This document shows, in pieces, positions 1 to 64,000 of a stretch of DNA of 64,000 nt (the first letter of the stretch is position 1; each line of letters starts with the position of its first letter). The DNA lies in sequence record OR354826.1; one strand, given 5' to 3'. The position numbers were made by a program, and so were the translations under genes. Below the pieces are notes generated by a model. That model ran no database searches. It was not told the DNA's origin and saw only the letters and a list, made by a program, of their open reading frames with translations. Source of the stretch: Staphylococcus phage S-CoN_Ph3.

Positions 1-2665
1 AGAAGCATATAATGTTAAAGAAGCTCAATCTATAGTAAAAGAAGCTATTAAGGCAAGAGATAATGCTAAAAAAGAAAATAAAAAACGATACGACCAAGAA
101 GTAGACCATATTAATAGTATGACAGACTTATCTAAAACTGAAAAAGAAAAAATGTTAAAAGATGCTGATGATAGATATAGAAAAGCTAATAAAAAAGCTG
201 ACGACAACCATAAGAAAGTTTTAGACGGCGTTAAGAAAAGCAACGAAGATATAGAAACAGAAATGGATTTATCTAACGGAAAAGTATACAGTAACGCAGA
301 GAAATGGTGGGAAAAAACTAAGAAAGGTTTTGGCAATTTCTTTGGCGATATTGGAAAATCCTTCTCTGACATGGGTAAATCATGGAAGAAAAATTGGGAT
401 GAAATGATAAGTGATATATCTAGCGTTGATTGGTCTGGTATGTGGGACGGTATTAAAAATACCGGTTCCAATATCGGTGGTTGGTTCTCTGAAAAAGGAC
501 AAGAATTTGCTAAATCATTTAAAGGCGGTTGGGATGAAACTGTCACTAGATTAGGAGATTTATGGTCTAAATTGAAAGGGACTGGTTCAAATCTAGGAAC
601 TTGGTTTGCTGAAAAAGGTCGACAATGGTATACTGACTTTAAAGATAGTTGGGAAACAACTAAGCAAACAGCCGGAGATTTATGGCAAGGTCTTAAAAAT
701 ACTGGAACAGGTTTAGGTCAATGGTTTGGTCAAAAAGGTTCTCAATGGTATAATAATTTCAAAAACAGTTGGGAAACGACTAAACAGACTGCTGGAGACC
801 TTTGGGCTGGTATTAAAAATACTGGTGCTGGACTAGGCGAGTGGTTTGGTAAAAAAGGCGCACAGTGGTATAATAACTTTAAAAGTCAATGGGACTTAGC
901 TAAATCAACCGCTGGAGATTTATGGAATGGAATCAAATCCACAGGGGCTAACTTAGGTCAATGGTTTGGTCAAAAAGGTGGTCAATTGTGGGGTGCTCTA
1001 AAATCTGGTTGGACTAATGCTGTAAATACTACAGGAAATCTTTGGGGCACTATTACTGGAAAAATGGCTACCGGTTGGGAATCTGTAAAAGGCTGGTTCG
1101 CAACAAAAGGTATGCAAATGGTATCAGCAATAGCTCAAGGTTGGAACTCTACTGTTCATATAGTAGGAACAGCGTTCGGTAATCTATGGGGCACTGTTAA
1201 ACGTATCTGGGCTGGAATGTTCGGTACAGTGTCTTATTGGTCAGGTTTAATCTGGGGCAGAGTTAAAGCTGTCTTTGGTTGGATTGGTAACAAAATTGGT
1301 GGCTCTTTAAGTAGTGCTTGGAAACGAACTCAAGTTATTTGGAAAGGTATTAAAGGAACCTTTACTTATTGGACTGGAGTAATCTGGACTAGGGTCAAAA
1401 CTGTATTTAACTGGATTAAAGGAAAAATAGGTAGTGCTTTAATGGGTGCTTGGAAATCAGCACAAAGAATTTGGAAGGGCATGAAAGGAACTTTCACTTA
1501 TTGGACAGGCGCTATTTGGAATCGTGTAAAATCAGTATTTGGTTGGATTAAAAATAGAATCAGCTCAACACTAAACGGCGCTTGGAAAATTGTACAACGT
1601 GTCTGGAAAGGTATTAAAGGTACGATAACTTATTGGACAGGTGCTATTTGGAATAGAATCAAGTCTATTTTTGGTGCAATTAAGAATAAAATAAGCTCTA
1701 CAATGAACGCTGCCTGGAAGATTATGCAAAGAATCTGGAAAGGTATGAAGGGTACAGTAACATACTGGACTGGAGCTATACTTGGTAGAGTAAAATCTAT
1801 TTTTGGAACAATGAAAAATACTATTTCTAAAATAATGAATAGAATCAAATCTATTATGTCAAATATTTGGCGTTCTATCAAGAGAAATAGTGTTGATTTA
1901 ATGACTGGTATGTGGAACAGAATCAAGAGTGTATTTAACAATATGGTTGACGGAGTTAAAACTTTTGGTTCATCTGTTAAAAAACATATTGACGACATGG
2001 TTGGCGGTGTTAAAAAAGGTCTTAATGGATTGATTAACGGTGTTAACTGGGTCGGCGGAAAATTAGGTATAGACAAAAAAATACCTAAACTTTCTGTTGG
2101 TACAGAATCTACTCACACACAAAACTTTGTGAAAAATGGTGCTATCAGCACTCCAACACTAGCAACTGTTAATGATAAAGGACCTGGTAATGGTATTGGT
2201 AGAAATGGTCATCAAGAATTAATTCAACGTAAAAACGGTTCATTATTAGCACCACAAGGAAAAGATGTAGTAGTTCCATTAAACAAAGGCGATAAAGTAA
2301 TTAATGGTAAAACTACTCAAAAAATGCGTAAACAAGGTCTTATTCCTAAGTTTTCTCGTGGTACTGATGAGGGAGACCTTGTCAGAAGAAGCATGTTAAA
2401 AGATGCAAAAAGAGCAAAACGTAAACAAAAAAGAAAACATAATCATAGTCATGGTATAGACGCCGGAGAAATGATGGGTCAAGGCGGCATGGGCGGTGCT
2501 GCAAAAGAAGCATGGAAATATGTAGAAGACAAAACCAAAAATATTGGTAAGAAAACTGGTAAAACAGTTTCATCATTGAGTAACGGCGCACAAAAAATGC
2601 TTAACACTTCTAAAGAAGCACTAGGTGCTGCTGGAGATTGGGCTAAGAAAAAGCCGGAGACTTAA
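1..2665 (+). CDS. tail tape measure protein (5' end lies upstream of the window; frame open from nt 2)
   Basis: 848-aa ORF with upstream frame open to window edge; Trp/Gly-rich tandem repeats, Lys-rich C-terminus, sits directly upstream of tail lysin and baseplate genes. Confidence 0.7.
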   Translation, partial: EAYNVKEAQSIVKEAIKARDNAKKENKKRYDQEVDHINSMTDLSKTEKEKMLKDADDRYRKANKKADDNHKKVLDGVKKSNEDIETEMDLSNGKVYSNAEKWWEKTKKGFGNFFGDIGKSFSDMGKSWKKNWDEMISDISSVDWSGMWDGIKNTGSNIGGWFSEKGQEFAKSFKGGWDETVTRLGDLWSKLKGTGSNLGTWFAEKGRQWYTDFKDSWETTKQTAGDLWQGLKNTGTGLGQWFGQKGSQWYNNFKNSWETTKQTAGDLWAGIKNTGAGLGEWFGKKGAQWYNNFKSQWDLAKSTAGDLWNGIKSTGANLGQWFGQKGGQLWGALKSGWTNAVNTTGNLWGTITGKMATGWESVKGWFATKGMQMVSAIAQGWNSTVHIVGTAFGNLWGTVKRIWAGMFGTVSYWSGLIWGRVKAVFGWIGNKIGGSLSSAWKRTQVIWKGIKGTFTYWTGVIWTRVKTVFNWIKGKIGSALMGAWKSAQRIWKGMKGTFTYWTGAIWNRVKSVFGWIKNRISSTLNGAWKIVQRVWKGIKGTITYWTGAIWNRIKSIFGAIKNKISSTMNAAWKIMQRIWKGMKGTVTYWTGAILGRVKSIFGTMKNTISKIMNRIKSIMSNIWRSIKRNSVDLMTGMWNRIKSVFNNMVDGVKTFGSSVKKHIDDMVGGVKKGLNGLINGVNWVGGKLGIDKKIPKLSVGTESTHTQNFVKNGAISTPTLATVNDKGPGNGIGRNGHQELIQRKNGSLLAPQGKDVVVPLNKGDKVINGKTTQKMRKQGLIPKFSRGTDEGDLVRRSMLKDAKRAKRKQKRKHNHSHGIDAGEMMGQGGMGGAAKEAWKYVEDKTKNIGKKTGKTVSSLSNGAQKMLNTSKEALGAAGDWAKKKPET
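554..1033 (+). repeat. four tandem 120-bp (40-aa) repeats inside tape measure gene, consensus GDLWxGxKxTGxxLGxWFxxKGxQWYxxFKxSWETTKQTA
   Basis: unit starts at 554, 674, 794 and 914 read directly from the translated ORF. Confidence 0.6.
1187..1850 (+). repeat. about five tandem 132-bp (44-aa) Trp-rich repeats inside tape measure gene, consensus AWKxxQRIWKGxKGTxTYWTGxIWNRVKSxFGWIKNxISSxLNx
   Basis: repeat-initial TGG codons at 1187, 1319, 1451, 1583 and 1715 (132-bp period), degenerating after about 1850. Confidence 0.6.
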
Positions 2666-3987
2666 TGGATTATGTTGGACATCCAGGCAAACTTTTACAA
2701 AAAGTAATGAGTGAGTTTGGTGCTGACTTTAGTATGGTTAAAGGGGAAATCCCTTCTATGCTTTGGGACGCAATGTGGAAACGTCTAAAAGAAGCTGTAG
2801 AATCATTATTCAATGACTGGTTAGACGACGCTATGGAAGGCGATGGCGACGGTAAATATATCAAATATCTTGATAATATCACTACGCCATATAGTCCTAA
2901 TGGACCACCACCAGGCTATGCGTTTAATTGGGCGCATCCTGGTATTGACTTACCTTATATATACGAAAAAGTTCAAACACCATTAGAAGGTAAAGTTCAA
3001 ACTAAAGATACTGGTAATGTTGGATTCGGTCATCATGTCGTTGTTAAAGCGAAGCCTTATGACGCATATTTCGGTCATATGAGTAAATGGTCAGTTAAGA
3101 ATGGACAACACGTAAAACCAGGAGATGTACTTGGTATATCTGGTAACACAGGTTCAAGTACAGGACCACACTTACACTATGAAATGAACAAGCACGGAAT
3201 GGGTTCTATGACTGGTCACTCTATCGACCCTGTTAAGTGGTTAAAATCACATAACGGAAGTAAAGGTGGACGTGGCGGTGTAAACAAATCTGCAAGCGCT
3301 TGGTCTGGAGATATCAGACGTGCTGCTAAACAAATGCACACAAGCGTTTCTTCTAGTGATGTTAGCCGAATTGTTAGCCTTATCCAACATGAATCTGGTG
3401 GTAACGCTGGAGTAACACAATCTAGTGGATTACGAGATATTAACGTATTACAAGGTAATCCAGCGAAAGGTCTATTACAATTTATTCCACAAACATTTAG
3501 ACACTATGCTGTTCGTGGTCATGGTAACATTATGAGTGGTTATGACCAATTACTTGCATTCTTCAATAATAAATATTGGAGAAGCCAATTTAACCCAGGT
3601 GGCGGTTGGTCTCCTAGTGGACCTAGAAGATATGCAAATGGTGGCATGATTAAGAAACATGGTTTATATGAAGCTGGAGAAGGTAATAGACCAGAAATGG
3701 TATTACCACTCACTAAGAAAAATCGTTCTATGCAATTAATCGAACAAGCCAAATCGTTCATGGGAATTAAAGATGACCCCGTTTCTGTTGATAATGGCAA
3801 CGGTGCTATAGATATTATAGCAAAACTCTTAGAACAAAACAATAGATTATTAGAAACTATTGTCAATGTAGTAGATAATAAAGAATTAGTTGTTGACGGA
3901 CAGGCTATTACAAATAGTGTCAGTCAGAACTTAGGTAGTAAATATAATCAGTCTAGCTACCATCGTGGCAAGAAACACAAAAGATAA
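2665..3987 (+). CDS. tail-associated peptidoglycan hydrolase: peptidase M23 domain plus lytic transglycosylase (SLT) domain
   Basis: M23 motifs GHHVVV...YFGHMS...GNTGSSTGPHLHYE; SLT motif IQHESGGNAG...GLLQFIPQTF; start overlaps tape measure stop (TAATGG). Confidence 0.65.
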   Translation: MDYVGHPGKLLQKVMSEFGADFSMVKGEIPSMLWDAMWKRLKEAVESLFNDWLDDAMEGDGDGKYIKYLDNITTPYSPNGPPPGYAFNWAHPGIDLPYIYEKVQTPLEGKVQTKDTGNVGFGHHVVVKAKPYDAYFGHMSKWSVKNGQHVKPGDVLGISGNTGSSTGPHLHYEMNKHGMGSMTGHSIDPVKWLKSHNGSKGGRGGVNKSASAWSGDIRRAAKQMHTSVSSSDVSRIVSLIQHESGGNAGVTQSSGLRDINVLQGNPAKGLLQFIPQTFRHYAVRGHGNIMSGYDQLLAFFNNKYWRSQFNPGGGWSPSGPRRYANGGMIKKHGLYEAGEGNRPEMVLPLTKKNRSMQLIEQAKSFMGIKDDPVSVDNGNGAIDIIAKLLEQNNRLLETIVNVVDNKELVVDGQAITNSVSQNLGSKYNQSSYHRGKKHKR

Positions 3988-4000
3988 GGAGATGTAATTA

Positions 4001-4837
4001 ATGGCAGGAGATAGATGGGTAAAGGTAATTAAGCCTAATAAAAGTGATATTTTATTAACAGACATTCCAGGTCTCCATTTTCTGGAATGGAATATCCCAT
4101 CTCCTGTTACTAATTCACAAGAACTAGAATTAACAGGCATTGACGGTGTTCTTCCTAGTAGGAACACCTACGGTGCTTTTGATTTAGAATTGTTATTTTA
4201 TTTTGCTGGAACAGATTCTAAAGATTTGAATTTATTCTCTCAAAGAATGAAAAGTCTAGTAAATGAGAGAGACCCTTTTTATATAGTTCATTCTGATATG
4301 CCTAGATTTAAATATGCTGTAAATTCAGCTGAAATAGAATATGATAAAATAACAGTAGCAGATATGAATTTCACAATTAAATTTCATTGCTATAAAGGAT
4401 ATGCAGAATCTTTATACAGTACAAAACATTATAGTCTATCAGATGATAATTGGCAATTCCAAAGTGGATTAGTAACTGATGAGGAGATTAAATATACTTT
4501 CCATTCAAATGGATTTAAAGTCTTTAATGGTGGAGACGATGAAATTAACCCACTATATAGACATAATTTAAAAATATATATCAATGTAGATGCCCCAAAC
4601 GGTTTTACTATTAGAAATAAAACAAACGGGACTTCTTTAACTTATAAAGGAAGTATTAAAAAGAATAGAACTTTTGTTATAAATGGAATTTATTCTATTA
4701 TAGATAATAAAAGAGTTGGAAAAGATACTGATTACGGTATTATTACTTTAGAACAAGGATATAATGATATTGAAATAGATGGAACTTCAATAGGTTCAGC
4801 AAAATGTAGATTTGATTTTAACTTTATTTATAGATAA
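4001..4837 (+). CDS. hypothetical tail/baseplate protein (position suggests distal tail protein)
   Basis: 278-aa ORF, RBS AAGGAGATG upstream, position after tape measure and lysin genes; no motif recognised. Confidence 0.35.
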   Translation: MAGDRWVKVIKPNKSDILLTDIPGLHFLEWNIPSPVTNSQELELTGIDGVLPSRNTYGAFDLELLFYFAGTDSKDLNLFSQRMKSLVNERDPFYIVHSDMPRFKYAVNSAEIEYDKITVADMNFTIKFHCYKGYAESLYSTKHYSLSDDNWQFQSGLVTDEEIKYTFHSNGFKVFNGGDDEINPLYRHNLKIYINVDAPNGFTIRNKTNGTSLTYKGSIKKNRTFVINGIYSIIDNKRVGKDTDYGIITLEQGYNDIEIDGTSIGSAKCRFDFNFIYR

Positions 4838-4850
4838 GGGAGGTAGAAGA

Positions 4851-5360
4851 ATGCACGAAGAAATTTTAATTATAGAAGATGAAAACAAAAACGTATCAGA
4901 ACCGTTTATTGATTATTTATATGAATCTTTTAACTATGAACATGAAGAAAACGGTGCTCGTTCTATCTCTTTTACTGCCTATAAAACAGATGAAAACCAA
5001 GATGTTTATTATTATTTGGTTAATGATAATTATATAATATATGCAGGACAATATTTTGTTATTAAAAATGTTGCTATAAAATCAGACAATACAAGTATAC
5101 AAGCTGACATAACCGCTGAACACATAATGTTTGAATTGCAAAATCATTATATAGAAAAGGAAAATGAAGAAGATGTAACAGTTGAAGTTAGTGATGATAC
5201 TGAATCTGAAACTGAAAAAGTAATAACAATGACAGCAAAAGAATATATAGAAAATGGTTTAAAAGATAATAAATTAGGATATACTTTTGAATTTATTGGT
5301 AAACATAATGTTAAGAAAAAGTTGATTCTCTTGGAGAAAAGAATGGTATGGAATATTTAA
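4851..5360 (+). CDS. hypothetical tail/baseplate protein
   Basis: ORF track 4812..5360; start placed at ATG 4851 which is preceded by GGGAGGTAGAAGA and follows stop of previous gene. Confidence 0.35.
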   Translation: MHEEILIIEDENKNVSEPFIDYLYESFNYEHEENGARSISFTAYKTDENQDVYYYLVNDNYIIYAGQYFVIKNVAIKSDNTSIQADITAEHIMFELQNHYIEKENEEDVTVEVSDDTESETEKVITMTAKEYIENGLKDNKLGYTFEFIGKHNVKKKLILLEKRMVWNI

Positions 5361-6406
5361 CTTCTGGAGCTGAAACATTTGGTTATATTTATTTTGCTGA
5401 CAATAAAAATATAAAAATATATGACCAAAAATCATACGGAACAGTAAATGACACTGTTATTAGATATAAGTATAATACGTCTAATATGGAGCTTACTATG
5501 AACTCTGCGGATGTTAAAACAGCAATTAAAGGATATGGTAAAAAAATATCTGATAAGGAATTAAAAAATTATAATGATAAAAAAACTAAAGACATGGAAT
5601 TAAATGGTAATTTTATAAAACATGGAACATGGAGAACAGAAAATATAGGAGATAGTTATTCATACACACTGGATTGTAAGTGGGGAGATGAAACATTAAT
5701 TTGGACACTTAAAAAAATGTCTAAAGGCGGAACACTAGATGTTTATCTTGATAACAAGAAAATAGGTAGTTATGATTGTTATAGTGAGAATGCTAAAACA
5801 GAAAAGAAAACACTTTCTAAAAACCTTTCAAAAGGTAAGCATACTTTTAAAGCAGTATTTACTGGAAAGAAAAATGGTGTCGATTATAAAAAATCAAAAC
5901 CTTGTATGTATATTGGAACTGAAAAATCTGTTGTTCTTAAAACAGAAAGCAAAAGAACACCAGAGAAAACTTACCATGTTGTATCTGAATATCGTTCTCC
6001 TAACTTTAATCCTAAATTGCCAAAATATGCACCTTCTGTTTATTCAGAAGATATAGTTGACAAAAAAGAGTTGGACAAAGAATTAAAAGAAACATTACAA
6101 GATAAACCGGTTATTGAATTATCTGTTACTTATAATGGTCTTGAAAAATTTCAAGAAGACAGTATTATAAGATTTATACATGAGCCTACTGGAATTAGCG
6201 ATGATTTAAGAGTTGTTAGTTTTAAAAAGTCTTTAGACTTAATGAACCAACCATTAGAGATTGGTTTTAGTAATGCTAAGACAGATATTATAAAAATACA
6301 ACAACAAATTGATAATAATATTAAACTTGCAACAACACCATTAGGATATGGTAATTCAGCACCGATTTATTCTTCGGTTATAGGGAGTGTATTAGTAGAT
6401 GAGTAG
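5348..6406 (+). CDS. hypothetical tail/baseplate protein
   Basis: 352-aa ORF, overlaps neighbours by a few nt (operon packing). Confidence 0.35.
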   Translation: MEYLTSGAETFGYIYFADNKNIKIYDQKSYGTVNDTVIRYKYNTSNMELTMNSADVKTAIKGYGKKISDKELKNYNDKKTKDMELNGNFIKHGTWRTENIGDSYSYTLDCKWGDETLIWTLKKMSKGGTLDVYLDNKKIGSYDCYSENAKTEKKTLSKNLSKGKHTFKAVFTGKKNGVDYKKSKPCMYIGTEKSVVLKTESKRTPEKTYHVVSEYRSPNFNPKLPKYAPSVYSEDIVDKKELDKELKETLQDKPVIELSVTYNGLEKFQEDSIIRFIHEPTGISDDLRVVSFKKSLDLMNQPLEIGFSNAKTDIIKIQQQIDNNIKLATTPLGYGNSAPIYSSVIGSVLVDE

Positions 6407-7028
6407 ATATATTGATATAAGGAACTTACAAGATAGTAAAGGTAATGTATATTATCCACAGACGCATGCAGAAGCAGTAGAAGGTCTTGATGTGAATGAT
6501 ATTGAAAACTCTATTACTGAACTTGAAGGCAGTGTAAACACCATAAATGAAACTTTATCGCAAAAAGCAGATGATACTCAGCAACAAGACGCAATGAATC
6601 AGCAACAAGAAAAAATAGATGGTTTAGATAAAAACATTCAATTCTTAAATTCTGCATTATCAGATGTAGTAGGAGACACTGGTTGGAAAGATTATCAAGT
6701 AGCAAAGGGATTCGATAAGAATGGTGGCTTAAAAAGTGGTTTTGAATGTGGAATTAGAGAGATAAGAATTGGAAATAAACAATCTCCAATAGTAAGAATA
6801 CGGACAATAAGAGTGAATATAGGGCTTGTGCCTCATAATCTGTCTGTAGCAAGACTTCCTATAGGTTTTGTTGATGAAGTTATTAGATTTGTACCAGGTG
6901 TTAGTAGTGGACATACTCCACCTGTAATTGGTATTGACCCAGACGGAACCATGAAAGTATATTTCCCACCAGAGGACAGAGACGGAAATCAATGGATTTA
7001 TGGACAATATACATGGATTGTAAATTAA
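6399..7028 (+). CDS. hypothetical tail/baseplate protein
   Basis: 209-aa ORF in co-directional tail operon. Confidence 0.3.
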   Translation: MSRYIDIRNLQDSKGNVYYPQTHAEAVEGLDVNDIENSITELEGSVNTINETLSQKADDTQQQDAMNQQQEKIDGLDKNIQFLNSALSDVVGDTGWKDYQVAKGFDKNGGLKSGFECGIREIRIGNKQSPIVRIRTIRVNIGLVPHNLSVARLPIGFVDEVIRFVPGVSSGHTPPVIGIDPDGTMKVYFPPEDRDGNQWIYGQYTWIVN

Positions 7029-7040
7029 GAAAGGTGGTAA

Positions 7041-9719
7041 ATGATTTTGAGATTATTTTTAGATTTCCCTGTTGAATTAGGGCAAGAGTTTAGATATAAA
7101 ACAGTAGAAAATTTCAAAAGAATCGTTAATGCTCATGGGCGTTTAGTTGATGATTTAGAATACCATAGAAAAGAAGAAAAGCACGCACATGATGCTAAAC
7201 AAATTGATTACACAACAAGTTATTCAAGAAGTGTTAGTGACGCATTAGATAAACAGAACAATAGAATCAATAATCTAGTAGTCGGTGCAAATGGAGATGC
7301 TATGGCAGAAGTTAAAGATAGCCGAGTTGCATTAGACGGAACAATAAGTGAATTGCTTTCACAAAGATTAGATTATGATTTTGGTAAATTGAATAAAAAA
7401 ATAGATGATAACTTTAAGTACCTTAACGATAAGATTGAACGTATTGTTAATGTTAATGATTATGGCGCTGACCCTACAGGTCAAAAAGATTCAACATTAG
7501 CATTTCAAAAAGCATTTGGAGAAGGTCATAGACACGTTCATATGACAGAAGGTACTTATATTATATCTGGTATTAAAATGCCTAACTACACTATTTTAAG
7601 TGGAGAAGGTAAAGGGATAACATATTTAAGAATTGCTGATGATGCTCCAGCTGAAACAATTGGTATAACTAACTTAAATATGGATGGAACAGCTGAATAT
7701 ATCGGTGTTGATAATTTCACAATTGATGGAAATAGAACAAGACAAGGAAACACGTTATCTCCAGCTGGTGGTTCACGTTCAAGTAATATTAGATTTGCTG
7801 GTGTTAAGCATGGTTTTGCATGTTCTGTAGAATCATTTAGTAGTTTATTACATGGTATTGATGTAACGTACGCTAGTGATGATTATTTCTATCAAGGAGA
7901 CGGAATCAGAGTAAATGAAGCATTAGAAAGTAAATACATTCATATACAAGAATGTGAAACTTATGATTTCGGAGATGATGGTATCACTACTCATCATAGT
8001 AGATACTTAATTCTACAAAATAATTATTCACATGACCCAGTAAAAGATAGTGGGAACCATAACGGTATTGAAGTAGACGATGGTTCACAACATGTATTTG
8101 TTATGGGTAACAAAACAGAAAAATGTTTTGGTGGTTTAGAAATCAAAGCACACGAACCTACAAGCGCAGCAAGCGATGTTGTTGTAAGTGACCATATTGA
8201 TATTAAAAGTATTCGTTCTTATAATATTCGTCATATCGGACATCATAGAGCTGGGGATGTACAATCTAAAACAGCTTATAATATTATGTTGAATAACTGT
8301 ACTTCATTATATCCACAATATAATGGTTCATATGAGAACACAACACCAAGAGCAATGGTTATTTGTGCTTACAGAAATGTAGTCGTTAATAACTTTACAG
8401 CTATTGGCGATGGCAACTTTATGGCAAATATGCCAGTTATTGCTGTTCAATTCAGAGCTGAAAATGTTATGCTTAATAATATTAATGTAAGTGGTTTCAA
8501 AAATTCATTAGCTGATGTTAAAGTATTTGGTGGAGCAAATAGACCTAAAAAAGTATCATTATCTAATATCAACATTGTTAATTCATCTAACAATAGAGGT
8601 ATTGCAGGCGGTGGAAAAATTTATGATTTAAGAATTATAAATGCTAACTTGCAAGGTAATGGTACAGGAAATGGTGTTGAATTATATAACAACACGGCTG
8701 AAATTGTTGGAGTAAGTGCTGAGAATTATAAAAGACCAGCTATGATTGCTGGAAAAGAGTATTTTTATATGCCCACAAGTCTTAAAGGAGGATTTAGTGG
8801 AGGGAGTACAGGTAGTGCAGCTATTGCTGAAAGAAGTGCTGTTATTGCCTCTACTGATGGTTCCTTTGCTCATAGTAACCGTTCTTTTGTTATAGGCTCT
8901 GGTGCTGGTAGTATTGCTAATGGTTCACGTTCTGGTGTTATTAGTTCATTGTCATCTGTTATTGAGCCAGGCGGACATACTAGAATGATTATTAATAGTA
9001 AAAACATGAAAAACAGTGAAAACTATCACATTAAAGCTGGTTATGGAGCTGACGGTCCACCAAGTGAATCAAATACTAAACTTGATATTAGTACATTTAC
9101 TGGTACAATCAAGACAGCAGGACAAGTTCAATCTGGACAAAACTTTGGGGACTATGCCGAGTATTTTGAATCACAAAGTGGTATGGCAATTCCTACTGGT
9201 AATATAGTTACACTTGATGGCAGATTTATAAGAAAAGCACAAGTCAATGATATTCCAATCGGTGTTATATCTGAGACAGCAGGAGTTATTTTAGGGGACC
9301 AAATGTTCCATCACAAAGATAAATATCTTAAAAATGAGTTTGGCGGAGTCATTACTGAAAGCGTCAAAAAAGAATGGCAAGATGATGCTGGTAATTGGTA
9401 TTCAGATACAGTAGAAATGCCAGTTAAAAATCCAGATTTTGACGAACGAGACGAAGAAGAATATCTATCTCGTGCTGAACGACCAGAATGGAACGTTGTA
9501 GGTCTTATAGGTCAAGTATATATTAGAATAGATGGTACTGTCAAAGAAAATGATTATATTAAGCCAGTAAACGGTGTCGGAACTAAAGATAATATTAATG
9601 GTTATTATAGAGTTGAACAAATTACTACCCCATATGATAACGATAAAGGTTATGGTGTGGCAATTGCATTTATCCACCCTATTACACCAAGCATAATTAA
9701 TAAAGGAAGTGTTAAATAA
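7041..9719 (+). CDS. tail fibre / tailspike with pectate-lyase-type right-handed beta-helix domain
   Basis: N-terminal region VNVNDYGADPTGQKDSTLAFQKAF typical of pectate_lyase_3 beta-helix proteins; Gly/Ser-rich repeats; 892 aa. Confidence 0.5.
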   Translation: MILRLFLDFPVELGQEFRYKTVENFKRIVNAHGRLVDDLEYHRKEEKHAHDAKQIDYTTSYSRSVSDALDKQNNRINNLVVGANGDAMAEVKDSRVALDGTISELLSQRLDYDFGKLNKKIDDNFKYLNDKIERIVNVNDYGADPTGQKDSTLAFQKAFGEGHRHVHMTEGTYIISGIKMPNYTILSGEGKGITYLRIADDAPAETIGITNLNMDGTAEYIGVDNFTIDGNRTRQGNTLSPAGGSRSSNIRFAGVKHGFACSVESFSSLLHGIDVTYASDDYFYQGDGIRVNEALESKYIHIQECETYDFGDDGITTHHSRYLILQNNYSHDPVKDSGNHNGIEVDDGSQHVFVMGNKTEKCFGGLEIKAHEPTSAASDVVVSDHIDIKSIRSYNIRHIGHHRAGDVQSKTAYNIMLNNCTSLYPQYNGSYENTTPRAMVICAYRNVVVNNFTAIGDGNFMANMPVIAVQFRAENVMLNNINVSGFKNSLADVKVFGGANRPKKVSLSNINIVNSSNNRGIAGGGKIYDLRIINANLQGNGTGNGVELYNNTAEIVGVSAENYKRPAMIAGKEYFYMPTSLKGGFSGGSTGSAAIAERSAVIASTDGSFAHSNRSFVIGSGAGSIANGSRSGVISSLSSVIEPGGHTRMIINSKNMKNSENYHIKAGYGADGPPSESNTKLDISTFTGTIKTAGQVQSGQNFGDYAEYFESQSGMAIPTGNIVTLDGRFIRKAQVNDIPIGVISETAGVILGDQMFHHKDKYLKNEFGGVITESVKKEWQDDAGNWYSDTVEMPVKNPDFDERDEEEYLSRAERPEWNVVGLIGQVYIRIDGTVKENDYIKPVNGVGTKDNINGYYRVEQITTPYDNDKGYGVAIAFIHPITPSIINKGSVK

Positions 9720-11467
9720 TGGCATCAGAAGAAATTAAAAAGACCGCTGTCATTAACATGTATGATTCTCCTTACGCTAAGGCTACCCACGATTCTGGGG
9801 TAGTCTTTTATAATTTAGATATAGCTACTGCTGTATTGGAGTTTCATATTAAAAAAGACAATTTTCCACTACAAATAAGTGATAAGAACGTAGACACTTA
9901 TGTTTATTTAAAAGGAACTGACAGAAACGGTAATCCTTATGGTAGACAATTAGATGTTGAATATATTGACCCATTTAATGGTATTGTATCTTTAACAGTT
10001 CCAAATGATTATCTACAAACTGTTAATAATTCAACTGTAACAGGTCAAATGTATATTAGTTTGCATAGAGATAATAGAGTACCAGAAACAAAATCTGACA
10101 CAGCAGTATTAAATGAATTTAAATTCAAAGTAAGGGATTCTCTTATTAACAGCATATCTGGTGTAACTAAGATTGAATATATAAGAATGTTTGATAAGTT
10201 AAGAGATGAAATCCAAAAAAGAATTAGTGACATTGAAGAAGCTATAGCAAATGGCGAAGATTATGTTGCAGAAATGAAAACAGTTTTATCAGACGGAACA
10301 AAACTTATAAAAGACACAGCAGATAAAGCAGTAGACACTGTTAATACCACTTCAGACAATGCTATTAACACAGTAAATACTACTAAAGATTCAGCAGTTA
10401 ACACAATAACTAGTGCTCGTGATGAAGTGTTAAACGCTATTAACGATAATGAAGTAGTAAGAAAAACTGAAATGTCTGGGTACTTTGATGAACAAGATTG
10501 GCAAAAATATAAATTAACTAACGATGATGGTACTAGTTTTTATGATAGTGATATGCGTATAGACTTTGATAACAACGAACAATTAGACAGTTTACATTGT
10601 GATACTAGATATGTTATTAATTCAAAAGGGTTACCTAGTAATATACCCTCAAATTCTGGCTGGCTAACTAAATATTCTAGACAGGACGGAAACTCTACAC
10701 TATTAATATTTAAACCTTATAATTCATCATATCTATATACTAAAGAGAAGTTTTATAATACTTGGGGAGATTGGAAAATATTAAACCCAAACTATGAAAA
10801 AGATTTAAACTGGCAAAAATATAAGTTTACTGAAGATGATGGAACAATAAAGTATATATCAAAAGGGTCTATAACAGATGTAAAAACTTTACCGCCAGGT
10901 TTTTACGAAACTGTATCTAACGATGATGCATCAAGTCAAGATATACCTTTAGATAACAGTTATGTACAAATAAAAGTATGGGAAGCTAACGAAGGACGAA
11001 AAGAGATAGAGCTTACTTCTACTTATAATAACAAAAAATACTTTAGACTGCTCCATACAAACGGCGATAGAGATTCGGGCTGGATAGAAGTAGGTCCTAC
11101 ACAAGAAGACACAGGTTGGATTCCATTCCAACTATTAAACGGCGCTCAATCAAATACTGAATATAGCGATAGTTTAGGGAATGGTTTTAAATGTTCTTAT
11201 AGAACTGTTGTTAACGGTAGTCTTGTTACGAACTATTTAAGAATAAATGGTAGAAATATACAAACTGATACTGTTATTGCAAAAATACCAGAAAAAATGG
11301 TAAAACATGCTCAAACATTTATACCTAGAACGCCTACAAATAGACCTATGGGATATATTATATTATATACTAATGGAGAAGTTAAGTTTTTTGTAAACGG
11401 TGGTACTGGGACAGCTTCTTGGGACAGTAGTGCATATATGTATGGAGAGTTTAGTTGGACTAATTAA
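9719..11467 (+). CDS. tail fibre / receptor-binding protein candidate
   Basis: 582-aa ORF immediately after tailspike, start overlaps its stop; internal duplicated segments (NWQKYKLTNDDGTSFY / NWQKYKFTEDDGTIKY). Confidence 0.35.
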   Translation: MASEEIKKTAVINMYDSPYAKATHDSGVVFYNLDIATAVLEFHIKKDNFPLQISDKNVDTYVYLKGTDRNGNPYGRQLDVEYIDPFNGIVSLTVPNDYLQTVNNSTVTGQMYISLHRDNRVPETKSDTAVLNEFKFKVRDSLINSISGVTKIEYIRMFDKLRDEIQKRISDIEEAIANGEDYVAEMKTVLSDGTKLIKDTADKAVDTVNTTSDNAINTVNTTKDSAVNTITSARDEVLNAINDNEVVRKTEMSGYFDEQDWQKYKLTNDDGTSFYDSDMRIDFDNNEQLDSLHCDTRYVINSKGLPSNIPSNSGWLTKYSRQDGNSTLLIFKPYNSSYLYTKEKFYNTWGDWKILNPNYEKDLNWQKYKFTEDDGTIKYISKGSITDVKTLPPGFYETVSNDDASSQDIPLDNSYVQIKVWEANEGRKEIELTSTYNNKKYFRLLHTNGDRDSGWIEVGPTQEDTGWIPFQLLNGAQSNTEYSDSLGNGFKCSYRTVVNGSLVTNYLRINGRNIQTDTVIAKIPEKMVKHAQTFIPRTPTNRPMGYIILYTNGEVKFFVNGGTGTASWDSSAYMYGEFSWTN

Positions 11468-11480
11468 GGAGGGTTATATA

Positions 11481-11909
11481 ATGGATTTTAAACAAGTTTT
11501 TTTATATGATGGAACACCATATTTAGCATTTCGTGGCTCCGATGGGGAATATGATTATCCTAATGACGAGTGGACAGAAACTCCACCACCAGAAGGATTA
11601 TATGAGCCTATATATTTTAATGGGAATGAGTGGAAAGGTGCAAGTAAAGAAGAATGGGAAAAGTCTATACAAAAGAAGAAGGAAGAAGAGTTATCTAAAC
11701 TTCCACCGTATGAACCAACACCTATAGAACGTTTAGCTGCAACGTCACAGTTACAAACTTCTAAAACAGCAAGAAGACTACAGACATTGGAACAGACACA
11801 AGCAAAAAGTTTAGTCAACGATGCTGAAAAAGACAGAAAGATAAAAGTTTTAGAAGAGCAAGTGGCTAGATTAATGCTTGAATTAACTAAAAAAGGAAGT
11901 GTTGAATAA
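11481..11909 (+). CDS. hypothetical tail-fibre-associated protein
   Basis: ORF track 11400..11909; true start taken as ATG 11481 preceded by AAGGAGGGTT, after stop of previous gene. Confidence 0.35.
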   Translation: MDFKQVFLYDGTPYLAFRGSDGEYDYPNDEWTETPPPEGLYEPIYFNGNEWKGASKEEWEKSIQKKKEEELSKLPPYEPTPIERLAATSQLQTSKTARRLQTLEQTQAKSLVNDAEKDRKIKVLEEQVARLMLELTKKGSVE

Positions 11910-12061
11910 TGTATCCAGGTTTTGATGCTATTAAATATTTTTATGATATTAATTGCTATACTAATGAAGATATTCAAACATATGTAGAATTAGGTTGTAT
12001 TAATAAAGAAGAATATAAAAAAATCACTAAAGAAGACTATCCAGAAGACACTGAATTATAG
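11909..12061 (+). CDS. XkdX-family small protein (tail-fibre associated)
   Basis: 50-aa ORF MYPGFDAIKYFYDINCYTNEDIQTYVELGCINKEEYKKIT matches XkdX family pattern; TAATG overlap with upstream gene; below ORF-track size cutoff. Confidence 0.45.
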   Translation: MYPGFDAIKYFYDINCYTNEDIQTYVELGCINKEEYKKITKEDYPEDTEL

Positions 12062-12072
12062 TAGGTGTTATT

Positions 12073-12276
12073 ATGATGATTAAATTAAAAGATAATAAAA
12101 ATTTATCTGATTTAGACGCTACTATTTATATAATTATAAATGGTGGCGTTTTTAAATATAGAACTTTTGTTCATAATGATAATGTGATTTTTATTGAAAA
12201 ATATTTCGACAATATATATAAATTATATATAGATACGAAAGAATTTAACGTAGAAAATATAGAAATAGGAGAGTAA
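12073..12276 (+). CDS. hypothetical protein
   Basis: 67-aa ORF in tail-fibre gene cluster. Confidence 0.25.
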   Translation: MMIKLKDNKNLSDLDATIYIIINGGVFKYRTFVHNDNVIFIEKYFDNIYKLYIDTKEFNVENIEIGE

Positions 12277-12280
12277 TATA

Positions 12281-12856
12281 ATGGAAAAGAAACTAAGACT
12301 TTTTTCTAAAGACGGTAAAGTATTAAAAACATCAAATGCTATTGAAGATAAGACAGGACAAATAGTAATTGATGAATTAACTCCTAATACACAATATAAC
12401 GATGGAGACTTTAAAGTTGCTTGGGTTATAGATGGTAAAGAAACAGGTAAAACAGATGTTCCATCATTTAAAACTTTAGATAATCCAGAAAGAATTGTTG
12501 TTGTTACGTTCAACGGATTAGACGAACTAGACATAGAAGCACTAAAAGGACAAGACGGTACTGATGGAGAAGATGGGAAATCTATCACAGTTACTAGTTC
12601 TGATTTAGATGAGCAGGGGAACACGGTAATCACTTTTAGTGACAATACTAAAGTAACAGTTAACAAAGGTAAAGATGGTCAAGACGGAAAATCATTTAAT
12701 GTTTCAGATTTAACAGAAGATGATTATAAAAAAATACTTGATTATGGTGTAGCAAATGGCTATTTCAAACAACAAGAAAATACTGAAAATATTGTTATGA
12801 GTGAAACTGAACCAGAAGACAAATCAAAAATTTGGATAGATACTAGTAATCAATAA
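12281..12856 (+). CDS. hypothetical protein with short collagen-like Gly-X-Y stretches
   Basis: GQDGTDGEDGKS and KGKDGQDGKS triplet repeats; RBS AGGAG upstream. Confidence 0.3.
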   Translation: MEKKLRLFSKDGKVLKTSNAIEDKTGQIVIDELTPNTQYNDGDFKVAWVIDGKETGKTDVPSFKTLDNPERIVVVTFNGLDELDIEALKGQDGTDGEDGKSITVTSSDLDEQGNTVITFSDNTKVTVNKGKDGQDGKSFNVSDLTEDDYKKILDYGVANGYFKQQENTENIVMSETEPEDKSKIWIDTSNQ

Positions 12857-12880
12857 AAGATAAAAGGAGTATAAAAAATA

Positions 12881-13318
12881 ATGAAGAATGGAATATTTTC
12901 TGATTCAGAAAAACTATCTACTATTCTTCTTATCATTCTTGGTTTAATACCGGCTTCAAGAGGTGTTTATTGGATAACAAACAGTCAAGTGGCTATTGAT
13001 GATTCTCCTTTATATGAAAAATTAGATAGTATAGCTCCTTTATTTGTGTGGGGGCTACCTATTTTAATAGGAGGATTATTCTTAATAGTAGCGAGTATAT
13101 TTATAGTATCGCCCAAAACAAGAACTCATTATTATATATTTCTTATAATTGGAGGATTGTTATGTGGTCTAGGTTCTATTGTAATAGCTGCTGCGTCAGT
13201 TGAGAACAACTTAAATTGGCTGACGCCAGTTCATAACACGTGTTTATCTATAGGCTTTTTTGCAATAACTTGGATAGGGATTAGTTCTCTGTGGAACCAG
13301 AAAAAAGAAAAGACTTAG
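12881..13318 (+). CDS. membrane protein (about 4 predicted TM helices)
   Basis: hydrophobic segments throughout 145-aa ORF; RBS AAAGGAG upstream. Confidence 0.35.
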   Translation: MKNGIFSDSEKLSTILLIILGLIPASRGVYWITNSQVAIDDSPLYEKLDSIAPLFVWGLPILIGGLFLIVASIFIVSPKTRTHYYIFLIIGGLLCGLGSIVIAAASVENNLNWLTPVHNTCLSIGFFAITWIGISSLWNQKKEKT

Positions 13319-13746
13319 ACTATTCTTATTACGTTCCTAGACATGAATTTGAGATTGAAAAAAATGAAATTTATAAGGATTTAAACAAAAAAGCCGAAAC
13401 ACTTAGAGATAAAATTGAAGAAGTTGATGATAAGCATTTACAAAACTTTCATCAAATACAAAGAAATTTAGACCAATATGTAAGAAGTACAGATAGCTTA
13501 AATGAAAGTGTTAGAGAACTTAATCAGAGTTTTAACACAATGTCTAAAACGATAAATGAAAACATTGGAGACATTAAAGATGTTAAAACTAGAGTAGAAA
13601 AAACAGAATCAACTATAACTGAAAAAGAACTACTTAAAGAACAAAGAAGAATAGAAATAATAAAATCATTCTTTGCTCTAATTACTACTCTGTTAGGTGC
13701 TGGTGGATTAATTTCATGGCTAGGTCCTTTGATATTTGGAAAATAA
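13291..13746 (+). CDS. coiled-coil protein with C-terminal transmembrane anchor (start uncertain)
   Basis: charged/coiled N-terminal part, hydrophobic tail ALITTLLGAGGLISWLGPLIFGK; overlaps previous ORF by 28 nt so real start may be internal. Confidence 0.3.
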   Translation: MEPEKRKDLDYSYYVPRHEFEIEKNEIYKDLNKKAETLRDKIEEVDDKHLQNFHQIQRNLDQYVRSTDSLNESVRELNQSFNTMSKTINENIGDIKDVKTRVEKTESTITEKELLKEQRRIEIIKSFFALITTLLGAGGLISWLGPLIFGK

Positions 13747-13767
13747 CTATAGAAAGGAATCAATAGA

Positions 13768-14244
13768 ATGTCAAAAATTAATTGGAAAGTAAGAGCTAAA
13801 AAGAAATCATTTTGGGTTGCTATTGTATCAGCAGTCGCTCTTTTTATTAACAATATTACTGGTGCGTTTGGGTTAGATTATTCAGCGCAGGTTCAAACTG
13901 GTGTTGATATTGTTAGTGCAATTTTAACATTGTTAGCAGGTCTTGGAATTGTTACTGATATGACTACTAAAGGAATCGGAGATAGTGAAATTGCGCAGAC
14001 TTATTCTAAACCACGTAACTCCAAAGACCCAGAACAATATGTTGATTGGATGAAAAATGAATCAAAAGAAACACCAGAAAAGAAAAATTTTGAATTAGAA
14101 GAATTTGATACAAGTAAACCATTTACTGATGATAAAGATGAAGTAGATTTTGATGTTTCTGAATACGAACATGAAGATATTGGTGTTCATGGTAAAAGTG
14201 GAATGCACGATGAAGAAATAAAAGAACAAGAAGTAGATAAGTAG
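13768..14244 (+). CDS. holin, phage_holin_1 (phi11-type)
   Basis: MSKINWKVRAKKK...FGLD...ILTLLAGLGIVTDMTTKGIGDSEIAQTY closely resembles staphylococcal phi11/80alpha-type holins; acidic C-tail; RBS AGAAAGGAA. Confidence 0.7.
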   Translation: MSKINWKVRAKKKSFWVAIVSAVALFINNITGAFGLDYSAQVQTGVDIVSAILTLLAGLGIVTDMTTKGIGDSEIAQTYSKPRNSKDPEQYVDWMKNESKETPEKKNFELEEFDTSKPFTDDKDEVDFDVSEYEHEDIGVHGKSGMHDEEIKEQEVDK

Positions 14245-14254
14245 AATTATAAAG

Positions 14255-14292
14255 CAGACTAGTTTTATACTAGTCTGTATTATTTATTATAA
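14255..14292 (+). terminator. rho-independent terminator after holin
   Basis: CAGACTAGT-TTTAT-ACTAGTCTG hairpin followed by T-rich tract. Confidence 0.45.
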
Positions 14293-14307
14293 AAAAGGAG
14301 ACAGATT

Positions 14308-14832
14308 ATGGCTATTATTAAAACATTTGATAAAGAAAAACAACAATGGTTAGAAGTCTTTGCTAGACCAGTTGCTGAAGAAGTAGTTAAGATAATGAAA
14401 GATGATTGGTTATCTAATAAGAAAACAATTGACTATTGGTTATTACAATATACAGAGGGGGTAGCCGAGCCTATACAAGTTGCTATATTTACTGATGGCA
14501 ATGAAGTTGATGATACGCTAAAAAGTAATTTAGAATGGGCTTTTAACGATTATATATCTGGCTTGGAAAATAAGAAATTATTTAACTTACAAGATTTTAT
14601 AAATGATTGTCATAGCAGAAAAATAGATTTGCCTAAACAATTTAAAGTTAATGCCACAGTTCAATTTGACAGTTTAGACTATCCTATTCATTTGCAAGAA
14701 ATAGACAATATGACTACTAATGTTGATGTAATAGGTATGTTAGATGAATCTTCTAAAGGTTCAATTGAAGTGAAATATATTTACAATGACCACCCTATAG
14801 AAGATAAAAAATTAGTAAAAGAAAATAAATAG
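14308..14832 (+). CDS. hypothetical protein located between holin and endolysin
   Basis: 174-aa ORF with RBS AAAAAAGGAG; no motif recognised. Confidence 0.4.
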   Translation: MAIIKTFDKEKQQWLEVFARPVAEEVVKIMKDDWLSNKKTIDYWLLQYTEGVAEPIQVAIFTDGNEVDDTLKSNLEWAFNDYISGLENKKLFNLQDFINDCHSRKIDLPKQFKVNATVQFDSLDYPIHLQEIDNMTTNVDVIGMLDESSKGSIEVKYIYNDHPIEDKKLVKENK

Positions 14833-14844
14833 GAGGGGTAATAT

Positions 14845-14932
14845 ATGGTAGCAACTTTAACGCATAAAGAAGCCGTAGAATATGTTAAATCATTAGAAGG
14901 AAAATATGTTGACTTTGATGGTTGGTATGGGT
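14845..14932 (+). CDS. endolysin exon 1 (N-terminus of CHAP domain)
   Basis: RBS AGGAGGGG then ATG 14845; MVATLTHKEAVEYVKSLEGKYVDFDGWYG matches CHAP N-terminal region up to the residue before the catalytic QC; ORF then runs into stops. Confidence 0.55.
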
Positions 14933-15207
14933 TAATTGGTAGCCCATGTAAAACTTTTTGAATTGCTGGAAACCCCTAACGTAAAGACGAGGGCAATCAG
15001 CAGCGAAGCTCACATGGTAACAGTGTGTGAACGTTCAACGACTATGTACTATCAATTGATAGGCAGCGGAAAGCACATTTAATATATGTGATGATATAGT
15101 CTGGTCTCATATGAAAATATGAGGCTTTCTTTATGAAAGCTATTAAATGTTATGCAATATTATATAGAAATATATAATAGGAAAGGTATTTAATAAAACA
15201 AAAAACG
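14933..15207 (+). ncRNA. group I self-splicing intron 1 (no ORF)
   Basis: exon end ATGGGT can pair with internal guide GCCCAT 9 nt downstream (P1, G.U at splice site); ends AAAAACG (omega G); contains GAACGTTCAACGACTA and GATATAGTCTGG core motifs shared with intron 2; splicing restores ...DFDGWYG-Y-QCFDLANKYW. Confidence 0.55.
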
Positions 15208-15721
15208 ACCAATGTTTTGATTTAGCTAACAAATATTGGAATAAATTATTTGGTGGACAATTAAAAGGTCAAGGCGCAGCTGATATTCCTAATGTTAATG
15301 ATTTTAGTGGAAAAGCTACTGTTTATCAAAATACAACAAGTTTCTTAGCAAAACCAGGAGATATTGTTGTATGGGGTAGAAACTTTGGTCAAGGATATGG
15401 TCATGTAGCAGTTGTTGTTGAAGCAACATTAGATTATATTGTTGTAATTGAGAATAACTGGTTAGGTGGTGGATGGACTAGTGGACCAGCACAAGGTGGT
15501 ACTGGTTGGGAAAAAGCAACTAGACGCCGTCACAATTACGAGTCTCTTATGTGGTTCATCAGACCAAAATACAAAGACGAGAAAAAAACTGCTAATTATT
15601 CTGCTAAAACTAAAACGAAAAAACCAGCTGCTAAAAAGAAAAAAGCTAAAGAAATAAAACACATTAAAGATACAGTTAACGGTTATAAATTACCAAAACG
15701 TAACGGTAAATTAAAAGGTGT
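15208..15721 (+). CDS. endolysin exon 2 (CHAP catalytic domain and Lys-rich linker); 3' boundary approximate
   Basis: YQCFDLANKYW...GYGHVAVVVE...ENNW CHAP motifs with Cys and His; frame ends in TAA at 15726 unless spliced. Confidence 0.5.
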
Positions 15722-16676
15722 CGTGTAAAATGCCTATAAATTAATTGACTTTTTTATTTCTTTATGATATAATGACTATATATTTATATATATAGGAGGA
15801 TATTATATGAAAGAAATTTGGAAAGATGTTCCTAATTATGAAGGAAAATATCAAGTGTCTAATAAAGGAAGAGTTAAATCAATTAAAAGAACAGTAAAAC
15901 ATAACGGGAGTAAAACTAGGACATTTCCAGAAAAGATTTTAAAACCAAACAAAGTGTCTTTTGATTATTTACAGGTCACATTATATAATAATGGTAAAAG
16001 AAAATGTAGATATATACACAATTTAGTTATGGAATCTTTTATTGGTAAGAAGCCAAACGGTTATGAAGTTAACCATATAGACGAAGATAAATCTAATAAT
16101 CAATTAGAAAATTTAGAATATATAACAAGAAAAGAAAACAATAATTATGGAACTCGAATAGAACGGATGATTAAATCAAACGTTAATGGTAAAAAGAGTA
16201 AAAAAGTCAAAGGGACCCATTTAAAAACAGGAGAAATAGTTATTTTTCCATCAATATCCGAAGCGCAAAGACAAGGATATGGACCAAAAATATCAGAAGT
16301 TTGTAATGGAAAAAGAAACCATTCTGGTGGTTATAAATGGGAATTTATAAAATAGCACTGCATAAGTAGGAAACTCTTATGTACTAAAAACATAAATTGC
16401 TTAGAAGAACCTTAGAGCCTTAATGCCACAATATAGCTGAAAAGACTGTATGAAGGATTAAAAAGTTTAAGGATTGGTTTGTTTAGCATCGCTACTCCTA
16501 AGTTTTTTAGATACGGAGAACGTTCAACGACTAGACGATTGGCTCGTCGTAGGGTTTAAGTAAACTCGAAAGAAGAACTACCTAAGTATTTTATATATGG
16601 TAGAAAGATATAGTCTGGACACGCCTTGTAATGGGGGTGCTAGGAATCGACCTAGAGTTAGATTAACGACCTAATG
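15722..16676 (+). mobile_element. group I intron 2 carrying an HNH homing endonuclease ORF; boundaries approximate (plus or minus a few nt)
   Basis: after HNH ORF a 320-nt region repeats the intron-1 core motifs GAACGTTCAACGACTA (16517) and GATATAGTCTGG (16603); downstream frame resumes VSIHNDAG (amidase domain) matching LysK region after its intron. Confidence 0.5.
15807..16355 (+). CDS. intron-encoded HNH homing endonuclease (NUMOD4 motif plus HNH_3 domain), I-KsaI-like
   Basis: MKEIWKDVPNYEGKYQVSNKGRVKS NUMOD4 signature; HNLVMESF...EVNHIDEDKSNNQLENLEY HNH motif; RBS TATAGGAGGA. Confidence 0.7.
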   Translation: MKEIWKDVPNYEGKYQVSNKGRVKSIKRTVKHNGSKTRTFPEKILKPNKVSFDYLQVTLYNNGKRKCRYIHNLVMESFIGKKPNGYEVNHIDEDKSNNQLENLEYITRKENNNYGTRIERMIKSNVNGKKSKKVKGTHLKTGEIVIFPSISEAQRQGYGPKISEVCNGKRNHSGGYKWEFIK

Positions 16677-17529
16677 AAACGTCTCGATACACAACGATGC
16701 TGGAAGTAAATATGCAACAGCAGAAGCCTATCGTAATGGATTAGTCAATGCTCCATTATCAAGACTTGAAGCAGGTATAGCACATGCTTACGGTTCTGGT
16801 AATACAATTTGGCAAGCATTAGACAAATCACAGGTAGGTTGGCATACAGCAAATCCTGTTGGTAATAACGGTTATTATGGTTATGAAGTTTGTCAGTCTA
16901 TGGGTGCAGATGATAAAACATTCTTAGCGAATGAGCAGTTAATATTCCAAGATGCTGCTAGACTTTTAAAAGAAGAAGGATTACCAGCAAATAGAAACAC
17001 TGTTCGTCTACATTGTGAATTTGTTCGTACTTCATGTCCACATAGAAGTGCTAAGTTACACACAGGATTTGACCCTGTCACTCAAGGTTTATTACCTAAA
17101 GACAAACAACTAAAATTAAAAGATTATTTTATCAAACAAATCAGACAATATATGGACGGTAAAATACCTACTGCAACAGTTGTTAAAAGTTCAAGTGCTT
17201 CTAGCAACACTGTTAAACCAGTAGCATCTGGTTGGAAACGTAATAATTATGGTACTTATTACAAATCAGAAAATGCAACTTATAGCAATGGCAACACACC
17301 AATTATCACACGTACAGTAGGACCATTTAGAAGTTGTGCTCAGGCAGGATTATTACCAGCCGGAGCATCTATTATATATGATACAGTTTGTCTACAAGAC
17401 TATCATGTTTGGGTAAGTTATGTAACTAACAAAGGTTACAGAGTATGGCTACCTATTAGAACATGGAATGGTGTAGCTCCTGGAAACGCAGGATATGCTG
17501 TAGGACCATTATGGGGATATATCAGCTAA
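16677..17529 (+). CDS. endolysin exon 3 (amidase_2 / PGRP domain plus C-terminal SH3b cell-wall-binding domain)
   Basis: [17 protein letters not shown]...[16 protein letters not shown]...[16 protein letters not shown] amidase_2 motifs; C-terminal [11 protein letters not shown]...[15 protein letters not shown]3b-like; spliced product about 484 aa. Confidence 0.6.
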
Positions 17530-17663
17530 AATAAAAGACAGGTTTTATTCTGTATAAAAGTCGTCAACCATGCGCTTTATAAGCGTTTTGCTAGGCGCAC
17601 CTAAATTTTTTACCCTCTACTTTTTATGTAGGGGGTGTTTACATATTAATGGAGGTTATTATA

Positions 17664-18644
17664 ATGGAAAGAAACAATATTTATAGTGAAGAAATATATA
17701 AAAAAGTAAATGATGAATCAAAAGAGCTTTTAAATGATTATATATTAGAGTTAAAGGTTCGTAATCGAGCAGAAAAGACAATTACACAATATGAATTTGA
17801 TTGTAAAATGTTTATGTGTTATGTTTATGATAACATGAACAACAAATCATTACTTGATTTAAAACGCCGAGATTTTAGGAATTTCTTTTTATTCTTAAAA
17901 GAGAGTGGAAAATCAGCAGCAAGAATCAACCGTGTTCAATCTTCAATAAGAAATCTCTTACAGTTTGCCGAAGACGACGAAGAAATATACGAAGATTATG
18001 AAGTTAATCCTATGAGAAAAATTAAATCAGTTGAGAAAGAACCTGTTAGAGAGATTGTGTTCTTAACAGATGAACAAGTTACTTATTTAATTAATTATTT
18101 ATTAGAGAAAGGTAAAACACAAAAAGCATTGTTTGTTAGTTTTGCTTATGATAGCGTAGCTCGTAGAAATGAAATATCACAAGTTCAAAAATATAGTTTC
18201 CAAGACACAACTAAATCAAGCACTAACGAAGTTGTGGGTAAACGTGGAAAGAAATTTAAGTTAATGTATTCTCAGCGTACTAAAGACCTTGCTAAAGAAT
18301 GGCTGTCTGAACGTGGAGAAGATGATGTTGATAGCTTGTGGATAAGTTACTATAATGGTAAACCACGTGCTATTGTATATGACACATTTTATTCTTGGGC
18401 TATATCATTTAGAAGTATATTAGAAGAAAAATACGATGTAGATTTACCATTAAATGCTCACTCGTTCCGTCATAGTGGAGCTGAGAATTATGAAAATGGT
18501 ACACATAGCTCATTACAATTTATGGGTAAAGATAGCTTAAACATAAACGAACTAAAAATATTAATGAATCATGAAAGTATTGATATTACTAATAGTTATT
18601 TAAGAAATAAAGACCAAGAAATATTGGAAAATTTATTCTCATAA
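17664..18644 (+). CDS. tyrosine recombinase / integrase family protein
   Basis: N-terminal SAM-like core-binding region; C-terminal catalytic motifs LNAHSFRHS and ITNSYL (R..HxxR..Y); RBS GGAGG 8 nt before ATG 17664 (ORF track starts 17649). Confidence 0.65.
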   Translation: MERNNIYSEEIYKKVNDESKELLNDYILELKVRNRAEKTITQYEFDCKMFMCYVYDNMNNKSLLDLKRRDFRNFFLFLKESGKSAARINRVQSSIRNLLQFAEDDEEIYEDYEVNPMRKIKSVEKEPVREIVFLTDEQVTYLINYLLEKGKTQKALFVSFAYDSVARRNEISQVQKYSFQDTTKSSTNEVVGKRGKKFKLMYSQRTKDLAKEWLSERGEDDVDSLWISYYNGKPRAIVYDTFYSWAISFRSILEEKYDVDLPLNAHSFRHSGAENYENGTHSSLQFMGKDSLNINELKILMNHESIDITNSYLRNKDQEILENLFS

Positions 18645-18650
18645 AAAACA

Positions 18651-18675
18651 AGACTACTGTAACAGTAGTCTTTAT
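18651..18675. terminator. bidirectional hairpin between convergent integrase and minus-strand genes
   Basis: AGACTACTGT-AA-CAGTAGTCT perfect 10-bp inverted repeat flanked by A/T runs. Confidence 0.4.
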
Positions 18676-18680
18676 ACATA

Positions 18681-19001
18681 TTATTCTAGTTCTAAATAGG
18701 AGCCTATTATTTTAATATCTTTTGAATCGAAGTTAGCTAGACTTTCAACAATATTAGCATTCAATCCTCTAATATTAGCTACACCATCTATAATTTCATC
18801 AACGTAAAACATAAGACCATCAATTTCTAACATATCAAATGTAAATATGTTATTATTATTCTTGTCCACTTTTCCTACTGTTACACATGTAGTACAATGA
18901 ATATTGTGATGTAGTCTACCAAAATTCCATTTATCATCATCAATAAGTTCTGCATTGTGATACATTATTTTATTAGCATTATCCCAAATTTTAAATTCCA
19001 T
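18681..19001 (-). CDS. YopX-like phage protein
   Basis: MEFKIWDNANKIMYH...DKWNFG N-terminus typical of YopX family. Confidence 0.4.
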   Translation of the reverse strand: MEFKIWDNANKIMYHNAELIDDDKWNFGRLHHNIHCTTCVTVGKVDKNNNNIFTFDMLEIDGLMFYVDEIIDGVANIRGLNANIVESLANFDSKDIKIIGSYLELE

Positions 19002-19232
19002 TCATTCATCAACCTTTTCTAATTTTACTTTAGATAATACAGAATAATCTACTTCTCCTAGTTCAACTAAATCTAATAACATTTCGTCATAAGATACATT
19101 GTTCATTATATATGAATACCTTTTAGCAATAACTTTTCTTAGTTGTTGAATAAATGTGTTAAATGACACTCTTCTATTTATTTGGTGGTGCAATTGAGCA
19201 AACCACTCTTTACTAGTTATTTGTTGCTCCAT
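19002..19232 (-). CDS. hypothetical protein
   Basis: 76-aa ORF, tightly packed with neighbours. Confidence 0.3.
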   Translation of the reverse strand: MEQQITSKEWFAQLHHQINRRVSFNTFIQQLRKVIAKRYSYIMNNVSYDEMLLDLVELGEVDYSVLSKVKLEKVDE

Positions 19233-19516
19233 ACATCCTCCTTAAGTGAATAGTAGTCTTCTGATATATTGTTTAAAATATATTCTTTGACTAAATTATA
19301 TTTTAAATTTTGATAACTATACCATCTTTCCAACATATCATAAGGGAAATAAATATAGTGTTTTTGTTTTGTTATCATATTGGTAATTTCAGCTTCTACC
19401 ATATCTGGTAAATTATTATCTATTTCAGTCACTTTAAAATACTCAAAAGTCATTCTCTTTAGAATATTAGTGATTCTCTCTTTTATCATTAATAAATTCC
19501 TCCGGATAACTTGCAA
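19217..19516 (-). CDS. hypothetical protein
   Basis: 99-aa ORF. Confidence 0.3.
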   Translation of the reverse strand: MQVIRRNLLMIKERITNILKRMTFEYFKVTEIDNNLPDMVEAEITNMITKQKHYIYFPYDMLERWYSYQNLKYNLVKEYILNNISEDYYSLKEDVWSNK

Positions 19517-19988
19517 TTGTTTTTACTGATGTTTCATATGGCGCTTTTAATGATAATGTTACTTGCGCTCCTAAAAATTCCTTGTTTAAACTAGTGTAAT
19601 GAGATTTAACATTCACATTTAATACTTTATATCGTGGATAATTTTTAACAAACTCATTTAATCTATCGTTTAATTCTAAAATATCATTTCCATATACTTC
19701 ATCAATAATTATTTTTTCCATTGTTTTTTCCTCCTGTAAATTAACATCAATCTTAGTTGCCATATCTAATTTAATAAACATGCTTTGTAGTTCGAATTTA
19801 ATTTTCTTTCCAATTATTTTGTTTTTTACTCCTTTTAATTTTCCTATTAAGGATATAGTTTCAAAAATCATATAACAAATATCATTATAATCAGAAAGAT
19901 ATATGGCTTTTCTATTTTTATTATAGCATCTATTAAACTCAAAGTCAATTTGTCTTTTTGATTGTTTGATTTCTTTTAATAGCTCCAT
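19467..19988 (-). CDS. hypothetical protein
   Basis: 173-aa ORF. Confidence 0.3.
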   Translation of the reverse strand: MELLKEIKQSKRQIDFEFNRCYNKNRKAIYLSDYNDICYMIFETISLIGKLKGVKNKIIGKKIKFELQSMFIKLDMATKIDVNLQEEKTMEKIIIDEVYGNDILELNDRLNEFVKNYPRYKVLNVNVKSHYTSLNKEFLGAQVTLSLKAPYETSVKTIASYPEEFINDKRENH

Positions 19989-20525
19989 CTATCGTTCTCC
20001 TTTTATCTCATTACACATATATTGTAACATATCTTGACTGTCTGCGTCAAGTACAATATCAGCAAAATATGGAGCCGAAACAAATAAATCTCTGTCAACT
20101 GATAATCTTCTATTTACTTCATCAATAGAATCTCCACGTTCTTTTGCTCTCTGTCTGATTAAATCTTCAGAAGCATTTATATAAACGGAGGTTACTAAAC
20201 TCCCAAACTCATCTTTAATAGCTCTAAGACCTTGTGGGTCAGTTATAACTATCTTTTCTTGTATTGGGATTAAATCTTCTTTTTTCATTGCATAAATAAA
20301 TGGCTCTTCTCTATATTTAGTATAAAAATATCTATGTCCAAAATATTGTGGCTTTTCTAGTTCTTCTGTTGAAACAAAATGATAATCTTTGCCATTAATT
20401 TCTCCATCTCTCATAGGTCTGTTAGTATATGTTGTTACTTGCTCAATTCCTGTAGATGTTACCAAATCTTTTACTAAAGTTGTTTTCCCACTAAGTGTTT
20501 GTCCAACTATTGCATATATTTTCAT
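19989..20525 (-). CDS. guanylate-kinase-like nucleoside monophosphate kinase
   Basis: P-loop GQTLSGKTT and guanylate kinase signature TNRPMRDGEINGKDYHFVS. Confidence 0.5.
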   Translation of the reverse strand: MKIYAIVGQTLSGKTTLVKDLVTSTGIEQVTTYTNRPMRDGEINGKDYHFVSTEELEKPQYFGHRYFYTKYREEPFIYAMKKEDLIPIQEKIVITDPQGLRAIKDEFGSLVTSVYINASEDLIRQRAKERGDSIDEVNRRLSVDRDLFVSAPYFADIVLDADSQDMLQYMCNEIKGER

Positions 20526-20548
20526 AAATAACTTCCTCCTTTGATTAT

Positions 20549-20578
20549 ATTATATAATAAAAAGAAAAGTCCTGTCAA
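20549..20578 (-). promoter_or_regulatory. sigma-70-type promoter (TTGACA -35 within hairpin AGTCCTGTCAAGGACT, TATAAT -10, about 18-bp spacer)
   Basis: plus-strand TGTCAA at about 20573-20578 and ATTATA at about 20549-20554. Confidence 0.45.
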
Positions 20579-20581
20579 GGA

Positions 20582-22882
20582 CTAATCTTGTGTTTCTTTG
20601 TAATAATCATTTCTTAAAGTGATAATATCTTTTTTTAAATACTCTTTATCTTGTTGTTTTGCCCAATAATAGAAGTTTGTAAGAGTTTTATCTTTTTGGA
20701 AAATTGCTTGAATAGGTCTTCTCTGTAGATTCCCTTTTGATAGTGATTCCACTAAGCTACGCATATATTTCCAGTTGTTGTAATATGGTGTTTTATACTT
20801 TAACATAAATCCGTTAGAATCCTCAAACACAAATCCCTCTATTGCAATAGAATTATCCTTTTCTAAATCTTGATAGAAAGTGAACAAGTCATTCCAATTA
20901 GAGAATGAGTAAATAGGTATTGAGATATTTCTATCAATATTAATAATCTCTACTGCAAGGAAGGTTAAGGCATCATTAGATAATTTATTAAATTTAAGAG
21001 TATTATCAACTGTATCTAATAATACTACATTTCGTTTATCTCCATCATAAATAATATGTGGGTCATTAATATTATCTATTACTTCAAATAGTAATGTTCT
21101 ATTTGTATCTTTTAAATATTTTTTTGCGTTTTCGATTTGTTCATTGCTCCATGTTTCTTCAACAATATCTTTAAATAATAGAGCAAAATCATTGTCATAT
21201 TGTGACAAATGAGTTTTTGACTTACTAGCATAAATTAATTCATCACGGTTATTATCATAGAACATTAACCCTAGAAATCCATTATATTTTAATGACGCAG
21301 TAACTGGAAATTTTAAGGTATCTGGTAGATTTTCTAGTTTTGTTTCTGGTCTTTCATTGATATTGAAAAATTTATTATAACCTCTGCCAACAATTTCATT
21401 TGTGCTTTCATCAATAAATAATCCTCTTGCTGTTACTGATAATTGATTCCAATGTTTTCTTTTAAATGCTTTTTTAGTGAAGTTCACAGATACTACATTA
21501 TCATATTGTGGGATTACTTTAATATATTTATCTTCTTTTGCAAGTCTTAAATATTCTTCAACTGTTAAATTGGTGTCAATATCTTTTGTATAATCATTAT
21601 TTAATAGAAATTTGGAATTAAATATTTCATTTTTAATTTCGTGTGGTGTTAAAGTATTATCACTATTAATTGTAACAGCTCTTAAGGAACCACCTTTTTC
21701 AACTCTGCCTTCTAAATTGATAGATTGTTTTGTTACATTTAATGGTTCTCTATAAAGATTTCTGTGTCCATGAATTTGTATAGTGTCTGAATTTTCCCAT
21801 TGTTCATCAATTTGATATTCATATCCACCTACGCCATTAATAATTTGATGTGTAGATACTAAATTAATATCATCTAACATATTAGGCAAAATACCACCAT
21901 GATTAATCATATAGTATTGACCTTTGTAATTAAAGTATAACATTTGTTGTAAACTATGAACGATACGTCTTACTCTTTTTTGACTAACACCATAATTCAA
22001 AAATTCTTTAAGAGTAGGAACAAACCCTCTAGCATGAAACAATTCTATTGCAGTATCAAAAAATGTTTCATTTGTAGTATTTGAATCGTCTAATGTGTTA
22101 TTTAATTTTAGATATTTATCTTCATCTAAAAAAGCGTATCTTCTTAAATGTTTTTCATGATTACCTTCCAACAATACTACATTAGGTTGTTTGTAAATTA
22201 GTTCTAAATAGTCAAACATCTCTTTGGTTTCTAAACCTCTATCAAAGTAATCTCCAACAAAAATAAATAGTTCATTTGGATTATCAATAATTTTTTGGTA
22301 ACTTGCAAATTGATTAATTGCTGTAAAGCATGAGTGAATATCTCCAATAACATGTATTTTATCATAATTGTCGGTATCAAGGAAGTCTTTATCCCATTTA
22401 ATCTCATTCATTAATTTATTTGGTTTAATTTCTGTAGCATAACTAGGGATATGTTCATGCTGTAATCTTTCATAAATATTATAAATTACTTCTTCTGGAA
22501 CTTTCTTTAACTCTTCTCTTTGGTTATTGCGTTCAATTAATGTGTCTAAATCTTGTTCAACAGTTACTACATAAGTACGATAACGATATTTACGTGCTAA
22601 TGTTTCATATTTTTTAATTAATTTTCCTGTAGAATGTGTAGCGTCAATAACAGTAAAATCCCCATTAATCATCCTTTCTTCAAGAATTTCCATTAGATTA
22701 TCCCAAACTTGATTATCGTGTTTTTGTGAGATAACTCTCATTCCTTGTTCATTATACACAGGGCTTGTGTGCATTTGTCTAAGTTCATCTGGAGATATTG
22801 TGTATGGCTCTAAACCATTCTCCTTAATAAAAGTAGACTTACCAGCCCCTGGTACGCCTCTCATTAATACTAATTGTTTCAT
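20582..22882 (-). CDS. Pnkp-like RNA repair enzyme: P-loop polynucleotide kinase + metallophosphatase + ATP-dependent RNA-ligase-like nucleotidyltransferase domain
   Basis: start set at MKQLVLMRGVPGAGKST (AGGAG 8 nt upstream) rather than ORF-track 22918; kinase P-loop; phosphoesterase motifs GDIHSCF, GDYFDRG, GNHE; C-terminal ligase-like motifs LKYNGF (KxNG), LLFEVI, EGFVFED, FMLKYK. Confidence 0.55.
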   Translation of the reverse strand: MKQLVLMRGVPGAGKSTFIKENGLEPYTISPDELRQMHTSPVYNEQGMRVISQKHDNQVWDNLMEILEERMINGDFTVIDATHSTGKLIKKYETLARKYRYRTYVVTVEQDLDTLIERNNQREELKKVPEEVIYNIYERLQHEHIPSYATEIKPNKLMNEIKWDKDFLDTDNYDKIHVIGDIHSCFTAINQFASYQKIIDNPNELFIFVGDYFDRGLETKEMFDYLELIYKQPNVVLLEGNHEKHLRRYAFLDEDKYLKLNNTLDDSNTTNETFFDTAIELFHARGFVPTLKEFLNYGVSQKRVRRIVHSLQQMLYFNYKGQYYMINHGGILPNMLDDINLVSTHQIINGVGGYEYQIDEQWENSDTIQIHGHRNLYREPLNVTKQSINLEGRVEKGGSLRAVTINSDNTLTPHEIKNEIFNSKFLLNNDYTKDIDTNLTVEEYLRLAKEDKYIKVIPQYDNVVSVNFTKKAFKRKHWNQLSVTARGLFIDESTNEIVGRGYNKFFNINERPETKLENLPDTLKFPVTASLKYNGFLGLMFYDNNRDELIYASKSKTHLSQYDNDFALLFKDIVEETWSNEQIENAKKYLKDTNRTLLFEVIDNINDPHIIYDGDKRNVVLLDTVDNTLKFNKLSNDALTFLAVEIINIDRNISIPIYSFSNWNDLFTFYQDLEKDNSIAIEGFVFEDSNGFMLKYKTPYYNNWKYMRSLVESLSKGNLQRRPIQAIFQKDKTLTNFYYWAKQQDKEYLKKDIITLRNDYYKETQD

Positions 22883-22895
22883 AATAATTTCTCCT

Positions 22896-23201
22896 TTATT
22901 TTTTAATGTATACATCATATTTAGTATCTAATTCTCTATAACCTGTTAGGAAATAGAGTTTACTTTTCTTTGATACTGTATATATTGTTTTCTTTACATA
23001 ACTTTTATTACTCTCATGTACTTTCACATCAACAGAAGATACTGCTGCTGTCTCATTAAATTGTTCTGCTGAAATTACTGATACATTTTTATCTTTTAAA
23101 GCTACTTCTTTAGGTAAAATAATAGTTACTCCTATTAGTAAAATACCTATAAATCCTAAAAATTCAAAACTTTTTTTCTCTTTTTTATCCCTACGTACCA
23201 T
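22896..23201 (-). CDS. hypothetical single-pass membrane protein
   Basis: 101-aa ORF with one hydrophobic helix FLGFIGILLIGVTIIL. Confidence 0.3.
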   Translation of the reverse strand: MVRRDKKEKKSFEFLGFIGILLIGVTIILPKEVALKDKNVSVISAEQFNETAAVSSVDVKVHESNKSYVKKTIYTVSKKSKLYFLTGYRELDTKYDVYIKK

Positions 23202-23241
23202 GATACCACTGTTAAAACTAAAATAATAAAATTAAAAACCA

Positions 23242-23538
23242 TTAATTTTCTCCTTGTTTAAAATATTCATTAGATAGAAATGCTAATTTTTTTATTTCTT
23301 TTCTATTGGTTAAACTTAAATGTTTCTTTTTGTTACCTTTTATAATGTCTATTTCATATAACCAACCATCAAAATACGGTTTACTCAAATATTTCATTAT
23401 TTCTCTTTCTAAATATATAGGATAATCCGCTTTAATGTATATACATTTTGAACTAGGTAAGTACATTGAATATCTAAGTTGTTGTTTAGTCTTTTTTTCT
23501 GGTATATCATTAAACCAGTTTACAATATGATGCCACAT
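23242..23538 (-). CDS. hypothetical protein
   Basis: 98-aa ORF. Confidence 0.3.
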   Translation of the reverse strand: MWHHIVNWFNDIPEKKTKQQLRYSMYLPSSKCIYIKADYPIYLEREIMKYLSKPYFDGWLYEIDIIKGNKKKHLSLTNRKEIKKLAFLSNEYFKQGEN

Positions 23539-23555
23539 TTATTATTTACACTCCT

Positions 23556-23756
23556 TTAAATTATTCTATTAGCTTTCTCTAATGCTATCAACAATTCAGT
23601 CATTACATCTCTTTTTTCAGAATTAGAGACTGGTAAATCAAGGTATTCCTTAATAATTTTATGTGCTTGGACATAACTTAGGTCATCAATACTTTCTGAT
23701 TTACTTACTACTTTGTTTGCTTCATCATGTAAATTTTTAATTTGTTTATTATTCAT
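23556..23756 (-). CDS. hypothetical protein
   Basis: 66-aa ORF with RBS AAAGGAGAATT. Confidence 0.3.
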   Translation of the reverse strand: MNNKQIKNLHDEANKVVSKSESIDDLSYVQAHKIIKEYLDLPVSNSEKRDVMTELLIALEKANRII

Positions 23757-23833
23757 AATAAATTCTCCTTTATCCTTTTGTTATATTATACTTTACGTTA
23801 TACCTGTATATTTGTCAAGGTTTTTATCGTTGT

Positions 23834-24229
23834 TTATTTTAGATTGTCTATTGTTTCTTTAATTAAATAACCTTCTGGATTTGTTATTTCTTGAATACTC
23901 ATAGGTACTCCTAGAATTACAGCACCTAGTAAAAGAAGAGTAAGAAAACCACTAACAATAAGAGCTATATAACCCAAATAAGTAGGGTCTACGTTTGAAT
24001 TATAATCTTTTTCAAATAACATTGAAACATTACATTTAACACATTTTTTATAAGATTTATATAAAACAATCCATGATATAATTGTAACAATTAAAATTGC
24101 TATAATAGATATTAAATCAAAAATCCCTTGCATAACGGTGTGTTTAATTAAACTTTCATATCCATGTGAACCAACTTTTTCTAACTTTTCCCCTAATTGA
24201 TTAAAACTTTCTAATGTTTCTTTATTCAA
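23834..24229 (-). CDS. hypothetical membrane protein
   Basis: 131-aa ORF with two or three TM helices. Confidence 0.3.
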   Translation of the reverse strand: MNKETLESFNQLGEKLEKVGSHGYESLIKHTVMQGIFDLISIIAILIVTIISWIVLYKSYKKCVKCNVSMLFEKDYNSNVDPTYLGYIALIVSGFLTLLLLGAVILGVPMSIQEITNPEGYLIKETIDNLK

Positions 24230-24239
24230 AATAATTACC

Positions 24240-24740
24240 TCACTTTTTTATTATGCTAATATCTAAAAAATCATTATCTCTTATTTTATGGTTCTCAATA
24301 TTAATATTTTTATTATTTTCAAGACTAATTTTATCTCCTGATTCTATGTTTTTACTGTGTCTAGAATTAATAACATACAATTCATTTTTAGTATCTTTAA
24401 AGTATATTTTTTGCTCTATTGCATCTCTATCATCTACTTTTGGTTTAAAGTTTTCTACTTCTGTTACTTTAGTATAGCCTTTTGTTTCATAAATTTTATC
24501 TTTGACAAGTAAATAATTCATTGTTAAACCAAAGATAGTAACACCAAATACTAATGGAGGTACAACTATAGAATGAAGTATAAAAGATGAAGATAATTTT
24601 ATTTTTTCTACACTTAAAAAGAATATTGAAAAAACAAGAACAGCAAATATAGATACAGTAATACCTGTTACAATAAGGTCAGCATTAAAGCTTTCTTTTA
24701 AAAACTCAAAATAACCTATATCTACTTTATTTATACTCAT
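24240..24740 (-). CDS. hypothetical membrane protein (two N-terminal TM helices plus soluble domain)
   Basis: 166-aa ORF. Confidence 0.3.
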   Translation of the reverse strand: MSINKVDIGYFEFLKESFNADLIVTGITVSIFAVLVFSIFFLSVEKIKLSSSFILHSIVVPPLVFGVTIFGLTMNYLLVKDKIYETKGYTKVTEVENFKPKVDDRDAIEQKIYFKDTKNELYVINSRHSKNIESGDKISLENNKNINIENHKIRDNDFLDISIIKK

Positions 24741-24741
24741 A

Positions 24742-24999
24742 TTAAACCCCCTTTATACTTTTTAGTAACTCATTATACTCATAAGCATTCCCTTTAACTT
24801 TTGAATGTTCTAATAACGATACAATAGAATTTGAACTAGACTCACTTTCAAAGTCTTCTGTTGAAACATCTGTATGCTTAATTCTAAAATCAGATAAGTA
24901 GATACGCTCTTTTCCACCTACTAAATCAGCATTAACTACAGCACAATAATCAATGAATTCTTTGTTTATTGTATTCCAAACTATATATTTAAAAGTCAT
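24742..24999 (-). CDS. hypothetical protein
   Basis: 85-aa ORF. Confidence 0.3.
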   Translation of the reverse strand: MTFKYIVWNTINKEFIDYCAVVNADLVGGKERIYLSDFRIKHTDVSTEDFESESSSNSIVSLLEHSKVKGNAYEYNELLKSIKGV

Positions 25000-25024
25000 T
25001 TATATTTAACTCCTTTTTTAATTA

Positions 25025-25225
25025 CTACTGATTAGGTAAACCAGCTTCTAGACATTCATTGTATGCTCTTTCGTTATCAATTTCTGTTCTATAATAATCA
25101 ATAATTTGTCCTATTTCAAGATGTGTCATTCTATTAATTTCACTCGCTTTATATATTTCCTCATTTCTTAAACCATATTCTTTTTGTAATCCTTGTACAT
25201 ACTTAATTTGTTTCTTTGTAGCCAT
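25025..25225 (-). CDS. hypothetical protein
   Basis: 66-aa ORF. Confidence 0.3.
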   Translation of the reverse strand: MATKKQIKYVQGLQKEYGLRNEEIYKASEINRMTHLEIGQIIDYYRTEIDNERAYNECLEAGLPNQ

Positions 25226-25240
25226 TATAAACTAACTCCT

Positions 25241-25786
25241 TTACAAATTTAATTTTTTCATAAGTTTTTCAAAATCATTTAAACCATCTAATTCATCCAT
25301 ATTCTTAATATCTTGTTTTAAAATACTTAATGTTCGTTCTATTGGTTGAGCTACATAACTAAAATCTTCAACTTCTTTTAACTTCTCATAACCATATTTA
25401 TAAGCACTTATTTTTTCTTCTTTGTATTTAAACCATATATCTTTATACCTATTATTTTCTTCCTTATCGATATCCTTTTTATATACTAGTTCTTTAATGA
25501 TTTGTGTATAATCTAAAACTGAATCATCACTTGAAAAACTAGTTAAAGAATCATTGTTAATTTCATCAACATCTATGTTTTTTGTTATTTTTGACCAATC
25601 TTCCTTACTCAATGTTGTTGTATATTCTCTGCTTTTATCTCCCATAGAATTAGGTGGTTCTACAATATGAGCAAATCGACAATCTTTATTCATACATACC
25701 AAATACGTTACACTTGTTGTTACACTTTCTACTTTATTACGCCCGCAATTAGGACAGTAATTATAATATCTTACCATTTTCATCAT
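25241..25786 (-). CDS. zinc-ribbon protein (start moved to internal MMKMVRYY, ATGA overlap with upstream gene)
   Basis: CPNCG...CMNKDC Cys4 motif; the 44-aa N-terminal extension in ORF track overlaps the membrane-protein gene 25783..26193. Confidence 0.3.
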   Translation of the reverse strand: MMKMVRYYNYCPNCGRNKVESVTTSVTYLVCMNKDCRFAHIVEPPNSMGDKSREYTTTLSKEDWSKITKNIDVDEINNDSLTSFSSDDSVLDYTQIIKELVYKKDIDKEENNRYKDIWFKYKEEKISAYKYGYEKLKEVEDFSYVAQPIERTLSILKQDIKNMDELDGLNDFEKLMKKLNL

Positions 25787-26193
25787 TCCTTTATTGTTTG
25801 AATTATTATTACTATAACAGCTATTACAATAATTGTCAAGATAATATATAGAATTAGTATTGGATAAATAAAACATAACGCTAATATTGAAAATACACAA
25901 CCACCTAATACACCACATAACAATAAATTATACCATTTAACTTTTTCTTCTTGATTAAAATCATTAAGAAAGATAATAACTATACTAAATACAGAAAAAA
26001 ACCAAATCATAGCGGGTATGGTTAAAATATATGATTGAATATTGAAATGGTTTAATAATAAACTAGGAAGTATTGCAATAAAAGATATTACACCAATTAT
26101 AATAATAATTCCAGCCAAAACTAATAACACTAATATTATAGGTAATATTAAGTATTCCCACAAATTTTTAAATAATCTTTTAATAAAATCCAT
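25783..26193 (-). CDS. hypothetical polytopic membrane protein
   Basis: 136 aa, almost entirely hydrophobic helices. Confidence 0.3.
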   Translation of the reverse strand: MDFIKRLFKNLWEYLILPIILVLLVLAGIIIIIGVISFIAILPSLLLNHFNIQSYILTIPAMIWFFSVFSIVIIFLNDFNQEEKVKWYNLLLCGVLGGCVFSILALCFIYPILILYIILTIIVIAVIVIIIQTIKE

Positions 26194-26225
26194 TAATTTT
26201 TTCTCCTTTTAATAGAATGCATGAT

Positions 26226-26501
26226 TTAGCTATTATTTCTCAATTCTTTTAAAGCATCTAAGTATTGTGCTAATCTATTAAAGTAAACATCTTCTACATA
26301 GTGTGTAGGAATATCTAAAATTACTTCACTTTCCTGTGTAATCTCATACGTTCTTCCTGAATGATTTAAACCTAATAATTTATTTTCGTTCTTTTCAATA
26401 ACTAGCATGGGCATATATCCTGCTATTGTAGAACCTTTAATAAATACTGAAACAAAATCTCCTACCTTTAAATTATTAACATCTTTAATTTTTTCACTCA
26501 T
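26226..26501 (-). CDS. hypothetical protein
   Basis: 91-aa ORF. Confidence 0.3.
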   Translation of the reverse strand: MSEKIKDVNNLKVGDFVSVFIKGSTIAGYMPMLVIEKNENKLLGLNHSGRTYEITQESEVILDIPTHYVEDVYFNRLAQYLDALKELRNNS

Positions 26502-26525
26502 AAATTAATCCTCCTATAAAATGTT

Positions 26526-26762
26526 TTACCCAGCATCATAATGATTATCATTTAAATCATAATCGGCATCTTTAGGTCTAACCCTACTCCAGTCTATATT
26601 TGCTTTAAACTTAGGTCGAAAATCCCCATCTCCATCAGCATATATAGAAACCGTTCTTGATGCACCTAAATTACCTAAGTATTCCATCTTATCTAGCATT
26701 GACATAAAATCATTAATCCATCTTTCTTCCATTTCAACTTCAATTGTAAATTTCTTTTTCAT
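26526..26762 (-). CDS. hypothetical protein
   Basis: 78-aa ORF. Confidence 0.3.
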   Translation of the reverse strand: MKKKFTIEVEMEERWINDFMSMLDKMEYLGNLGASRTVSIYADGDGDFRPKFKANIDWSRVRPKDADYDLNDNHYDAG

Positions 26763-26791
26763 AATATTTCCTCCTATATAAATTGTATGTT

Positions 26792-27301
26792 TTAAATTCT
26801 TTCAATTGTATCAGTGTTTAAATTCAAACAATATTTTACCTTTTTATCTAGTCCTCCTTTAGTGAAACCCTCGGATGTTCCTTGCCCTTGCATATAAAAA
26901 TACTTAAACAGTTCATTATTGTATCGTAAGTATATATCCATACCGAAATATGTTTCAATATAAAATGGAGGATATTCCATCACATTATCATTGTAAAAGT
27001 TATTGATATACTTACAAATAGATTCTAACTCTTGATGCATAAACTCTTCACTTGAATATAGATGTTTATACTTATCTTTATAGAGATACAGAATATCTTC
27101 TGTTGAGATACTTCCGAGTATCTCAATTGTCTCAGTAAACATTTTATTTAAATCAAAATCTTTGTTTTTGGCTTTCTTTAAAATTAAATTTCTTCTATTT
27201 TCTTTTTCTTTTAATTCATTATTAATGCTTTCTATTTGTTCATCAGTCATATTTGATATATTTTTCAATATTTTATCAAATTTGTCATCTATATTACTCA
27301 T
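26792..27301 (-). CDS. hypothetical protein
   Basis: 169-aa ORF. Confidence 0.3.
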   Translation of the reverse strand: MSNIDDKFDKILKNISNMTDEQIESINNELKEKENRRNLILKKAKNKDFDLNKMFTETIEILGSISTEDILYLYKDKYKHLYSSEEFMHQELESICKYINNFYNDNVMEYPPFYIETYFGMDIYLRYNNELFKYFYMQGQGTSEGFTKGGLDKKVKYCLNLNTDTIERI

Positions 27302-27533
27302 ATAGTATCGCTCCTTATAAAATGATTCTTTTATTCTGTAATTTTAACGTCAACGACGGGCTTCATCGACTATTATTTAGGCTTGCCTAACTTTTATAAG
27401 CTACTTGTCTTTCTTTATGATATTTTTACTATAATTTTTGTTGCTATTAAACTGCAAATTGCTTTTATCTTTTAAACTTTCTTTTTTCTTATCTTTTTCC
27501 ATATTTAAAACTCCTTTACTTTATTATAATTTG

Positions 27534-27561
27534 ATTATATAATAAAAAACACCCCTTGTCA
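27534..27561 (-). promoter_or_regulatory. sigma-70-type promoter inside palindrome AACACCCCTTGTCAAGGGGTGTT (TTGACA -35, 16-bp spacer, TATAAT -10)
   Basis: consensus hexamers read on minus strand; the palindrome also serves as terminator hairpin for gene 27559..28704. Confidence 0.5.
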
Positions 27562-28704
27562 AGGGTGTTTTAAAAATTCTGTTGGGTTTTTATAACTTGG
27601 TTTTTGAACCTCTAATTTACCTTCTAAATTGTTATAGGTAAGAGTAGGAGTATTTTCAACGTCAAAAGGAATAATCTCTTTACTTTTATTCAATATTTCA
27701 TCTATCTCGCTCATTAAGTGAGAAAAATCCGCAAATGACGATTCAACTTTGTTTAAATTGTTTTTACGGAAGCTATAAGTTTTTCTAAAAGGCTTAATAA
27801 TAAAATGATATACGTTGTTTTTTCTTACATAATCAAATTCTAAAGAATAATCATCGTGAACCTTTAAACTTTTCTCTTGTAAAATATATCCATTAATTGG
27901 TATTTTTGTAATACTATCAAAAGCATCTTGAAAGTTTGATAGGTCATACAATAATTCATTAGTATATGATTCTATTTTTTCTAAAATATTATTATTATTT
28001 ACTACTTTATAATTAGGGATAGCAGAATAAAAAGACATTCTGTCTAAAGATATTGCTCTTCCTTTTGAGAAATTGACATTTAATGATAAAAAATTGTTAT
28101 AGTCATTTTCTGTTAATAGTAATATTTTTAACTCGTCTGATAAAATAAATAAACTAATAACAAACGGGATATTTGAATATTCAAAATGTGTAGATAGTAA
28201 TTCATCATTATTAATATACTTACTGATTTTTTGTCTTATGTCGTTAAAAGTATCAATATTTTTGTTTAAACTGTGAATACTATTTTGAATATCTTTAATT
28301 ATAAATGGTACTGTTTCTTTAAATTCTTTTTTGTATAGTTCATTTTTACTTAAGGTTTTCGTGTAAGAATAATGTAAATCGTACTTTTTATTACATGTAG
28401 TAATTGTAATCACGCCGAAAGAACCTGTATAAGGAAAATCTATATATGCTGATACTTTATATTCGTCAGATATATTATAAGTAAATTTAGATAGTTTTAA
28501 TTTTGTATTGTTTTCATCAAATGAATAATTAGGAAATATTTTTTCTAATTGCTTACCTATCTCTTTGTACATATACTCTCTTGATACTTCTTCTTTTTTA
28601 TTAACAACATTATCAACTTTGTTTTTCATTATATCTGAATGATACACATACATTAACACTAAAGCAATAACAATTAGTAATAAACCAATTAATAAAAATA
28701 GCAT
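27559..28704 (-). CDS. hypothetical N-terminally membrane-anchored protein
   Basis: 381-aa ORF; N-terminal TM helix LFLLIGLLLIVIALVLMYV; ORF-track end coordinate differs by 1 nt from my reading of the stop codon. Confidence 0.35.
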   Translation of the reverse strand: MLFLLIGLLLIVIALVLMYVYHSDIMKNKVDNVVNKKEEVSREYMYKEIGKQLEKIFPNYSFDENNTKLKLSKFTYNISDEYKVSAYIDFPYTGSFGVITITTCNKKYDLHYSYTKTLSKNELYKKEFKETVPFIIKDIQNSIHSLNKNIDTFNDIRQKISKYINNDELLSTHFEYSNIPFVISLFILSDELKILLLTENDYNNFLSLNVNFSKGRAISLDRMSFYSAIPNYKVVNNNNILEKIESYTNELLYDLSNFQDAFDSITKIPINGYILQEKSLKVHDDYSLEFDYVRKNNVYHFIIKPFRKTYSFRKNNLNKVESSFADFSHLMSEIDEILNKSKEIIPFDVENTPTLTYNNLEGKLEVQKPSYKNPTEFLKHP

Positions 28705-28722
28705 TATAATTAATCTCTCCTT

Positions 28723-29076
28723 TTATTTTTTAAGAAACTCTTCGATTTTATTTTGTTTTTCTATACTTTCGTTTCGTTTTTTCTGTTTTTCATTTACATA
28801 CTCTTCATAATAAACATCAACTAAATCAAATACATTGTCAGACTTATAAATTCTTGCATTCGCTATATCTATACTAAAATCAGTGGTTAAGTCGATATAT
28901 GTCGTCCATGTGTTATTTTTTACAAATACTAAAGTTGAAATTATATCATTTTCGATATAACGTATTTCATAACCATCTCCTAAATTATATAGTTTGTCGT
29001 TGCTTTGGTTTTCCGACGACCCGTGTATTTTAATATATTGTGCTAAGTCTAAAATATTAAAATCCATTCTTATCAA
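28723..29076 (-). CDS. hypothetical protein (TTG start)
   Basis: 117-aa ORF. Confidence 0.3.
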   Translation of the reverse strand: MIRMDFNILDLAQYIKIHGSSENQSNDKLYNLGDGYEIRYIENDIISTLVFVKNNTWTTYIDLTTDFSIDIANARIYKSDNVFDLVDVYYEEYVNEKQKKRNESIEKQNKIEEFLKK

Positions 29077-29098
29077 TCTCCTTATTTATTATATATAA

Positions 29099-29127
29099 AC
29101 TATAACATAGAAAAAGACCCCTGTCAA
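29099..29127 (-). promoter_or_regulatory. sigma-70-type promoter in hairpin GACCCCTGTCAATAGGGGTC (TTGACA, 17-bp spacer, TATAGT)
   Basis: read on minus strand: GACCCCTATTGACAGGGGTC...TATAGT. Confidence 0.5.
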
Positions 29128-29179
29128 TAGGGGTCAAGTCAAAAGTTTAACATTTTTTCATTTTCAATAATTAATTACA

Positions 29180-29974
29180 TTACTTTAAGTTAACAATAGG
29201 GTCTCCACCAATATTAATTGGTTGGTCGCCCTTCCATTTTTCAATAAGTTGTTTTTGTAATAACTCATCACTTAATGATTGTTCTACAATTTCATTTGCT
29301 TTCTTAGTACCTTTTGCTTCAATTTCTTTACGTTCAGCTTCTTCTTTAGCAATTTGTTTGTCTACTTTTTTACGTTCTAATTCTTGGTTTGCCTTAACAC
29401 GACTGTCAATTGCTTTTTGAGTGTTCTTATCAGCTTTTGGAGAACTTAAAGCAATATCCTCAACAATAAATCCTTGACCTTTAAGATTATCTTCAAGTTT
29501 ATCTAAAGTAGATTTTTTAATTTCACTTGTTTTAACACCGAAAGCATCAATTACTGAATACTTAGAAACAGATTGACGTACATTATCTTGTACTCTTGAA
29601 CGTAGATAACCTTTTTCTAGTTGTTCAATATCTGCACTACCGAAGCGATTAAACAATTCAACAGCTTTTGAACTATCAACTTTATAGTTTACATCAATAT
29701 CTAAATTAAGATTTTTACCATCTGACGTTGATACATTCATGTCTTTGTAACTAATGGTTTGTGTTCTTGTCGGATATTCATTAACTCTATTCATTGGTGC
29801 TACTACATGCCAACCAGGACTTAAAGTATTGTCTTTGACCCCTTTAGGAGAGTATACAACACCTACTGTTCCTTGTGGAACTCTTTCAATACATAAGATT
29901 ACTATAACAAACAATACAATAACTCCCACCACTAATGCTGATAAGATACCACCTGCTTTAATTTTACTATTCAT
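29180..29974 (-). CDS. SPFH / Band-7 (stomatin-prohibitin-flotillin-HflK/C) domain membrane protein
   Basis: N-terminal TM then VPQGTVGVVYSPKGVKDNTLSPGWHVVAPMNRV...DVNYKVD matching the Band-7 core; coiled-coil Lys/Glu-rich C-terminus. Confidence 0.6.
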   Translation of the reverse strand: MNSKIKAGGILSALVVGVIVLFVIVILCIERVPQGTVGVVYSPKGVKDNTLSPGWHVVAPMNRVNEYPTRTQTISYKDMNVSTSDGKNLNLDIDVNYKVDSSKAVELFNRFGSADIEQLEKGYLRSRVQDNVRQSVSKYSVIDAFGVKTSEIKKSTLDKLEDNLKGQGFIVEDIALSSPKADKNTQKAIDSRVKANQELERKKVDKQIAKEEAERKEIEAKGTKKANEIVEQSLSDELLQKQLIEKWKGDQPINIGGDPIVNLK

Positions 29975-29976
29975 AA

Positions 29977-30252
29977 TTAATCTTCTCCTCTTCTAATATC
30001 ATCATGTAGTTTTTCTAATTCCTCAATATCATTGTCTAATTGTGCGACCTCTGATTCATAACCAGTGATTTTTTGTAGGGCATTTCTTTTATGCTGTTTA
30101 AAATTTATTTCACGTTCTATCCATGTTATTTCTCTGTCAGTTTCATTTTTTTCAATATGTTCTGTTACATAAGGAATTGTCTTTCTTATGAAAATATATG
30201 AAACCATAAATATAATGCTAAACACTAACAAAAAAATTAATATCCATACCAT
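29977..30252 (-). CDS. small membrane protein with coiled-coil tail
   Basis: 91-aa ORF directly upstream of and co-oriented with the SPFH gene; N-terminal TM helix. Confidence 0.35.
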   Translation of the reverse strand: MVWILIFLLVFSIIFMVSYIFIRKTIPYVTEHIEKNETDREITWIEREINFKQHKRNALQKITGYESEVAQLDNDIEELEKLHDDIRRGED

Positions 30253-30263
30253 TTATAGCACCT

Positions 30264-30956
30264 CTATGTTAATATTGTTAATGCTGATTTAGACCAATTT
30301 TCTAAATCTAGTTTTTCAATCTCTTCTTTTGTTTTAAATGAACCTTCTAAAGTATCGGTTTCTTTAGATTCAACTGTCCAATTTTCTGGAATAACAATAA
30401 CATTTAATACTCCTAAATGAACAGAATCAACCTCTGTTTTTTCGTTATATAATAAACCAATAATAGCTGATTCTTTAGTGATTTCATAATGATTAGTAAT
30501 TTCAATACCGTTGTCAGTTTTAATAGTAACTTCTTCTTCAAGTTCTCTTGAGTTATTTACTGCTAAAATATGTTCAAAATTCCAAGCGTGCTCTACCTCA
30601 TTTTGATGTCCACCTATACCTATTGAAGATTTACCATGTAATCTAGATTCTCCACTGCCTTCAAGTCTAGTATAAGTAAAATATTTATCTCCTTGCGCAA
30701 TAATTGTGTAGGGAATTGGTTGAACGAAATCAAAATTCTCTTCTAAGTCTCCACGTCTACCAACAACCCCTGCAATTTCCCATAAATTATTTAAAGTATT
30801 AACCATTGCATCATAGTCTTCTAAGTTAGTAGGAGCCAACACTTCTACATTTAACATGTCTTGAATTAAATTAATTTTTTCTAGTGCTGACTTATTAAGT
30901 GCTAAAATTTGTTCATCATTTTTATTCATAAATAATTTCTCCTTTTTAATATTCAA
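30264..30956 (-). CDS. hypothetical protein
   Basis: 230-aa ORF, no motif recognised. Confidence 0.3.
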   Translation of the reverse strand: MNIKKEKLFMNKNDEQILALNKSALEKINLIQDMLNVEVLAPTNLEDYDAMVNTLNNLWEIAGVVGRRGDLEENFDFVQPIPYTIIAQGDKYFTYTRLEGSGESRLHGKSSIGIGGHQNEVEHAWNFEHILAVNNSRELEEEVTIKTDNGIEITNHYEITKESAIIGLLYNEKTEVDSVHLGVLNVIVIPENWTVESKETDTLEGSFKTKEEIEKLDLENWSKSALTILT

Positions 30957-31215
30957 ATTTTAATTCAGCATTTTCTGTGTCAGATACTAGTACATAGTCA
31001 TCTGATACAGTGCTTAAATCAATAGGCTCGTCAAAAGCTAATACAATAGATTTTTCGTTAGGTTCATATTTTTGGAATTTAACCAAGTTGTATTTATCAG
31101 CGTGTTTAACTACCATCATAATGTGGTGTTCATCATTTTTGGATAACTTGTGTTTAACCAAATCTCCCACCTTCAAATCTAATTTACGATTTCCTTCTTG
31201 AAAAATAAACTTCAT
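30946..31215 (-). CDS. hypothetical protein
   Basis: 89-aa ORF. Confidence 0.3.
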   Translation of the reverse strand: MKFIFQEGNRKLDLKVGDLVKHKLSKNDEHHIMMVVKHADKYNLVKFQKYEPNEKSIVLAFDEPIDLSTVSDDYVLVSDTENAELKFEY

Positions 31216-31230
31216 AATATTTTCTCCTTT

Positions 31231-31509
31231 CTAATAGGTAATTTTAATATTGTATTGTTTTGATTTTACTAGTAAATGGTAGTTCTCGAAATTGTTAATT
31301 TCATCTAATGTACGAGGAGAGGAATGTCTAAGATGAACTTCTTCTCCTATAAGAGCATTTTCCAACATAACAATATTATACCCCAAACCATCTTTAACAA
31401 CTATACCGACAGTTTTTACTTTTTCTAAAAGACAATCTATATCATCTATTTCAATTAAATCTCCAATCTCAATCCTCTTTTTTATATTACTTTTTTCTAA
31501 TTCAACCAT
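31231..31509 (-). CDS. hypothetical protein (start moved to ATG with AAAGGAG RBS)
   Basis: ORF track 31231..31533; AAAGGAGAAAAGGTATT-ATG places start 24 nt downstream. Confidence 0.3.
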   Translation of the reverse strand: MVELEKSNIKKRIEIGDLIEIDDIDCLLEKVKTVGIVVKDGLGYNIVMLENALIGEEVHLRHSSPRTLDEINNFENYHLLVKSKQYNIKITY

Positions 31510-31578
31510 AATACCTTTTCTCCTTTCTAACAATCTAATAATAGTATAACAGAGAAATTAATCTCTGTCAATACTATA

Positions 31579-32061
31579 TTAAAATTTTCTTCTATTTTTA
31601 TTTTGTTCCGAATTAGTAGCCCATCTACAATTTTCTGGTGTATAATCCCCATCATTGTCTATCCTGTCTATAGAATCCTTATCTTCTGGTTTCTTCCCCA
31701 CATCTTCTAAGAAGTTCTCAAAACTTTCTAACCATCTATCACAAACCTTGATTCCTCTACCTCCATAATTATGATAATACATATGTTTTTTATAATAACA
31801 TCTCGTTATCATATTATGGTAAACTTTATATTCAAAACTTTTTGTCATTCCATGAGTAGTACATTTTTCTCTTAATCTCTCTAATCTATAACACCCACAA
31901 GATTTAACTCTATTATTTCTTAATCTCGTTCCAGAAACTCTTACAATATTACCACATTCGCATTTACAACAATACATAATTCTGCGATGGTTATCAGTTC
32001 CATCTCTATATAATACATTCAATCTTCCAAATGTTTTATTTATCATATTATCTTTTTTCAT
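31579..32061 (-). CDS. free-standing HNH endonuclease (paralog of 43116..43784)
   Basis: Cys-rich zinc-binding segment CCKCECGN...SCGCY and HNH motif [17 protein letters not shown]; overlaps 3' end of DNA polymerase gene. Confidence 0.6.
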   Translation of the reverse strand: MKKDNMINKTFGRLNVLYRDGTDNHRRIMYCCKCECGNIVRVSGTRLRNNRVKSCGCYRLERLREKCTTHGMTKSFEYKVYHNMITRCYYKKHMYYHNYGGRGIKVCDRWLESFENFLEDVGKKPEDKDSIDRIDNDGDYTPENCRWATNSEQNKNRRKF

Positions 32062-35000
32062 TTCTATAATGATATTCTCCTTTTATTTTTTCTATTTTTA
32101 TAACTGGTTTTCTATAAATATTATTACCTCTCATATTAAAAGCTGCTCCTGATTTATAGCCTAAAATAACAAGAAGATTTCCTCTTTCCCACCAACTTTC
32201 ATCATTGGCTGTTTTTTCTTGGTAAATTGTATAGTTTTTTCTTGATACTTTAATAGGTACTACACCACTATTCTCCGTCAACAAGTAAACAATTCTTTTA
32301 ACGTGATTATTGCCTACAACAACTCCAGAAATAGCCGATATTTCATAATCTACAAAACCTCTTTTATTTCTTCCTAGTATAGGGTTGTTTTTCAATTCAT
32401 TAAAATTAGAAAGTTTAAATCTCTCATTAACCTTTTTATTATCAATAACAAAATCATTAGAGTTAAATAATATAGTATCAATTTCCCACTCTGGTATAGT
32501 TCCTTGACATTCTTTTAACCAATATTCTTGACGTTTCTTTTTAGTAAACTCTTCTGCATATTGTGGTTTTTTGATTTCTTCTTTTAATGGTTTAATTTCT
32601 TTGTTGTAATATTTTTCAAATGATTTAATATCTATTACTAACTCATCTTCTAAAGTGTAATCAACATGTTTAGAATAGTTTTGTATAAATATTTTTTCTA
32701 TTTCTTCATTCATCGGTTCTTTGTTTCTACCTTTAATTCTACTTCTAAAATCATGCAGCGCCAATAATTTATCATATTTATCCGGTATTATATTTCTATA
32801 ATAATCTAATTGAGACATTGTTACCTTTTCTTTTTGTGGTATTTCTAGTTTTACTAATTCAGCCATTATATGACGTCTACTTAATTCTTCTAATGAATCC
32901 ATAGCACCAGATTTAATTAATGAAATAGTTTTTTTAGTGCTTGTTAATTTAGTATCAACCATTCTTTCGTAATAGTCTTTTAATGATTTAAATGGTCTAT
33001 TTTCAATAATAGCATCTAATGTGTTTGTATCTAAACCAATAATTGGTTTTAATCCATATAAAACCTTACCATCTTGGGCTGTAAATTTAAGTTGTGACTT
33101 ATTAATATTAGGTAGAGTAATACTATCTCTCATACTGTTCACAGCTTTAGATACTTCTGTATAATCTGTTCCTTTAGTTAAATCTCCTTCTAAACCGCTA
33201 TTAATATTAAGACAAGCTGTTTTCCAGTAACCCACACCGTATTTATAGGCAATGTTCATTTCAATCATTAATACTAAGGTATATCCAGAAACATGTGGAC
33301 GAGAAAAACTATATTTCCGACTTAATCCAATTTGTTCGTTGATAATATAATCAGCAAATTCTTTGCTATGTCCGTTATCTAAAATATTTTTAGTGAATAT
33401 TCTCTCACATTCTTCAATAGCCTTTTCATTTTTCTTAGCAATAGCTTTTCTATACTTATTAGCAAATAGTAAGTTAGAATTACCTATTCTCTTATCCATT
33501 ACAATAAGCATTATACCTTCTTGTGTGTCTAATATACCATTACGTTCTAGTAAATGTTCCTTCATTAGTTCTATTTCTGTCTCATTTAAGCCATGATTCT
33601 CCATGTCTTTATACCATTCATTAATGTTATTCTTATATCTTACAAATTTATCTACAGGTTGCTCTTTTCCTCCATCTACCTGCAATCTAATAAGTGTATT
33701 AGTAACTTCTATTTCGTTAAATGTTTCGGGTCTAATTTTTTTCATAGCATTTTCTGCTACAAGTGAAGACATTTGAAAAGCATCAAATATTTCTCCTTCA
33801 GATAACATATTAAACATTTCTTTTGATGTCAAGTCTAATACGTCTGGATGGAAATATTTATCATATGTTTCTTTTAAACTACCTTGCCATTCTATTTTAC
33901 CATCTTCTAGTAATAATTCCATAGCTTCTCTTATTCTTCCTAGTGCAGAAATTGAGAGGAAATCAAGTTTTAGTTCAGAGGTATATTGTCCGTCTTCTGC
34001 ATTGAATTGAGTTACTTCTAGTCCTTTTGTTGTTTTCATTTTAGCATTTACATCTAAGTAATGTCTAGGATAAAAAATAACAGAACTTGCATGTTGGGAG
34101 CGACCACTAATCAATCCCTCAATAGATAACATCACATCTTTTAATCCATCATATTTTTCTACTCTATCAATAAATTCTTTGACTGGTTTTCTATTCTTCT
34201 TCTCATTGCCAAAGAAACAATCAGACACCGACCATAATGCAGCTCCTTCTGATGGTATTAAATTTGCAATATTATGTTGTTCAGCAACATCCAAACCATA
34301 ACCCCTTGTTGCTGTGATTACAGTTGATTTAGGTCCTTCTGTAGTGAATGTACAACTATTCAAAACTCTCTCACTACCATATCTATCTTTGGCAAGTTCG
34401 ATTATTTCTTCTCTTTTAGATGATTCAGAATCTAAGTCTATATCTGCTAGCTCTGGTCTATCCTTGTTTAAAAATCTCCAATAAGGGAGTTTATATTCAA
34501 TAGCGTTGATTTGAACAATATCTAATAAATAATTAGTATAGAAACAACTTGCAGAACCACGAGATACTCCAACTAAACTCACTTCCCACATCATCTCTAC
34601 AACATCTTTTGTTAAAACAAAGTAACTAGATAATGATTGGTCTAATTTATTAGAAATTTCCCAAATTTGCTCTAATTCAACATCAATTCTACTCAAGTTT
34701 TCCTTATTAAACTCTTGATTATGTGATAGCATACCTTCTCCAATAAGGTGTAGATAGTATCTATCCATATCTCTTTCAGAGTTTTTAAATTTATTAATAT
34801 AAACATAGTCATCAAGATAATTTTCAAACAAGTTTTTATCATTATATTTTGGTATATCAATATTTGGGACTTGAGTTTTTTGTTTAAAATTAATAGGCTT
34901 TAGCCTTTTCATTAAATCATGGGTGTTCTGTATTAATCTATCAAGAAGTTCGTCATCAAAATACTCCAATAATTCTTTTCTATCCATAACGTATGTTGTA

Positions 35001-35809
35001 TTGTAGAAACTATCAATCTCTCTATCGCCTTGAGAAGCGTTTAAGTATATTTTGTGAGCAAATGCTTGTTCTTTGTTGAGATAATGAGCATCGGTAGTTA
35101 TAATTGGAGTTAAATCATACACTTTACAAAGTTGTAGTAGCATATCATTTACAATTTGTTGTTCTTGTTTCACATCAGCATTTGATTTATCATGTTTAAT
35201 TGCTGGTTGTAACTCAAGATAAAAGTTCTCTTTACCTACTAAGTTAATAAAGAACATAATAAATTCATTAATCTTCTTCTTATCTTCTTTAGAATTGCTT
35301 TCATGGTATCTTAAGATAGTCTGGTTTAGTAAACTTCCGATACAACTCGAGCTGAAAATCACATCGTCTTCATAGCCCTTAATCAACTCTTCAATATCTT
35401 CAAAGTAGGTAGGAGTTCTTTCCATCCCCCTATAGAAGAAGCTATTGTTCCATTCTCTAGTTGTTAGTTTCTTCAAGAACTCATATCCATGTTGGTTCTT
35501 AGCTAGCACTAGAAAATGATAGAATGGTGTCTTTTCATTGTTTTCTCTGGCTTTTTCTATCACATCTTTTTCTACTAAGTATATCTCATCTCCATATCCT
35601 AAGACAAAGTCTTTAAACTTGTCTTTATTATCTTCAATGTATCTGTGCGCTCTTACGTGATTACTAATTGTCGCATGGTCTGTGATAGCTATACCTGGTA
35701 GACCTAATTCTAAAGCGTAATCTAAAAGGTCTTTTGGTCTATTAATTGCATCACGTAAACGAAAGTTACTCGCATCTGTGTGATTATGAATAAGAAAAGG
35801 TTGATTCAT
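32048..35809 (-). CDS. DNA polymerase III alpha-type replicative polymerase (N-terminal PHP domain)
   Basis: 1253 aa; PHP motif HNHTDASNFRLRDA...GIAITDHATIS at N-terminus; size and neighbourhood (helicase, primase, RNase H). Confidence 0.6.
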   Translation of the reverse strand: MNQPFLIHNHTDASNFRLRDAINRPKDLLDYALELGLPGIAITDHATISNHVRAHRYIEDNKDKFKDFVLGYGDEIYLVEKDVIEKARENNEKTPFYHFLVLAKNQHGYEFLKKLTTREWNNSFFYRGMERTPTYFEDIEELIKGYEDDVIFSSSCIGSLLNQTILRYHESNSKEDKKKINEFIMFFINLVGKENFYLELQPAIKHDKSNADVKQEQQIVNDMLLQLCKVYDLTPIITTDAHYLNKEQAFAHKIYLNASQGDREIDSFYNTTYVMDRKELLEYFDDELLDRLIQNTHDLMKRLKPINFKQKTQVPNIDIPKYNDKNLFENYLDDYVYINKFKNSERDMDRYYLHLIGEGMLSHNQEFNKENLSRIDVELEQIWEISNKLDQSLSSYFVLTKDVVEMMWEVSLVGVSRGSASCFYTNYLLDIVQINAIEYKLPYWRFLNKDRPELADIDLDSESSKREEIIELAKDRYGSERVLNSCTFTTEGPKSTVITATRGYGLDVAEQHNIANLIPSEGAALWSVSDCFFGNEKKNRKPVKEFIDRVEKYDGLKDVMLSIEGLISGRSQHASSVIFYPRHYLDVNAKMKTTKGLEVTQFNAEDGQYTSELKLDFLSISALGRIREAMELLLEDGKIEWQGSLKETYDKYFHPDVLDLTSKEMFNMLSEGEIFDAFQMSSLVAENAMKKIRPETFNEIEVTNTLIRLQVDGGKEQPVDKFVRYKNNINEWYKDMENHGLNETEIELMKEHLLERNGILDTQEGIMLIVMDKRIGNSNLLFANKYRKAIAKKNEKAIEECERIFTKNILDNGHSKEFADYIINEQIGLSRKYSFSRPHVSGYTLVLMIEMNIAYKYGVGYWKTACLNINSGLEGDLTKGTDYTEVSKAVNSMRDSITLPNINKSQLKFTAQDGKVLYGLKPIIGLDTNTLDAIIENRPFKSLKDYYERMVDTKLTSTKKTISLIKSGAMDSLEELSRRHIMAELVKLEIPQKEKVTMSQLDYYRNIIPDKYDKLLALHDFRSRIKGRNKEPMNEEIEKIFIQNYSKHVDYTLEDELVIDIKSFEKYYNKEIKPLKEEIKKPQYAEEFTKKKRQEYWLKECQGTIPEWEIDTILFNSNDFVIDNKKVNERFKLSNFNELKNNPILGRNKRGFVDYEISAISGVVVGNNHVKRIVYLLTENSGVVPIKVSRKNYTIYQEKTANDESWWERGNLLVILGYKSGAAFNMRGNNIYRKPVIKIEKIKGEYHYRNEKR

Positions 35810-35810
35810 T

Positions 35811-36152
35811 TTATTGTTCCTCCATTTCTTTTAAAACTTCTATAAACTCTTTATTAATCTTATCAGAATCAACAATCTGTTTCATTTTTTCTTTTATGAA
35901 ACCATTTATTTCATCCTTGTTATTAATTTCACTGTCTACGATTGGTTCATAAATGTTTGGTTTTGAAGTTATATCTATAATATCTTCTTGTGAAACTATA
36001 TGTTTTACCCCTTTTACTTTATTTGTTACATGCCACATCTTAAACATTAAATAATGATTTACTTTATTATCTCTCATGCCGTATGATAATTGAATTTCAA
36101 ATAATTCGTTTTCATATTCTCTTGTAAATTCTATTTGTTTTATTAAACTCAT
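35811..36152 (-). CDS. hypothetical protein (start at MSLIKQ, RBS GGGAGGAAG)
   Basis: ORF track 35811..36167; RBS-supported ATG 15 nt downstream. Confidence 0.3.
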   Translation of the reverse strand: MSLIKQIEFTREYENELFEIQLSYGMRDNKVNHYLMFKMWHVTNKVKGVKHIVSQEDIIDITSKPNIYEPIVDSEINNKDEINGFIKEKMKQIVDSDKINKEFIEVLKEMEEQ

Positions 36153-36217
36153 AATACTTCCTCCCATTAAAAAACTTGTTAAGTATATTATAGCATACTC
36201 AACAAGTTCTGTAAAGT

Positions 36218-36802
36218 CTAATTTAATTTTTTATTTAAAATAATTGTTATCAACGTAGCAATACCCATCATAACAAGGTTTACTGATTCTGTAATAATAG
36301 CACTTAAAGGCGCATGAGTTACACTCATATTAATAATCATAATACCTAATCCTGCAGCAAACCCTATATATAATAAGTAATTAACGCCTTGTGCTGTCTT
36401 TTTATATATTAAGTGAATTATTTGTTCTAAATATGCAAAAGCAATTAGAAATGATGACCAATGTTGAACTATGTCATTAGGAACCCAATAAACAAGTATA
36501 CTTGCTGCAAAAGAAAACATCATCAAATACACCCATATACCATAGAAACTATGTTTTTTATAAGCAACAATCAATAATATCAAAAATGCAATTGCAGCAT
36601 TAATACATTGTGGTACTATTACATACCACACAGCACTTTCCTCAATAAGTGTTGAAGCAGTTATAGCAGTTGCTAATGCAATAGATAGCCAAAATATTTT
36701 AGAAACTCCTTTAATCTGTTTATGAGCAATTAATGATTTTATCTGTGGAAAATATGATAAAAGAAAAATAATGGAAACAAACACCCCAAGAATAACTTGC
36801 AT
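36218..36802 (-). CDS. polytopic membrane transporter-like protein (PQ-loop / MtN3 / PnuC clan candidate)
   Basis: about 7 TM helices; N-terminal SYFPQIKSLIAHKQIKGVS resembles PQ-loop motif. Confidence 0.35.
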   Translation of the reverse strand: MQVILGVFVSIIFLLSYFPQIKSLIAHKQIKGVSKIFWLSIALATAITASTLIEESAVWYVIVPQCINAAIAFLILLIVAYKKHSFYGIWVYLMMFSFAASILVYWVPNDIVQHWSSFLIAFAYLEQIIHLIYKKTAQGVNYLLYIGFAAGLGIMIINMSVTHAPLSAIITESVNLVMMGIATLITIILNKKLN

Positions 36803-36864
36803 ACAACATTCCTCCTATTTATAAATTTAGGGCAAGTAAAAACCTGCCCTTTAAAAGTTAAGTT

Positions 36865-37884
36865 TTATTCTTTGATTAATTTTAATCCATCTGCAGCATG
36901 AACCCAACCTTTTGAGAATACACCGAATTTATCATACCCTGCTAAATAAACGTATTCAACATCTTCTTTGCCGTGACCAGTAACAATACCGTAACCACCT
37001 TCTTCTATCCCACCAAATGATTCTAGGACTTCCACAAGGTCTCCTTGTTCAAATTTTCTTTCTCTTTTTACATATGTTTCTTCTGACGTCGGAGTTAGTT
37101 TGGCATTTTTTAATTGTTCTTCAAATTCACTAGTTGTCAAAACAACAGGAAGTGTATCTTCTTTAGCATCAATACGTACTATATGCTCATCAATTTTATT
37201 AGTTAATTCAACATATTCATTATGAACAAAATCTCCAAATCGGTCTTCTATTTTACCTTCAATAAAGTAAGTCCCGTTTTTTAAATCTTCAATTTTTAAT
37301 TCAGATTTATTATTGCCGTTTTTATATTCCTCTTCTGTTAAAAATTCCACATCTTTAATCGTATCAAAACGTTTATAAACAGAAATATCGTCATCTTCAT
37401 CAGCGCTATAAAAAATATAATATTCATCTGAAATTCTTCTAAGTTCTATTTCTCCATATAAAACATCATCTGAATTTACGTCATCTACAATTTTTTCTAC
37501 ATAATATTTTTTCCCAACAATCATGTCTTCATTGTAGAGTTCGTCATCTTCATAAAACTCAATTTCATTAATTTTGTCAACATCATCAAAATAAACTAAT
37601 ACCATATTTCTAGTCTTTTCCTCAATGAATAAGTAGCTAATTTCATCAATACTTAGTCTTACAGCTCCAGAAACCTCATCAGAGTCATCTCTTAATGGTT
37701 TAATATAATAAATCTTATCATGTTCTAAGTTTAAAGGATTCTTTTCCTGTTCTACATTATCTTCTTTTTTATTTACAAGCTCATCTTGGTCGTCTTCTTT
37801 AATTTTTCGTAAAAAATCACATACTTCTTCAATAGTACCTTCTGTCGTAACTTCATTTCCATTAATAGTTGTTGTAATTTTCAT
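36865..37884 (-). CDS. hypothetical acidic protein
   Basis: 339-aa ORF rich in D/E; RBS AAAGGAGAATAATT. Confidence 0.3.
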   Translation of the reverse strand: MKITTTINGNEVTTEGTIEEVCDFLRKIKEDDQDELVNKKEDNVEQEKNPLNLEHDKIYYIKPLRDDSDEVSGAVRLSIDEISYLFIEEKTRNMVLVYFDDVDKINEIEFYEDDELYNEDMIVGKKYYVEKIVDDVNSDDVLYGEIELRRISDEYYIFYSADEDDDISVYKRFDTIKDVEFLTEEEYKNGNNKSELKIEDLKNGTYFIEGKIEDRFGDFVHNEYVELTNKIDEHIVRIDAKEDTLPVVLTTSEFEEQLKNAKLTPTSEETYVKRERKFEQGDLVEVLESFGGIEEGGYGIVTGHGKEDVEYVYLAGYDKFGVFSKGWVHAADGLKLIKE

Positions 37885-37918
37885 AATAATTATTCTCCTT
37901 TTTTATTAATCTAATATT

Positions 37919-37947
37919 ATTATATCGTATGACTAATGATTTGTCAA
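37919..37947 (-). promoter_or_regulatory. sigma-70-type promoter (TTGACA, 17-bp spacer, TATAAT)
   Basis: plus-strand TGTCAA 37942-37947 and ATTATA 37919-37924. Confidence 0.5.
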
Positions 37948-37996
37948 GCGTTTTATAAAAATCAAAGGTGGAATTTTCCACCAATGATTGATATAA

Positions 37997-38425
37997 TTAT
38001 AATTCTTTAATATCTCCTTCTTCAACATAACAAAAACTAATTAAATAAGAATCGTACTCATCGTCTTCATCAACAAATAGGTAAGATGTTTTGTCGATAT
38101 TGTCTAGGATTAATTCTCTTTCAATTGTTTTTCCTTTATAGCTTGACAAGAAATATTTTTCTCCCTCATAAAGATTTAAAGGGTTGTTATCGCTAATACT
38201 GCCTACTACTTTTACAATATCTTCAACATCTTCTAATTCTGCGACAAATAAACTCTCTGCTGCATGTACTAAATACTCTCCGTCTACATTAATAACACAG
38301 CCTCTATCGCCTTTCTTAAAATTATTTTTATCGTCGAAAGCAAAGAAAAAGTGTGTTGGTATAATACTATCAAAATCATCTAAAAATTCTACTACATCAT
38401 GTTCTTTAATATTAGGTTTTACCAT
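37997..38425 (-). CDS. hypothetical protein
   Basis: 142-aa ORF. Confidence 0.3.
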   Translation of the reverse strand: MVKPNIKEHDVVEFLDDFDSIIPTHFFFAFDDKNNFKKGDRGCVINVDGEYLVHAAESLFVAELEDVEDIVKVVGSISDNNPLNLYEGEKYFLSSYKGKTIERELILDNIDKTSYLFVDEDDEYDSYLISFCYVEEGDIKEL

Positions 38426-38505
38426 AAATAATCTCTCCTAGTTATTGTTTTATGTTACATATATATCTTAACATGACAGTATATATCTTGTCAATATATT
38501 TTTAA

Positions 38506-39123
38506 TTAATTTCCACCTAATTTTTCTAATTCTTTTTTAACTTCTTCCCAAGACACAAACCCTTTACCATTGGTTAATGATAAAATTACGCCATACAAAA
38601 ATTGATTAAAAGCTACTTCTGTTCTATAGGGGTCATCATAAGTGTGTCCATTTCCTTCTCTAATATCAGAAGAATAGATAAGTACAGGTTTATCAATAAT
38701 TTTTTGCTGTTCTTTAATTTCATCTTCTAATGTTTCAGCCACTTCTGTAATATTACCTTCCACATCACAATAATTAATATCTAAAATCTCTTTCAATCTA
38801 TCAATTGTAATTTGTGCTTGCCTTTTCATACCAAGTAAAATGCTTAATTCTGAAATTGTTCCAGTAGCATGGTTCAGTATATCAAATGTAAAAATGTCAC
38901 ACTCTAGCATTGCATTATAATCATTATTTAATATTCTTTCAGCTAATCCTTTTTGTACAGCTTTAGATTTATCATTAATTGACTTGTCATCACTAGGAGA
39001 ATATGCTTCAATGCCGATAATCCCATTTAATTCATCACGTTGTTTATTTCTGTATTCCACCATAGGTATAGATAATAAGTCTCCTCCAAGATACACTTTT
39101 TTATCTTTAATTTCATTTACCAT
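38506..39123 (-). CDS. nucleoside 2-deoxyribosyltransferase-like protein
   Basis: N-terminal KKVYLGGDLLS and later ATGTISELSILLGMKRQ resemble NDT family motifs (YLAGP..., D.GT.fElG). Confidence 0.4.
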   Translation of the reverse strand: MVNEIKDKKVYLGGDLLSIPMVEYRNKQRDELNGIIGIEAYSPSDDKSINDKSKAVQKGLAERILNNDYNAMLECDIFTFDILNHATGTISELSILLGMKRQAQITIDRLKEILDINYCDVEGNITEVAETLEDEIKEQQKIIDKPVLIYSSDIREGNGHTYDDPYRTEVAFNQFLYGVILSLTNGKGFVSWEEVKKELEKLGGN

Positions 39124-39136
39124 ATTTCATTCTCCT

Positions 39137-39397
39137 TTATAAATATTTTCTTGCATATTCTGAATACTCGTTTGCTTCTTTTACTCTAGGATATTTTACA
39201 ATACTAAAGGCAATAATCCCTAAAGCCACAATAGGACTAATAAATAGTAAACCTATTGTCCCTACTGTTGTTTGTAAAAAGAAACCAACGCTTTCAATTA
39301 CATACCAGCCAATAATCAAAGATAATGTTAAACCAGCAATCCATAATAACTTACTCCAGAAATTACCCTTTTGAAAACTGTATGATAATTTTTTCAT
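39137..39397 (-). CDS. small membrane protein
   Basis: 86 aa, two TM helices. Confidence 0.3.
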   Translation of the reverse strand: MKKLSYSFQKGNFWSKLLWIAGLTLSLIIGWYVIESVGFFLQTTVGTIGLLFISPIVALGIIAFSIVKYPRVKEANEYSEYARKYL

Positions 39398-39448
39398 AAT
39401 TTTATTCTCCTTTATTATTTATATGCTAACTATAACACTTTGATATAT

Positions 39449-39477
39449 ATTATATATTAATAAATAGAATTTGTCAA
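39449..39477 (-). promoter_or_regulatory. sigma-70-type promoter (TTGACA, 17-bp spacer, TATAAT)
   Basis: plus-strand TGTCAA 39472-39477, ATTATA 39449-39454. Confidence 0.5.
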
Positions 39478-39484
39478 CTATTTT

Positions 39485-39993
39485 CTATAAAAAATCTTCA
39501 TCTATTTCATCTGTAATTTCTTTATACGTTCTTTTGCTCTTAATGTTCCAAACTGTTTGATTAGATATATTATACTCTTTAGATATTTCCGACACTCCTC
39601 GTTCATCTAAATATATATCTATAACATCTAACCTTTCTACTCTTTTATATTTGTTATCTTTATTTTCTAAATGTGATGTTATATTGTTATAATGTATACC
39701 TTTTTTAATACGCCATACAGTTGTTCTATTTATATTATATTTCTTAGCAATATTATTAACAGATTCATTAGATTTAAAAATATTGATAACAGTTTGTTTA
39801 GATATTTTTGGTTCATAATTATATTTATTTCTAATAGGCTTTTTTAGACCTCCTGTTATTTTTATGTGTGATTTTCTATTCATTATATCACTAATATGCG
39901 GAATAGACACATTGTATTGTTTTGCTAACTCTTTTTGTGTTTTAGTGCTTGTATATATTTGTTTAACTTCTTCTTGTGTTAGTTTATTCATAA
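39485..39993 (-). CDS. DNA-binding protein with three tandem helix-turn-helix repeats
   Basis: three copies of motif (K/N)x(L/I)AK(Q/K)YN(V/I)S...(T/H)(V/I)(W/S) spaced about 50 aa; start set at MNKLTQEE with AGGGAGG RBS (ORF track 39485..40138). Confidence 0.4.
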
Positions 39994-40061
39994 TAAAAAC
40001 CTCCCTGTATGATATATTGTATAACAGGGAGATATAAATGTCAATATCCTTTTTAATGTTT

Positions 40062-40817
40062 TTATTTCCAATTAAAATTATCTGCAAATTGTGCAATCTT
40101 ACTTCTAAAGTTAGTTGTAAAGTGGTGGTATGCTGCACCTTGATAGTCTTCTGATTTAAAATAATTTACATAAGGCTCAAATCCCGATTTACTATTTTGT
40201 TTTAAATCAATCTGTCTATAGTTACCTTCAACAATACATTTAGAATTAGAATGTAATCTTGTTAAAACTTTCTTTAACTCAGAACGTTTGAAATTCTGTG
40301 CCTCATTTATAACTACTGTAACGTTTTTTAAATTTCCACCACGTAAGAATAGATGAGATATTTGAGAAACCCAACAATCTAATAACTTATTCTCTTCATG
40401 ATTTTCATCCATTAACAACATTTCCGTTATAACTTGTTCTGGAACCATATTTAATTCTGTAATAGCATCGTGCAATCCCATAAAGTATGCCATTTCTTTT
40501 TCTGTTTGATTTCCTGGTCTGCTACCTAAATCTTCTGAAACTGGTGCAATAATAAACACTAATTTCTTACCTTTGTTTAGCCAATCTGCATAAGCACATG
40601 CAACACTACACATGGTCTTCCCTGTACCTGCTGGACTTTCGTTAAACAAAATCTCTATATCATCATTAAAAAAGTCTTCACAAAATTGTAATTGTTCTTG
40701 TGTAGCCTTATTTAAAAAATCATCAAATACTGTATGTTCTAACATGTTGTATTGTACTAACGGAAAATTTTGTAATTTATATTTTAACTCTTTATCCATT
40801 TTTGCCAAAGTTATCAT
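40062..40817 (-). CDS. phoH: PhoH-family ATPase
   Basis: Walker A PAGTGKT, VINEAQNF Walker B region, overall PhoH-like layout. Confidence 0.65.
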   Translation of the reverse strand: MITLAKMDKELKYKLQNFPLVQYNMLEHTVFDDFLNKATQEQLQFCEDFFNDDIEILFNESPAGTGKTMCSVACAYADWLNKGKKLVFIIAPVSEDLGSRPGNQTEKEMAYFMGLHDAITELNMVPEQVITEMLLMDENHEENKLLDCWVSQISHLFLRGGNLKNVTVVINEAQNFKRSELKKVLTRLHSNSKCIVEGNYRQIDLKQNSKSGFEPYVNYFKSEDYQGAAYHHFTTNFRSKIAQFADNFNWK

Positions 40818-41348
40818 CCTTTATATATGTTCTCATAATAGTATACATTGAGAGCAATAGCGTCTGCTACGTCATCAAGTAACTTACCTCTTTCTGTGTA
40901 TATTTCTGGCATATCACTTGAAAAATAAGCCTTTAAAAATTCTGCTACTATTTCTTTTTTATTAAATTGTTTTAACTCTTCTTTTGTATAAAAACATTTA
41001 TTAATTAAATACTTTTTACAATATGCTTTTAATGTCGCATTATGAATATCTATAGCTTCACTGTTATTATTATATAAGTAATATTCAAGTATCGCATGTG
41101 AATATAGTACATTTTGCGCTGTTGCAGAACGTCCAACAAATGGCTCTTCTTTACATATAACATTTGGATTATAATTGTCTATTTTTGATATTATATCTGA
41201 TATATGTCTATCTATGCGTTCTATTGTATCTTTTTTCTTGTCTGAAACCATTAATTCACACAATAAAACATTGATTTTACTAGAACTGTATTCAGCGACA
41301 CAAATGCCTGTCTTAGCGAAATGAATAGTCTAAACTTACAACAATCAT
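40814..41348 (-). pseudogene. RuvC-like Holliday junction resolvase interrupted by an apparent +1 frameshift after codon 11
   Basis: strong RBS GGGAGGAG + ATG at 41348 gives MIVVSLDYSFR-stop; +1 frame continues AKTGICVAEYSS...DDVADAIALN (RuvC-like N- and C-terminal motifs); ORF track sees only the downstream 149-aa part. Confidence 0.45.
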
Positions 41349-41387
41349 GGTAGACTTCTCCTCCCTATCTATAATTTTCCAAAACTT

Positions 41388-41621
41388 TTATTTATAAAAC
41401 ACGTCATATCCTACAATAAATTTAGGAACTATTATTGAATACTCCTCTTCATTTCTATGTGGTATCTTAATAAGGTTATGTCTATTTTCCAAACCTTTTT
41501 CTATTTTGTCCAATACTTCTTTTAAAGGCGTACTAGTAAATTCATTAGTAATACATAGTATTCCACCATCTTTAAAATTTGCACAATCTGTTATTACAAT
41601 TATTGCTTTTATCTTATCCAT
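41388..41621 (-). CDS. hypothetical protein
   Basis: 77-aa ORF. Confidence 0.3.
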   Translation of the reverse strand: MDKIKAIIVITDCANFKDGGILCITNEFTSTPLKEVLDKIEKGLENRHNLIKIPHRNEEEYSIIVPKFIVGYDVFYK

Positions 41622-41638
41622 TATTACTTCTCCCCTTT

Positions 41639-41878
41639 TTATAAATCCTCATTATTTTTTATTTCCTTAAGCGTTGAATTTACTATAATTTCAGTATAAT
41701 TTTTTACTATAAAGATAGTATAAACAATAAATGTTACCAACCAAATATTAATATCTCCTTTAAATAACAAATTTACTAGCCACATAAAACCAAAAATAAA
41801 AAAGAATGATACGATTTGGTGGATTATTGTCACTACATAAGCAAATAATTTAATTACTTTAAATCTTGTATCTTCCAA
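41639..41878 (-). CDS. small membrane protein
   Basis: 79 aa, two TM helices. Confidence 0.3.
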   Translation of the reverse strand: MEDTRFKVIKLFAYVVTIIHQIVSFFFIFGFMWLVNLLFKGDINIWLVTFIVYTIFIVKNYTEIIVNSTLKEIKNNEDL

Positions 41879-41924
41879 TGTTATTTCTCCTTTTTAAAAA
41901 TTTAAAGGGGAAATATCCCCTTGT

Positions 41925-43032
41925 TTAAACTTTAATCGCATATTCATCTTGTTCTGCAATTGGCTCCATAATAATATATTCAATCTTTACGTCGTTGTTT
42001 ATTGTTTCCCAATCAGAAATTAAATCTTTTTTCAACTGGATTTCTGATAATCTATGTTCTGGATTTCTAATAATCAATCCATTATTCAATTCTTCTAATT
42101 TTGTATAATCTAATTCTAAAGAATCTACTTCTAAATCATAAAATTCTTTCCCAATCTTATCTGGTTTGGCACTAAAAGTAGCGTCAAAGACTTCTTTTTC
42201 ATCAAGCAAGTTTAAGTATACTTTATCAGTATATACCTTATCATCTCCTTTAGCCTTAGCTGTTAGGGTATATGATTGTCCTTCATCAGTGTTTATAATG
42301 TTTAAGTCTTGTAGAGCATTTTTTAGAGCTGTGCCTGTATTTAACTCAAAAGCAATCGCTCTCAAATAATCATAGTTTAATTTCATGCGTTTTGATAATA
42401 GCACAGCCTTATCAATTTGTTCTTTATATTTACTATCAACCTTATCTTCTAAATATTCTCTAACTTCTTGAGGGCTTGGATATGAAAAACGAAAATGATA
42501 ATGGAATCTTCCTGGTCTGTTAATCATAAATTCACTAAGTTTGTGAACATGATTAATTGTAATTGCATATAATTTTTTTAGTTGAATAACCGTCAAATAA
42601 ACTTAATAATTTATCTTGTTCACTAAACACCTTCTCAAACTCATCAAATAATACTAAACATTCTTGGTCAATACTATCTAAGAAATCTGACAAGTTTGGA
42701 GTTTCTTTATTTACAATTAAAACAGGATAACCTTCTTTAAGCGCCCTTTGTGATAATAGTTTAGTGAATAATGATTTTCCAATACCTTTATCTCCAGACA
42801 AGATAATTCCCATAGAGCGCTCAAATAATTTATAAGAATCCATAATTTTGTCAAGTTTATCGGTATTTTTACCATAAATTTTTTCAGTAATATCAAAATT
42901 GTCTACCTTAACTAGTGAATAACCACTCATTGGGTCAAAGTTTACTTTATAAGTTTGTAACGGTAATTCTTTATGGGTTTTAATTTCATCTGCAAAAATT
43001 TCAAATTGTTTTCCATGTTCAATAATGTTCAT
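41925..43032 (-). CDS. AAA+ ATPase, coding sequence split by a frameshift at an A7 run (about 42571-42580)
   Basis: upstream ORF has Walker A GDKGIGKS and Walker B LVLFDEFE; downstream overlapping ORF in +1 frame has sensor-1 TINH and the RPGRFHYHF box II motif. Confidence 0.5.
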
Positions 43033-43115
43033 AATAATTATTTTCTCCTTTTGGTTAATTAATTTCTATTACATATACATAATATCATGTACTTTATATG
43101 GTGTCAATACTTTTT

Positions 43116-43784
43116 TTACTCTTTTCTATAATTATTGTTTAAAGTATCTTCCACCCATTTTTTTGGCTCTTCTTCATATGAATTACTATAGTTGTCTCGA
43201 ATCTCTATAGCTCTCTCTTGGTTTAATACCCCTTTACTTCTTCTGACAACTTTTTCTCTCATGATTTTCACTATATATTTTCCGTTCTTATTTTTATAAA
43301 TACCTTTTAATTTTGAACTTCTTCTATTGTTAGCATTTTCATATGGCAATACCCATCTACAATTCTCTGGACTATAATCTCCATCATTATCTATTCTATC
43401 TAATTGGTGTTTATCAGTTGGTCTTTTACCTAAATCTTCAAAAAAGTTCTCAAAATTGTTCCATCTATTACAAACTTTAATTCCTCTTCCACCATAATTT
43501 TTATAATTTTTACTTTTTGGGGAGTTACATCTCCTTTTCATAGCTTCCCATATCTTATATTCTTTCGTTTCTGTCATCCCATGAGTTTTTCTATTTTCAG
43601 ATGTAACTTCTTTTGCATAACATCCACAAGAAGTAGTCCTACCATTTTTTACGCTAGACTTATCAGTATTTATCTTATTACCACATTCACATAAATAGTC
43701 ATACATTTGAGTGCCCCATTTATTTCTACCATTCTTCTTCTCTACTATTAGTCTACCAAACTTCTTTCCTATAAAATCATCCAT
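43116..43784 (-). CDS. free-standing HNH endonuclease (paralog of 31579..32061)
   Basis: shares Cys-rich segment and [19 protein letters not shown] motif with the other copy; stop/start overlap with DHH gene. Confidence 0.6.
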
Positions 43785-45520
43785 TAAAAATCAATCCCCC
43801 ACATTCCTAGCTCATCATCTTTTTCAACTTCTAATATTTCATAATCTTTAATCACAATCTGTGACTGTTCTTTATTACCAAATTTATTTATACGTGGCTC
43901 GCCCACAATGTTCATTGTAATCTTATTGTTTACAATATTATTATCAATTTCTTCTTTAATATCATCTGGGGCATTGAATAAAACAAAAGTTACATTATCA
44001 TCAAAGAATGATAGTACACTACCACGCTTATTAATACATCTTTTATTAAACTCAATCTCTTCATATCCAAATAAAGGATAAACAACATTTCCTCCTAGTA
44101 CATCTTTTTCTAATTCCACTCTAATAATATCTTGTTCATTAGGCTTATGAGTTAATACATCAACCTCATATACGTTAGATGTTTTAAACTTATATTCTTC
44201 TATATATTCATAGAGACTATCTAAATATCCTTTTGGAATACTAAAACCAGCTGCTTGACTATGACCTTGTACAAAATAAAACAGTTCACTTTTTGTTAGA
44301 ATAGATTTAAAGTCAATATTTTGTGCCCTTATAGAACCAGAAAAATAATCATTTTTAAACTTACCAACCATTACTGGTTTTCTATGTTTGTCTGCTAATT
44401 TCATAGCAACCAAACCATTAATAGATGATGGGGAATTGTCGTCAGATACAGCTACAATAATCTTTTCATTATATAAAAACTCAATATTCTTAATAGCGTC
44501 TTTAACAATTTTATCTTGTTTAGTTTTAATACTTTCACATTGTTTTGCTACAATTTCTGGCAATGTCATTTCTGTAGGAATCTTATCAAATTTACCAGTT
44601 TTTTTGTTTTTCTTTCTAATCTCAATTGTTTCAGTTTCTTCTGAATCTGTAATCATAGCCTCAAACAATCTTTGTTTTTCTTCTAATGTTCCAATACGAG
44701 TAACAGCGTTAATCATTGATATAATACTAAAAGACCAGTCTCTTGTTGTTGGATTATCAATGCCTTTACGTTCCATTACTGATTTGATAAATGGATTGTT
44801 TATGTTTCTTACTCCTGTATATGTTAAATATCTAATTTCTGGGTCAGCAATGTTACTAACATCTCCAGTCTGTCCTAGAGTAACTAAGTCTAAATATTTA
44901 TCAACTAAATCTTTAGAATATATTTTATTATTAAACCTAAAACGGTACAACGCACATTTACAAAACAAATAAACCATACCTACACCAGTAAAATTTTTAT
45001 TAATATCAGAAATAATTTGGTTGTTGAAAACATTTTTGTGAACACTTTTAACATTGATTTCGTGGTGGTCTAATACTAATGTTTCAATATTATATGAATT
45101 AAGCTCTTCTAATTGTTTTGTGTCGTTTGAAGCGGCGTCTGGTATTATTACTAATGTAGAATCATTGCTCATATTCTTTAATTCTGTCATTACTTCGGTG
45201 GTTAAGCCATGTGTTTTACCATCTGGAATAATATAAGTAATATTATCGTATTCTAAATCATTTTTAATAAATCTATATAACAACGCTGAAGCTGAAAAAC
45301 CATCCATATCTTGGTCAATTAAAATTATAATATTTTTGTTTTCTTCTAAAGCATTGTGTAATATATTTGTTGATTGAGAAAATTCTTCTGGAATATCTTT
45401 CATAATAGTCAACATTCTTTTGTCTGGGTTTTTATGATATTCTAAATCACTAACTCCACCTCTAAGCAAAATATCATCTATTAAATCTCCAGTAATACTT
45501 TCCTTTAATTCAAACTCCAT
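43784..45520 (-). CDS. DHH-family phosphoesterase (RecJ-like nuclease candidate)
   Basis: motif [17 protein letters not shown] and DHH motif LVLDHHEIN. Confidence 0.55.
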
Positions 45521-45531
45521 ACAACCTCTCC

Positions 45532-45993
45532 TTATCTTATATTATTGTTTTCCCATAAATCCATAGCTCTATTCACTTCAAAATCAGCTATTTCATTTAA
45601 TTTATTACCGTCATGTCCTTTAACTTTGACATATTTAACGTTCAGTTCTTTGTCTAATTCAATTAATTCCTGCCACAATTCTTTATTTTTAACTAGGTCT
45701 CCTTTTGAGTTTGTCCATTTGTTTAATATCCATTTATCATACCATTTTTGGTTCATTCCATTCACACAGTATGCGCTATCTGAAAATATTTCAACTTTCA
45801 CTTCTATTTCTAAGTAATTGTTTTTACAAAATTTCAAAGCCTCTATAATTGCTTTCAATTCCATTCTTTGATTTGTTGTGTTAATTTCTGTGTCAAAACT
45901 TATTTGTATTGTATCATTATTAACAACAAACGCCCAAGCTCCAATTTTCGTTGAAGACCTATAACCACCGTCCGTAAAAATTTCTATAACCAT
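45532..45993 (-). CDS. rnhA: ribonuclease H (RNase HI type)
   Basis: IFTDGG...TNQRMELKA...FSDSAYCVNG...VKGHDGN..NEIADFE catalytic DEDD layout. Confidence 0.75.
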   Translation of the reverse strand: MVIEIFTDGGYRSSTKIGAWAFVVNNDTIQISFDTEINTTNQRMELKAIIEALKFCKNNYLEIEVKVEIFSDSAYCVNGMNQKWYDKWILNKWTNSKGDLVKNKELWQELIELDKELNVKYVKVKGHDGNKLNEIADFEVNRAMDLWENNNIR

Positions 45994-46007
45994 ATATAAT
46001 TTCTCCT

Positions 46008-47075
46008 TTATCTTATTAATGATATTCTATCTCTAAACAATTTTAACCATATATCTTTTCCTTTGTCTGTAGGACTATCTTTTAAATCTAGTAAATTGTT
46101 TTTATCCCATATTACACTAACTGAAAAATATGGTTTCAATTTATTGGCTATTGTTTTTTCAACTTTTTCTGCATAATATTTTTCCAATGTATCTCCTATA
46201 TTTTCAAATTCCTTATCAACAGCAATAATAACTTCTTCAATTGGTAAATTCTTTATTAAATTTAATTGTCTATCACTAAAAGCACTACCAGACATACATA
46301 CACCTATACCATGCCCATTATAAAAACTATCTAATTGTAATACAGATTTCTCAGATTCAAATAAAACAAGTTTTTTTGTAGACATTATATTGTCCATGTT
46401 TTCATATAAACCATATAAAGTAGCTCCCGTAGGGTGGTTAAGAAAAACATTTTTTTGTTTTACAGGTGTGTACTTTAATCCTTTATCCACAAGCAATGGG
46501 TCAAGATTTCTTGCCCTTACACCAACAATATATCCATCTTCATTTCTATGTGGTATTATTATTTGTTTATTTTCTATAGACATTTTAATATCAAACTTTT
46601 TCATTGTGCTAGGCATGATTCCTTCTTTTACCCAAGATATATGATATTTGTCGTCGTATCTATTCAAAACACTGTCAGATAAGGTTTTTAATGGTTCATA
46701 ATGAATTACTTTATTAAATTTATTAAAGAAAGACAAGTCTATTATATCATCATAGTTGTACTCTGTCAATTCATTTTCATAACCAAAATAGTCTTTAATA
46801 TATTTAAATGCTTCTGAAAATTCAATGTTTCTTAATTTTTGGATTAATTCAAATATATCCATAGAACCACAATTAGTGTAACAATGTATCATTTTAGTAT
46901 CATCATAATAATACATTTTATGTGAATGACCATTATGACAAATCGTACGTGCTATTATTTGACCATTTTGTTCATAAGGTTCAGCACCTAACTGTGTTAG
47001 GAGGGTTATTATATCATTAGGACTAAGCTGTTCCTTTAGGCTTTGAGCATCCAAAACAATCCCCCTAAAAATCAA
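46008..47075 (-). CDS. DNA primase (DnaG-like zinc-binding and TOPRIM regions)
   Basis: zinc ribbon CHNGHSHK...CYTNCG; TOPRIM-like LVLFESEKSVLQLD. Confidence 0.5.
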   Translation of the reverse strand: MIFRGIVLDAQSLKEQLSPNDIITLLTQLGAEPYEQNGQIIARTICHNGHSHKMYYYDDTKMIHCYTNCGSMDIFELIQKLRNIEFSEAFKYIKDYFGYENELTEYNYDDIIDLSFFNKFNKVIHYEPLKTLSDSVLNRYDDKYHISWVKEGIMPSTMKKFDIKMSIENKQIIIPHRNEDGYIVGVRARNLDPLLVDKGLKYTPVKQKNVFLNHPTGATLYGLYENMDNIMSTKKLVLFESEKSVLQLDSFYNGHGIGVCMSGSAFSDRQLNLIKNLPIEEVIIAVDKEFENIGDTLEKYYAEKVEKTIANKLKPYFSVSVIWDKNNLLDLKDSPTDKGKDIWLKLFRDRISLIR

Positions 47076-48234
47076 TATCGCTATTATCGTTACTTCTGTC
47101 TACAACGTCCCCAAAAACGCCATCCTTAGAATAATATTCTTCTCGTTTAAAATCTTTTTCAGTTTTTCCTTCTGTAAATTCATATTGTAAATCTGTAATA
47201 TCTTCAATAATGTTATAGTCATAATCTGTTGCAAATAAACATTCTTCTCTGATTGTTGACTTGTCTAAATGTGTAAAAAGAATAACTTCTGGTATACCGT
47301 CACGGTTTTTATATAAGAATCTTAACATATTTGGCTCTTTTCCAAATCCGTTTTCTTCAACAATGTCTTTTACATTTTCTAAATCACGTTCTCTTGCTTT
47401 GTGTAAAATCATACCATAGTCAACCTTATCTGCTACAGCTGAACTACCACGTAAAGCATTACTGTTCATTTCAGCATCTTTACCTACACCACTTCTATTT
47501 AGTTGTGTAGCAGATTGCATAGCAATATTGTATTTTTCTGCAATAGCTCTAAGACTGTCAGATAAATATAATAGGACTTGGTCTTCACGTTGAACAGAGC
47601 CATACAACTCATTAATGCTTCTTTGTAATGAGCTTCTATTTTGGATATAGTCAAACGCAACATATTGAACATCGTGGTCTAAAATATGTCTTTCTATAGT
47701 ATCTTCCATATCACTAATTGTAAAGTTAGGCATATGGACTAAGTATAAAGGACTTTCTTCTAATATGTTACCAGCTTGTTCCAATAGCTTTCTCTGTTCC
47801 ATATTGAATAACCCGTTTTTTATTACTTTTCTACTAATACCAGTTAAATAACTTAATGCCATATAGTTAAGGTCTGCTTCATCTAATTCAGTAGAAATAA
47901 ATAAACTAGGAATTGATACACCATGACTAACCCATTCTCCATTTAAGTAAATCTTATCAACTGCAACGTCTATCATATCTCTAATTTGTAATGATGATTT
48001 CATAGAACCTGTGCTACCAGAACGTAAAAGCAATTTACCTTTTTTCAGTCCACCAAATGAACTATTTTCAAAACCACAAGCTGTAGGATAACCAAACCCC
48101 ATACCTTCTCTCGTTTCATCAAGTAATTGGCTAATATTTTGACCTGCTTTAAAACTTTTAATATCAGTTTCAATGTTGAAGTCATCTTTTACTCTAAGAT
48201 TCTTTAAAGTAAAATGCTCAAAAATATCTTTCAT
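47065..48234 (-). CDS. DnaB-family replicative helicase, C-terminal ATPase domain
   Basis: TACGFENSSFGGLKKGKLLLRSGSTGSMKSS (DnaB linker/Walker A region), VAFDYIQN (H3 motif). Confidence 0.55.
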   Translation of the reverse strand: MKDIFEHFTLKNLRVKDDFNIETDIKSFKAGQNISQLLDETREGMGFGYPTACGFENSSFGGLKKGKLLLRSGSTGSMKSSLQIRDMIDVAVDKIYLNGEWVSHGVSIPSLFISTELDEADLNYMALSYLTGISRKVIKNGLFNMEQRKLLEQAGNILEESPLYLVHMPNFTISDMEDTIERHILDHDVQYVAFDYIQNRSSLQRSINELYGSVQREDQVLLYLSDSLRAIAEKYNIAMQSATQLNRSGVGKDAEMNSNALRGSSAVADKVDYGMILHKARERDLENVKDIVEENGFGKEPNMLRFLYKNRDGIPEVILFTHLDKSTIREECLFATDYDYNIIEDITDLQYEFTEGKTEKDFKREEYYSKDGVFGDVVDRSNDNSDIDF

Positions 48235-48701
48235 ATCTTTTTTCTTAATTCTTTTATTGATTTCTCTCTAGCTAAAAAGTCCTCAGATTCCCAATCATAT
48301 AAATCGGACACATCAAATCCTTCTAATACATAAGCTCTCAATATAGACATTTTTTTTAATAGGTCATATGATTGCCAAAATGTCTCTTTGTTGGCGTGTT
48401 CTAAACAGTTTTGAATATAATCATATCCTTTTTGTTCGTTCCATACTTTATATTGTGTGGGATATGAACTTAAATAGTTATCAATGTCTATTGCTGTAAT
48501 ATTTGTTACTCTATCCCCACTAGCATTGAATACAATGTTATTTATAGCTTTAAACACAATTCTGTGTAATGATTGCATAAAATCTTCTGGCTTTAATTGA
48601 CAGTCATTGTGTCTTAATAATTCCGTATCTTGACATATTGAACCAATTACAGTATACACACTTCTAACTGGATTTAAATTAGATAAATTTCTATTTTCCA
48701 T
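48231..48701 (-). CDS. DnaB-helicase N-terminal-domain protein (separate ORF, ATGA overlap with ATPase-domain ORF)
   Basis: sequence pattern of DnaB N-terminal domain (LKPEDFMQSLHRIVFKAI...); stop overlaps start of 47065..48234. Confidence 0.45.
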   Translation of the reverse strand: MENRNLSNLNPVRSVYTVIGSICQDTELLRHNDCQLKPEDFMQSLHRIVFKAINNIVFNASGDRVTNITAIDIDNYLSSYPTQYKVWNEQKGYDYIQNCLEHANKETFWQSYDLLKKMSILRAYVLEGFDVSDLYDWESEDFLAREKSIKELRKKI

Positions 48702-49102
48702 TATTCATTCTCCTTATCAACATCTCTTAATGTTTGTATCATATCAACAATAATATAAGGTTCTTTTGACAAAGCATCCTCACTTGTTTTCTTTATATTA
48801 AATTCTTTATATAGTTCTTTTTCTCTTTGTTTATTACTCTTTTTCTTATTTTGTTCTTGTTGTACCCATAAAACAAAACTTCCTGCTGTATTATTTTTTA
48901 TATCATTTAAAAAATCAGAAATATTATCCCAATCACTGATATTGTCTAAAATATCACGTTCATATTGTTTATAAACTAATCTTGTTAATATATATTTGTC
49001 ATCTGTAACAAAATAGGCTACTATTTTTTTATTATTATATTTAAATTTTACTTTCTTATCATGTAATAGTTTTCCATATTCTTCCATTTTATAATCATTC
49101 AT
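48701..49102 (-). CDS. hypothetical protein
   Basis: 133-aa ORF. Confidence 0.3.
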   Translation of the reverse strand: MNDYKMEEYGKLLHDKKVKFKYNNKKIVAYFVTDDKYILTRLVYKQYERDILDNISDWDNISDFLNDIKNNTAGSFVLWVQQEQNKKKSNKQREKELYKEFNIKKTSEDALSKEPYIIVDMIQTLRDVDKENE

Positions 49103-49104
49103 AT

Positions 49105-49587
49105 TTATTCCTCCATGTCATATAACATATTATTTTTATATTTGTTTTTATTAAAAAGCTCGCTATTTACTGTTATAGTTTCTTTTTTATTCTCTTTTCC
49201 TTTATTGTTGTTTTTATTTTCTTTTCGTTGTTTTATATAATCAATAAATTCTTTGTATGAGTTTTGATATAATGTTAACCCATATTTCATATCATATTTA
49301 CGTTTTTCGATATTAATAGTGAATTTTATAAGAGCTTCTATCCTTTTGTAACTCCAACCATTACTATTGTGCATTTCTTTTGCATGTTTTTTCATTAAAG
49401 GTGTTACAAAACCATATTCATTAGTTAAGTATTTATACAAACTTTCTTGTTCTTCTTTTTCTTTAATGACTATTTCGTAACACTCTGGACAATAATTCTT
49501 TCCAGATATTTTTTTCATGTTTTCTTTTTCATGTTTAATTCCATATGGTTCACAATAAGGACCATAACATTTTACTTTACGTGACAT
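49105..49587 (-). CDS. hypothetical zinc-ribbon protein
   Basis: CYGPYC...CPEC motif; promoter TTGACA/TATAAT about 49619-49648 upstream. Confidence 0.3.
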   Translation of the reverse strand: MSRKVKCYGPYCEPYGIKHEKENMKKISGKNYCPECYEIVIKEKEEQESLYKYLTNEYGFVTPLMKKHAKEMHNSNGWSYKRIEALIKFTINIEKRKYDMKYGLTLYQNSYKEFIDYIKQRKENKNNNKGKENKKETITVNSELFNKNKYKNNMLYDMEE

Positions 49588-49677
49588 GTTCTCACTTCCC
49601 TATACAATGTATGTATATATTATATCATAAGACTATGTCTTTTGTCAATAAAAATAAGACTAGAATTAAATCTAGTC

Positions 49678-49890
49678 TTACAATCTAAAACTACTTAACA
49701 GTAATTCTATAAGAAAAACAACTCCTACACAAGCCCAAAAACTAACATATTTACCTGTAAACGCACCAATTACTCCCCATAATACCCATGCAGGAATAAA
49801 AATCGCTAACCCAATAATTAATAAAGCGACAATAACAATAAGTAAAATAGTTCCAATTGCTTTTAATAATTCCATTCTAAATATCTCCAT
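49678..49890 (-). CDS. small membrane protein
   Basis: 70 aa, two TM helices. Confidence 0.3.
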   Translation of the reverse strand: MEIFRMELLKAIGTILLIVIVALLIIGLAIFIPAWVLWGVIGAFTGKYVSFWACVGVVFLIELLLSSFRL

Positions 49891-50131
49891 TTCCTCGTTT
49901 TTCTACTACTTCCTGTTCTAATCTACTGATAGCTTCTCTTATTTTATTAATATCTGTTTCATCCTTTATTCTTCTGTGAATCTCTAAAGCAATATCTGCA
50001 CGTTCTAACTTTTCATAATTACTTATATTTCTATTTTCAAATATTTTCTGAATAGTATAACATGCAAAAGAATCACACATCTTTTTAGTAGAATTTAAAA
50101 TATCTTTTTGATTAACATATAAATTATCCAT
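49877..50131 (-). CDS. hypothetical protein
   Basis: 84-aa ORF. Confidence 0.3.
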   Translation of the reverse strand: MDNLYVNQKDILNSTKKMCDSFACYTIQKIFENRNISNYEKLERADIALEIHRRIKDETDINKIREAISRLEQEVVEKRGNGDI

Positions 50132-50337
50132 AACTTCCTCCTAATTTTAATATATTATTGTAATATATATGTTACTTGTCACTATATTTTTCTAATTTAT
50201 TATTTCCTTTATTAACTTTTTCCTTGATTTCTTCTATATTTTCTTGAATTTCTAAAGCGTTCTGTTTTATTTCTTTATCTTTTTGATATGTTTCATACCT
50301 CATATTATCACTTTGAGTCATAATTTTTCCTCTTCTC

Positions 50338-50760
50338 TTATACTATATGATATAAATCAATAGCCTTTTCTTTTAAATCTTCTCTAAAATTATTGTAATA
50401 TTTCTTATCCCTATAGTATTTCTTATCTTTCTTAAATTCTCTATCTTTCTTAACTTCTTTAAAATCAAGAGCTTTTTCATACCTTTTAAGTTGTTCATCC
50501 CCTCCTAATATTTCATATTGTACTTCCATTTCTTCAATCTGAGCCCTCAATAATCTTCTTTCTTGTAAAAATTCTTGAAGTCTCTTATACATTTCTACAG
50601 ATTGAGAAACATCAAACTCTGTCTCTCTTATTTTAATCAATATATCTTCAAATTTACTATTTATCTCTTTCATTTCTATTTGTAGAATGTTGACTGTACC
50701 TTTTAAATCTACTAACTCACTATAAATTCTCTCAATGTAATTCATATATATCCACCCCAA
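50338..50760 (-). CDS. hypothetical coiled-coil protein
   Basis: 140-aa ORF. Confidence 0.3.
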   Translation of the reverse strand: MGWIYMNYIERIYSELVDLKGTVNILQIEMKEINSKFEDILIKIRETEFDVSQSVEMYKRLQEFLQERRLLRAQIEEMEVQYEILGGDEQLKRYEKALDFKEVKKDREFKKDKKYYRDKKYYNNFREDLKEKAIDLYHIV

Positions 50761-51307
50761 TATCTGTTAAATAATTTTTTAATTGTAAATATAATTGAAT
50801 ACCACCCAAAGAATCAAAAGTATCTTTAATATTCTCTTGCTTTCTTTTTACTTTTTCTTGCTTATGAGTTCTTAATTGATATTGTAAAGCATGAATCATA
50901 TTATACATATCATATCCATTCATAATTTCAGTTTCTATTGTGTGATATATCTCTTGTATTTCATGTTTAGAGAAAGGCACTCTATTTGAGTCAATTGATT
51001 CAGAACAAGTGTCAATTTGTAATTTGATGTCATGTAAATTTTTATATTTTTCTTTTAAACTTTCAATTGATTTATTACTTATGTTATAATTAATATTTTT
51101 CTTTATTTTTTTCATATAAGTATCATTAAATTCATATTTCTTTTCTAATCCTCCTAGAACTCTTTGTCTTTGTTTTCTTTTTTCTAATCTCTTATTTAAT
51201 ACATCTTTTGAAGGATTATCTCTGTAATCATCTAACTGTAAAGATTGCAAGATTGATTTTCTTTGTTGTTTTATTTCCTTTGTTGGCATTTTTTTCATAT
51301 TATTCAT
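50732..51307 (-). CDS. hypothetical protein
   Basis: 191-aa ORF. Confidence 0.3.
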   Translation of the reverse strand: MNNMKKMPTKEIKQQRKSILQSLQLDDYRDNPSKDVLNKRLEKRKQRQRVLGGLEKKYEFNDTYMKKIKKNINYNISNKSIESLKEKYKNLHDIKLQIDTCSESIDSNRVPFSKHEIQEIYHTIETEIMNGYDMYNMIHALQYQLRTHKQEKVKRKQENIKDTFDSLGGIQLYLQLKNYLTDIGVDIYELH

Positions 51308-51330
51308 TCCTTTATATCTAAGATACTTAT

Positions 51331-51359
51331 ATTATATATGTATGCCCCCTTAATGTCAA
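51331..51359 (-). promoter_or_regulatory. sigma-70-type promoter (TTGACA within CCCCTTAATGTCAAGGGG palindrome, 17-bp spacer, TATAAT)
   Basis: plus-strand TGTCAA 51354-51359, ATTATA 51331-51336. Confidence 0.5.
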
Positions 51360-51371
51360 GGGGTTTAGATA

Positions 51372-52331
51372 TTATTCAAAATAAAAATCTTCGTCTTTAA
51401 TAGCAACCACTGTAGCTTTCTTATAAGAATCCCCTTTAACACTAAAGAAATCATGTGTTTTCTTACCAACATTTAAGCCATTTAACACAATAGGATTAGG
51501 GTCATCATGCTCATAACGTGATTCATAACCTAAATTATTTAATGCTTTATTTGCATTGTATTTAACGAAATCTAATACATCAATTGTTAAATCAACTTGG
51601 TCATATAAATATCTAGTATATCCAATTTCATTTTCTAATAATTCATCAAATAAATTAATAGTAAATTCTTCCAAACCTTTGATTTGTTCATCAGTTAAAT
51701 CTTTTAATAACTCTTGGTAATTCAACCCTGTGTACACGCCGTGTATCGACTCATCTCTTATTATTAAATTAATAATCTCTCCTGCTCCAACTAGTTTTCC
51801 TTGTCCTGCCATATATAATGGATAGTAAAATCCAGAATAGAATAGAAATGTTTCTAATGCAACCGATGCTGACATTGCTTTTGCTAATGTGTAATCATCT
51901 ACGATTTCATCATAATATTTTTTGATAATTAATCCTTTTTTCTGTAGATGAGGATTTTCTTTTACCCATTCAAACAGTTCGTTAATACGTTTAGACGATT
52001 CTAAAGTTAGAAAAATATTAGAATATGAGCGAGCATGAACCGCTGTCTCCATACCACCCATAAACGTAAACACTGCTTTCTTTTGGTGTGAATTTACATG
52101 GCGTGCAATGTCTGGCATACCAACGTCCCCTTGTAAGGAATCTAGCAAGGTTAGACCTGCTAGAACTTTTGAATAAGTTTCTTTCTCGTCTTCTGTTAAT
52201 TTTTTCCATGTTAATGTATCATTAGACAAACTTACCTCTTCTGGCAGCCAAAATTGTTTTAAATTTTGTAACATAAACATTTCTGAAAAGTCGTCATCTT
52301 TTTTATTCCAATTACCTGCTGTTAATACCAA
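51372..52331 (-). CDS. nrdF: ribonucleotide reductase class Ib beta subunit
   Basis: di-iron motifs (ESIHG, EE...H) and conserved C-terminus; adjacent to nrdE. Confidence 0.7.
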
Positions 52332-52347
52332 TATAATTTCCTCCTAT

Positions 52348-54468
52348 TTACACTGCACAACTTAAACATTCTGCTTGTTGATAATCTTTTTGTCTAGTAT
52401 AATATAATGTTTTAATACCTTTGTGATGAGCATATAGATAAATTCTAGTCAATTGTCTAGTATCTACACTATCCTTAACAAACAACGTAAAACTAATACC
52501 TTGATGAACGTGTTTTTGAATAGTAGCAATTAAATCCACTACTTTAAACATATCCATATCGTATGCTTCTTTGTAATAGAACCATGTAGAATTATTTAAA
52601 CCAGGCATAGGATAGAATGTTCTACTATCTCCATAAGTTCTTTCTTCTACTCTATCAGTGATTGGCATTACTGATGCTGTGGCTGATTGAACATACGAGA
52701 TGCTGCCGGTAGGTGCAATTGCTGATAAATATGAATGATACATACCATCTTCTTTTACTTTTTGAGCTAATGCTTTCCAATCATCTTTTGTAGGAATATG
52801 AATACCTTCAAATAATGCTTTCACTTTGTCAGATTTAATCTCAAAATCTTCATTATAACGCTCAAAATATTTACCAGTTTGATAGTCTGAACCTTCAAAG
52901 CCTTTAAAAGTTTTATTTCTTTCTTTAGCAATGTCAGTTGATTCCATAATAGTCCAATAGTTTACAGTTCTAAAGAATGCGTCTACAAACTCAATAGCGT
53001 CTTTTGATTCATAAGCAATACCGTTTTGTGCTAAATATCCATGTAGACCTAAAGCCCCCAACCCAACAGAGTGCATTTCATCATTGGCTTTTTTAACTGC
53101 TGGTGCATTTTTAATGTTTGTTTCATCAGACACTCTTGTTAATGCTTTGATTGAGTATCTTACTGTTGTTTCAAAGTCTTTTTGTTTCATGACATTTCCA
53201 ATATTTAATGAACCTAAATTACATGAAATATCTTGACCGATATTATCTGGTTCTTCATAGTCTGTATACTCTGATACTTCGCTGTATTGTAAAATTTCAC
53301 TACAAAGATTAGAGAATTTTACTTTACCTAAATTATTTAATGCGTGGTCTTTGTTAACATTATCTTCAAACATAATATAAGGATAGCCACTTTCTATTTG
53401 AGTTACAGAAATTTGCTCTAATAAATCTCTAGGGTCAATTTTTTGCTTTCTAATTTCTGGGTCGTTAATTAGTTTATCGTACCATTCTTCCATATCAATT
53501 TCATCAATAGTAACGCCATATTTATCCCATAAATTTTTAGGATAGAATAAGTACATAGGTTCATTGTTTCTTGCTAACTCAATAAACTTGTCTGGAATAA
53601 CTACTCCAATAGATAATGTTTTAACACGTACATCTTCGTCAGCACTAATTTTTTTAGTGTCTAAGAAATCGTAAATATCAGCATGGAACACATTTAAATA
53701 AGTAGCAAAGCTACCTTGACGTTTACCGCCTTGATTAATATGTCTTTGTGATTGGTCTAAGTTTTTCATAATAGGTACTACACCCATTGTTTTATTATCG
53801 TTACCCATTAAATCTTCGTTCTTAGCACGTGTTTTAGTTAAATTAATGGAGATTCCACCTCCAAGTTTACTTAACTGTCTGGCTGTACTATTCATCATAT
53901 TAATATCATTTAATGAATCTCCAGTTTCTAATAAGAAACAAGAAACCATTTCTCCTGCTTTAAATAACCCAGCATTTAACATTGTCGGTGTTGCAGGTTG
54001 GTATTGTTGTGTCATTAATAAATCAATATATTTCAACGCTTCGTCTATATCGCCGTTACCAAAGAACAACGCTACTACTGATAATCTATCTTCATAGCGC
54101 TCTAAGAAATGTTGGTTATCATGTGTTTTTAGTGCGTAAGAATCATAGAATTTTTTAGCCGACATGTAAGACGGGAATCTAAACTTATAGTTATAAGCAC
54201 GTTTAAATACTTTTTTAATCTCTGAAAACTTGTATTTATCAAATAATTCTTTACTATAATATCTATTTTCTAAAAGATAATTAATTTTTTCTTTTAAGTC
54301 ATGGAACCAAACCATGTTCATATTTACATAATCTACAAAATACTTCTTAACTGCCTCTTTATCTTTTTCAATTTGTAATTCTCCTTGAGCAGAAATTACT
54401 TCATTGTTCAATTCAATGTGTCCTTTTTCTTTAACCAACAGAATCAACCTTTCTAATAATGTCTTCAA
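52348..54468 (-). CDS. nrdE: ribonucleotide reductase class Ib alpha subunit
   Basis: 706 aa, NrdE-like N-terminus, catalytic NLCSEI, C-terminal CLSCAV redox pair. Confidence 0.75.
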   Translation of the reverse strand: MKTLLERLILLVKEKGHIELNNEVISAQGELQIEKDKEAVKKYFVDYVNMNMVWFHDLKEKINYLLENRYYSKELFDKYKFSEIKKVFKRAYNYKFRFPSYMSAKKFYDSYALKTHDNQHFLERYEDRLSVVALFFGNGDIDEALKYIDLLMTQQYQPATPTMLNAGLFKAGEMVSCFLLETGDSLNDINMMNSTARQLSKLGGGISINLTKTRAKNEDLMGNDNKTMGVVPIMKNLDQSQRHINQGGKRQGSFATYLNVFHADIYDFLDTKKISADEDVRVKTLSIGVVIPDKFIELARNNEPMYLFYPKNLWDKYGVTIDEIDMEEWYDKLINDPEIRKQKIDPRDLLEQISVTQIESGYPYIMFEDNVNKDHALNNLGKVKFSNLCSEILQYSEVSEYTDYEEPDNIGQDISCNLGSLNIGNVMKQKDFETTVRYSIKALTRVSDETNIKNAPAVKKANDEMHSVGLGALGLHGYLAQNGIAYESKDAIEFVDAFFRTVNYWTIMESTDIAKERNKTFKGFEGSDYQTGKYFERYNEDFEIKSDKVKALFEGIHIPTKDDWKALAQKVKEDGMYHSYLSAIAPTGSISYVQSATASVMPITDRVEERTYGDSRTFYPMPGLNNSTWFYYKEAYDMDMFKVVDLIATIQKHVHQGISFTLFVKDSVDTRQLTRIYLYAHHKGIKTLYYTRQKDYQQAECLSCAV

Positions 54469-54793
54469 TTTTTTGTTTATCTTTTTTAGTCCCAGACAAC
54501 TCTAATTTGCAATATAGTGGAACACCGTATTCGTCAGATATTTTTTCTCCTGCAACTGCAAATAATGAGCCCCAATTTCTATTACCAAAAGATACTACAC
54601 CTATCATTTTATTAGAATGTTTGTCTAAAAAATTTTGCACAGGTTCTGGTATCTGTCCAAAATTATAAGTAGGAGTAAACAATATATAATTATCTTTAGG
54701 CTCTGAATCTATATTATGTTTCTCTAAGTCTGTATCTAAACTATCAATAAATCTTTTAGTATTATTTGACTTGGAGTAATATATTAATTCCAA
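54431..54793 (-). CDS. nrdI: NrdI flavodoxin-like protein
   Basis: MELIYYSKSNNTKRFIDSL N-terminus and size typical of NrdI; immediately upstream of nrdE. Confidence 0.65.
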   Translation of the reverse strand: MELIYYSKSNNTKRFIDSLDTDLEKHNIDSEPKDNYILFTPTYNFGQIPEPVQNFLDKHSNKMIGVVSFGNRNWGSLFAVAGEKISDEYGVPLYCKLELSGTKKDKQKIEDIIRKVDSVG

Positions 54794-54826
54794 TTTTATT
54801 ACCTCCCAAATTCTAGCTCAATATAT

Positions 54827-54855
54827 ATTATATCATAAAAGAACAGTTTTGTCAA
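54827..54855 (-). promoter_or_regulatory. sigma-70-type promoter for nrdIEF (TTGACA in palindrome GAACAGTTTTGTCAACTGTTC, 17-bp spacer, TATAAT)
   Basis: plus-strand TGTCAA 54850-54855, ATTATA 54827-54832. Confidence 0.5.
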
Positions 54856-54875
54856 CTGTTCTTGTAAAATAATTA

Positions 54876-55109
54876 TTATTTTTTGCCACTTCTAAATGTA
54901 ATTAAATCTTCATGTAAAACAACTTTAACAAGGGCTGGAACCCCATCTTTTGTTTCTTCTATAATTTCTACATTGTCATATATCTTACATAACCTAGTTA
55001 TATGTGGAATATTGGAACTATATATAATCCATCTATTTAATTCTTTATCGTAGGAGCATGTTGTTTCTGCTTCGTATTTAGAATATCTACTGTCTACTAT
55101 TTTAGCCAT
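54876..55109 (-). CDS. hypothetical protein
   Basis: 77-aa ORF. Confidence 0.3.
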   Translation of the reverse strand: MAKIVDSRYSKYEAETTCSYDKELNRWIIYSSNIPHITRLCKIYDNVEIIEETKDGVPALVKVVLHEDLITFRSGKK

Positions 55110-55262
55110 TTATCAATCTCTTTATTTACTTCGATTTTAGCAAAACCTTTAAGATTTTTATGTTTGGAAATAACCTTATCTTTTAATGCTTCAGTAGAAA
55201 CTGCTCCCATATAGTCCCCGTCTTTATTAAAAATCGCATAAACTGTATATTGTGGTAATTTA

Positions 55263-55751
55263 TTATCCATGCTTTAATCCCTCATTTCTTATTAATGAAT
55301 CAATTTGTGTAACTTTGTCTCTAATATCATCAAATCTTATATTATTTTCAATATCTCTATTACCATATATCTTTTCATATAATCTTATTTTATCAAGTAA
55401 TGAATCTAACTCATTATTTGCCATACCTATATCTTTATTTATCTCGTCTACTAAATGTCGTTTCTTTCTCTTTATTTCAGTGTTGTTTGCTAGTTCTTGT
55501 AGTTTAGTTTCTGGGTAGTAGCTCAATTCTATGAGGTTTTCAATTACCTTTATTTTATTAAGAGAGCTAGTTTTAATTACTTCATCATTATAAACATAGT
55601 TGACAACTAATAAACCAGCTATCCCTTGTGTTTTTTTGACATCTATATAATTTCCTCCACCTAAATCTACACCTACAAATTCATTCATTTTATGTTCTTC
55701 TAACTCATAATAGCTTTCTTCAAATTTCTCTCTTAATCCATCGTTTACCAT
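55263..55751 (-). CDS. hypothetical protein
   Basis: 162-aa ORF. Confidence 0.3.
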   Translation of the reverse strand: MVNDGLREKFEESYYELEEHKMNEFVGVDLGGGNYIDVKKTQGIAGLLVVNYVYNDEVIKTSSLNKIKVIENLIELSYYPETKLQELANNTEIKRKKRHLVDEINKDIGMANNELDSLLDKIRLYEKIYGNRDIENNIRFDDIRDKVTQIDSLIRNEGLKHG

Positions 55752-55771
55752 AAATAACCTCTCCTTTTATA

Positions 55772-56113
55772 TTATTCATTATCCCAACGAACAGACACCA
55801 TAACACCATCTTGTGAATCTTCATATACTGTATGGAAACCTTCATTGTCTAATTCTTTAAGAACTGCTAATATTTCTTGTTTATTATACCCTTCTATAGG
55901 TTCTTTAAACTTAAATATTTTATAATATAATATACAACTAAACCTACCTTTTTCACTAGTTGTTTTAATATCTGATTTAGCTTGTTTTAAAAATTCATCA
56001 ATATTTTTCTTTTTAGGTTTAGCTGTATTAAAGTCGTTTCTTGTTCCTTGAAACCAACGTTTTGCTTTAAGTGTATTATCATAGGTTCGTTGTGCTAGAT
56101 TCTTTTTTGCCAT
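55772..56113 (-). CDS. hypothetical basic protein (start at ATG overlapping upstream stop, TAATG)
   Basis: ORF track 55772..56137; coupling overlap favours 56113. Confidence 0.3.
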   Translation of the reverse strand: MAKKNLAQRTYDNTLKAKRWFQGTRNDFNTAKPKKKNIDEFLKQAKSDIKTTSEKGRFSCILYYKIFKFKEPIEGYNKQEILAVLKELDNEGFHTVYEDSQDGVMVSVRWDNE

Positions 56114-56520
56114 TATACTAACTCGCCATCTTTCCAAATGAGTGTCATTGTCATATCATCATTTAAGATGTAAATAGAAACGCTATGTTCATTTTTAACT
56201 TCCGAAATAGTGCGGTTACCGTACATATAAGATTTTAATATTTTTAAGTCTTTCCAACCTTCCTCTTTTGAAGGTATTGCATTTCTAACTTCTAAAAGTC
56301 TAGGAATTGCCGTTTCTTCTGTGATTGATTCTTCAATTTCTACTGTGAAAGTCTCGTTCACAGCAATTTCATGCTCTATTGATATATTTTGAAGCATATC
56401 GAAATACACAGAACCACCATCGAGATTACTATAAAACGCTTTTTCTGTAATACAGTTCTTCCAACCCCACTGAATTAATTCCGGTAGTGTCATTTCAACT
56501 TCCTTTTTAATCTTTACCAT
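56113..56520 (-). CDS. hypothetical protein, paralog of 57909..58277
   Basis: shared C-terminal motif LIWKDGELV / LIWKNGEMV and similar length. Confidence 0.35.
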   Translation of the reverse strand: MVKIKKEVEMTLPELIQWGWKNCITEKAFYSNLDGGSVYFDMLQNISIEHEIAVNETFTVEIEESITEETAIPRLLEVRNAIPSKEEGWKDLKILKSYMYGNRTISEVKNEHSVSIYILNDDMTMTLIWKDGELV

Positions 56521-56704
56521 AATATCTCTCCTTATTTACTTATCCTTTACATAATCTAAAGGAATATCAATATCATCTTCTGATTCTATTTTAACAAATA
56601 TTTGTTGCAATGTCAATGATAATATGGTAATTATACCTAATAAAACCGTTATTTTAGCTAGTATTTTCATTTTTAAAAGCCTGTCATGACGGGCTTCGTG
56701 ACAC

Positions 56705-57178
56705 CTACCTTTTTAGTTTACGTTCTTCATCTAATTCTTTTCTCAATTTTGCTACATATTCTCTTTGTTTTTGATACATACCATCATCTTTTTCTTTTTC
56801 TACTAACAAAGGTAAGACTTTATTGAAAGCATAGTCATTTACTTTTCTTCTGTTTTTAGAGTATTTAAATTTTGTTATAAACTTATTTTCGTAAGCTACT
56901 CTAAAATCATCACATTTATTAGCTAAAAAGTAAAAAGGTGTTTCTATAATAGTACAAACAAAGTAAATACCTTCTAGGATATAAGCAGGTATTCCTAAAA
57001 TAAAGTTATTAATTTTATGTCTTTTTCTTTCTCTTTTTGATTTCTTTAATAATTTCTTTAAATGGTGTTCATGCTGCTTAGCTATTTCTAATTGTTTTTC
57101 ATTTAGAAAATCATCTTTATTATTAAAAATGTATTCTCCTAATGCTCCATATATTTCTTGTTTATTTCTTTTTACCAT
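56705..57178 (-). CDS. hypothetical membrane-associated protein
   Basis: 157-aa ORF with central hydrophobic helix. Confidence 0.3.
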   Translation of the reverse strand: MVKRNKQEIYGALGEYIFNNKDDFLNEKQLEIAKQHEHHLKKLLKKSKRERKRHKINNFILGIPAYILEGIYFVCTIIETPFYFLANKCDDFRVAYENKFITKFKYSKNRRKVNDYAFNKVLPLLVEKEKDDGMYQKQREYVAKLRKELDEERKLKR

Positions 57179-57345
57179 TACTTATGCCCTCCGTACATTA
57201 AAACAAAAGGGAGCGCTAAAATCAATAAAATATCAATTACAAATATATAATATCTGTAAGGATATAACTTTATTTTAATATAATCCCAAACCTTTTGCAA
57301 TAAAAAATATAGTCTATAACCTAATTCTTTCATAATACCTTCTCC

Positions 57346-57579
57346 TTATTCATTATCTCCAGCAGTCGCAAACGCAATTCTTATAGCTAATCTTTCCATA
57401 ATATGTGGTAATGCTTTATTTAAAAATTCTCCAAATTCATCTATATATTCTTCTATTATTTCTAAAGTCTCTTCATCATCTACAGTATCAAATTCAGCAA
57501 TAATATCCCAAATGTTTATATCATTTTCACTACTTCGTAATACTTGTGTAACTTTATCATAATCAATTTTTTTACCCAT
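57346..57579 (-). CDS. hypothetical acidic protein
   Basis: 77-aa ORF. Confidence 0.3.
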   Translation of the reverse strand: MGKKIDYDKVTQVLRSSENDINIWDIIAEFDTVDDEETLEIIEEYIDEFGEFLNKALPHIMERLAIRIAFATAGDNE

Positions 57580-57607
57580 AACAATCTCTCCTTGATTAGT
57601 ACTTTAT

Positions 57608-57871
57608 TTATTCTTCGATTTCATATATTTCCTCTTTAATGCTCTTAATTAGATTATCTATACTCTCTCTAATATCTTTGCCACTTAGATTATTAAATTC
57701 TGTTGTTGTTTCATATCTAAGATAACCTAAATATCCTATTATATTTACAAGTAACACTTCTGTTTCTTTTATTTTTTCACACGCTTCTCCATCTTTATAC
57801 GTTTCTCTATGAAATTTAATACCTTGTAATAAAAGTTCGGCTGTAATATCATTTTCAATATTGATTTTCAT
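57608..57871 (-). CDS. hypothetical protein
   Basis: 87-aa ORF. Confidence 0.3.
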   Translation of the reverse strand: MKINIENDITAELLLQGIKFHRETYKDGEACEKIKETEVLLVNIIGYLGYLRYETTTEFNNLSGKDIRESIDNLIKSIKEEIYEIEE

Positions 57872-57908
57872 TATATTTAAACTCCTTTTCTCCTATAAAA
57901 TTATTCTT

Positions 57909-58277
57909 TTAAACCATTTCTCCATTCTTCCAAATTAATTGTGTGTTCATTGTATCATCTAAATAGTAAGCTTCTTTTATTTTTATCGGAGTTTCATTCA
58001 CAAGAAATGAAATACTTGTGTTAGTGTAATAATTTATCGCTGTAGTAGAACTATATGGATTAAAATATTTCACAATCATATTTTCTAATATTGTGTCTTC
58101 ATCGATTTCTATTTCTTTCTGTATAATTAAATCTTTCCCATTATTAGAAGTAATATTATCTTTAGTTTCAAAGTCAGCTATTTTTAAGTAGGTGTTGCTG
58201 GTTGATGTTGATGTGTCAGTTAAATAAGTAATCTGTTCGATAAAAAAGGTTTTTTGACCTTCTTGTTTATCAATCAA
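57909..58277 (-). CDS. hypothetical protein, paralog of 56113..56520
   Basis: C-terminal LIWKNGEMV. Confidence 0.35.
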   Translation of the reverse strand: MIDKQEGQKTFFIEQITYLTDTSTSTSNTYLKIADFETKDNITSNNGKDLIIQKEIEIDEDTILENMIVKYFNPYSSTTAINYYTNTSISFLVNETPIKIKEAYYLDDTMNTQLIWKNGEMV

Positions 58278-58317
58278 TCTTTTAAGATATTCTCCTTGAC
58301 TAATAACTTCTTCTATT

Positions 58318-58548
58318 TTAATTTTTGTCGTTATTCAATTCCTCCTTATATGAATCCATTAATTTTTTTGAATGGTCACTAGCCTCTTCTATTAAAAACT
58401 TATCTTCATCTGTCATACTATCTAACAACTCTTGTGTTGTCTTTTCTTGATAGTTATTTACATTGATTGTACTGTCATACTTTTGTAAAATCTCCATAAC
58501 TTTTACTTGTTCATTTAGAATTTCTGAAATTAGTTCTTTTCTACTCAT
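58318..58548 (-). CDS. hypothetical protein
   Basis: 76-aa ORF; upstream TTGACT-N17-TAGTAT promoter-like elements about 58579-58607. Confidence 0.3.
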   Translation of the reverse strand: MSRKELISEILNEQVKVMEILQKYDSTINVNNYQEKTTQELLDSMTDEDKFLIEEASDHSKKLMDSYKEELNNDKN

Positions 58549-58662
58549 TCTTTTTCTCCTCCTTATTTCTATAATTCAATACTAGCATATGTATAAACCA
58601 AAGTCAACAATATATTAATAAAGACTAGAGAAAAACTCTAGCCTTAACATATTTTTATCCTA

Positions 58663-59706
58663 TTAAGCAATCTCTTTTAATTTATCTACTAATACTGATA
58701 AAATTTCTGCTTGACTTTCGTCTAAGTCTTTTACTTTTCTGCCATTTCCTAAGACATCTTCAATAACTTTATTACGCTCTTCTGTTTTACCGTCTTTTTG
58801 TAGTTTTTTTCCTAGTTCAGCTGTTTCTTTCATTAAAGCGTCAAAGTCATATTCTACACCTTTAGACTGTTCTCGTTTGCCTTCTGTAATATTATCTTTT
58901 CCTTCTGATTCAATAGCTTTCTTCACTACTTTTTGATAAGAGTCTGATGATAATTCAGATGTTTCTGGCATAAATCTAAAAGTAGCTCCTGCTAAGTGTG
59001 TTAGTGAATCTCTGTAAAATATTTTACGATGTTCTACCCCATTGTTATCTACAGTTAAGTCTAAAAATAGAATGTTATCTGCTATACGATTAATCATATT
59101 AAAGAACTTTGTTTTTACATCTGGAACTGTTTTTTGATATTCTACATATTCTTTGCCATCTTTTTCACGAGTAGTAGTAGCACCTTCTACATTTTTTTCT
59201 TCTTCTGTTGCATCTTTAACCAATACTTTTTTTGTTTCTGTTTTAGCATGTGAAATAAATACAGGTGTATATCCAGACTTTTCAATCAAAGAAAGACCTT
59301 TTTCTAACTCTTTATTATATTCACTGAAACCTTTACCCCATGCGGCGTCTGACAAATCGTCAATTTGTAAGTTAGATAAAACATAAGTTTCACAATAAGT
59401 TTCGAAACGAGAGACAGTATCTAATGCGATTGCATCGTACTTTTCTTGTAATTTAGGGTTTTTAAGTAATTTCATGATACGTAAAAACTCCGCCCAAGAA
59501 TCAATATTAATAACATGAGCATTAGGAATTGCGTCGTGACGACGTTCAGTTGCTAAAAATAATACTTTCTCTCCGTATAAATCATTAATAAATGTTGTTT
59601 TACCAGTTTTAGGAAACCCATAAACAAATGTAGAGTATGTTTTTGCGTCAGTTGGTACTTTATTTCCCTCGATATTCAATAAATCATCTACTGTAATTTT
59701 TGCCAT
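58663..59706 (-). CDS. Sak4-like (AAA_24 family) recombination ATPase
   Basis: Walker A GFPKTGKTT, LFLATE, AIALDTVS layout typical of AAA_24 phage ATPases; C-terminal extension. Confidence 0.55.
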   Translation of the reverse strand: MAKITVDDLLNIEGNKVPTDAKTYSTFVYGFPKTGKTTFINDLYGEKVLFLATERRHDAIPNAHVINIDSWAEFLRIMKLLKNPKLQEKYDAIALDTVSRFETYCETYVLSNLQIDDLSDAAWGKGFSEYNKELEKGLSLIEKSGYTPVFISHAKTETKKVLVKDATEEEKNVEGATTTREKDGKEYVEYQKTVPDVKTKFFNMINRIADNILFLDLTVDNNGVEHRKIFYRDSLTHLAGATFRFMPETSELSSDSYQKVVKKAIESEGKDNITEGKREQSKGVEYDFDALMKETAELGKKLQKDGKTEERNKVIEDVLGNGRKVKDLDESQAEILSVLVDKLKEIA

Positions 59707-59977
59707 AATTAATTTCTCCTTTGATTTTATAATGTTTTATAATTTTTTATATTGCTAATTAATTAAATGGTTTTAATTCTTCAACAGAGTTATCTAGTGT
59801 ATCTAAGACTTCTTCTGATAATGCAATTAAAGTTTCTGACGTATCTAATGATGAACCTTTTTCATATACTGTGTCCATAAATGACTTCCTAATATTGTTA
59901 ATTGCTCTTTAATTTGTTCAACACTCATTAAATCATCTAATTTAATCTCTTTCATGAATAATTTCTCCTTTATTATA

Positions 59978-60202
59978 TTATATTAGCTTCACTTTATCAA
60001 GTCTAAATTCTAATTCCTTTTCGACCTCAGTAAAGAAAGCTACCATTAAATACTCGTTCTTATTGTCAGCTTCTTGTTTGTCGAGTTTTAAAATGTTTTT
60101 AATTGTTCCATAATTTTCATGTTTAAAAATTAAATTATCTAAATACTCTTCGACCTTTTCCTCTAATAATTCTCCATAATGTGTATAATAATCAAAACCC
60201 AT
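59978..60202 (-). CDS. hypothetical protein
   Basis: 74-aa ORF. Confidence 0.3.
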   Translation of the reverse strand: MGFDYYTHYGELLEEKVEEYLDNLIFKHENYGTIKNILKLDKQEADNKNEYLMVAFFTEVEKELEFRLDKVKLI

Positions 60203-60368
60203 TATTATTCCTCCTTAAATAATAACAAGGGGACAATCCCCTTGCATTAAAAGTCTAAATCATCTAAGTCACTATCTGTAGTTGTGTCTTCTTGTTTTTT
60301 CTTATCGTCTTTACTTCCTTCTCCAAAAGCGTTATCGCTTGGAGTTGAGCTTGGAACATAACCGTCTT

Positions 60369-61244
60369 CTAAATCACTAATAGCTTTTTGACGCCATTGT
60401 TTAGCTTCTTCAATTTGTTCTTCGTCGTATTCTCTACCGTCAGCATAAGGTGTAGTACCCCTACAACTTCAAAGTTATTAACAAAATTACGTTTAACTTC
60501 TGCTAAATCTTCTGTGTCTCCAAAACCGTCAATCTCTTCTTGTAATTCTTCTGGTTCAGCATCTACTGCGTAATTATTAATTTTTAATGTAAATTTACCA
60601 GTGTCGCCCTCGTCGTATAACTCTTCAAATTTTTCAGCAATATCAGATGGAACAATAGCTTCAATAGGAATGATTGGTCTAGCATTGTCACGTAATTGTT
60701 TGTAGAAATCAACATTAAAGAATTCTAATTTTTTATCGTCTGTTGGTAATCCGTCGTCATCATTAATATCTTTGATACCAGTAACGATACCTTCGACTAC
60801 TACTTTAGCTTTAGGTCCTTTGGCTTTCTTAACCTGTTCTTCTGTTAATCTATTAAAGAATTTTGCACTAACATTATTGTGACGTCTAGTATTTCCGTCT
60901 TGACCAATATATTCGTTTAATTCTACTGAACCGTCAACTCTAACTAAATCTGCTTCTTTCTTATTACCTGTATCTTCAATTGATTTATATTCATCTAATA
61001 CTGTTTTAAATCCTTTATATAAACCGTTCTCGTTACCATCCTGTTTAAATCTATTAGAATAAACACGTGCTCTAATATCATGAGAACGTACTTCTCCATT
61101 AACTGATTCTTCTACAAGAATAGTTACAGAACCTTTAATGTTTTCTTTGCCGTCTTTTGTTTCTCCTAATTCAAGGTCTACTGATTTAACACGACCAATA
61201 ACCTCTGCCTCATTCTTTAATGCTTTTAATGTTGTATCTGCCAT
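60369..61244 (-). CDS. hypothetical protein (position next to Sak4-like gene suggests ssDNA-binding or recombination partner)
   Basis: 291-aa ORF; no firm motif. Confidence 0.3.
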   Translation of the reverse strand: MADTTLKALKNEAEVIGRVKSVDLELGETKDGKENIKGSVTILVEESVNGEVRSHDIRARVYSNRFKQDGNENGLYKGFKTVLDEYKSIEDTGNKKEADLVRVDGSVELNEYIGQDGNTRRHNNVSAKFFNRLTEEQVKKAKGPKAKVVVEGIVTGIKDINDDDGLPTDDKKLEFFNVDFYKQLRDNARPIIPIEAIVPSDIAEKFEELYDEGDTGKFTLKINNYAVDAEPEELQEEIDGFGDTEDLAEVKRNFVNNFEVVGVLHLMLTVENTTKNKLKKLNNGVKKLLVI

Positions 61245-61279
61245 AAATAATTTCTCCTTCTTTTTTTAATCTGTTATTC

Positions 61280-61309
61280 ATTATAACATGACACCCCTAA
61301 AGGTGTCAA
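61280..61309 (-). promoter_or_regulatory. sigma-70-type promoter in hairpin GACACCCCTAAAGGTGTC (TTGACA, 18-bp spacer, TATAAT)
   Basis: plus-strand TGTCAA 61304-61309, ATTATA 61280-61285. Confidence 0.5.
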
Positions 61310-61338
61310 GTAAAAGTTAATTATTTTTGATAAAAATG

Positions 61339-61575
61339 TTATCCTAATGTTCCAACAAATTGCATACATTCCATTTGACCTTTGTATACAGTGTCATCTC
61401 CTTGTCGATTGTCAATGATAGCTGGAACACTCATAATGCCATGTTCTACAGCAATGTCTGGTGTTTCCTCAACATCGACATATTCAACATCAACATTCTT
61501 GTCAGCCAATTGGCTTTTCACAATAGGACATCTTGTGCAACTTTGTGTACTTAACATATAAATTTTGTTTTCCAT
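61339..61575 (-). CDS. glutaredoxin-like / NrdH-like redoxin
   Basis: 78 aa, CTRC active-site dithiol near N-terminus, cis-Pro SVPAI motif. Confidence 0.5.
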   Translation of the reverse strand: MENKIYMLSTQSCTRCPIVKSQLADKNVDVEYVDVEETPDIAVEHGIMSVPAIIDNRQGDDTVYKGQMECMQFVGTLG

Positions 61576-61590
61576 AATTAAAAAACTCCT

Positions 61591-62574
61591 TTATCTCCAT
61601 CTTAATTCCATAGCTTTATGGTTTACTTTTTTGATTGCAGCTTCTATTGATTGTCTAACAGAAGATTCATCATTACCTATTATATCAGCTATGGCAACAT
61701 TTGTCAAGCCATTTCTGTAATATTTTAAACATTCTCTTTCTCTGTCTGTCATTTCAGTACGTTCTATAAGATTATCTAAATCATATAATATACATTGAAA
61801 ATCATTTTGGAAATCCCCATTAAATTTAAATCTCAATAATCCGTCTACTCTATTAAAGTGTGGATTACTATAATCTAATGAATACCCCTTTAAATGATTA
61901 TAATTTGCAAAATCAATTACATCTAAATTTGGCTGTGTCGATTCGCTAAAATATCTTAATGAATAGCCGTGAATTTTCATTAGACTATCTTTTGCTAATA
62001 TCATATCTTTTTTAACTTCGCCTTTGATTCTATCTACTTTAAACTTTTGACCTTCTTCTGATTTTCTTTTCAATACATTAAGATAAGTGTCATAGTCTCT
62101 GAGAACTGAGCCTAGCCAATCCCCACGTCTTAAGTCTTTAGCTGTTATTTTTTGGTCTTTACTTTTTTTATAATTACTTTGACCTGCTAATAGAAAATCT
62201 ATTACTTCTGGTTCTTGGTCTTGATATAATTTTTCTTTATTAACTGCTTTTCTAAAAGCATCTTCATCATAATAAAACTTATAATTCACATCGTTATCTT
62301 CTCTTGTATCAGCAGAATTAAGTAGATATGTTGCATAATTCTCCAATACTTTACAAACATTATTATCCATAGAAAGATAATCATTTTGAGAAGCTACTGG
62401 ATTATAGTAATCTGTAAAATATTCTTCAAAGAATGATGTCCCATCTAATGTTTGATTAATACAATCTAATCTATCGTTATAATTAAGAAGACTTCTATCC
62501 ATAACTTTATTTAATTTAATAGCATTAGTTCCGTCTAATGTTGCTGTAAAATTTTGTTGTGTTGTAAAAGCCAC
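61591..62574 (-). CDS. sigma-70-family region-4-like transcription regulator (putative phage sigma factor), GTG start
   Basis: C-terminus DRERECLKYYRNGLTNVAIADIIGNDESSVRQSIEAAIKKV resembles sigma region 4.2 / LuxR-type HTH. Confidence 0.45.
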   Translation of the reverse strand: MAFTTQQNFTATLDGTNAIKLNKVMDRSLLNYNDRLDCINQTLDGTSFFEEYFTDYYNPVASQNDYLSMDNNVCKVLENYATYLLNSADTREDNDVNYKFYYDEDAFRKAVNKEKLYQDQEPEVIDFLLAGQSNYKKSKDQKITAKDLRRGDWLGSVLRDYDTYLNVLKRKSEEGQKFKVDRIKGEVKKDMILAKDSLMKIHGYSLRYFSESTQPNLDVIDFANYNHLKGYSLDYSNPHFNRVDGLLRFKFNGDFQNDFQCILYDLDNLIERTEMTDRERECLKYYRNGLTNVAIADIIGNDESSVRQSIEAAIKKVNHKAMELRWR

Positions 62575-62633
62575 TATTTCTCAACTCCTATATTCTGTTT
62601 CATAAATAATACCTCCAATTATTTCGTATAATT

Positions 62634-62663
62634 ATTATAACATATGCGTAGTGTTCTTGTCAA
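62634..62663 (-). promoter_or_regulatory. sigma-70-type promoter upstream of sigma-like gene (TTGACA, 18-bp spacer, TATAAT)
   Basis: plus-strand TGTCAA 62658-62663, ATTATA 62634-62639. Confidence 0.45.
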
Positions 62664-62698
62664 TTATTATTTTTAAAAAAGATACATATTCATCCCTT

Positions 62699-62876
62699 TT
62701 TATAATACCCCTGTCATTTTTGAACAAAAAATTTTTAAAGCTAGTGTAAAAATAACCCCCTTATAGCTACAACAAATGTATATTAATAAGTCGGTAAAAA
62801 TTAAGCCCCCTATCTGACAACAAAATCATTTATAAAAAGGCGGCAAAATTGAACCCTACCTATCTGTAGAAAAACG
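62699..62876. repeat. four direct repeats (about 49-bp spacing) in AT-rich non-coding region: AAAAT-AA-CCCC-TATCTG-ACAACAAAA-like units
   Basis: units near 62699, 62747, 62796 and 62845 each with a C4-5 core followed by TAT(A/C)(G/T)CT..ACAA. Confidence 0.5.
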
Positions 62877-63332
62877 TTTTTATTTTTGGGGTAAAATCAG
62901 AGTGTTTTTGTTTAGGTTTGATGGTATATGACTATAGTATAATCTAATAGATAGGTTTCTTTTAGGTTTAAGTCATGTTCTATACAACAGTATTATATAC
63001 ATCTAATAGTTGTAATACACACAACATTCTCATAATTCATGTCAGTGTTTGTGCCTTAATAAATACTATAATGTAGTATTGATTGTTATTATCCTTATAG
63101 CATTTCTCAAAACTGTTTATTTTCAATAAATCTTCATTCTATTATATACTTTATATAATATATTTATAACTATAGTGTCGTAATATATATTACATTTAAT
63201 TATTATAGAATGTTCTCCAAAGGAATGTTTTTAGATACCCTATATGTTGAAAAGTGTGTTTTATTTTTATCTCATGTGCTACTATATAATCAATTAATTT
63301 ATACAATTATTCAATTATCTTGCTGTTATATA

Positions 63333-63782
63333 TTACGACTTCCATGCTAGTAATGTCAAATCACTAACGACTCCTATATCATATATTGCTTTAATATTAT
63401 TAACTTTATCTGTATCTTTTGTCTGAAACAACTTTTCTAACGTCATATTTTCAAATAATTGTTTGTTCCCATTTGTATATTCAACTAATAAATCGTATTT
63501 TCGGTTTTGAAAAATACTCATGTCTACTTCTTTATAATATCTTGCTATGTTTATAAAAGGTTTTTGTAAATCACTTTTATTTTTTAATCCAGATATAGCT
63601 ATGTCTCCGTTATTTTGTATTTTTATTTTAGTATCATTAAAGTTACTTATAATTGTTTTACTGAAAGGATTCAGTCTCTTATCCAAAATCATCTCCATTG
63701 TTTCAATAAGGTTTATTGTTGAGTTTGTACAAATGTGACTTGAAAAATCAAATTCATTTAACATATGTTTTCTGTTTTTCAT
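63333..63782 (-). CDS. hypothetical protein
   Basis: 149-aa ORF with RBS GGAGAAATAAGA upstream. Confidence 0.3.
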   Translation of the reverse strand: MKNRKHMLNEFDFSSHICTNSTINLIETMEMILDKRLNPFSKTIISNFNDTKIKIQNNGDIAISGLKNKSDLQKPFINIARYYKEVDMSIFQNRKYDLLVEYTNGNKQLFENMTLEKLFQTKDTDKVNNIKAIYDIGVVSDLTLLAWKS

Positions 63783-64000
63783 TCTTATTTCTCCTTTTTG
63801 TTTTTTAAATCTATTGTTAGTTTATCCTTCAATTATAAAAATTGTCATTTTTTTCTTTAAGAATAAATATTTAACATATCTGCCAGTTTTTTCCAAAAAT
63901 AAATTATCATGAAATTTATATATTCCCGCCGGGTTTTTTGATATTTTTTGTTATCATGAAAACTTTTTATTTTGCCTTAAAAAGTTCCCCGGGGTTTTTA

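Follow-up and report, generated by a model that had tools for sequence, protein, structure and literature searches.

The endolysin gene of Staphylococcus phage S-CoN_Ph3 is readable as three exons, probably joined by the splicing of two group I introns

The endolysin gene of S-CoN_Ph3, a Sextaecvirus phage (6ec/SEP9-like, a siphovirus of about 90 kb) of S. epidermidis, raises the question of how a full-length lytic enzyme is read from a frame that breaks shortly after its start. In the stretch of 64,000 nucleotides that we analysed (from record OR354826.1, hereafter the window), this frame ends with ...DFDGWYG and one further T, and then reaches stops, leaving a 38-aa ORF. A sequence-only reading had proposed three exons, the first at 14845-14932, separated by two group I introns; the sequence and the 38-aa ORF support this exon structure. 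We confirm that the endolysin is readable only as three exons, which, once joined, encode a predicted protein with CHAP, Amidase_2 and SH3_5 domains according to Pfam. We put at about 88% the probability that the locus is a three-exon transcription unit with two group I introns and a CHAP-Amidase_2-SH3_5 endolysin of 480-484 aa as its product. What the analysis shows is the sequence, the structure models, the covariation and the alleles with and without introns; that the introns splice and home, and that lysis timing may be affected, is inferred.

The joined product is colinear over its full length with over 100 staphylococcal endolysins that are not interrupted (472-485 aa, 100% query coverage), and residues C32, H95, H206, H313 and C321 are invariant. 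Exon 1 matches the N-terminal part both of the homologs that have no interruption and of solved CHAP domains, and the alignment to the latter is gap-free across the exon 1/2 junction. No protein derived from a spliced cDNA was found in a collection of 5.8 billion proteins, in which the best full-length matches are 65-66% identical; for an 87% match (P0001), the ORF was called from a start within intron 1. The features of the locus are collected in the table.

Table. Positions of the lysis-module features and of the predicted intron elements in the window.
Feature	Position	Strand	Description
Holin gene	13768-14244	+	Pfam Phage_holin_1, E = 3e-28; lysis-module context
Endolysin exon 1	14845-14932	+	29 codons and first base of Tyr30; Shine-Dalgarno AGGAGGGG upstream
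Intron 1	14933-15207	+	Group I, 275 nt, ORF-less; RF00028 95.2 bits
Intron 1, IGS	P10 14935-40; P1 14942-47	+	
Intron 1, P3 and P4	P3 14954-60/15067-73; P4 14964-69/14997-15002	+	
Intron 1, P7 and P8	P7 15040-44/15097-101; P8 15074-90	+	
Intron 1, 3' part	P9 15106-23; P9.1 15124-40; P9.2 15158-79; omega-G 15207	+	
Endolysin exon 2	15208-15721	+	Rest of CHAP including Cys32, and Lys-rich linker; 3' end 15719, 15720 or 15721
Intron 2	15722-16676	+	Group I, phage-85 type, 955 nt with canonical junction; alternatives 15721-16681, 15720-16686
Putative sigma-70-like promoter	15745-15773	+	TTGACT-17 nt-TATAAT, in P1 loop, upstream of HNH gene; read from sequence
NUMOD4-HNH gene	15807-16355	+	182 aa, I-HmuI-like, predicted homing endonuclease; in P1 loop of intron 2
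Intron 2, P1 and P2	P1 exon strand 15717-21 with IGS GCACU 16355-59; P2 16359-83	+	
Intron 2, P4 to P6	P4 16398-401/16485-88; P5/P5a 16407-23/16467-80; P6 16495-98/16515-18	+	
Intron 2, P7 and P8	P7 16529-33/16611-15; P7.1 16534-48; P7.2 16552-67; P8 16578-603	+	
Intron 2, P9	P9 16620-39; P9.1 16640-55; P9.2 16657-75	+	
Endolysin exon 3	16677-17529	+	Amidase_2 (His206 codon 16690-92) and SH3_5; start 16677, 16682 or 16687

Intron 1 is unambiguously a group I intron, of the compact, ORF-less phage type. The covariance model RF00028, whose curated gathering score is 50 bits, matches 14923-15123 over its full length (1-253) with 95.2 bits (E = 3e-23), and the minimum free energy fold yields P1 and P4-P9.2. 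As the sequence-only reading had noticed, AUGGGU at the end of exon 1 (14927-32) pairs over 6 bp with GCCCAU (14942-47), 9 nt downstream, with a U14932.G14942 wobble at the 5' splice site, and the last base of the intron is a G (G15207). A P10 of 6 bp (14935-40 with 15208-13) is also present. The guide 5'-AUUGGU-A-GCCCAU-3' would thus align both exons, P10 forming with ACCAAU and P1 with AUGGGU; a cut after U14932 and ligation at G15207/A15208 would restore ...GWYG-Y-QC.... The predicted exon 1/2 junction is TGGTATGGGT/ACCAATGT, with YVDFDGWYGYQCFDLANK as the peptide across it. Exon 2 begins with ACCAATGT, so that T/AC makes Tyr30, followed by Gln31 and Cys32 (TGT, 15213-15): the ORF-less intron does lie just before the catalytic cysteine, splitting Tyr30, two codons ahead of it.

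The sister phage S-CoN_Ph10, which is 99.6% identical, is devoid of exactly the 275 nt of intron 1 and its exons 1 and 2 are contiguous: it reads ...TATGGAATGCAATGT... where S-CoN_Ph3 has ...TATGGGT(275 nt)ACCAATGT...; the frame stays intact and the length is unchanged. Relatives score 59-109 bits with RF00028, and their guide helices covary, P1 being AUGCGU/GCGCAU in PT94 and P10 being GUUAU/AUAAC in PMBT8 and ACUGC/GCAGU in S. pettenkoferi.

Of each of the P7 core motifs proposed for the two introns, TTCAACGACTA and GATATAGTCTG, the 64 kb contain exactly two copies (15034/15093 and 16523/16607), one pair per intron, as had been claimed; P7 (GACUA/UAGUC) and the J8/7 motif of intron 2 are identical to those of intron 1. 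The covariance check that had been suggested for both intervals supports intron 1, whose 95.2 bits exceed the gathering score of 50, and leaves intron 2 below this score, with 24.4 bits (E = 0.002 when 3 kb are scanned); an ORF-less relative of intron 2 gives no RF00028 match at E <= 10. In the alignment of the intron 2 family (RNAalifold and pair counts), 16 helices comprise 87 consensus pairs, with 97.7% of the cells paired. Compensatory changes affect 13 pairs, a number reached by none of 500 shuffles (slid controls give at most 3), which points to selection acting on the structure of the predicted RNA. Exon GGUGU (15717-21) would pair with GCACU (16355-59) across a loop of 633 nt; the P1 of phage 85 shows a U-A to C-G exchange at this helix, and the ORF-less relative of 332 nt (the OPT-SC01 copy) displays the P1 hairpin. 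Searches by hand and by brute force found no P10, and no P3 in the form of a conserved helix of at least 5 bp between J2/3 and the P7-P8 interval. Uninterrupted alleles, in which the intron is precisely absent, exist in SEP9 and S-CoN_Ph14. Intron 2 belongs to the family of presumably mobile introns found in the endolysin genes of phages 85, X2 and StB20.

Intron 2 also carries the NUMOD4-HNH ORF that the sequence-only reading had seen: in Pfam, the 182-aa product matches NUMOD4 (3e-17, 62.8 bits), HNH_3 (5e-15, 55.4 bits) and I-HmuI_NUMOD-like (3e-4), the first two exceeding the Pfam cut-offs, and homologs exist in phages 85, StB20 and P68. The IGS of the intron begins with the G of the stop codon of this gene. 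This gene would have its own promoter-like site and Shine-Dalgarno sequence within the P1 loop; TTGTAA-17-TATAAT stands at the corresponding place in vB_Sau_P68.

According to the model that we propose, two group I ribozymes would excise themselves from the lysis mRNA before the full-length enzyme is translated, while translation of the unspliced mRNA would end after 38 aa. Each intron occupies a typical persistence site of homing elements, among the codons that are most conserved in the respective catalytic domain: Cys32, the CHAP nucleophile, follows intron 1 by two codons, and His206, which is the invariant histidine of the amidase HNDAG motif, follows intron 2 by one to four codons.

Regarding the exact ends of intron 2, the comparison of intron-less alleles, relatives, td-like tail lengths and translations leaves three candidates for the exon 2/3 junction, which give products of 484, 482 or 480 aa: AAAGGTGT/AAACGTCTCG (cDNA AAAGGTGTAAACGTCTCG, KGVNVSIHND), AAAGGTG/TCTCGATACAC (cDNA AAAGGTGTCTCGATACAC, KGVSIHND) and AAAGGT/ATACAC (cDNA AAAGGTATACAC), respectively. 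Each of these candidates conflicts with some expectation. We favour the 482-aa product, with ...AAAGGUG.UCUCGAUACAC... (KGVSIHND) as the mature junction, because its length equals that of all the uninterrupted homologs; position -1 is then G, not U. The canonical junction is nearly as likely, while being itself only tentatively proposed: intron 2 would be spliced after U15721, in the U.G pair that closes P1, with G16676 as omega-G. It corresponds to the ends given by the sequence-only reading (about 15722-16676) and is the sole in-frame junction (15721/16677) that satisfies the two rules of group I introns, U(-1).G as well as omega-G; moreover, it retains the VSIHND strand, its two extra residues fall at the boundary between linker and domain, and the Sextaecvirus and LysK-type copies keep the G that immediately follows P9.2. 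On the contrary, the 484-aa product is two residues longer than all 60 uninterrupted homologs inspected, so that these ends may not be the true ones; the tail from P9.2 to omega-G would be 1 nt long, against 10-12 nt in related introns, and this position is not a G in phage 85 and StB20. In phage 85, StB20 and LysK-type hosts, no in-frame junction combines U(-1).G and omega-G, and the register with G at -1 alone keeps both the frame and the homolog length throughout the four lineages of host genes (Sextaecvirus, phage 85, StB20 and LysK-type Twortvirinae). It may be that the phage-85-type family splices non-canonically, 1 nt upstream of the P1 U.G wobble, with a G at -1 paired with C; we consider this idea rather doubtful. 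In this register, the junction of phage 85/X2 is predicted to be AAAGGCG/TAGTTATACAC. Searches for further relatives of intron 2 gave only phage-85-like prophages, identical at the junctions, among viral contigs (where more diverse relatives were sought), 20 matches in an 18-mer scan of genome contigs, all in unrelated taxa and about the number expected by chance, and two unrelated introns with a P7-region pattern.

The low RF00028 score of intron 2, the P3 that was not found and the frame paradox in related hosts would also be consistent with a decaying or inefficient ribozyme, in which case lysis would depend mainly on a CHAP-linker protein of about 203 aa (ending with KGVV at an in-frame stop shortly after the intron begins), the full-length enzyme being minor or absent. 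The CHAP domain of staphylococcal lysins is lytic on its own, as in CHAPk. We nevertheless regard this explanation as unlikely, considering that exon 3 is open and conserved over 283 codons in every carrier, that the compensatory changes in the RNA helices suggest selection on structure, and that ORF-less copies of the intron 2 family persist in OPT-SC01 and PSU6. That there is no splicing at site 1, exon 1 being a separate 38-aa peptide and the protein starting in or after intron 1, is the form used by database annotations (for example, the 428-aa endolysin of SEP9 in GenBank). This is very improbable, since the annotated SEP9 product begins after Cys32 and thus has no CHAP nucleophile, while the interval scores 95 bits as a group I intron and has P1 and P10 that fit, exon 1 matches the N-terminal part of uninterrupted homologs and solved CHAP domains, and the exons are fused in the sister phage. 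As for the interruptions being an assembly or sequencing artefact, or the gene a dead pseudogene, we give this next to no credence: no observation speaks in its favour, and the same three exons, 93-99.9% identical, are found in phages independently sequenced in the USA, Portugal, the UK and elsewhere.

The sequence-only reading considered the two-intron arrangement unusual; our comparisons contradict this, such an arrangement being by no means rare among natural phages. Of the 11 Sextaecvirus alleles compared, 10 have intron 1, and the same cysteine-proximal site also bears an intron in PT94, in Southeast and in S. pettenkoferi prophages. Across relatives, the endolysin gene has at least four insertion sites and contains as many as three introns, a number found in some Sextaecvirus genomes; in phage CF9, the third one lies near the I-KsaI site. 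We also considered whether the endolysin gene of PH15 is among the locations of the two published introns of this phage, and rejected this, as the gene is continuous.

Intron 1 is annotated in none of the public records inspected, and introns in Sextaecvirus endolysins are not described in the literature searched, to which Melo 2014 (on SEP9) and the review of Lavigne and Vandersteegen 2013 did not belong. In public records and in a curated compendium, Sextaecvirus endolysins are entered as fragments: a 428-aa protein devoid of the catalytic cysteine for SEP9, a 308-aa "CHAP??" fusion for 6ec, whereas the correct coding sequence is the three-exon join; the S. pettenkoferi prophage lysins are entered as 454-aa proteins starting inside an intron. 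Cloning anti-staphylococcal enzymes from the annotated ORFs would give an inactive or truncated CHAP domain. The introns of this single lysis gene stack up at active-site codons, in one catalytic domain as in the other, and the alleles with and without introns in near-identical phages offer a ready system for homing studies.

The closest known system is the intron of phages 85/X2 (S. aureus) and StB20 (S. capitis), whose ribozyme half is 82-83% identical to that of intron 2 over 94% of its length, the match extending into exon 3, with the same helices, the same ORF order with a NUMOD4-HNH gene in the P1 loop, and the same insertion just before the IHNDAG strand of Amidase_2. It differs by its P1 (GGCGU/GCGCU in phage 85), by a longer 3' tail (AAAACAAACG), by the genus of the phages that carry it, and by being the single intron of the gene, where S-CoN_Ph3 has two. 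The sequence-only reading had linked intron 2 to the I-KsaI intron of lysK in phage K (Kayvirus), which is also a group I intron with an HNH gene in a CHAP-Amidase_2-SH3b endolysin gene. We reject this link: classical lysK genes show no break where intron 2 is inserted and have theirs about 162 nt, or 54 codons, further downstream (in A5W, 812, Team1 and MSA6, at query 456-462), intron 2 is 83% identical to the 85/X2/StB20 intron, and a search with its ribozyme as the query returned no classical lysK intron records among the matches.

Intron 1 shares the core of T4 td-type introns (AAUUGC.GGAAA, GUUCAACGACUA, GAUAUAGUCUG) and the P9.2 module AGAUUAACGACC is common to intron 2 and td-like introns. 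The td intron has its ORF in P6, whereas intron 1 has no ORF and intron 2 has its ORF in L1 and no identifiable P3. In 1999 and 2002, Landthaler and Shub reportedly described several group I introns per staphylococcal phage gene, with or without endonuclease ORFs. Self-splicing group I introns, some with endonuclease ORFs and some without, number three in orf142 and two in nrdE of Twort, and two in polA of phage K (PMC5618024). Those phages are Herelleviridae myoviruses and the genes are others, whereas S-CoN_Ph3 has its introns in the endolysin gene of a siphovirus. The gene is an overlooked case of familiar phage biology.

The CHAP–Amidase_2–SH3_5 endolysin gene of S-CoN_Ph3 (14845-17529) starts with an ATG preceded by a strong Shine–Dalgarno sequence, and reads MVATLTHKEAVEYVKSLEGKYVDFDGWYG up to a stop after 38 codons; the CHAP reading picks up again at 15208. 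The sequence-only reading, which proposed three exons separated by two group I introns, was correct in all its sequence statements when these were checked directly against the window; of either core motif, TTCAACGACTA and GATATAGTCTG, the 64 kb contain exactly two copies, one per proposed intron. The 3-kb region is 99.9% identical in S-CoN_Ph13 and 97–99.7% identical in CF1, BE22, CF9 and 6ec, all of them members of Sextaecvirus, a genus of ~90-kb siphoviruses with S. epidermidis as host. The tyrosine recombinase beside the lysis genes has already been noted in this phage group, which is regarded as strictly lytic (PMC6507118). Exon 3 gives a 189-bit match to Rfam RF02897 ('Staphylococcus sRNA 808'), wholly within its coding sequence, from the linker to SH3_5. 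Phage 85, BE22, CF9 and S-CoN_Ph14 give this match in their endolysin genes too (188–260 bits), and the family looks as though it derives from a stretch of prophage endolysin mRNA, not from a separate sRNA gene.

Intron 1 (275 nt) had been assigned to group I based on a P1 helix with a G·U pair and on a terminal G, and the assignment holds. The full-length Rfam group I model matches with 95.2 bits (E = 3e-23; gathering score 50), U14932 pairs with G14942 at the cleavage site, and G15207 is the final base. Because the guide hexamer just 5' of the P1 strand is fully complementary to the start of exon 2, a 6-bp P10 can form. The 84-nt 3' part, outside the Rfam match, folds into two hairpins, P9.1 and P9.2. 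The strongest evidence is a natural allele without intron 1, that of S-CoN_Ph10, which is 99.6% identical elsewhere: it reads TGGTATGGAATGCAATGT where the window has TGGTATGGGT[275 nt]ACCAATGT, with the same length and frame (GMQC vs GYQC). Once joined, exons 1 and 2 align gaplessly with uninterrupted endolysins at their N-termini, and with CHAP domains of solved structure (LytN, lysin L2, E = 1e-35). The insertion point falls within the Tyr30 codon, between the first and second bases; the invariant nucleophile of the CHAP domain is Cys32.

Features of the endolysin locus and of related loci (relatives are numbered within their own extracted locus)
Feature	Position	Strand	Details
Holin	13768-14244		first in local gene order
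ORF, unknown	between holin and interrupted endolysin		
Intron 1	14933-15207		
Intron 1, Rfam match	14923-15123		
Intron 1, P1	14927-32 / 14942-47		AUGGGU / GCCCAU
Intron 1, P10	14935-40 / 15208-13		AUUGGU / ACCAAU
Intron 1, P9.1; P9.2	15124-40; 15158-79		
Cys32 codon	15213-15		
Intron 2, 484-aa junction	after U15721; omega G16676		KGVNVSIHND; +2 aa vs homologs; omega-G 1 nt past P9.2; sequence-only reading
Intron 2, 482-aa junction	after G15720; omega G16681		KGVSIHND; homolog length; G not U at -1
Intron 2, 480-aa junction	after U15719; omega G16686		KGIHND; -2 aa vs homologs; -1 U pairs with A, not G
Promoter-like TTGACT-17-TATAAT	15745-15773	+	inside intron 2
HNH ORF	15807-16355		182 aa
Intron 2, P1 guide	16355-59		
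Intron 2, Rfam match	16392-16638		
RF02897 match	17085-17339	+	
Tyrosine recombinase	17649-18644	+	Phage_integrase and SAM-like N-terminal domain; directly 3' of lysis genes
S. chromogenes phage PT94	intron 1 site		P1 AUGCGU/GCGCAU, a compensatory exchange
S. epidermidis phage Southeast	intron 1 site		ORF-containing version
S. pettenkoferi prophage (GCA_026660705.1, bacterial genome)	intron 1 site; locus 1063-1537		~475 nt; 92.7 bits; P1 AUGGGU/GCCCAU; P10 ACUGC/GCAGU
PMBT8	locus 720-1038		101 bits
BE22, HNH-bearing insertion	locus 2384-3266		RF00028, 77 bits
S-CoN_Ph14, HNH-bearing insertion	locus 1463-2344		RF00028, 77 bits
CF9, HNH-bearing insertion	locus 2494-3385		weak, 27-29 bits
OPT-SC01 and PSU6, two introns	locus 882-1280; 1773-2104		first: RF00028, 64 bits

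An intron splitting the CHAP active site in addition to an HNH-bearing one had been considered an unusual arrangement. This is not so, since intron 1 is present in 10 of the 11 Sextaecvirus alleles compared (274–317 nt), and related introns occupy the same phase-1 position, the codon two before Q-C, in three further hosts. A close relative in PMBT8, with the same guide GCCCAU and exon hexamer AUGGGU, occupies another AUGGGU↓AU site (the arrow marks the junction), within an Amidase_3 domain (GHG↓YND), and its P10 is altered to fit the new 3' exon (GUUAU/AUAAC). It looks like an ectopic spread to a site having the same 6-nt P1 target.

The NUMOD4–HNH ORF and the repeated core motifs attributed to intron 2 were both recovered: the ORF encodes a NUMOD4 and an HNH_3 domain and weakly matches the I-HmuI NUMOD-like family. 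The promoter-like element is close to consensus and is followed by a Shine–Dalgarno sequence and the HNH gene; vB_Sau_P68 has an equivalent TTGTAA-17-TATAAT, and distinctive promoters ahead of intron-encoded genes were described for fRuSau02 (PMC5618024). The group I covariance model, suggested as a check, gives intron 2 only 24.4 bits, under the gathering score of 50, and it gives no match to an ORF-less relative; membership of group I therefore rests on other evidence. The ribozyme half is 82–83% identical to endolysin introns of S. aureus phages 85 and X2, of StB20 and of several Twortvirinae (vB_Sau_P68, PG-2021 isolates), and OPT-SC01 and PSU6 carry a 332-nt ORF-less form. In the latter, exon GGUGU and guide GCACU form P1 as a plain hairpin around the loop AAAAC, which locates the guide in the window; the G of the guide there is also the third base of the HNH stop codon, and loop L1 contains the endonuclease gene. 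The P1 of phage 85 (GGCGU/GCGCU) is a compensatory exchange relative to intron 2. The consensus fold of seven family members comprises P2, P4, an extended P5 arm, P6, P7, P7.1, P7.2, P8, P9, P9.1 and P9.2, with 97.7% of cells paired and 13 pairs changed on both sides, values that 0/500 shuffles reach, slid controls giving at most 3 such pairs; the helix search found neither P3 nor P10. The site is uninterrupted in SEP9 and S-CoN_Ph14. Intron 2 is not the I-KsaI intron: the classical lysK genes of A5W, 812, Team1 and MSA6 are continuous there and are broken about 54 codons downstream.

Three junctions can be weighed for intron 2. The one put forward by the sequence-only reading is in frame and has both a U(-1)·G pair and an omega-G (a G as last intron base), but its product is longer than the homologs, whose K-x-(I/V)-V-(I/L)-HNDAG spacing is constant (60/60 uninterrupted homologs inspected), and its P9.2-to-omega-G tail is 1 nt vs 10–12 nt in relatives sharing this P9.2 module; we consider it somewhat less likely than the 482-aa option. 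The 482-aa product is our tentative preference (probability about 0.4). It needs the mRNA AAAGGUG.UCUCGAUACAC, which cuts after U15721 and U16682 could equally give, but omega would then be U, not G. In the 482-aa register the intron ends with the conserved AAACG, and this register is the only in-frame, homolog-length one in phage 85 (GGCG↓UAGUU), StB20 and LysK-type hosts (GGUG↓AUACAC), where it falls 1 nt 5' of the P1 wobble pair; the junction regions compared at these loci hold no in-frame junction with both U(-1)·G and omega-G. The 3' tail of StB20 has one extra A compared to that of phage 85, an argument for this tail being intronic. The 480-aa option respects the tail length at the cost of two strand residues, and is the most doubtful of the three.

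The ribozyme architecture, the guide pairings, the endonuclease gene and the presence/absence polymorphism are observed. We propose that the late lysis transcript would first be a ~2.7-kb precursor, that both ribozymes would fold and self-excise with a guanosine cofactor, and that the three-domain enzyme would come from the doubly spliced RNA only. In mixed infections, the HNH enzyme may nick intron-less alleles, whose repair would copy the intron in; this would explain why exon substitutions between intron-plus and intron-minus alleles cluster at the two insertion sites themselves. Codons of critical function and high conservation are where introns and inteins are known to persist. Intron 1 precedes the CHAP cysteine by two codons, and intron 2 precedes His206 by one to four; His206 is invariant among aligned homologs and, by the LysGH15 structure, is a zinc ligand of the amidase.

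The endolysin genes of relatives contain further HNH-bearing insertions, after CDS nt ~707 in BE22 and S-CoN_Ph14, and after CDS nt ~776, near the classical lysK/I-KsaI site, in CF9; there are therefore three introns in one lysis gene of BE22, and likewise of CF9. The LysK-type genes of OPT-SC01 and PSU6 (Twortvirinae) also have two introns. The first (~399 nt; 5' GGAU↓, 3' AAACG↓) is at the codon of Tyr49, five codons before Cys54, and the second, which precedes IHNDAG, is of the ORF-less phage-85 type; their exon 1 is annotated as a 52-aa 'endolysin chain A'. Regarding record quality, the S-CoN_Ph10 endolysin ORF (locus 446-973) is cut short where its A-rich linker (KYKDEKKLLIILL...) carries a frameshift, and S-CoN_Ph17, with 268 features in 88 kb, shows many small deletions in the endolysin region. 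Sequencing errors are the probable cause, so caution is advisable when using either record.

Neither intron 1 nor its relatives are annotated as introns in the Sextaecvirus, PT94, Southeast, S. pettenkoferi and PMBT8 records compared. Public records give exon 1 as a 38-aa hypothetical protein and the rest as a truncated endolysin. The NCBI S. pettenkoferi proteins (454 aa, 'SH3 domain-containing protein') start at MHGKALNKIYYG↓QCFDL, that is, within the intron. This length is common to at least 14 protein clusters (P0047-P0049, P0051, P0052, P0054, P0057-P0061, P0063, P0068, P0075, P0078), and the false N-terminus to 9/9 of those with sequences examined. A curated survey covering 205 staphylococcal phages gives the SEP9 lysin as one gene of 428 aa whose start lies beyond the Cys, and that of 6ec as a 308-aa 'CHAP??' concatenation (PMC6507118, supplementary file 8). 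The value for annotation and enzyme cloning is clear; the splice-site register of the phage-85-type family is a side puzzle.

Literature searches found no paper describing intron 1. It was already known that endolysin genes of staphylococcal phages can contain group I introns, that one gene of Twort or phage K can have several, and that there are HNH-bearing introns (PMC6507118; PMC5618024). What appears to be new is the Cys-proximal CHAP intron, common yet unannotated, and the presence in Sextaecvirus endolysin genes of two introns, three in BE22 and CF9, at no fewer than four sites overall.
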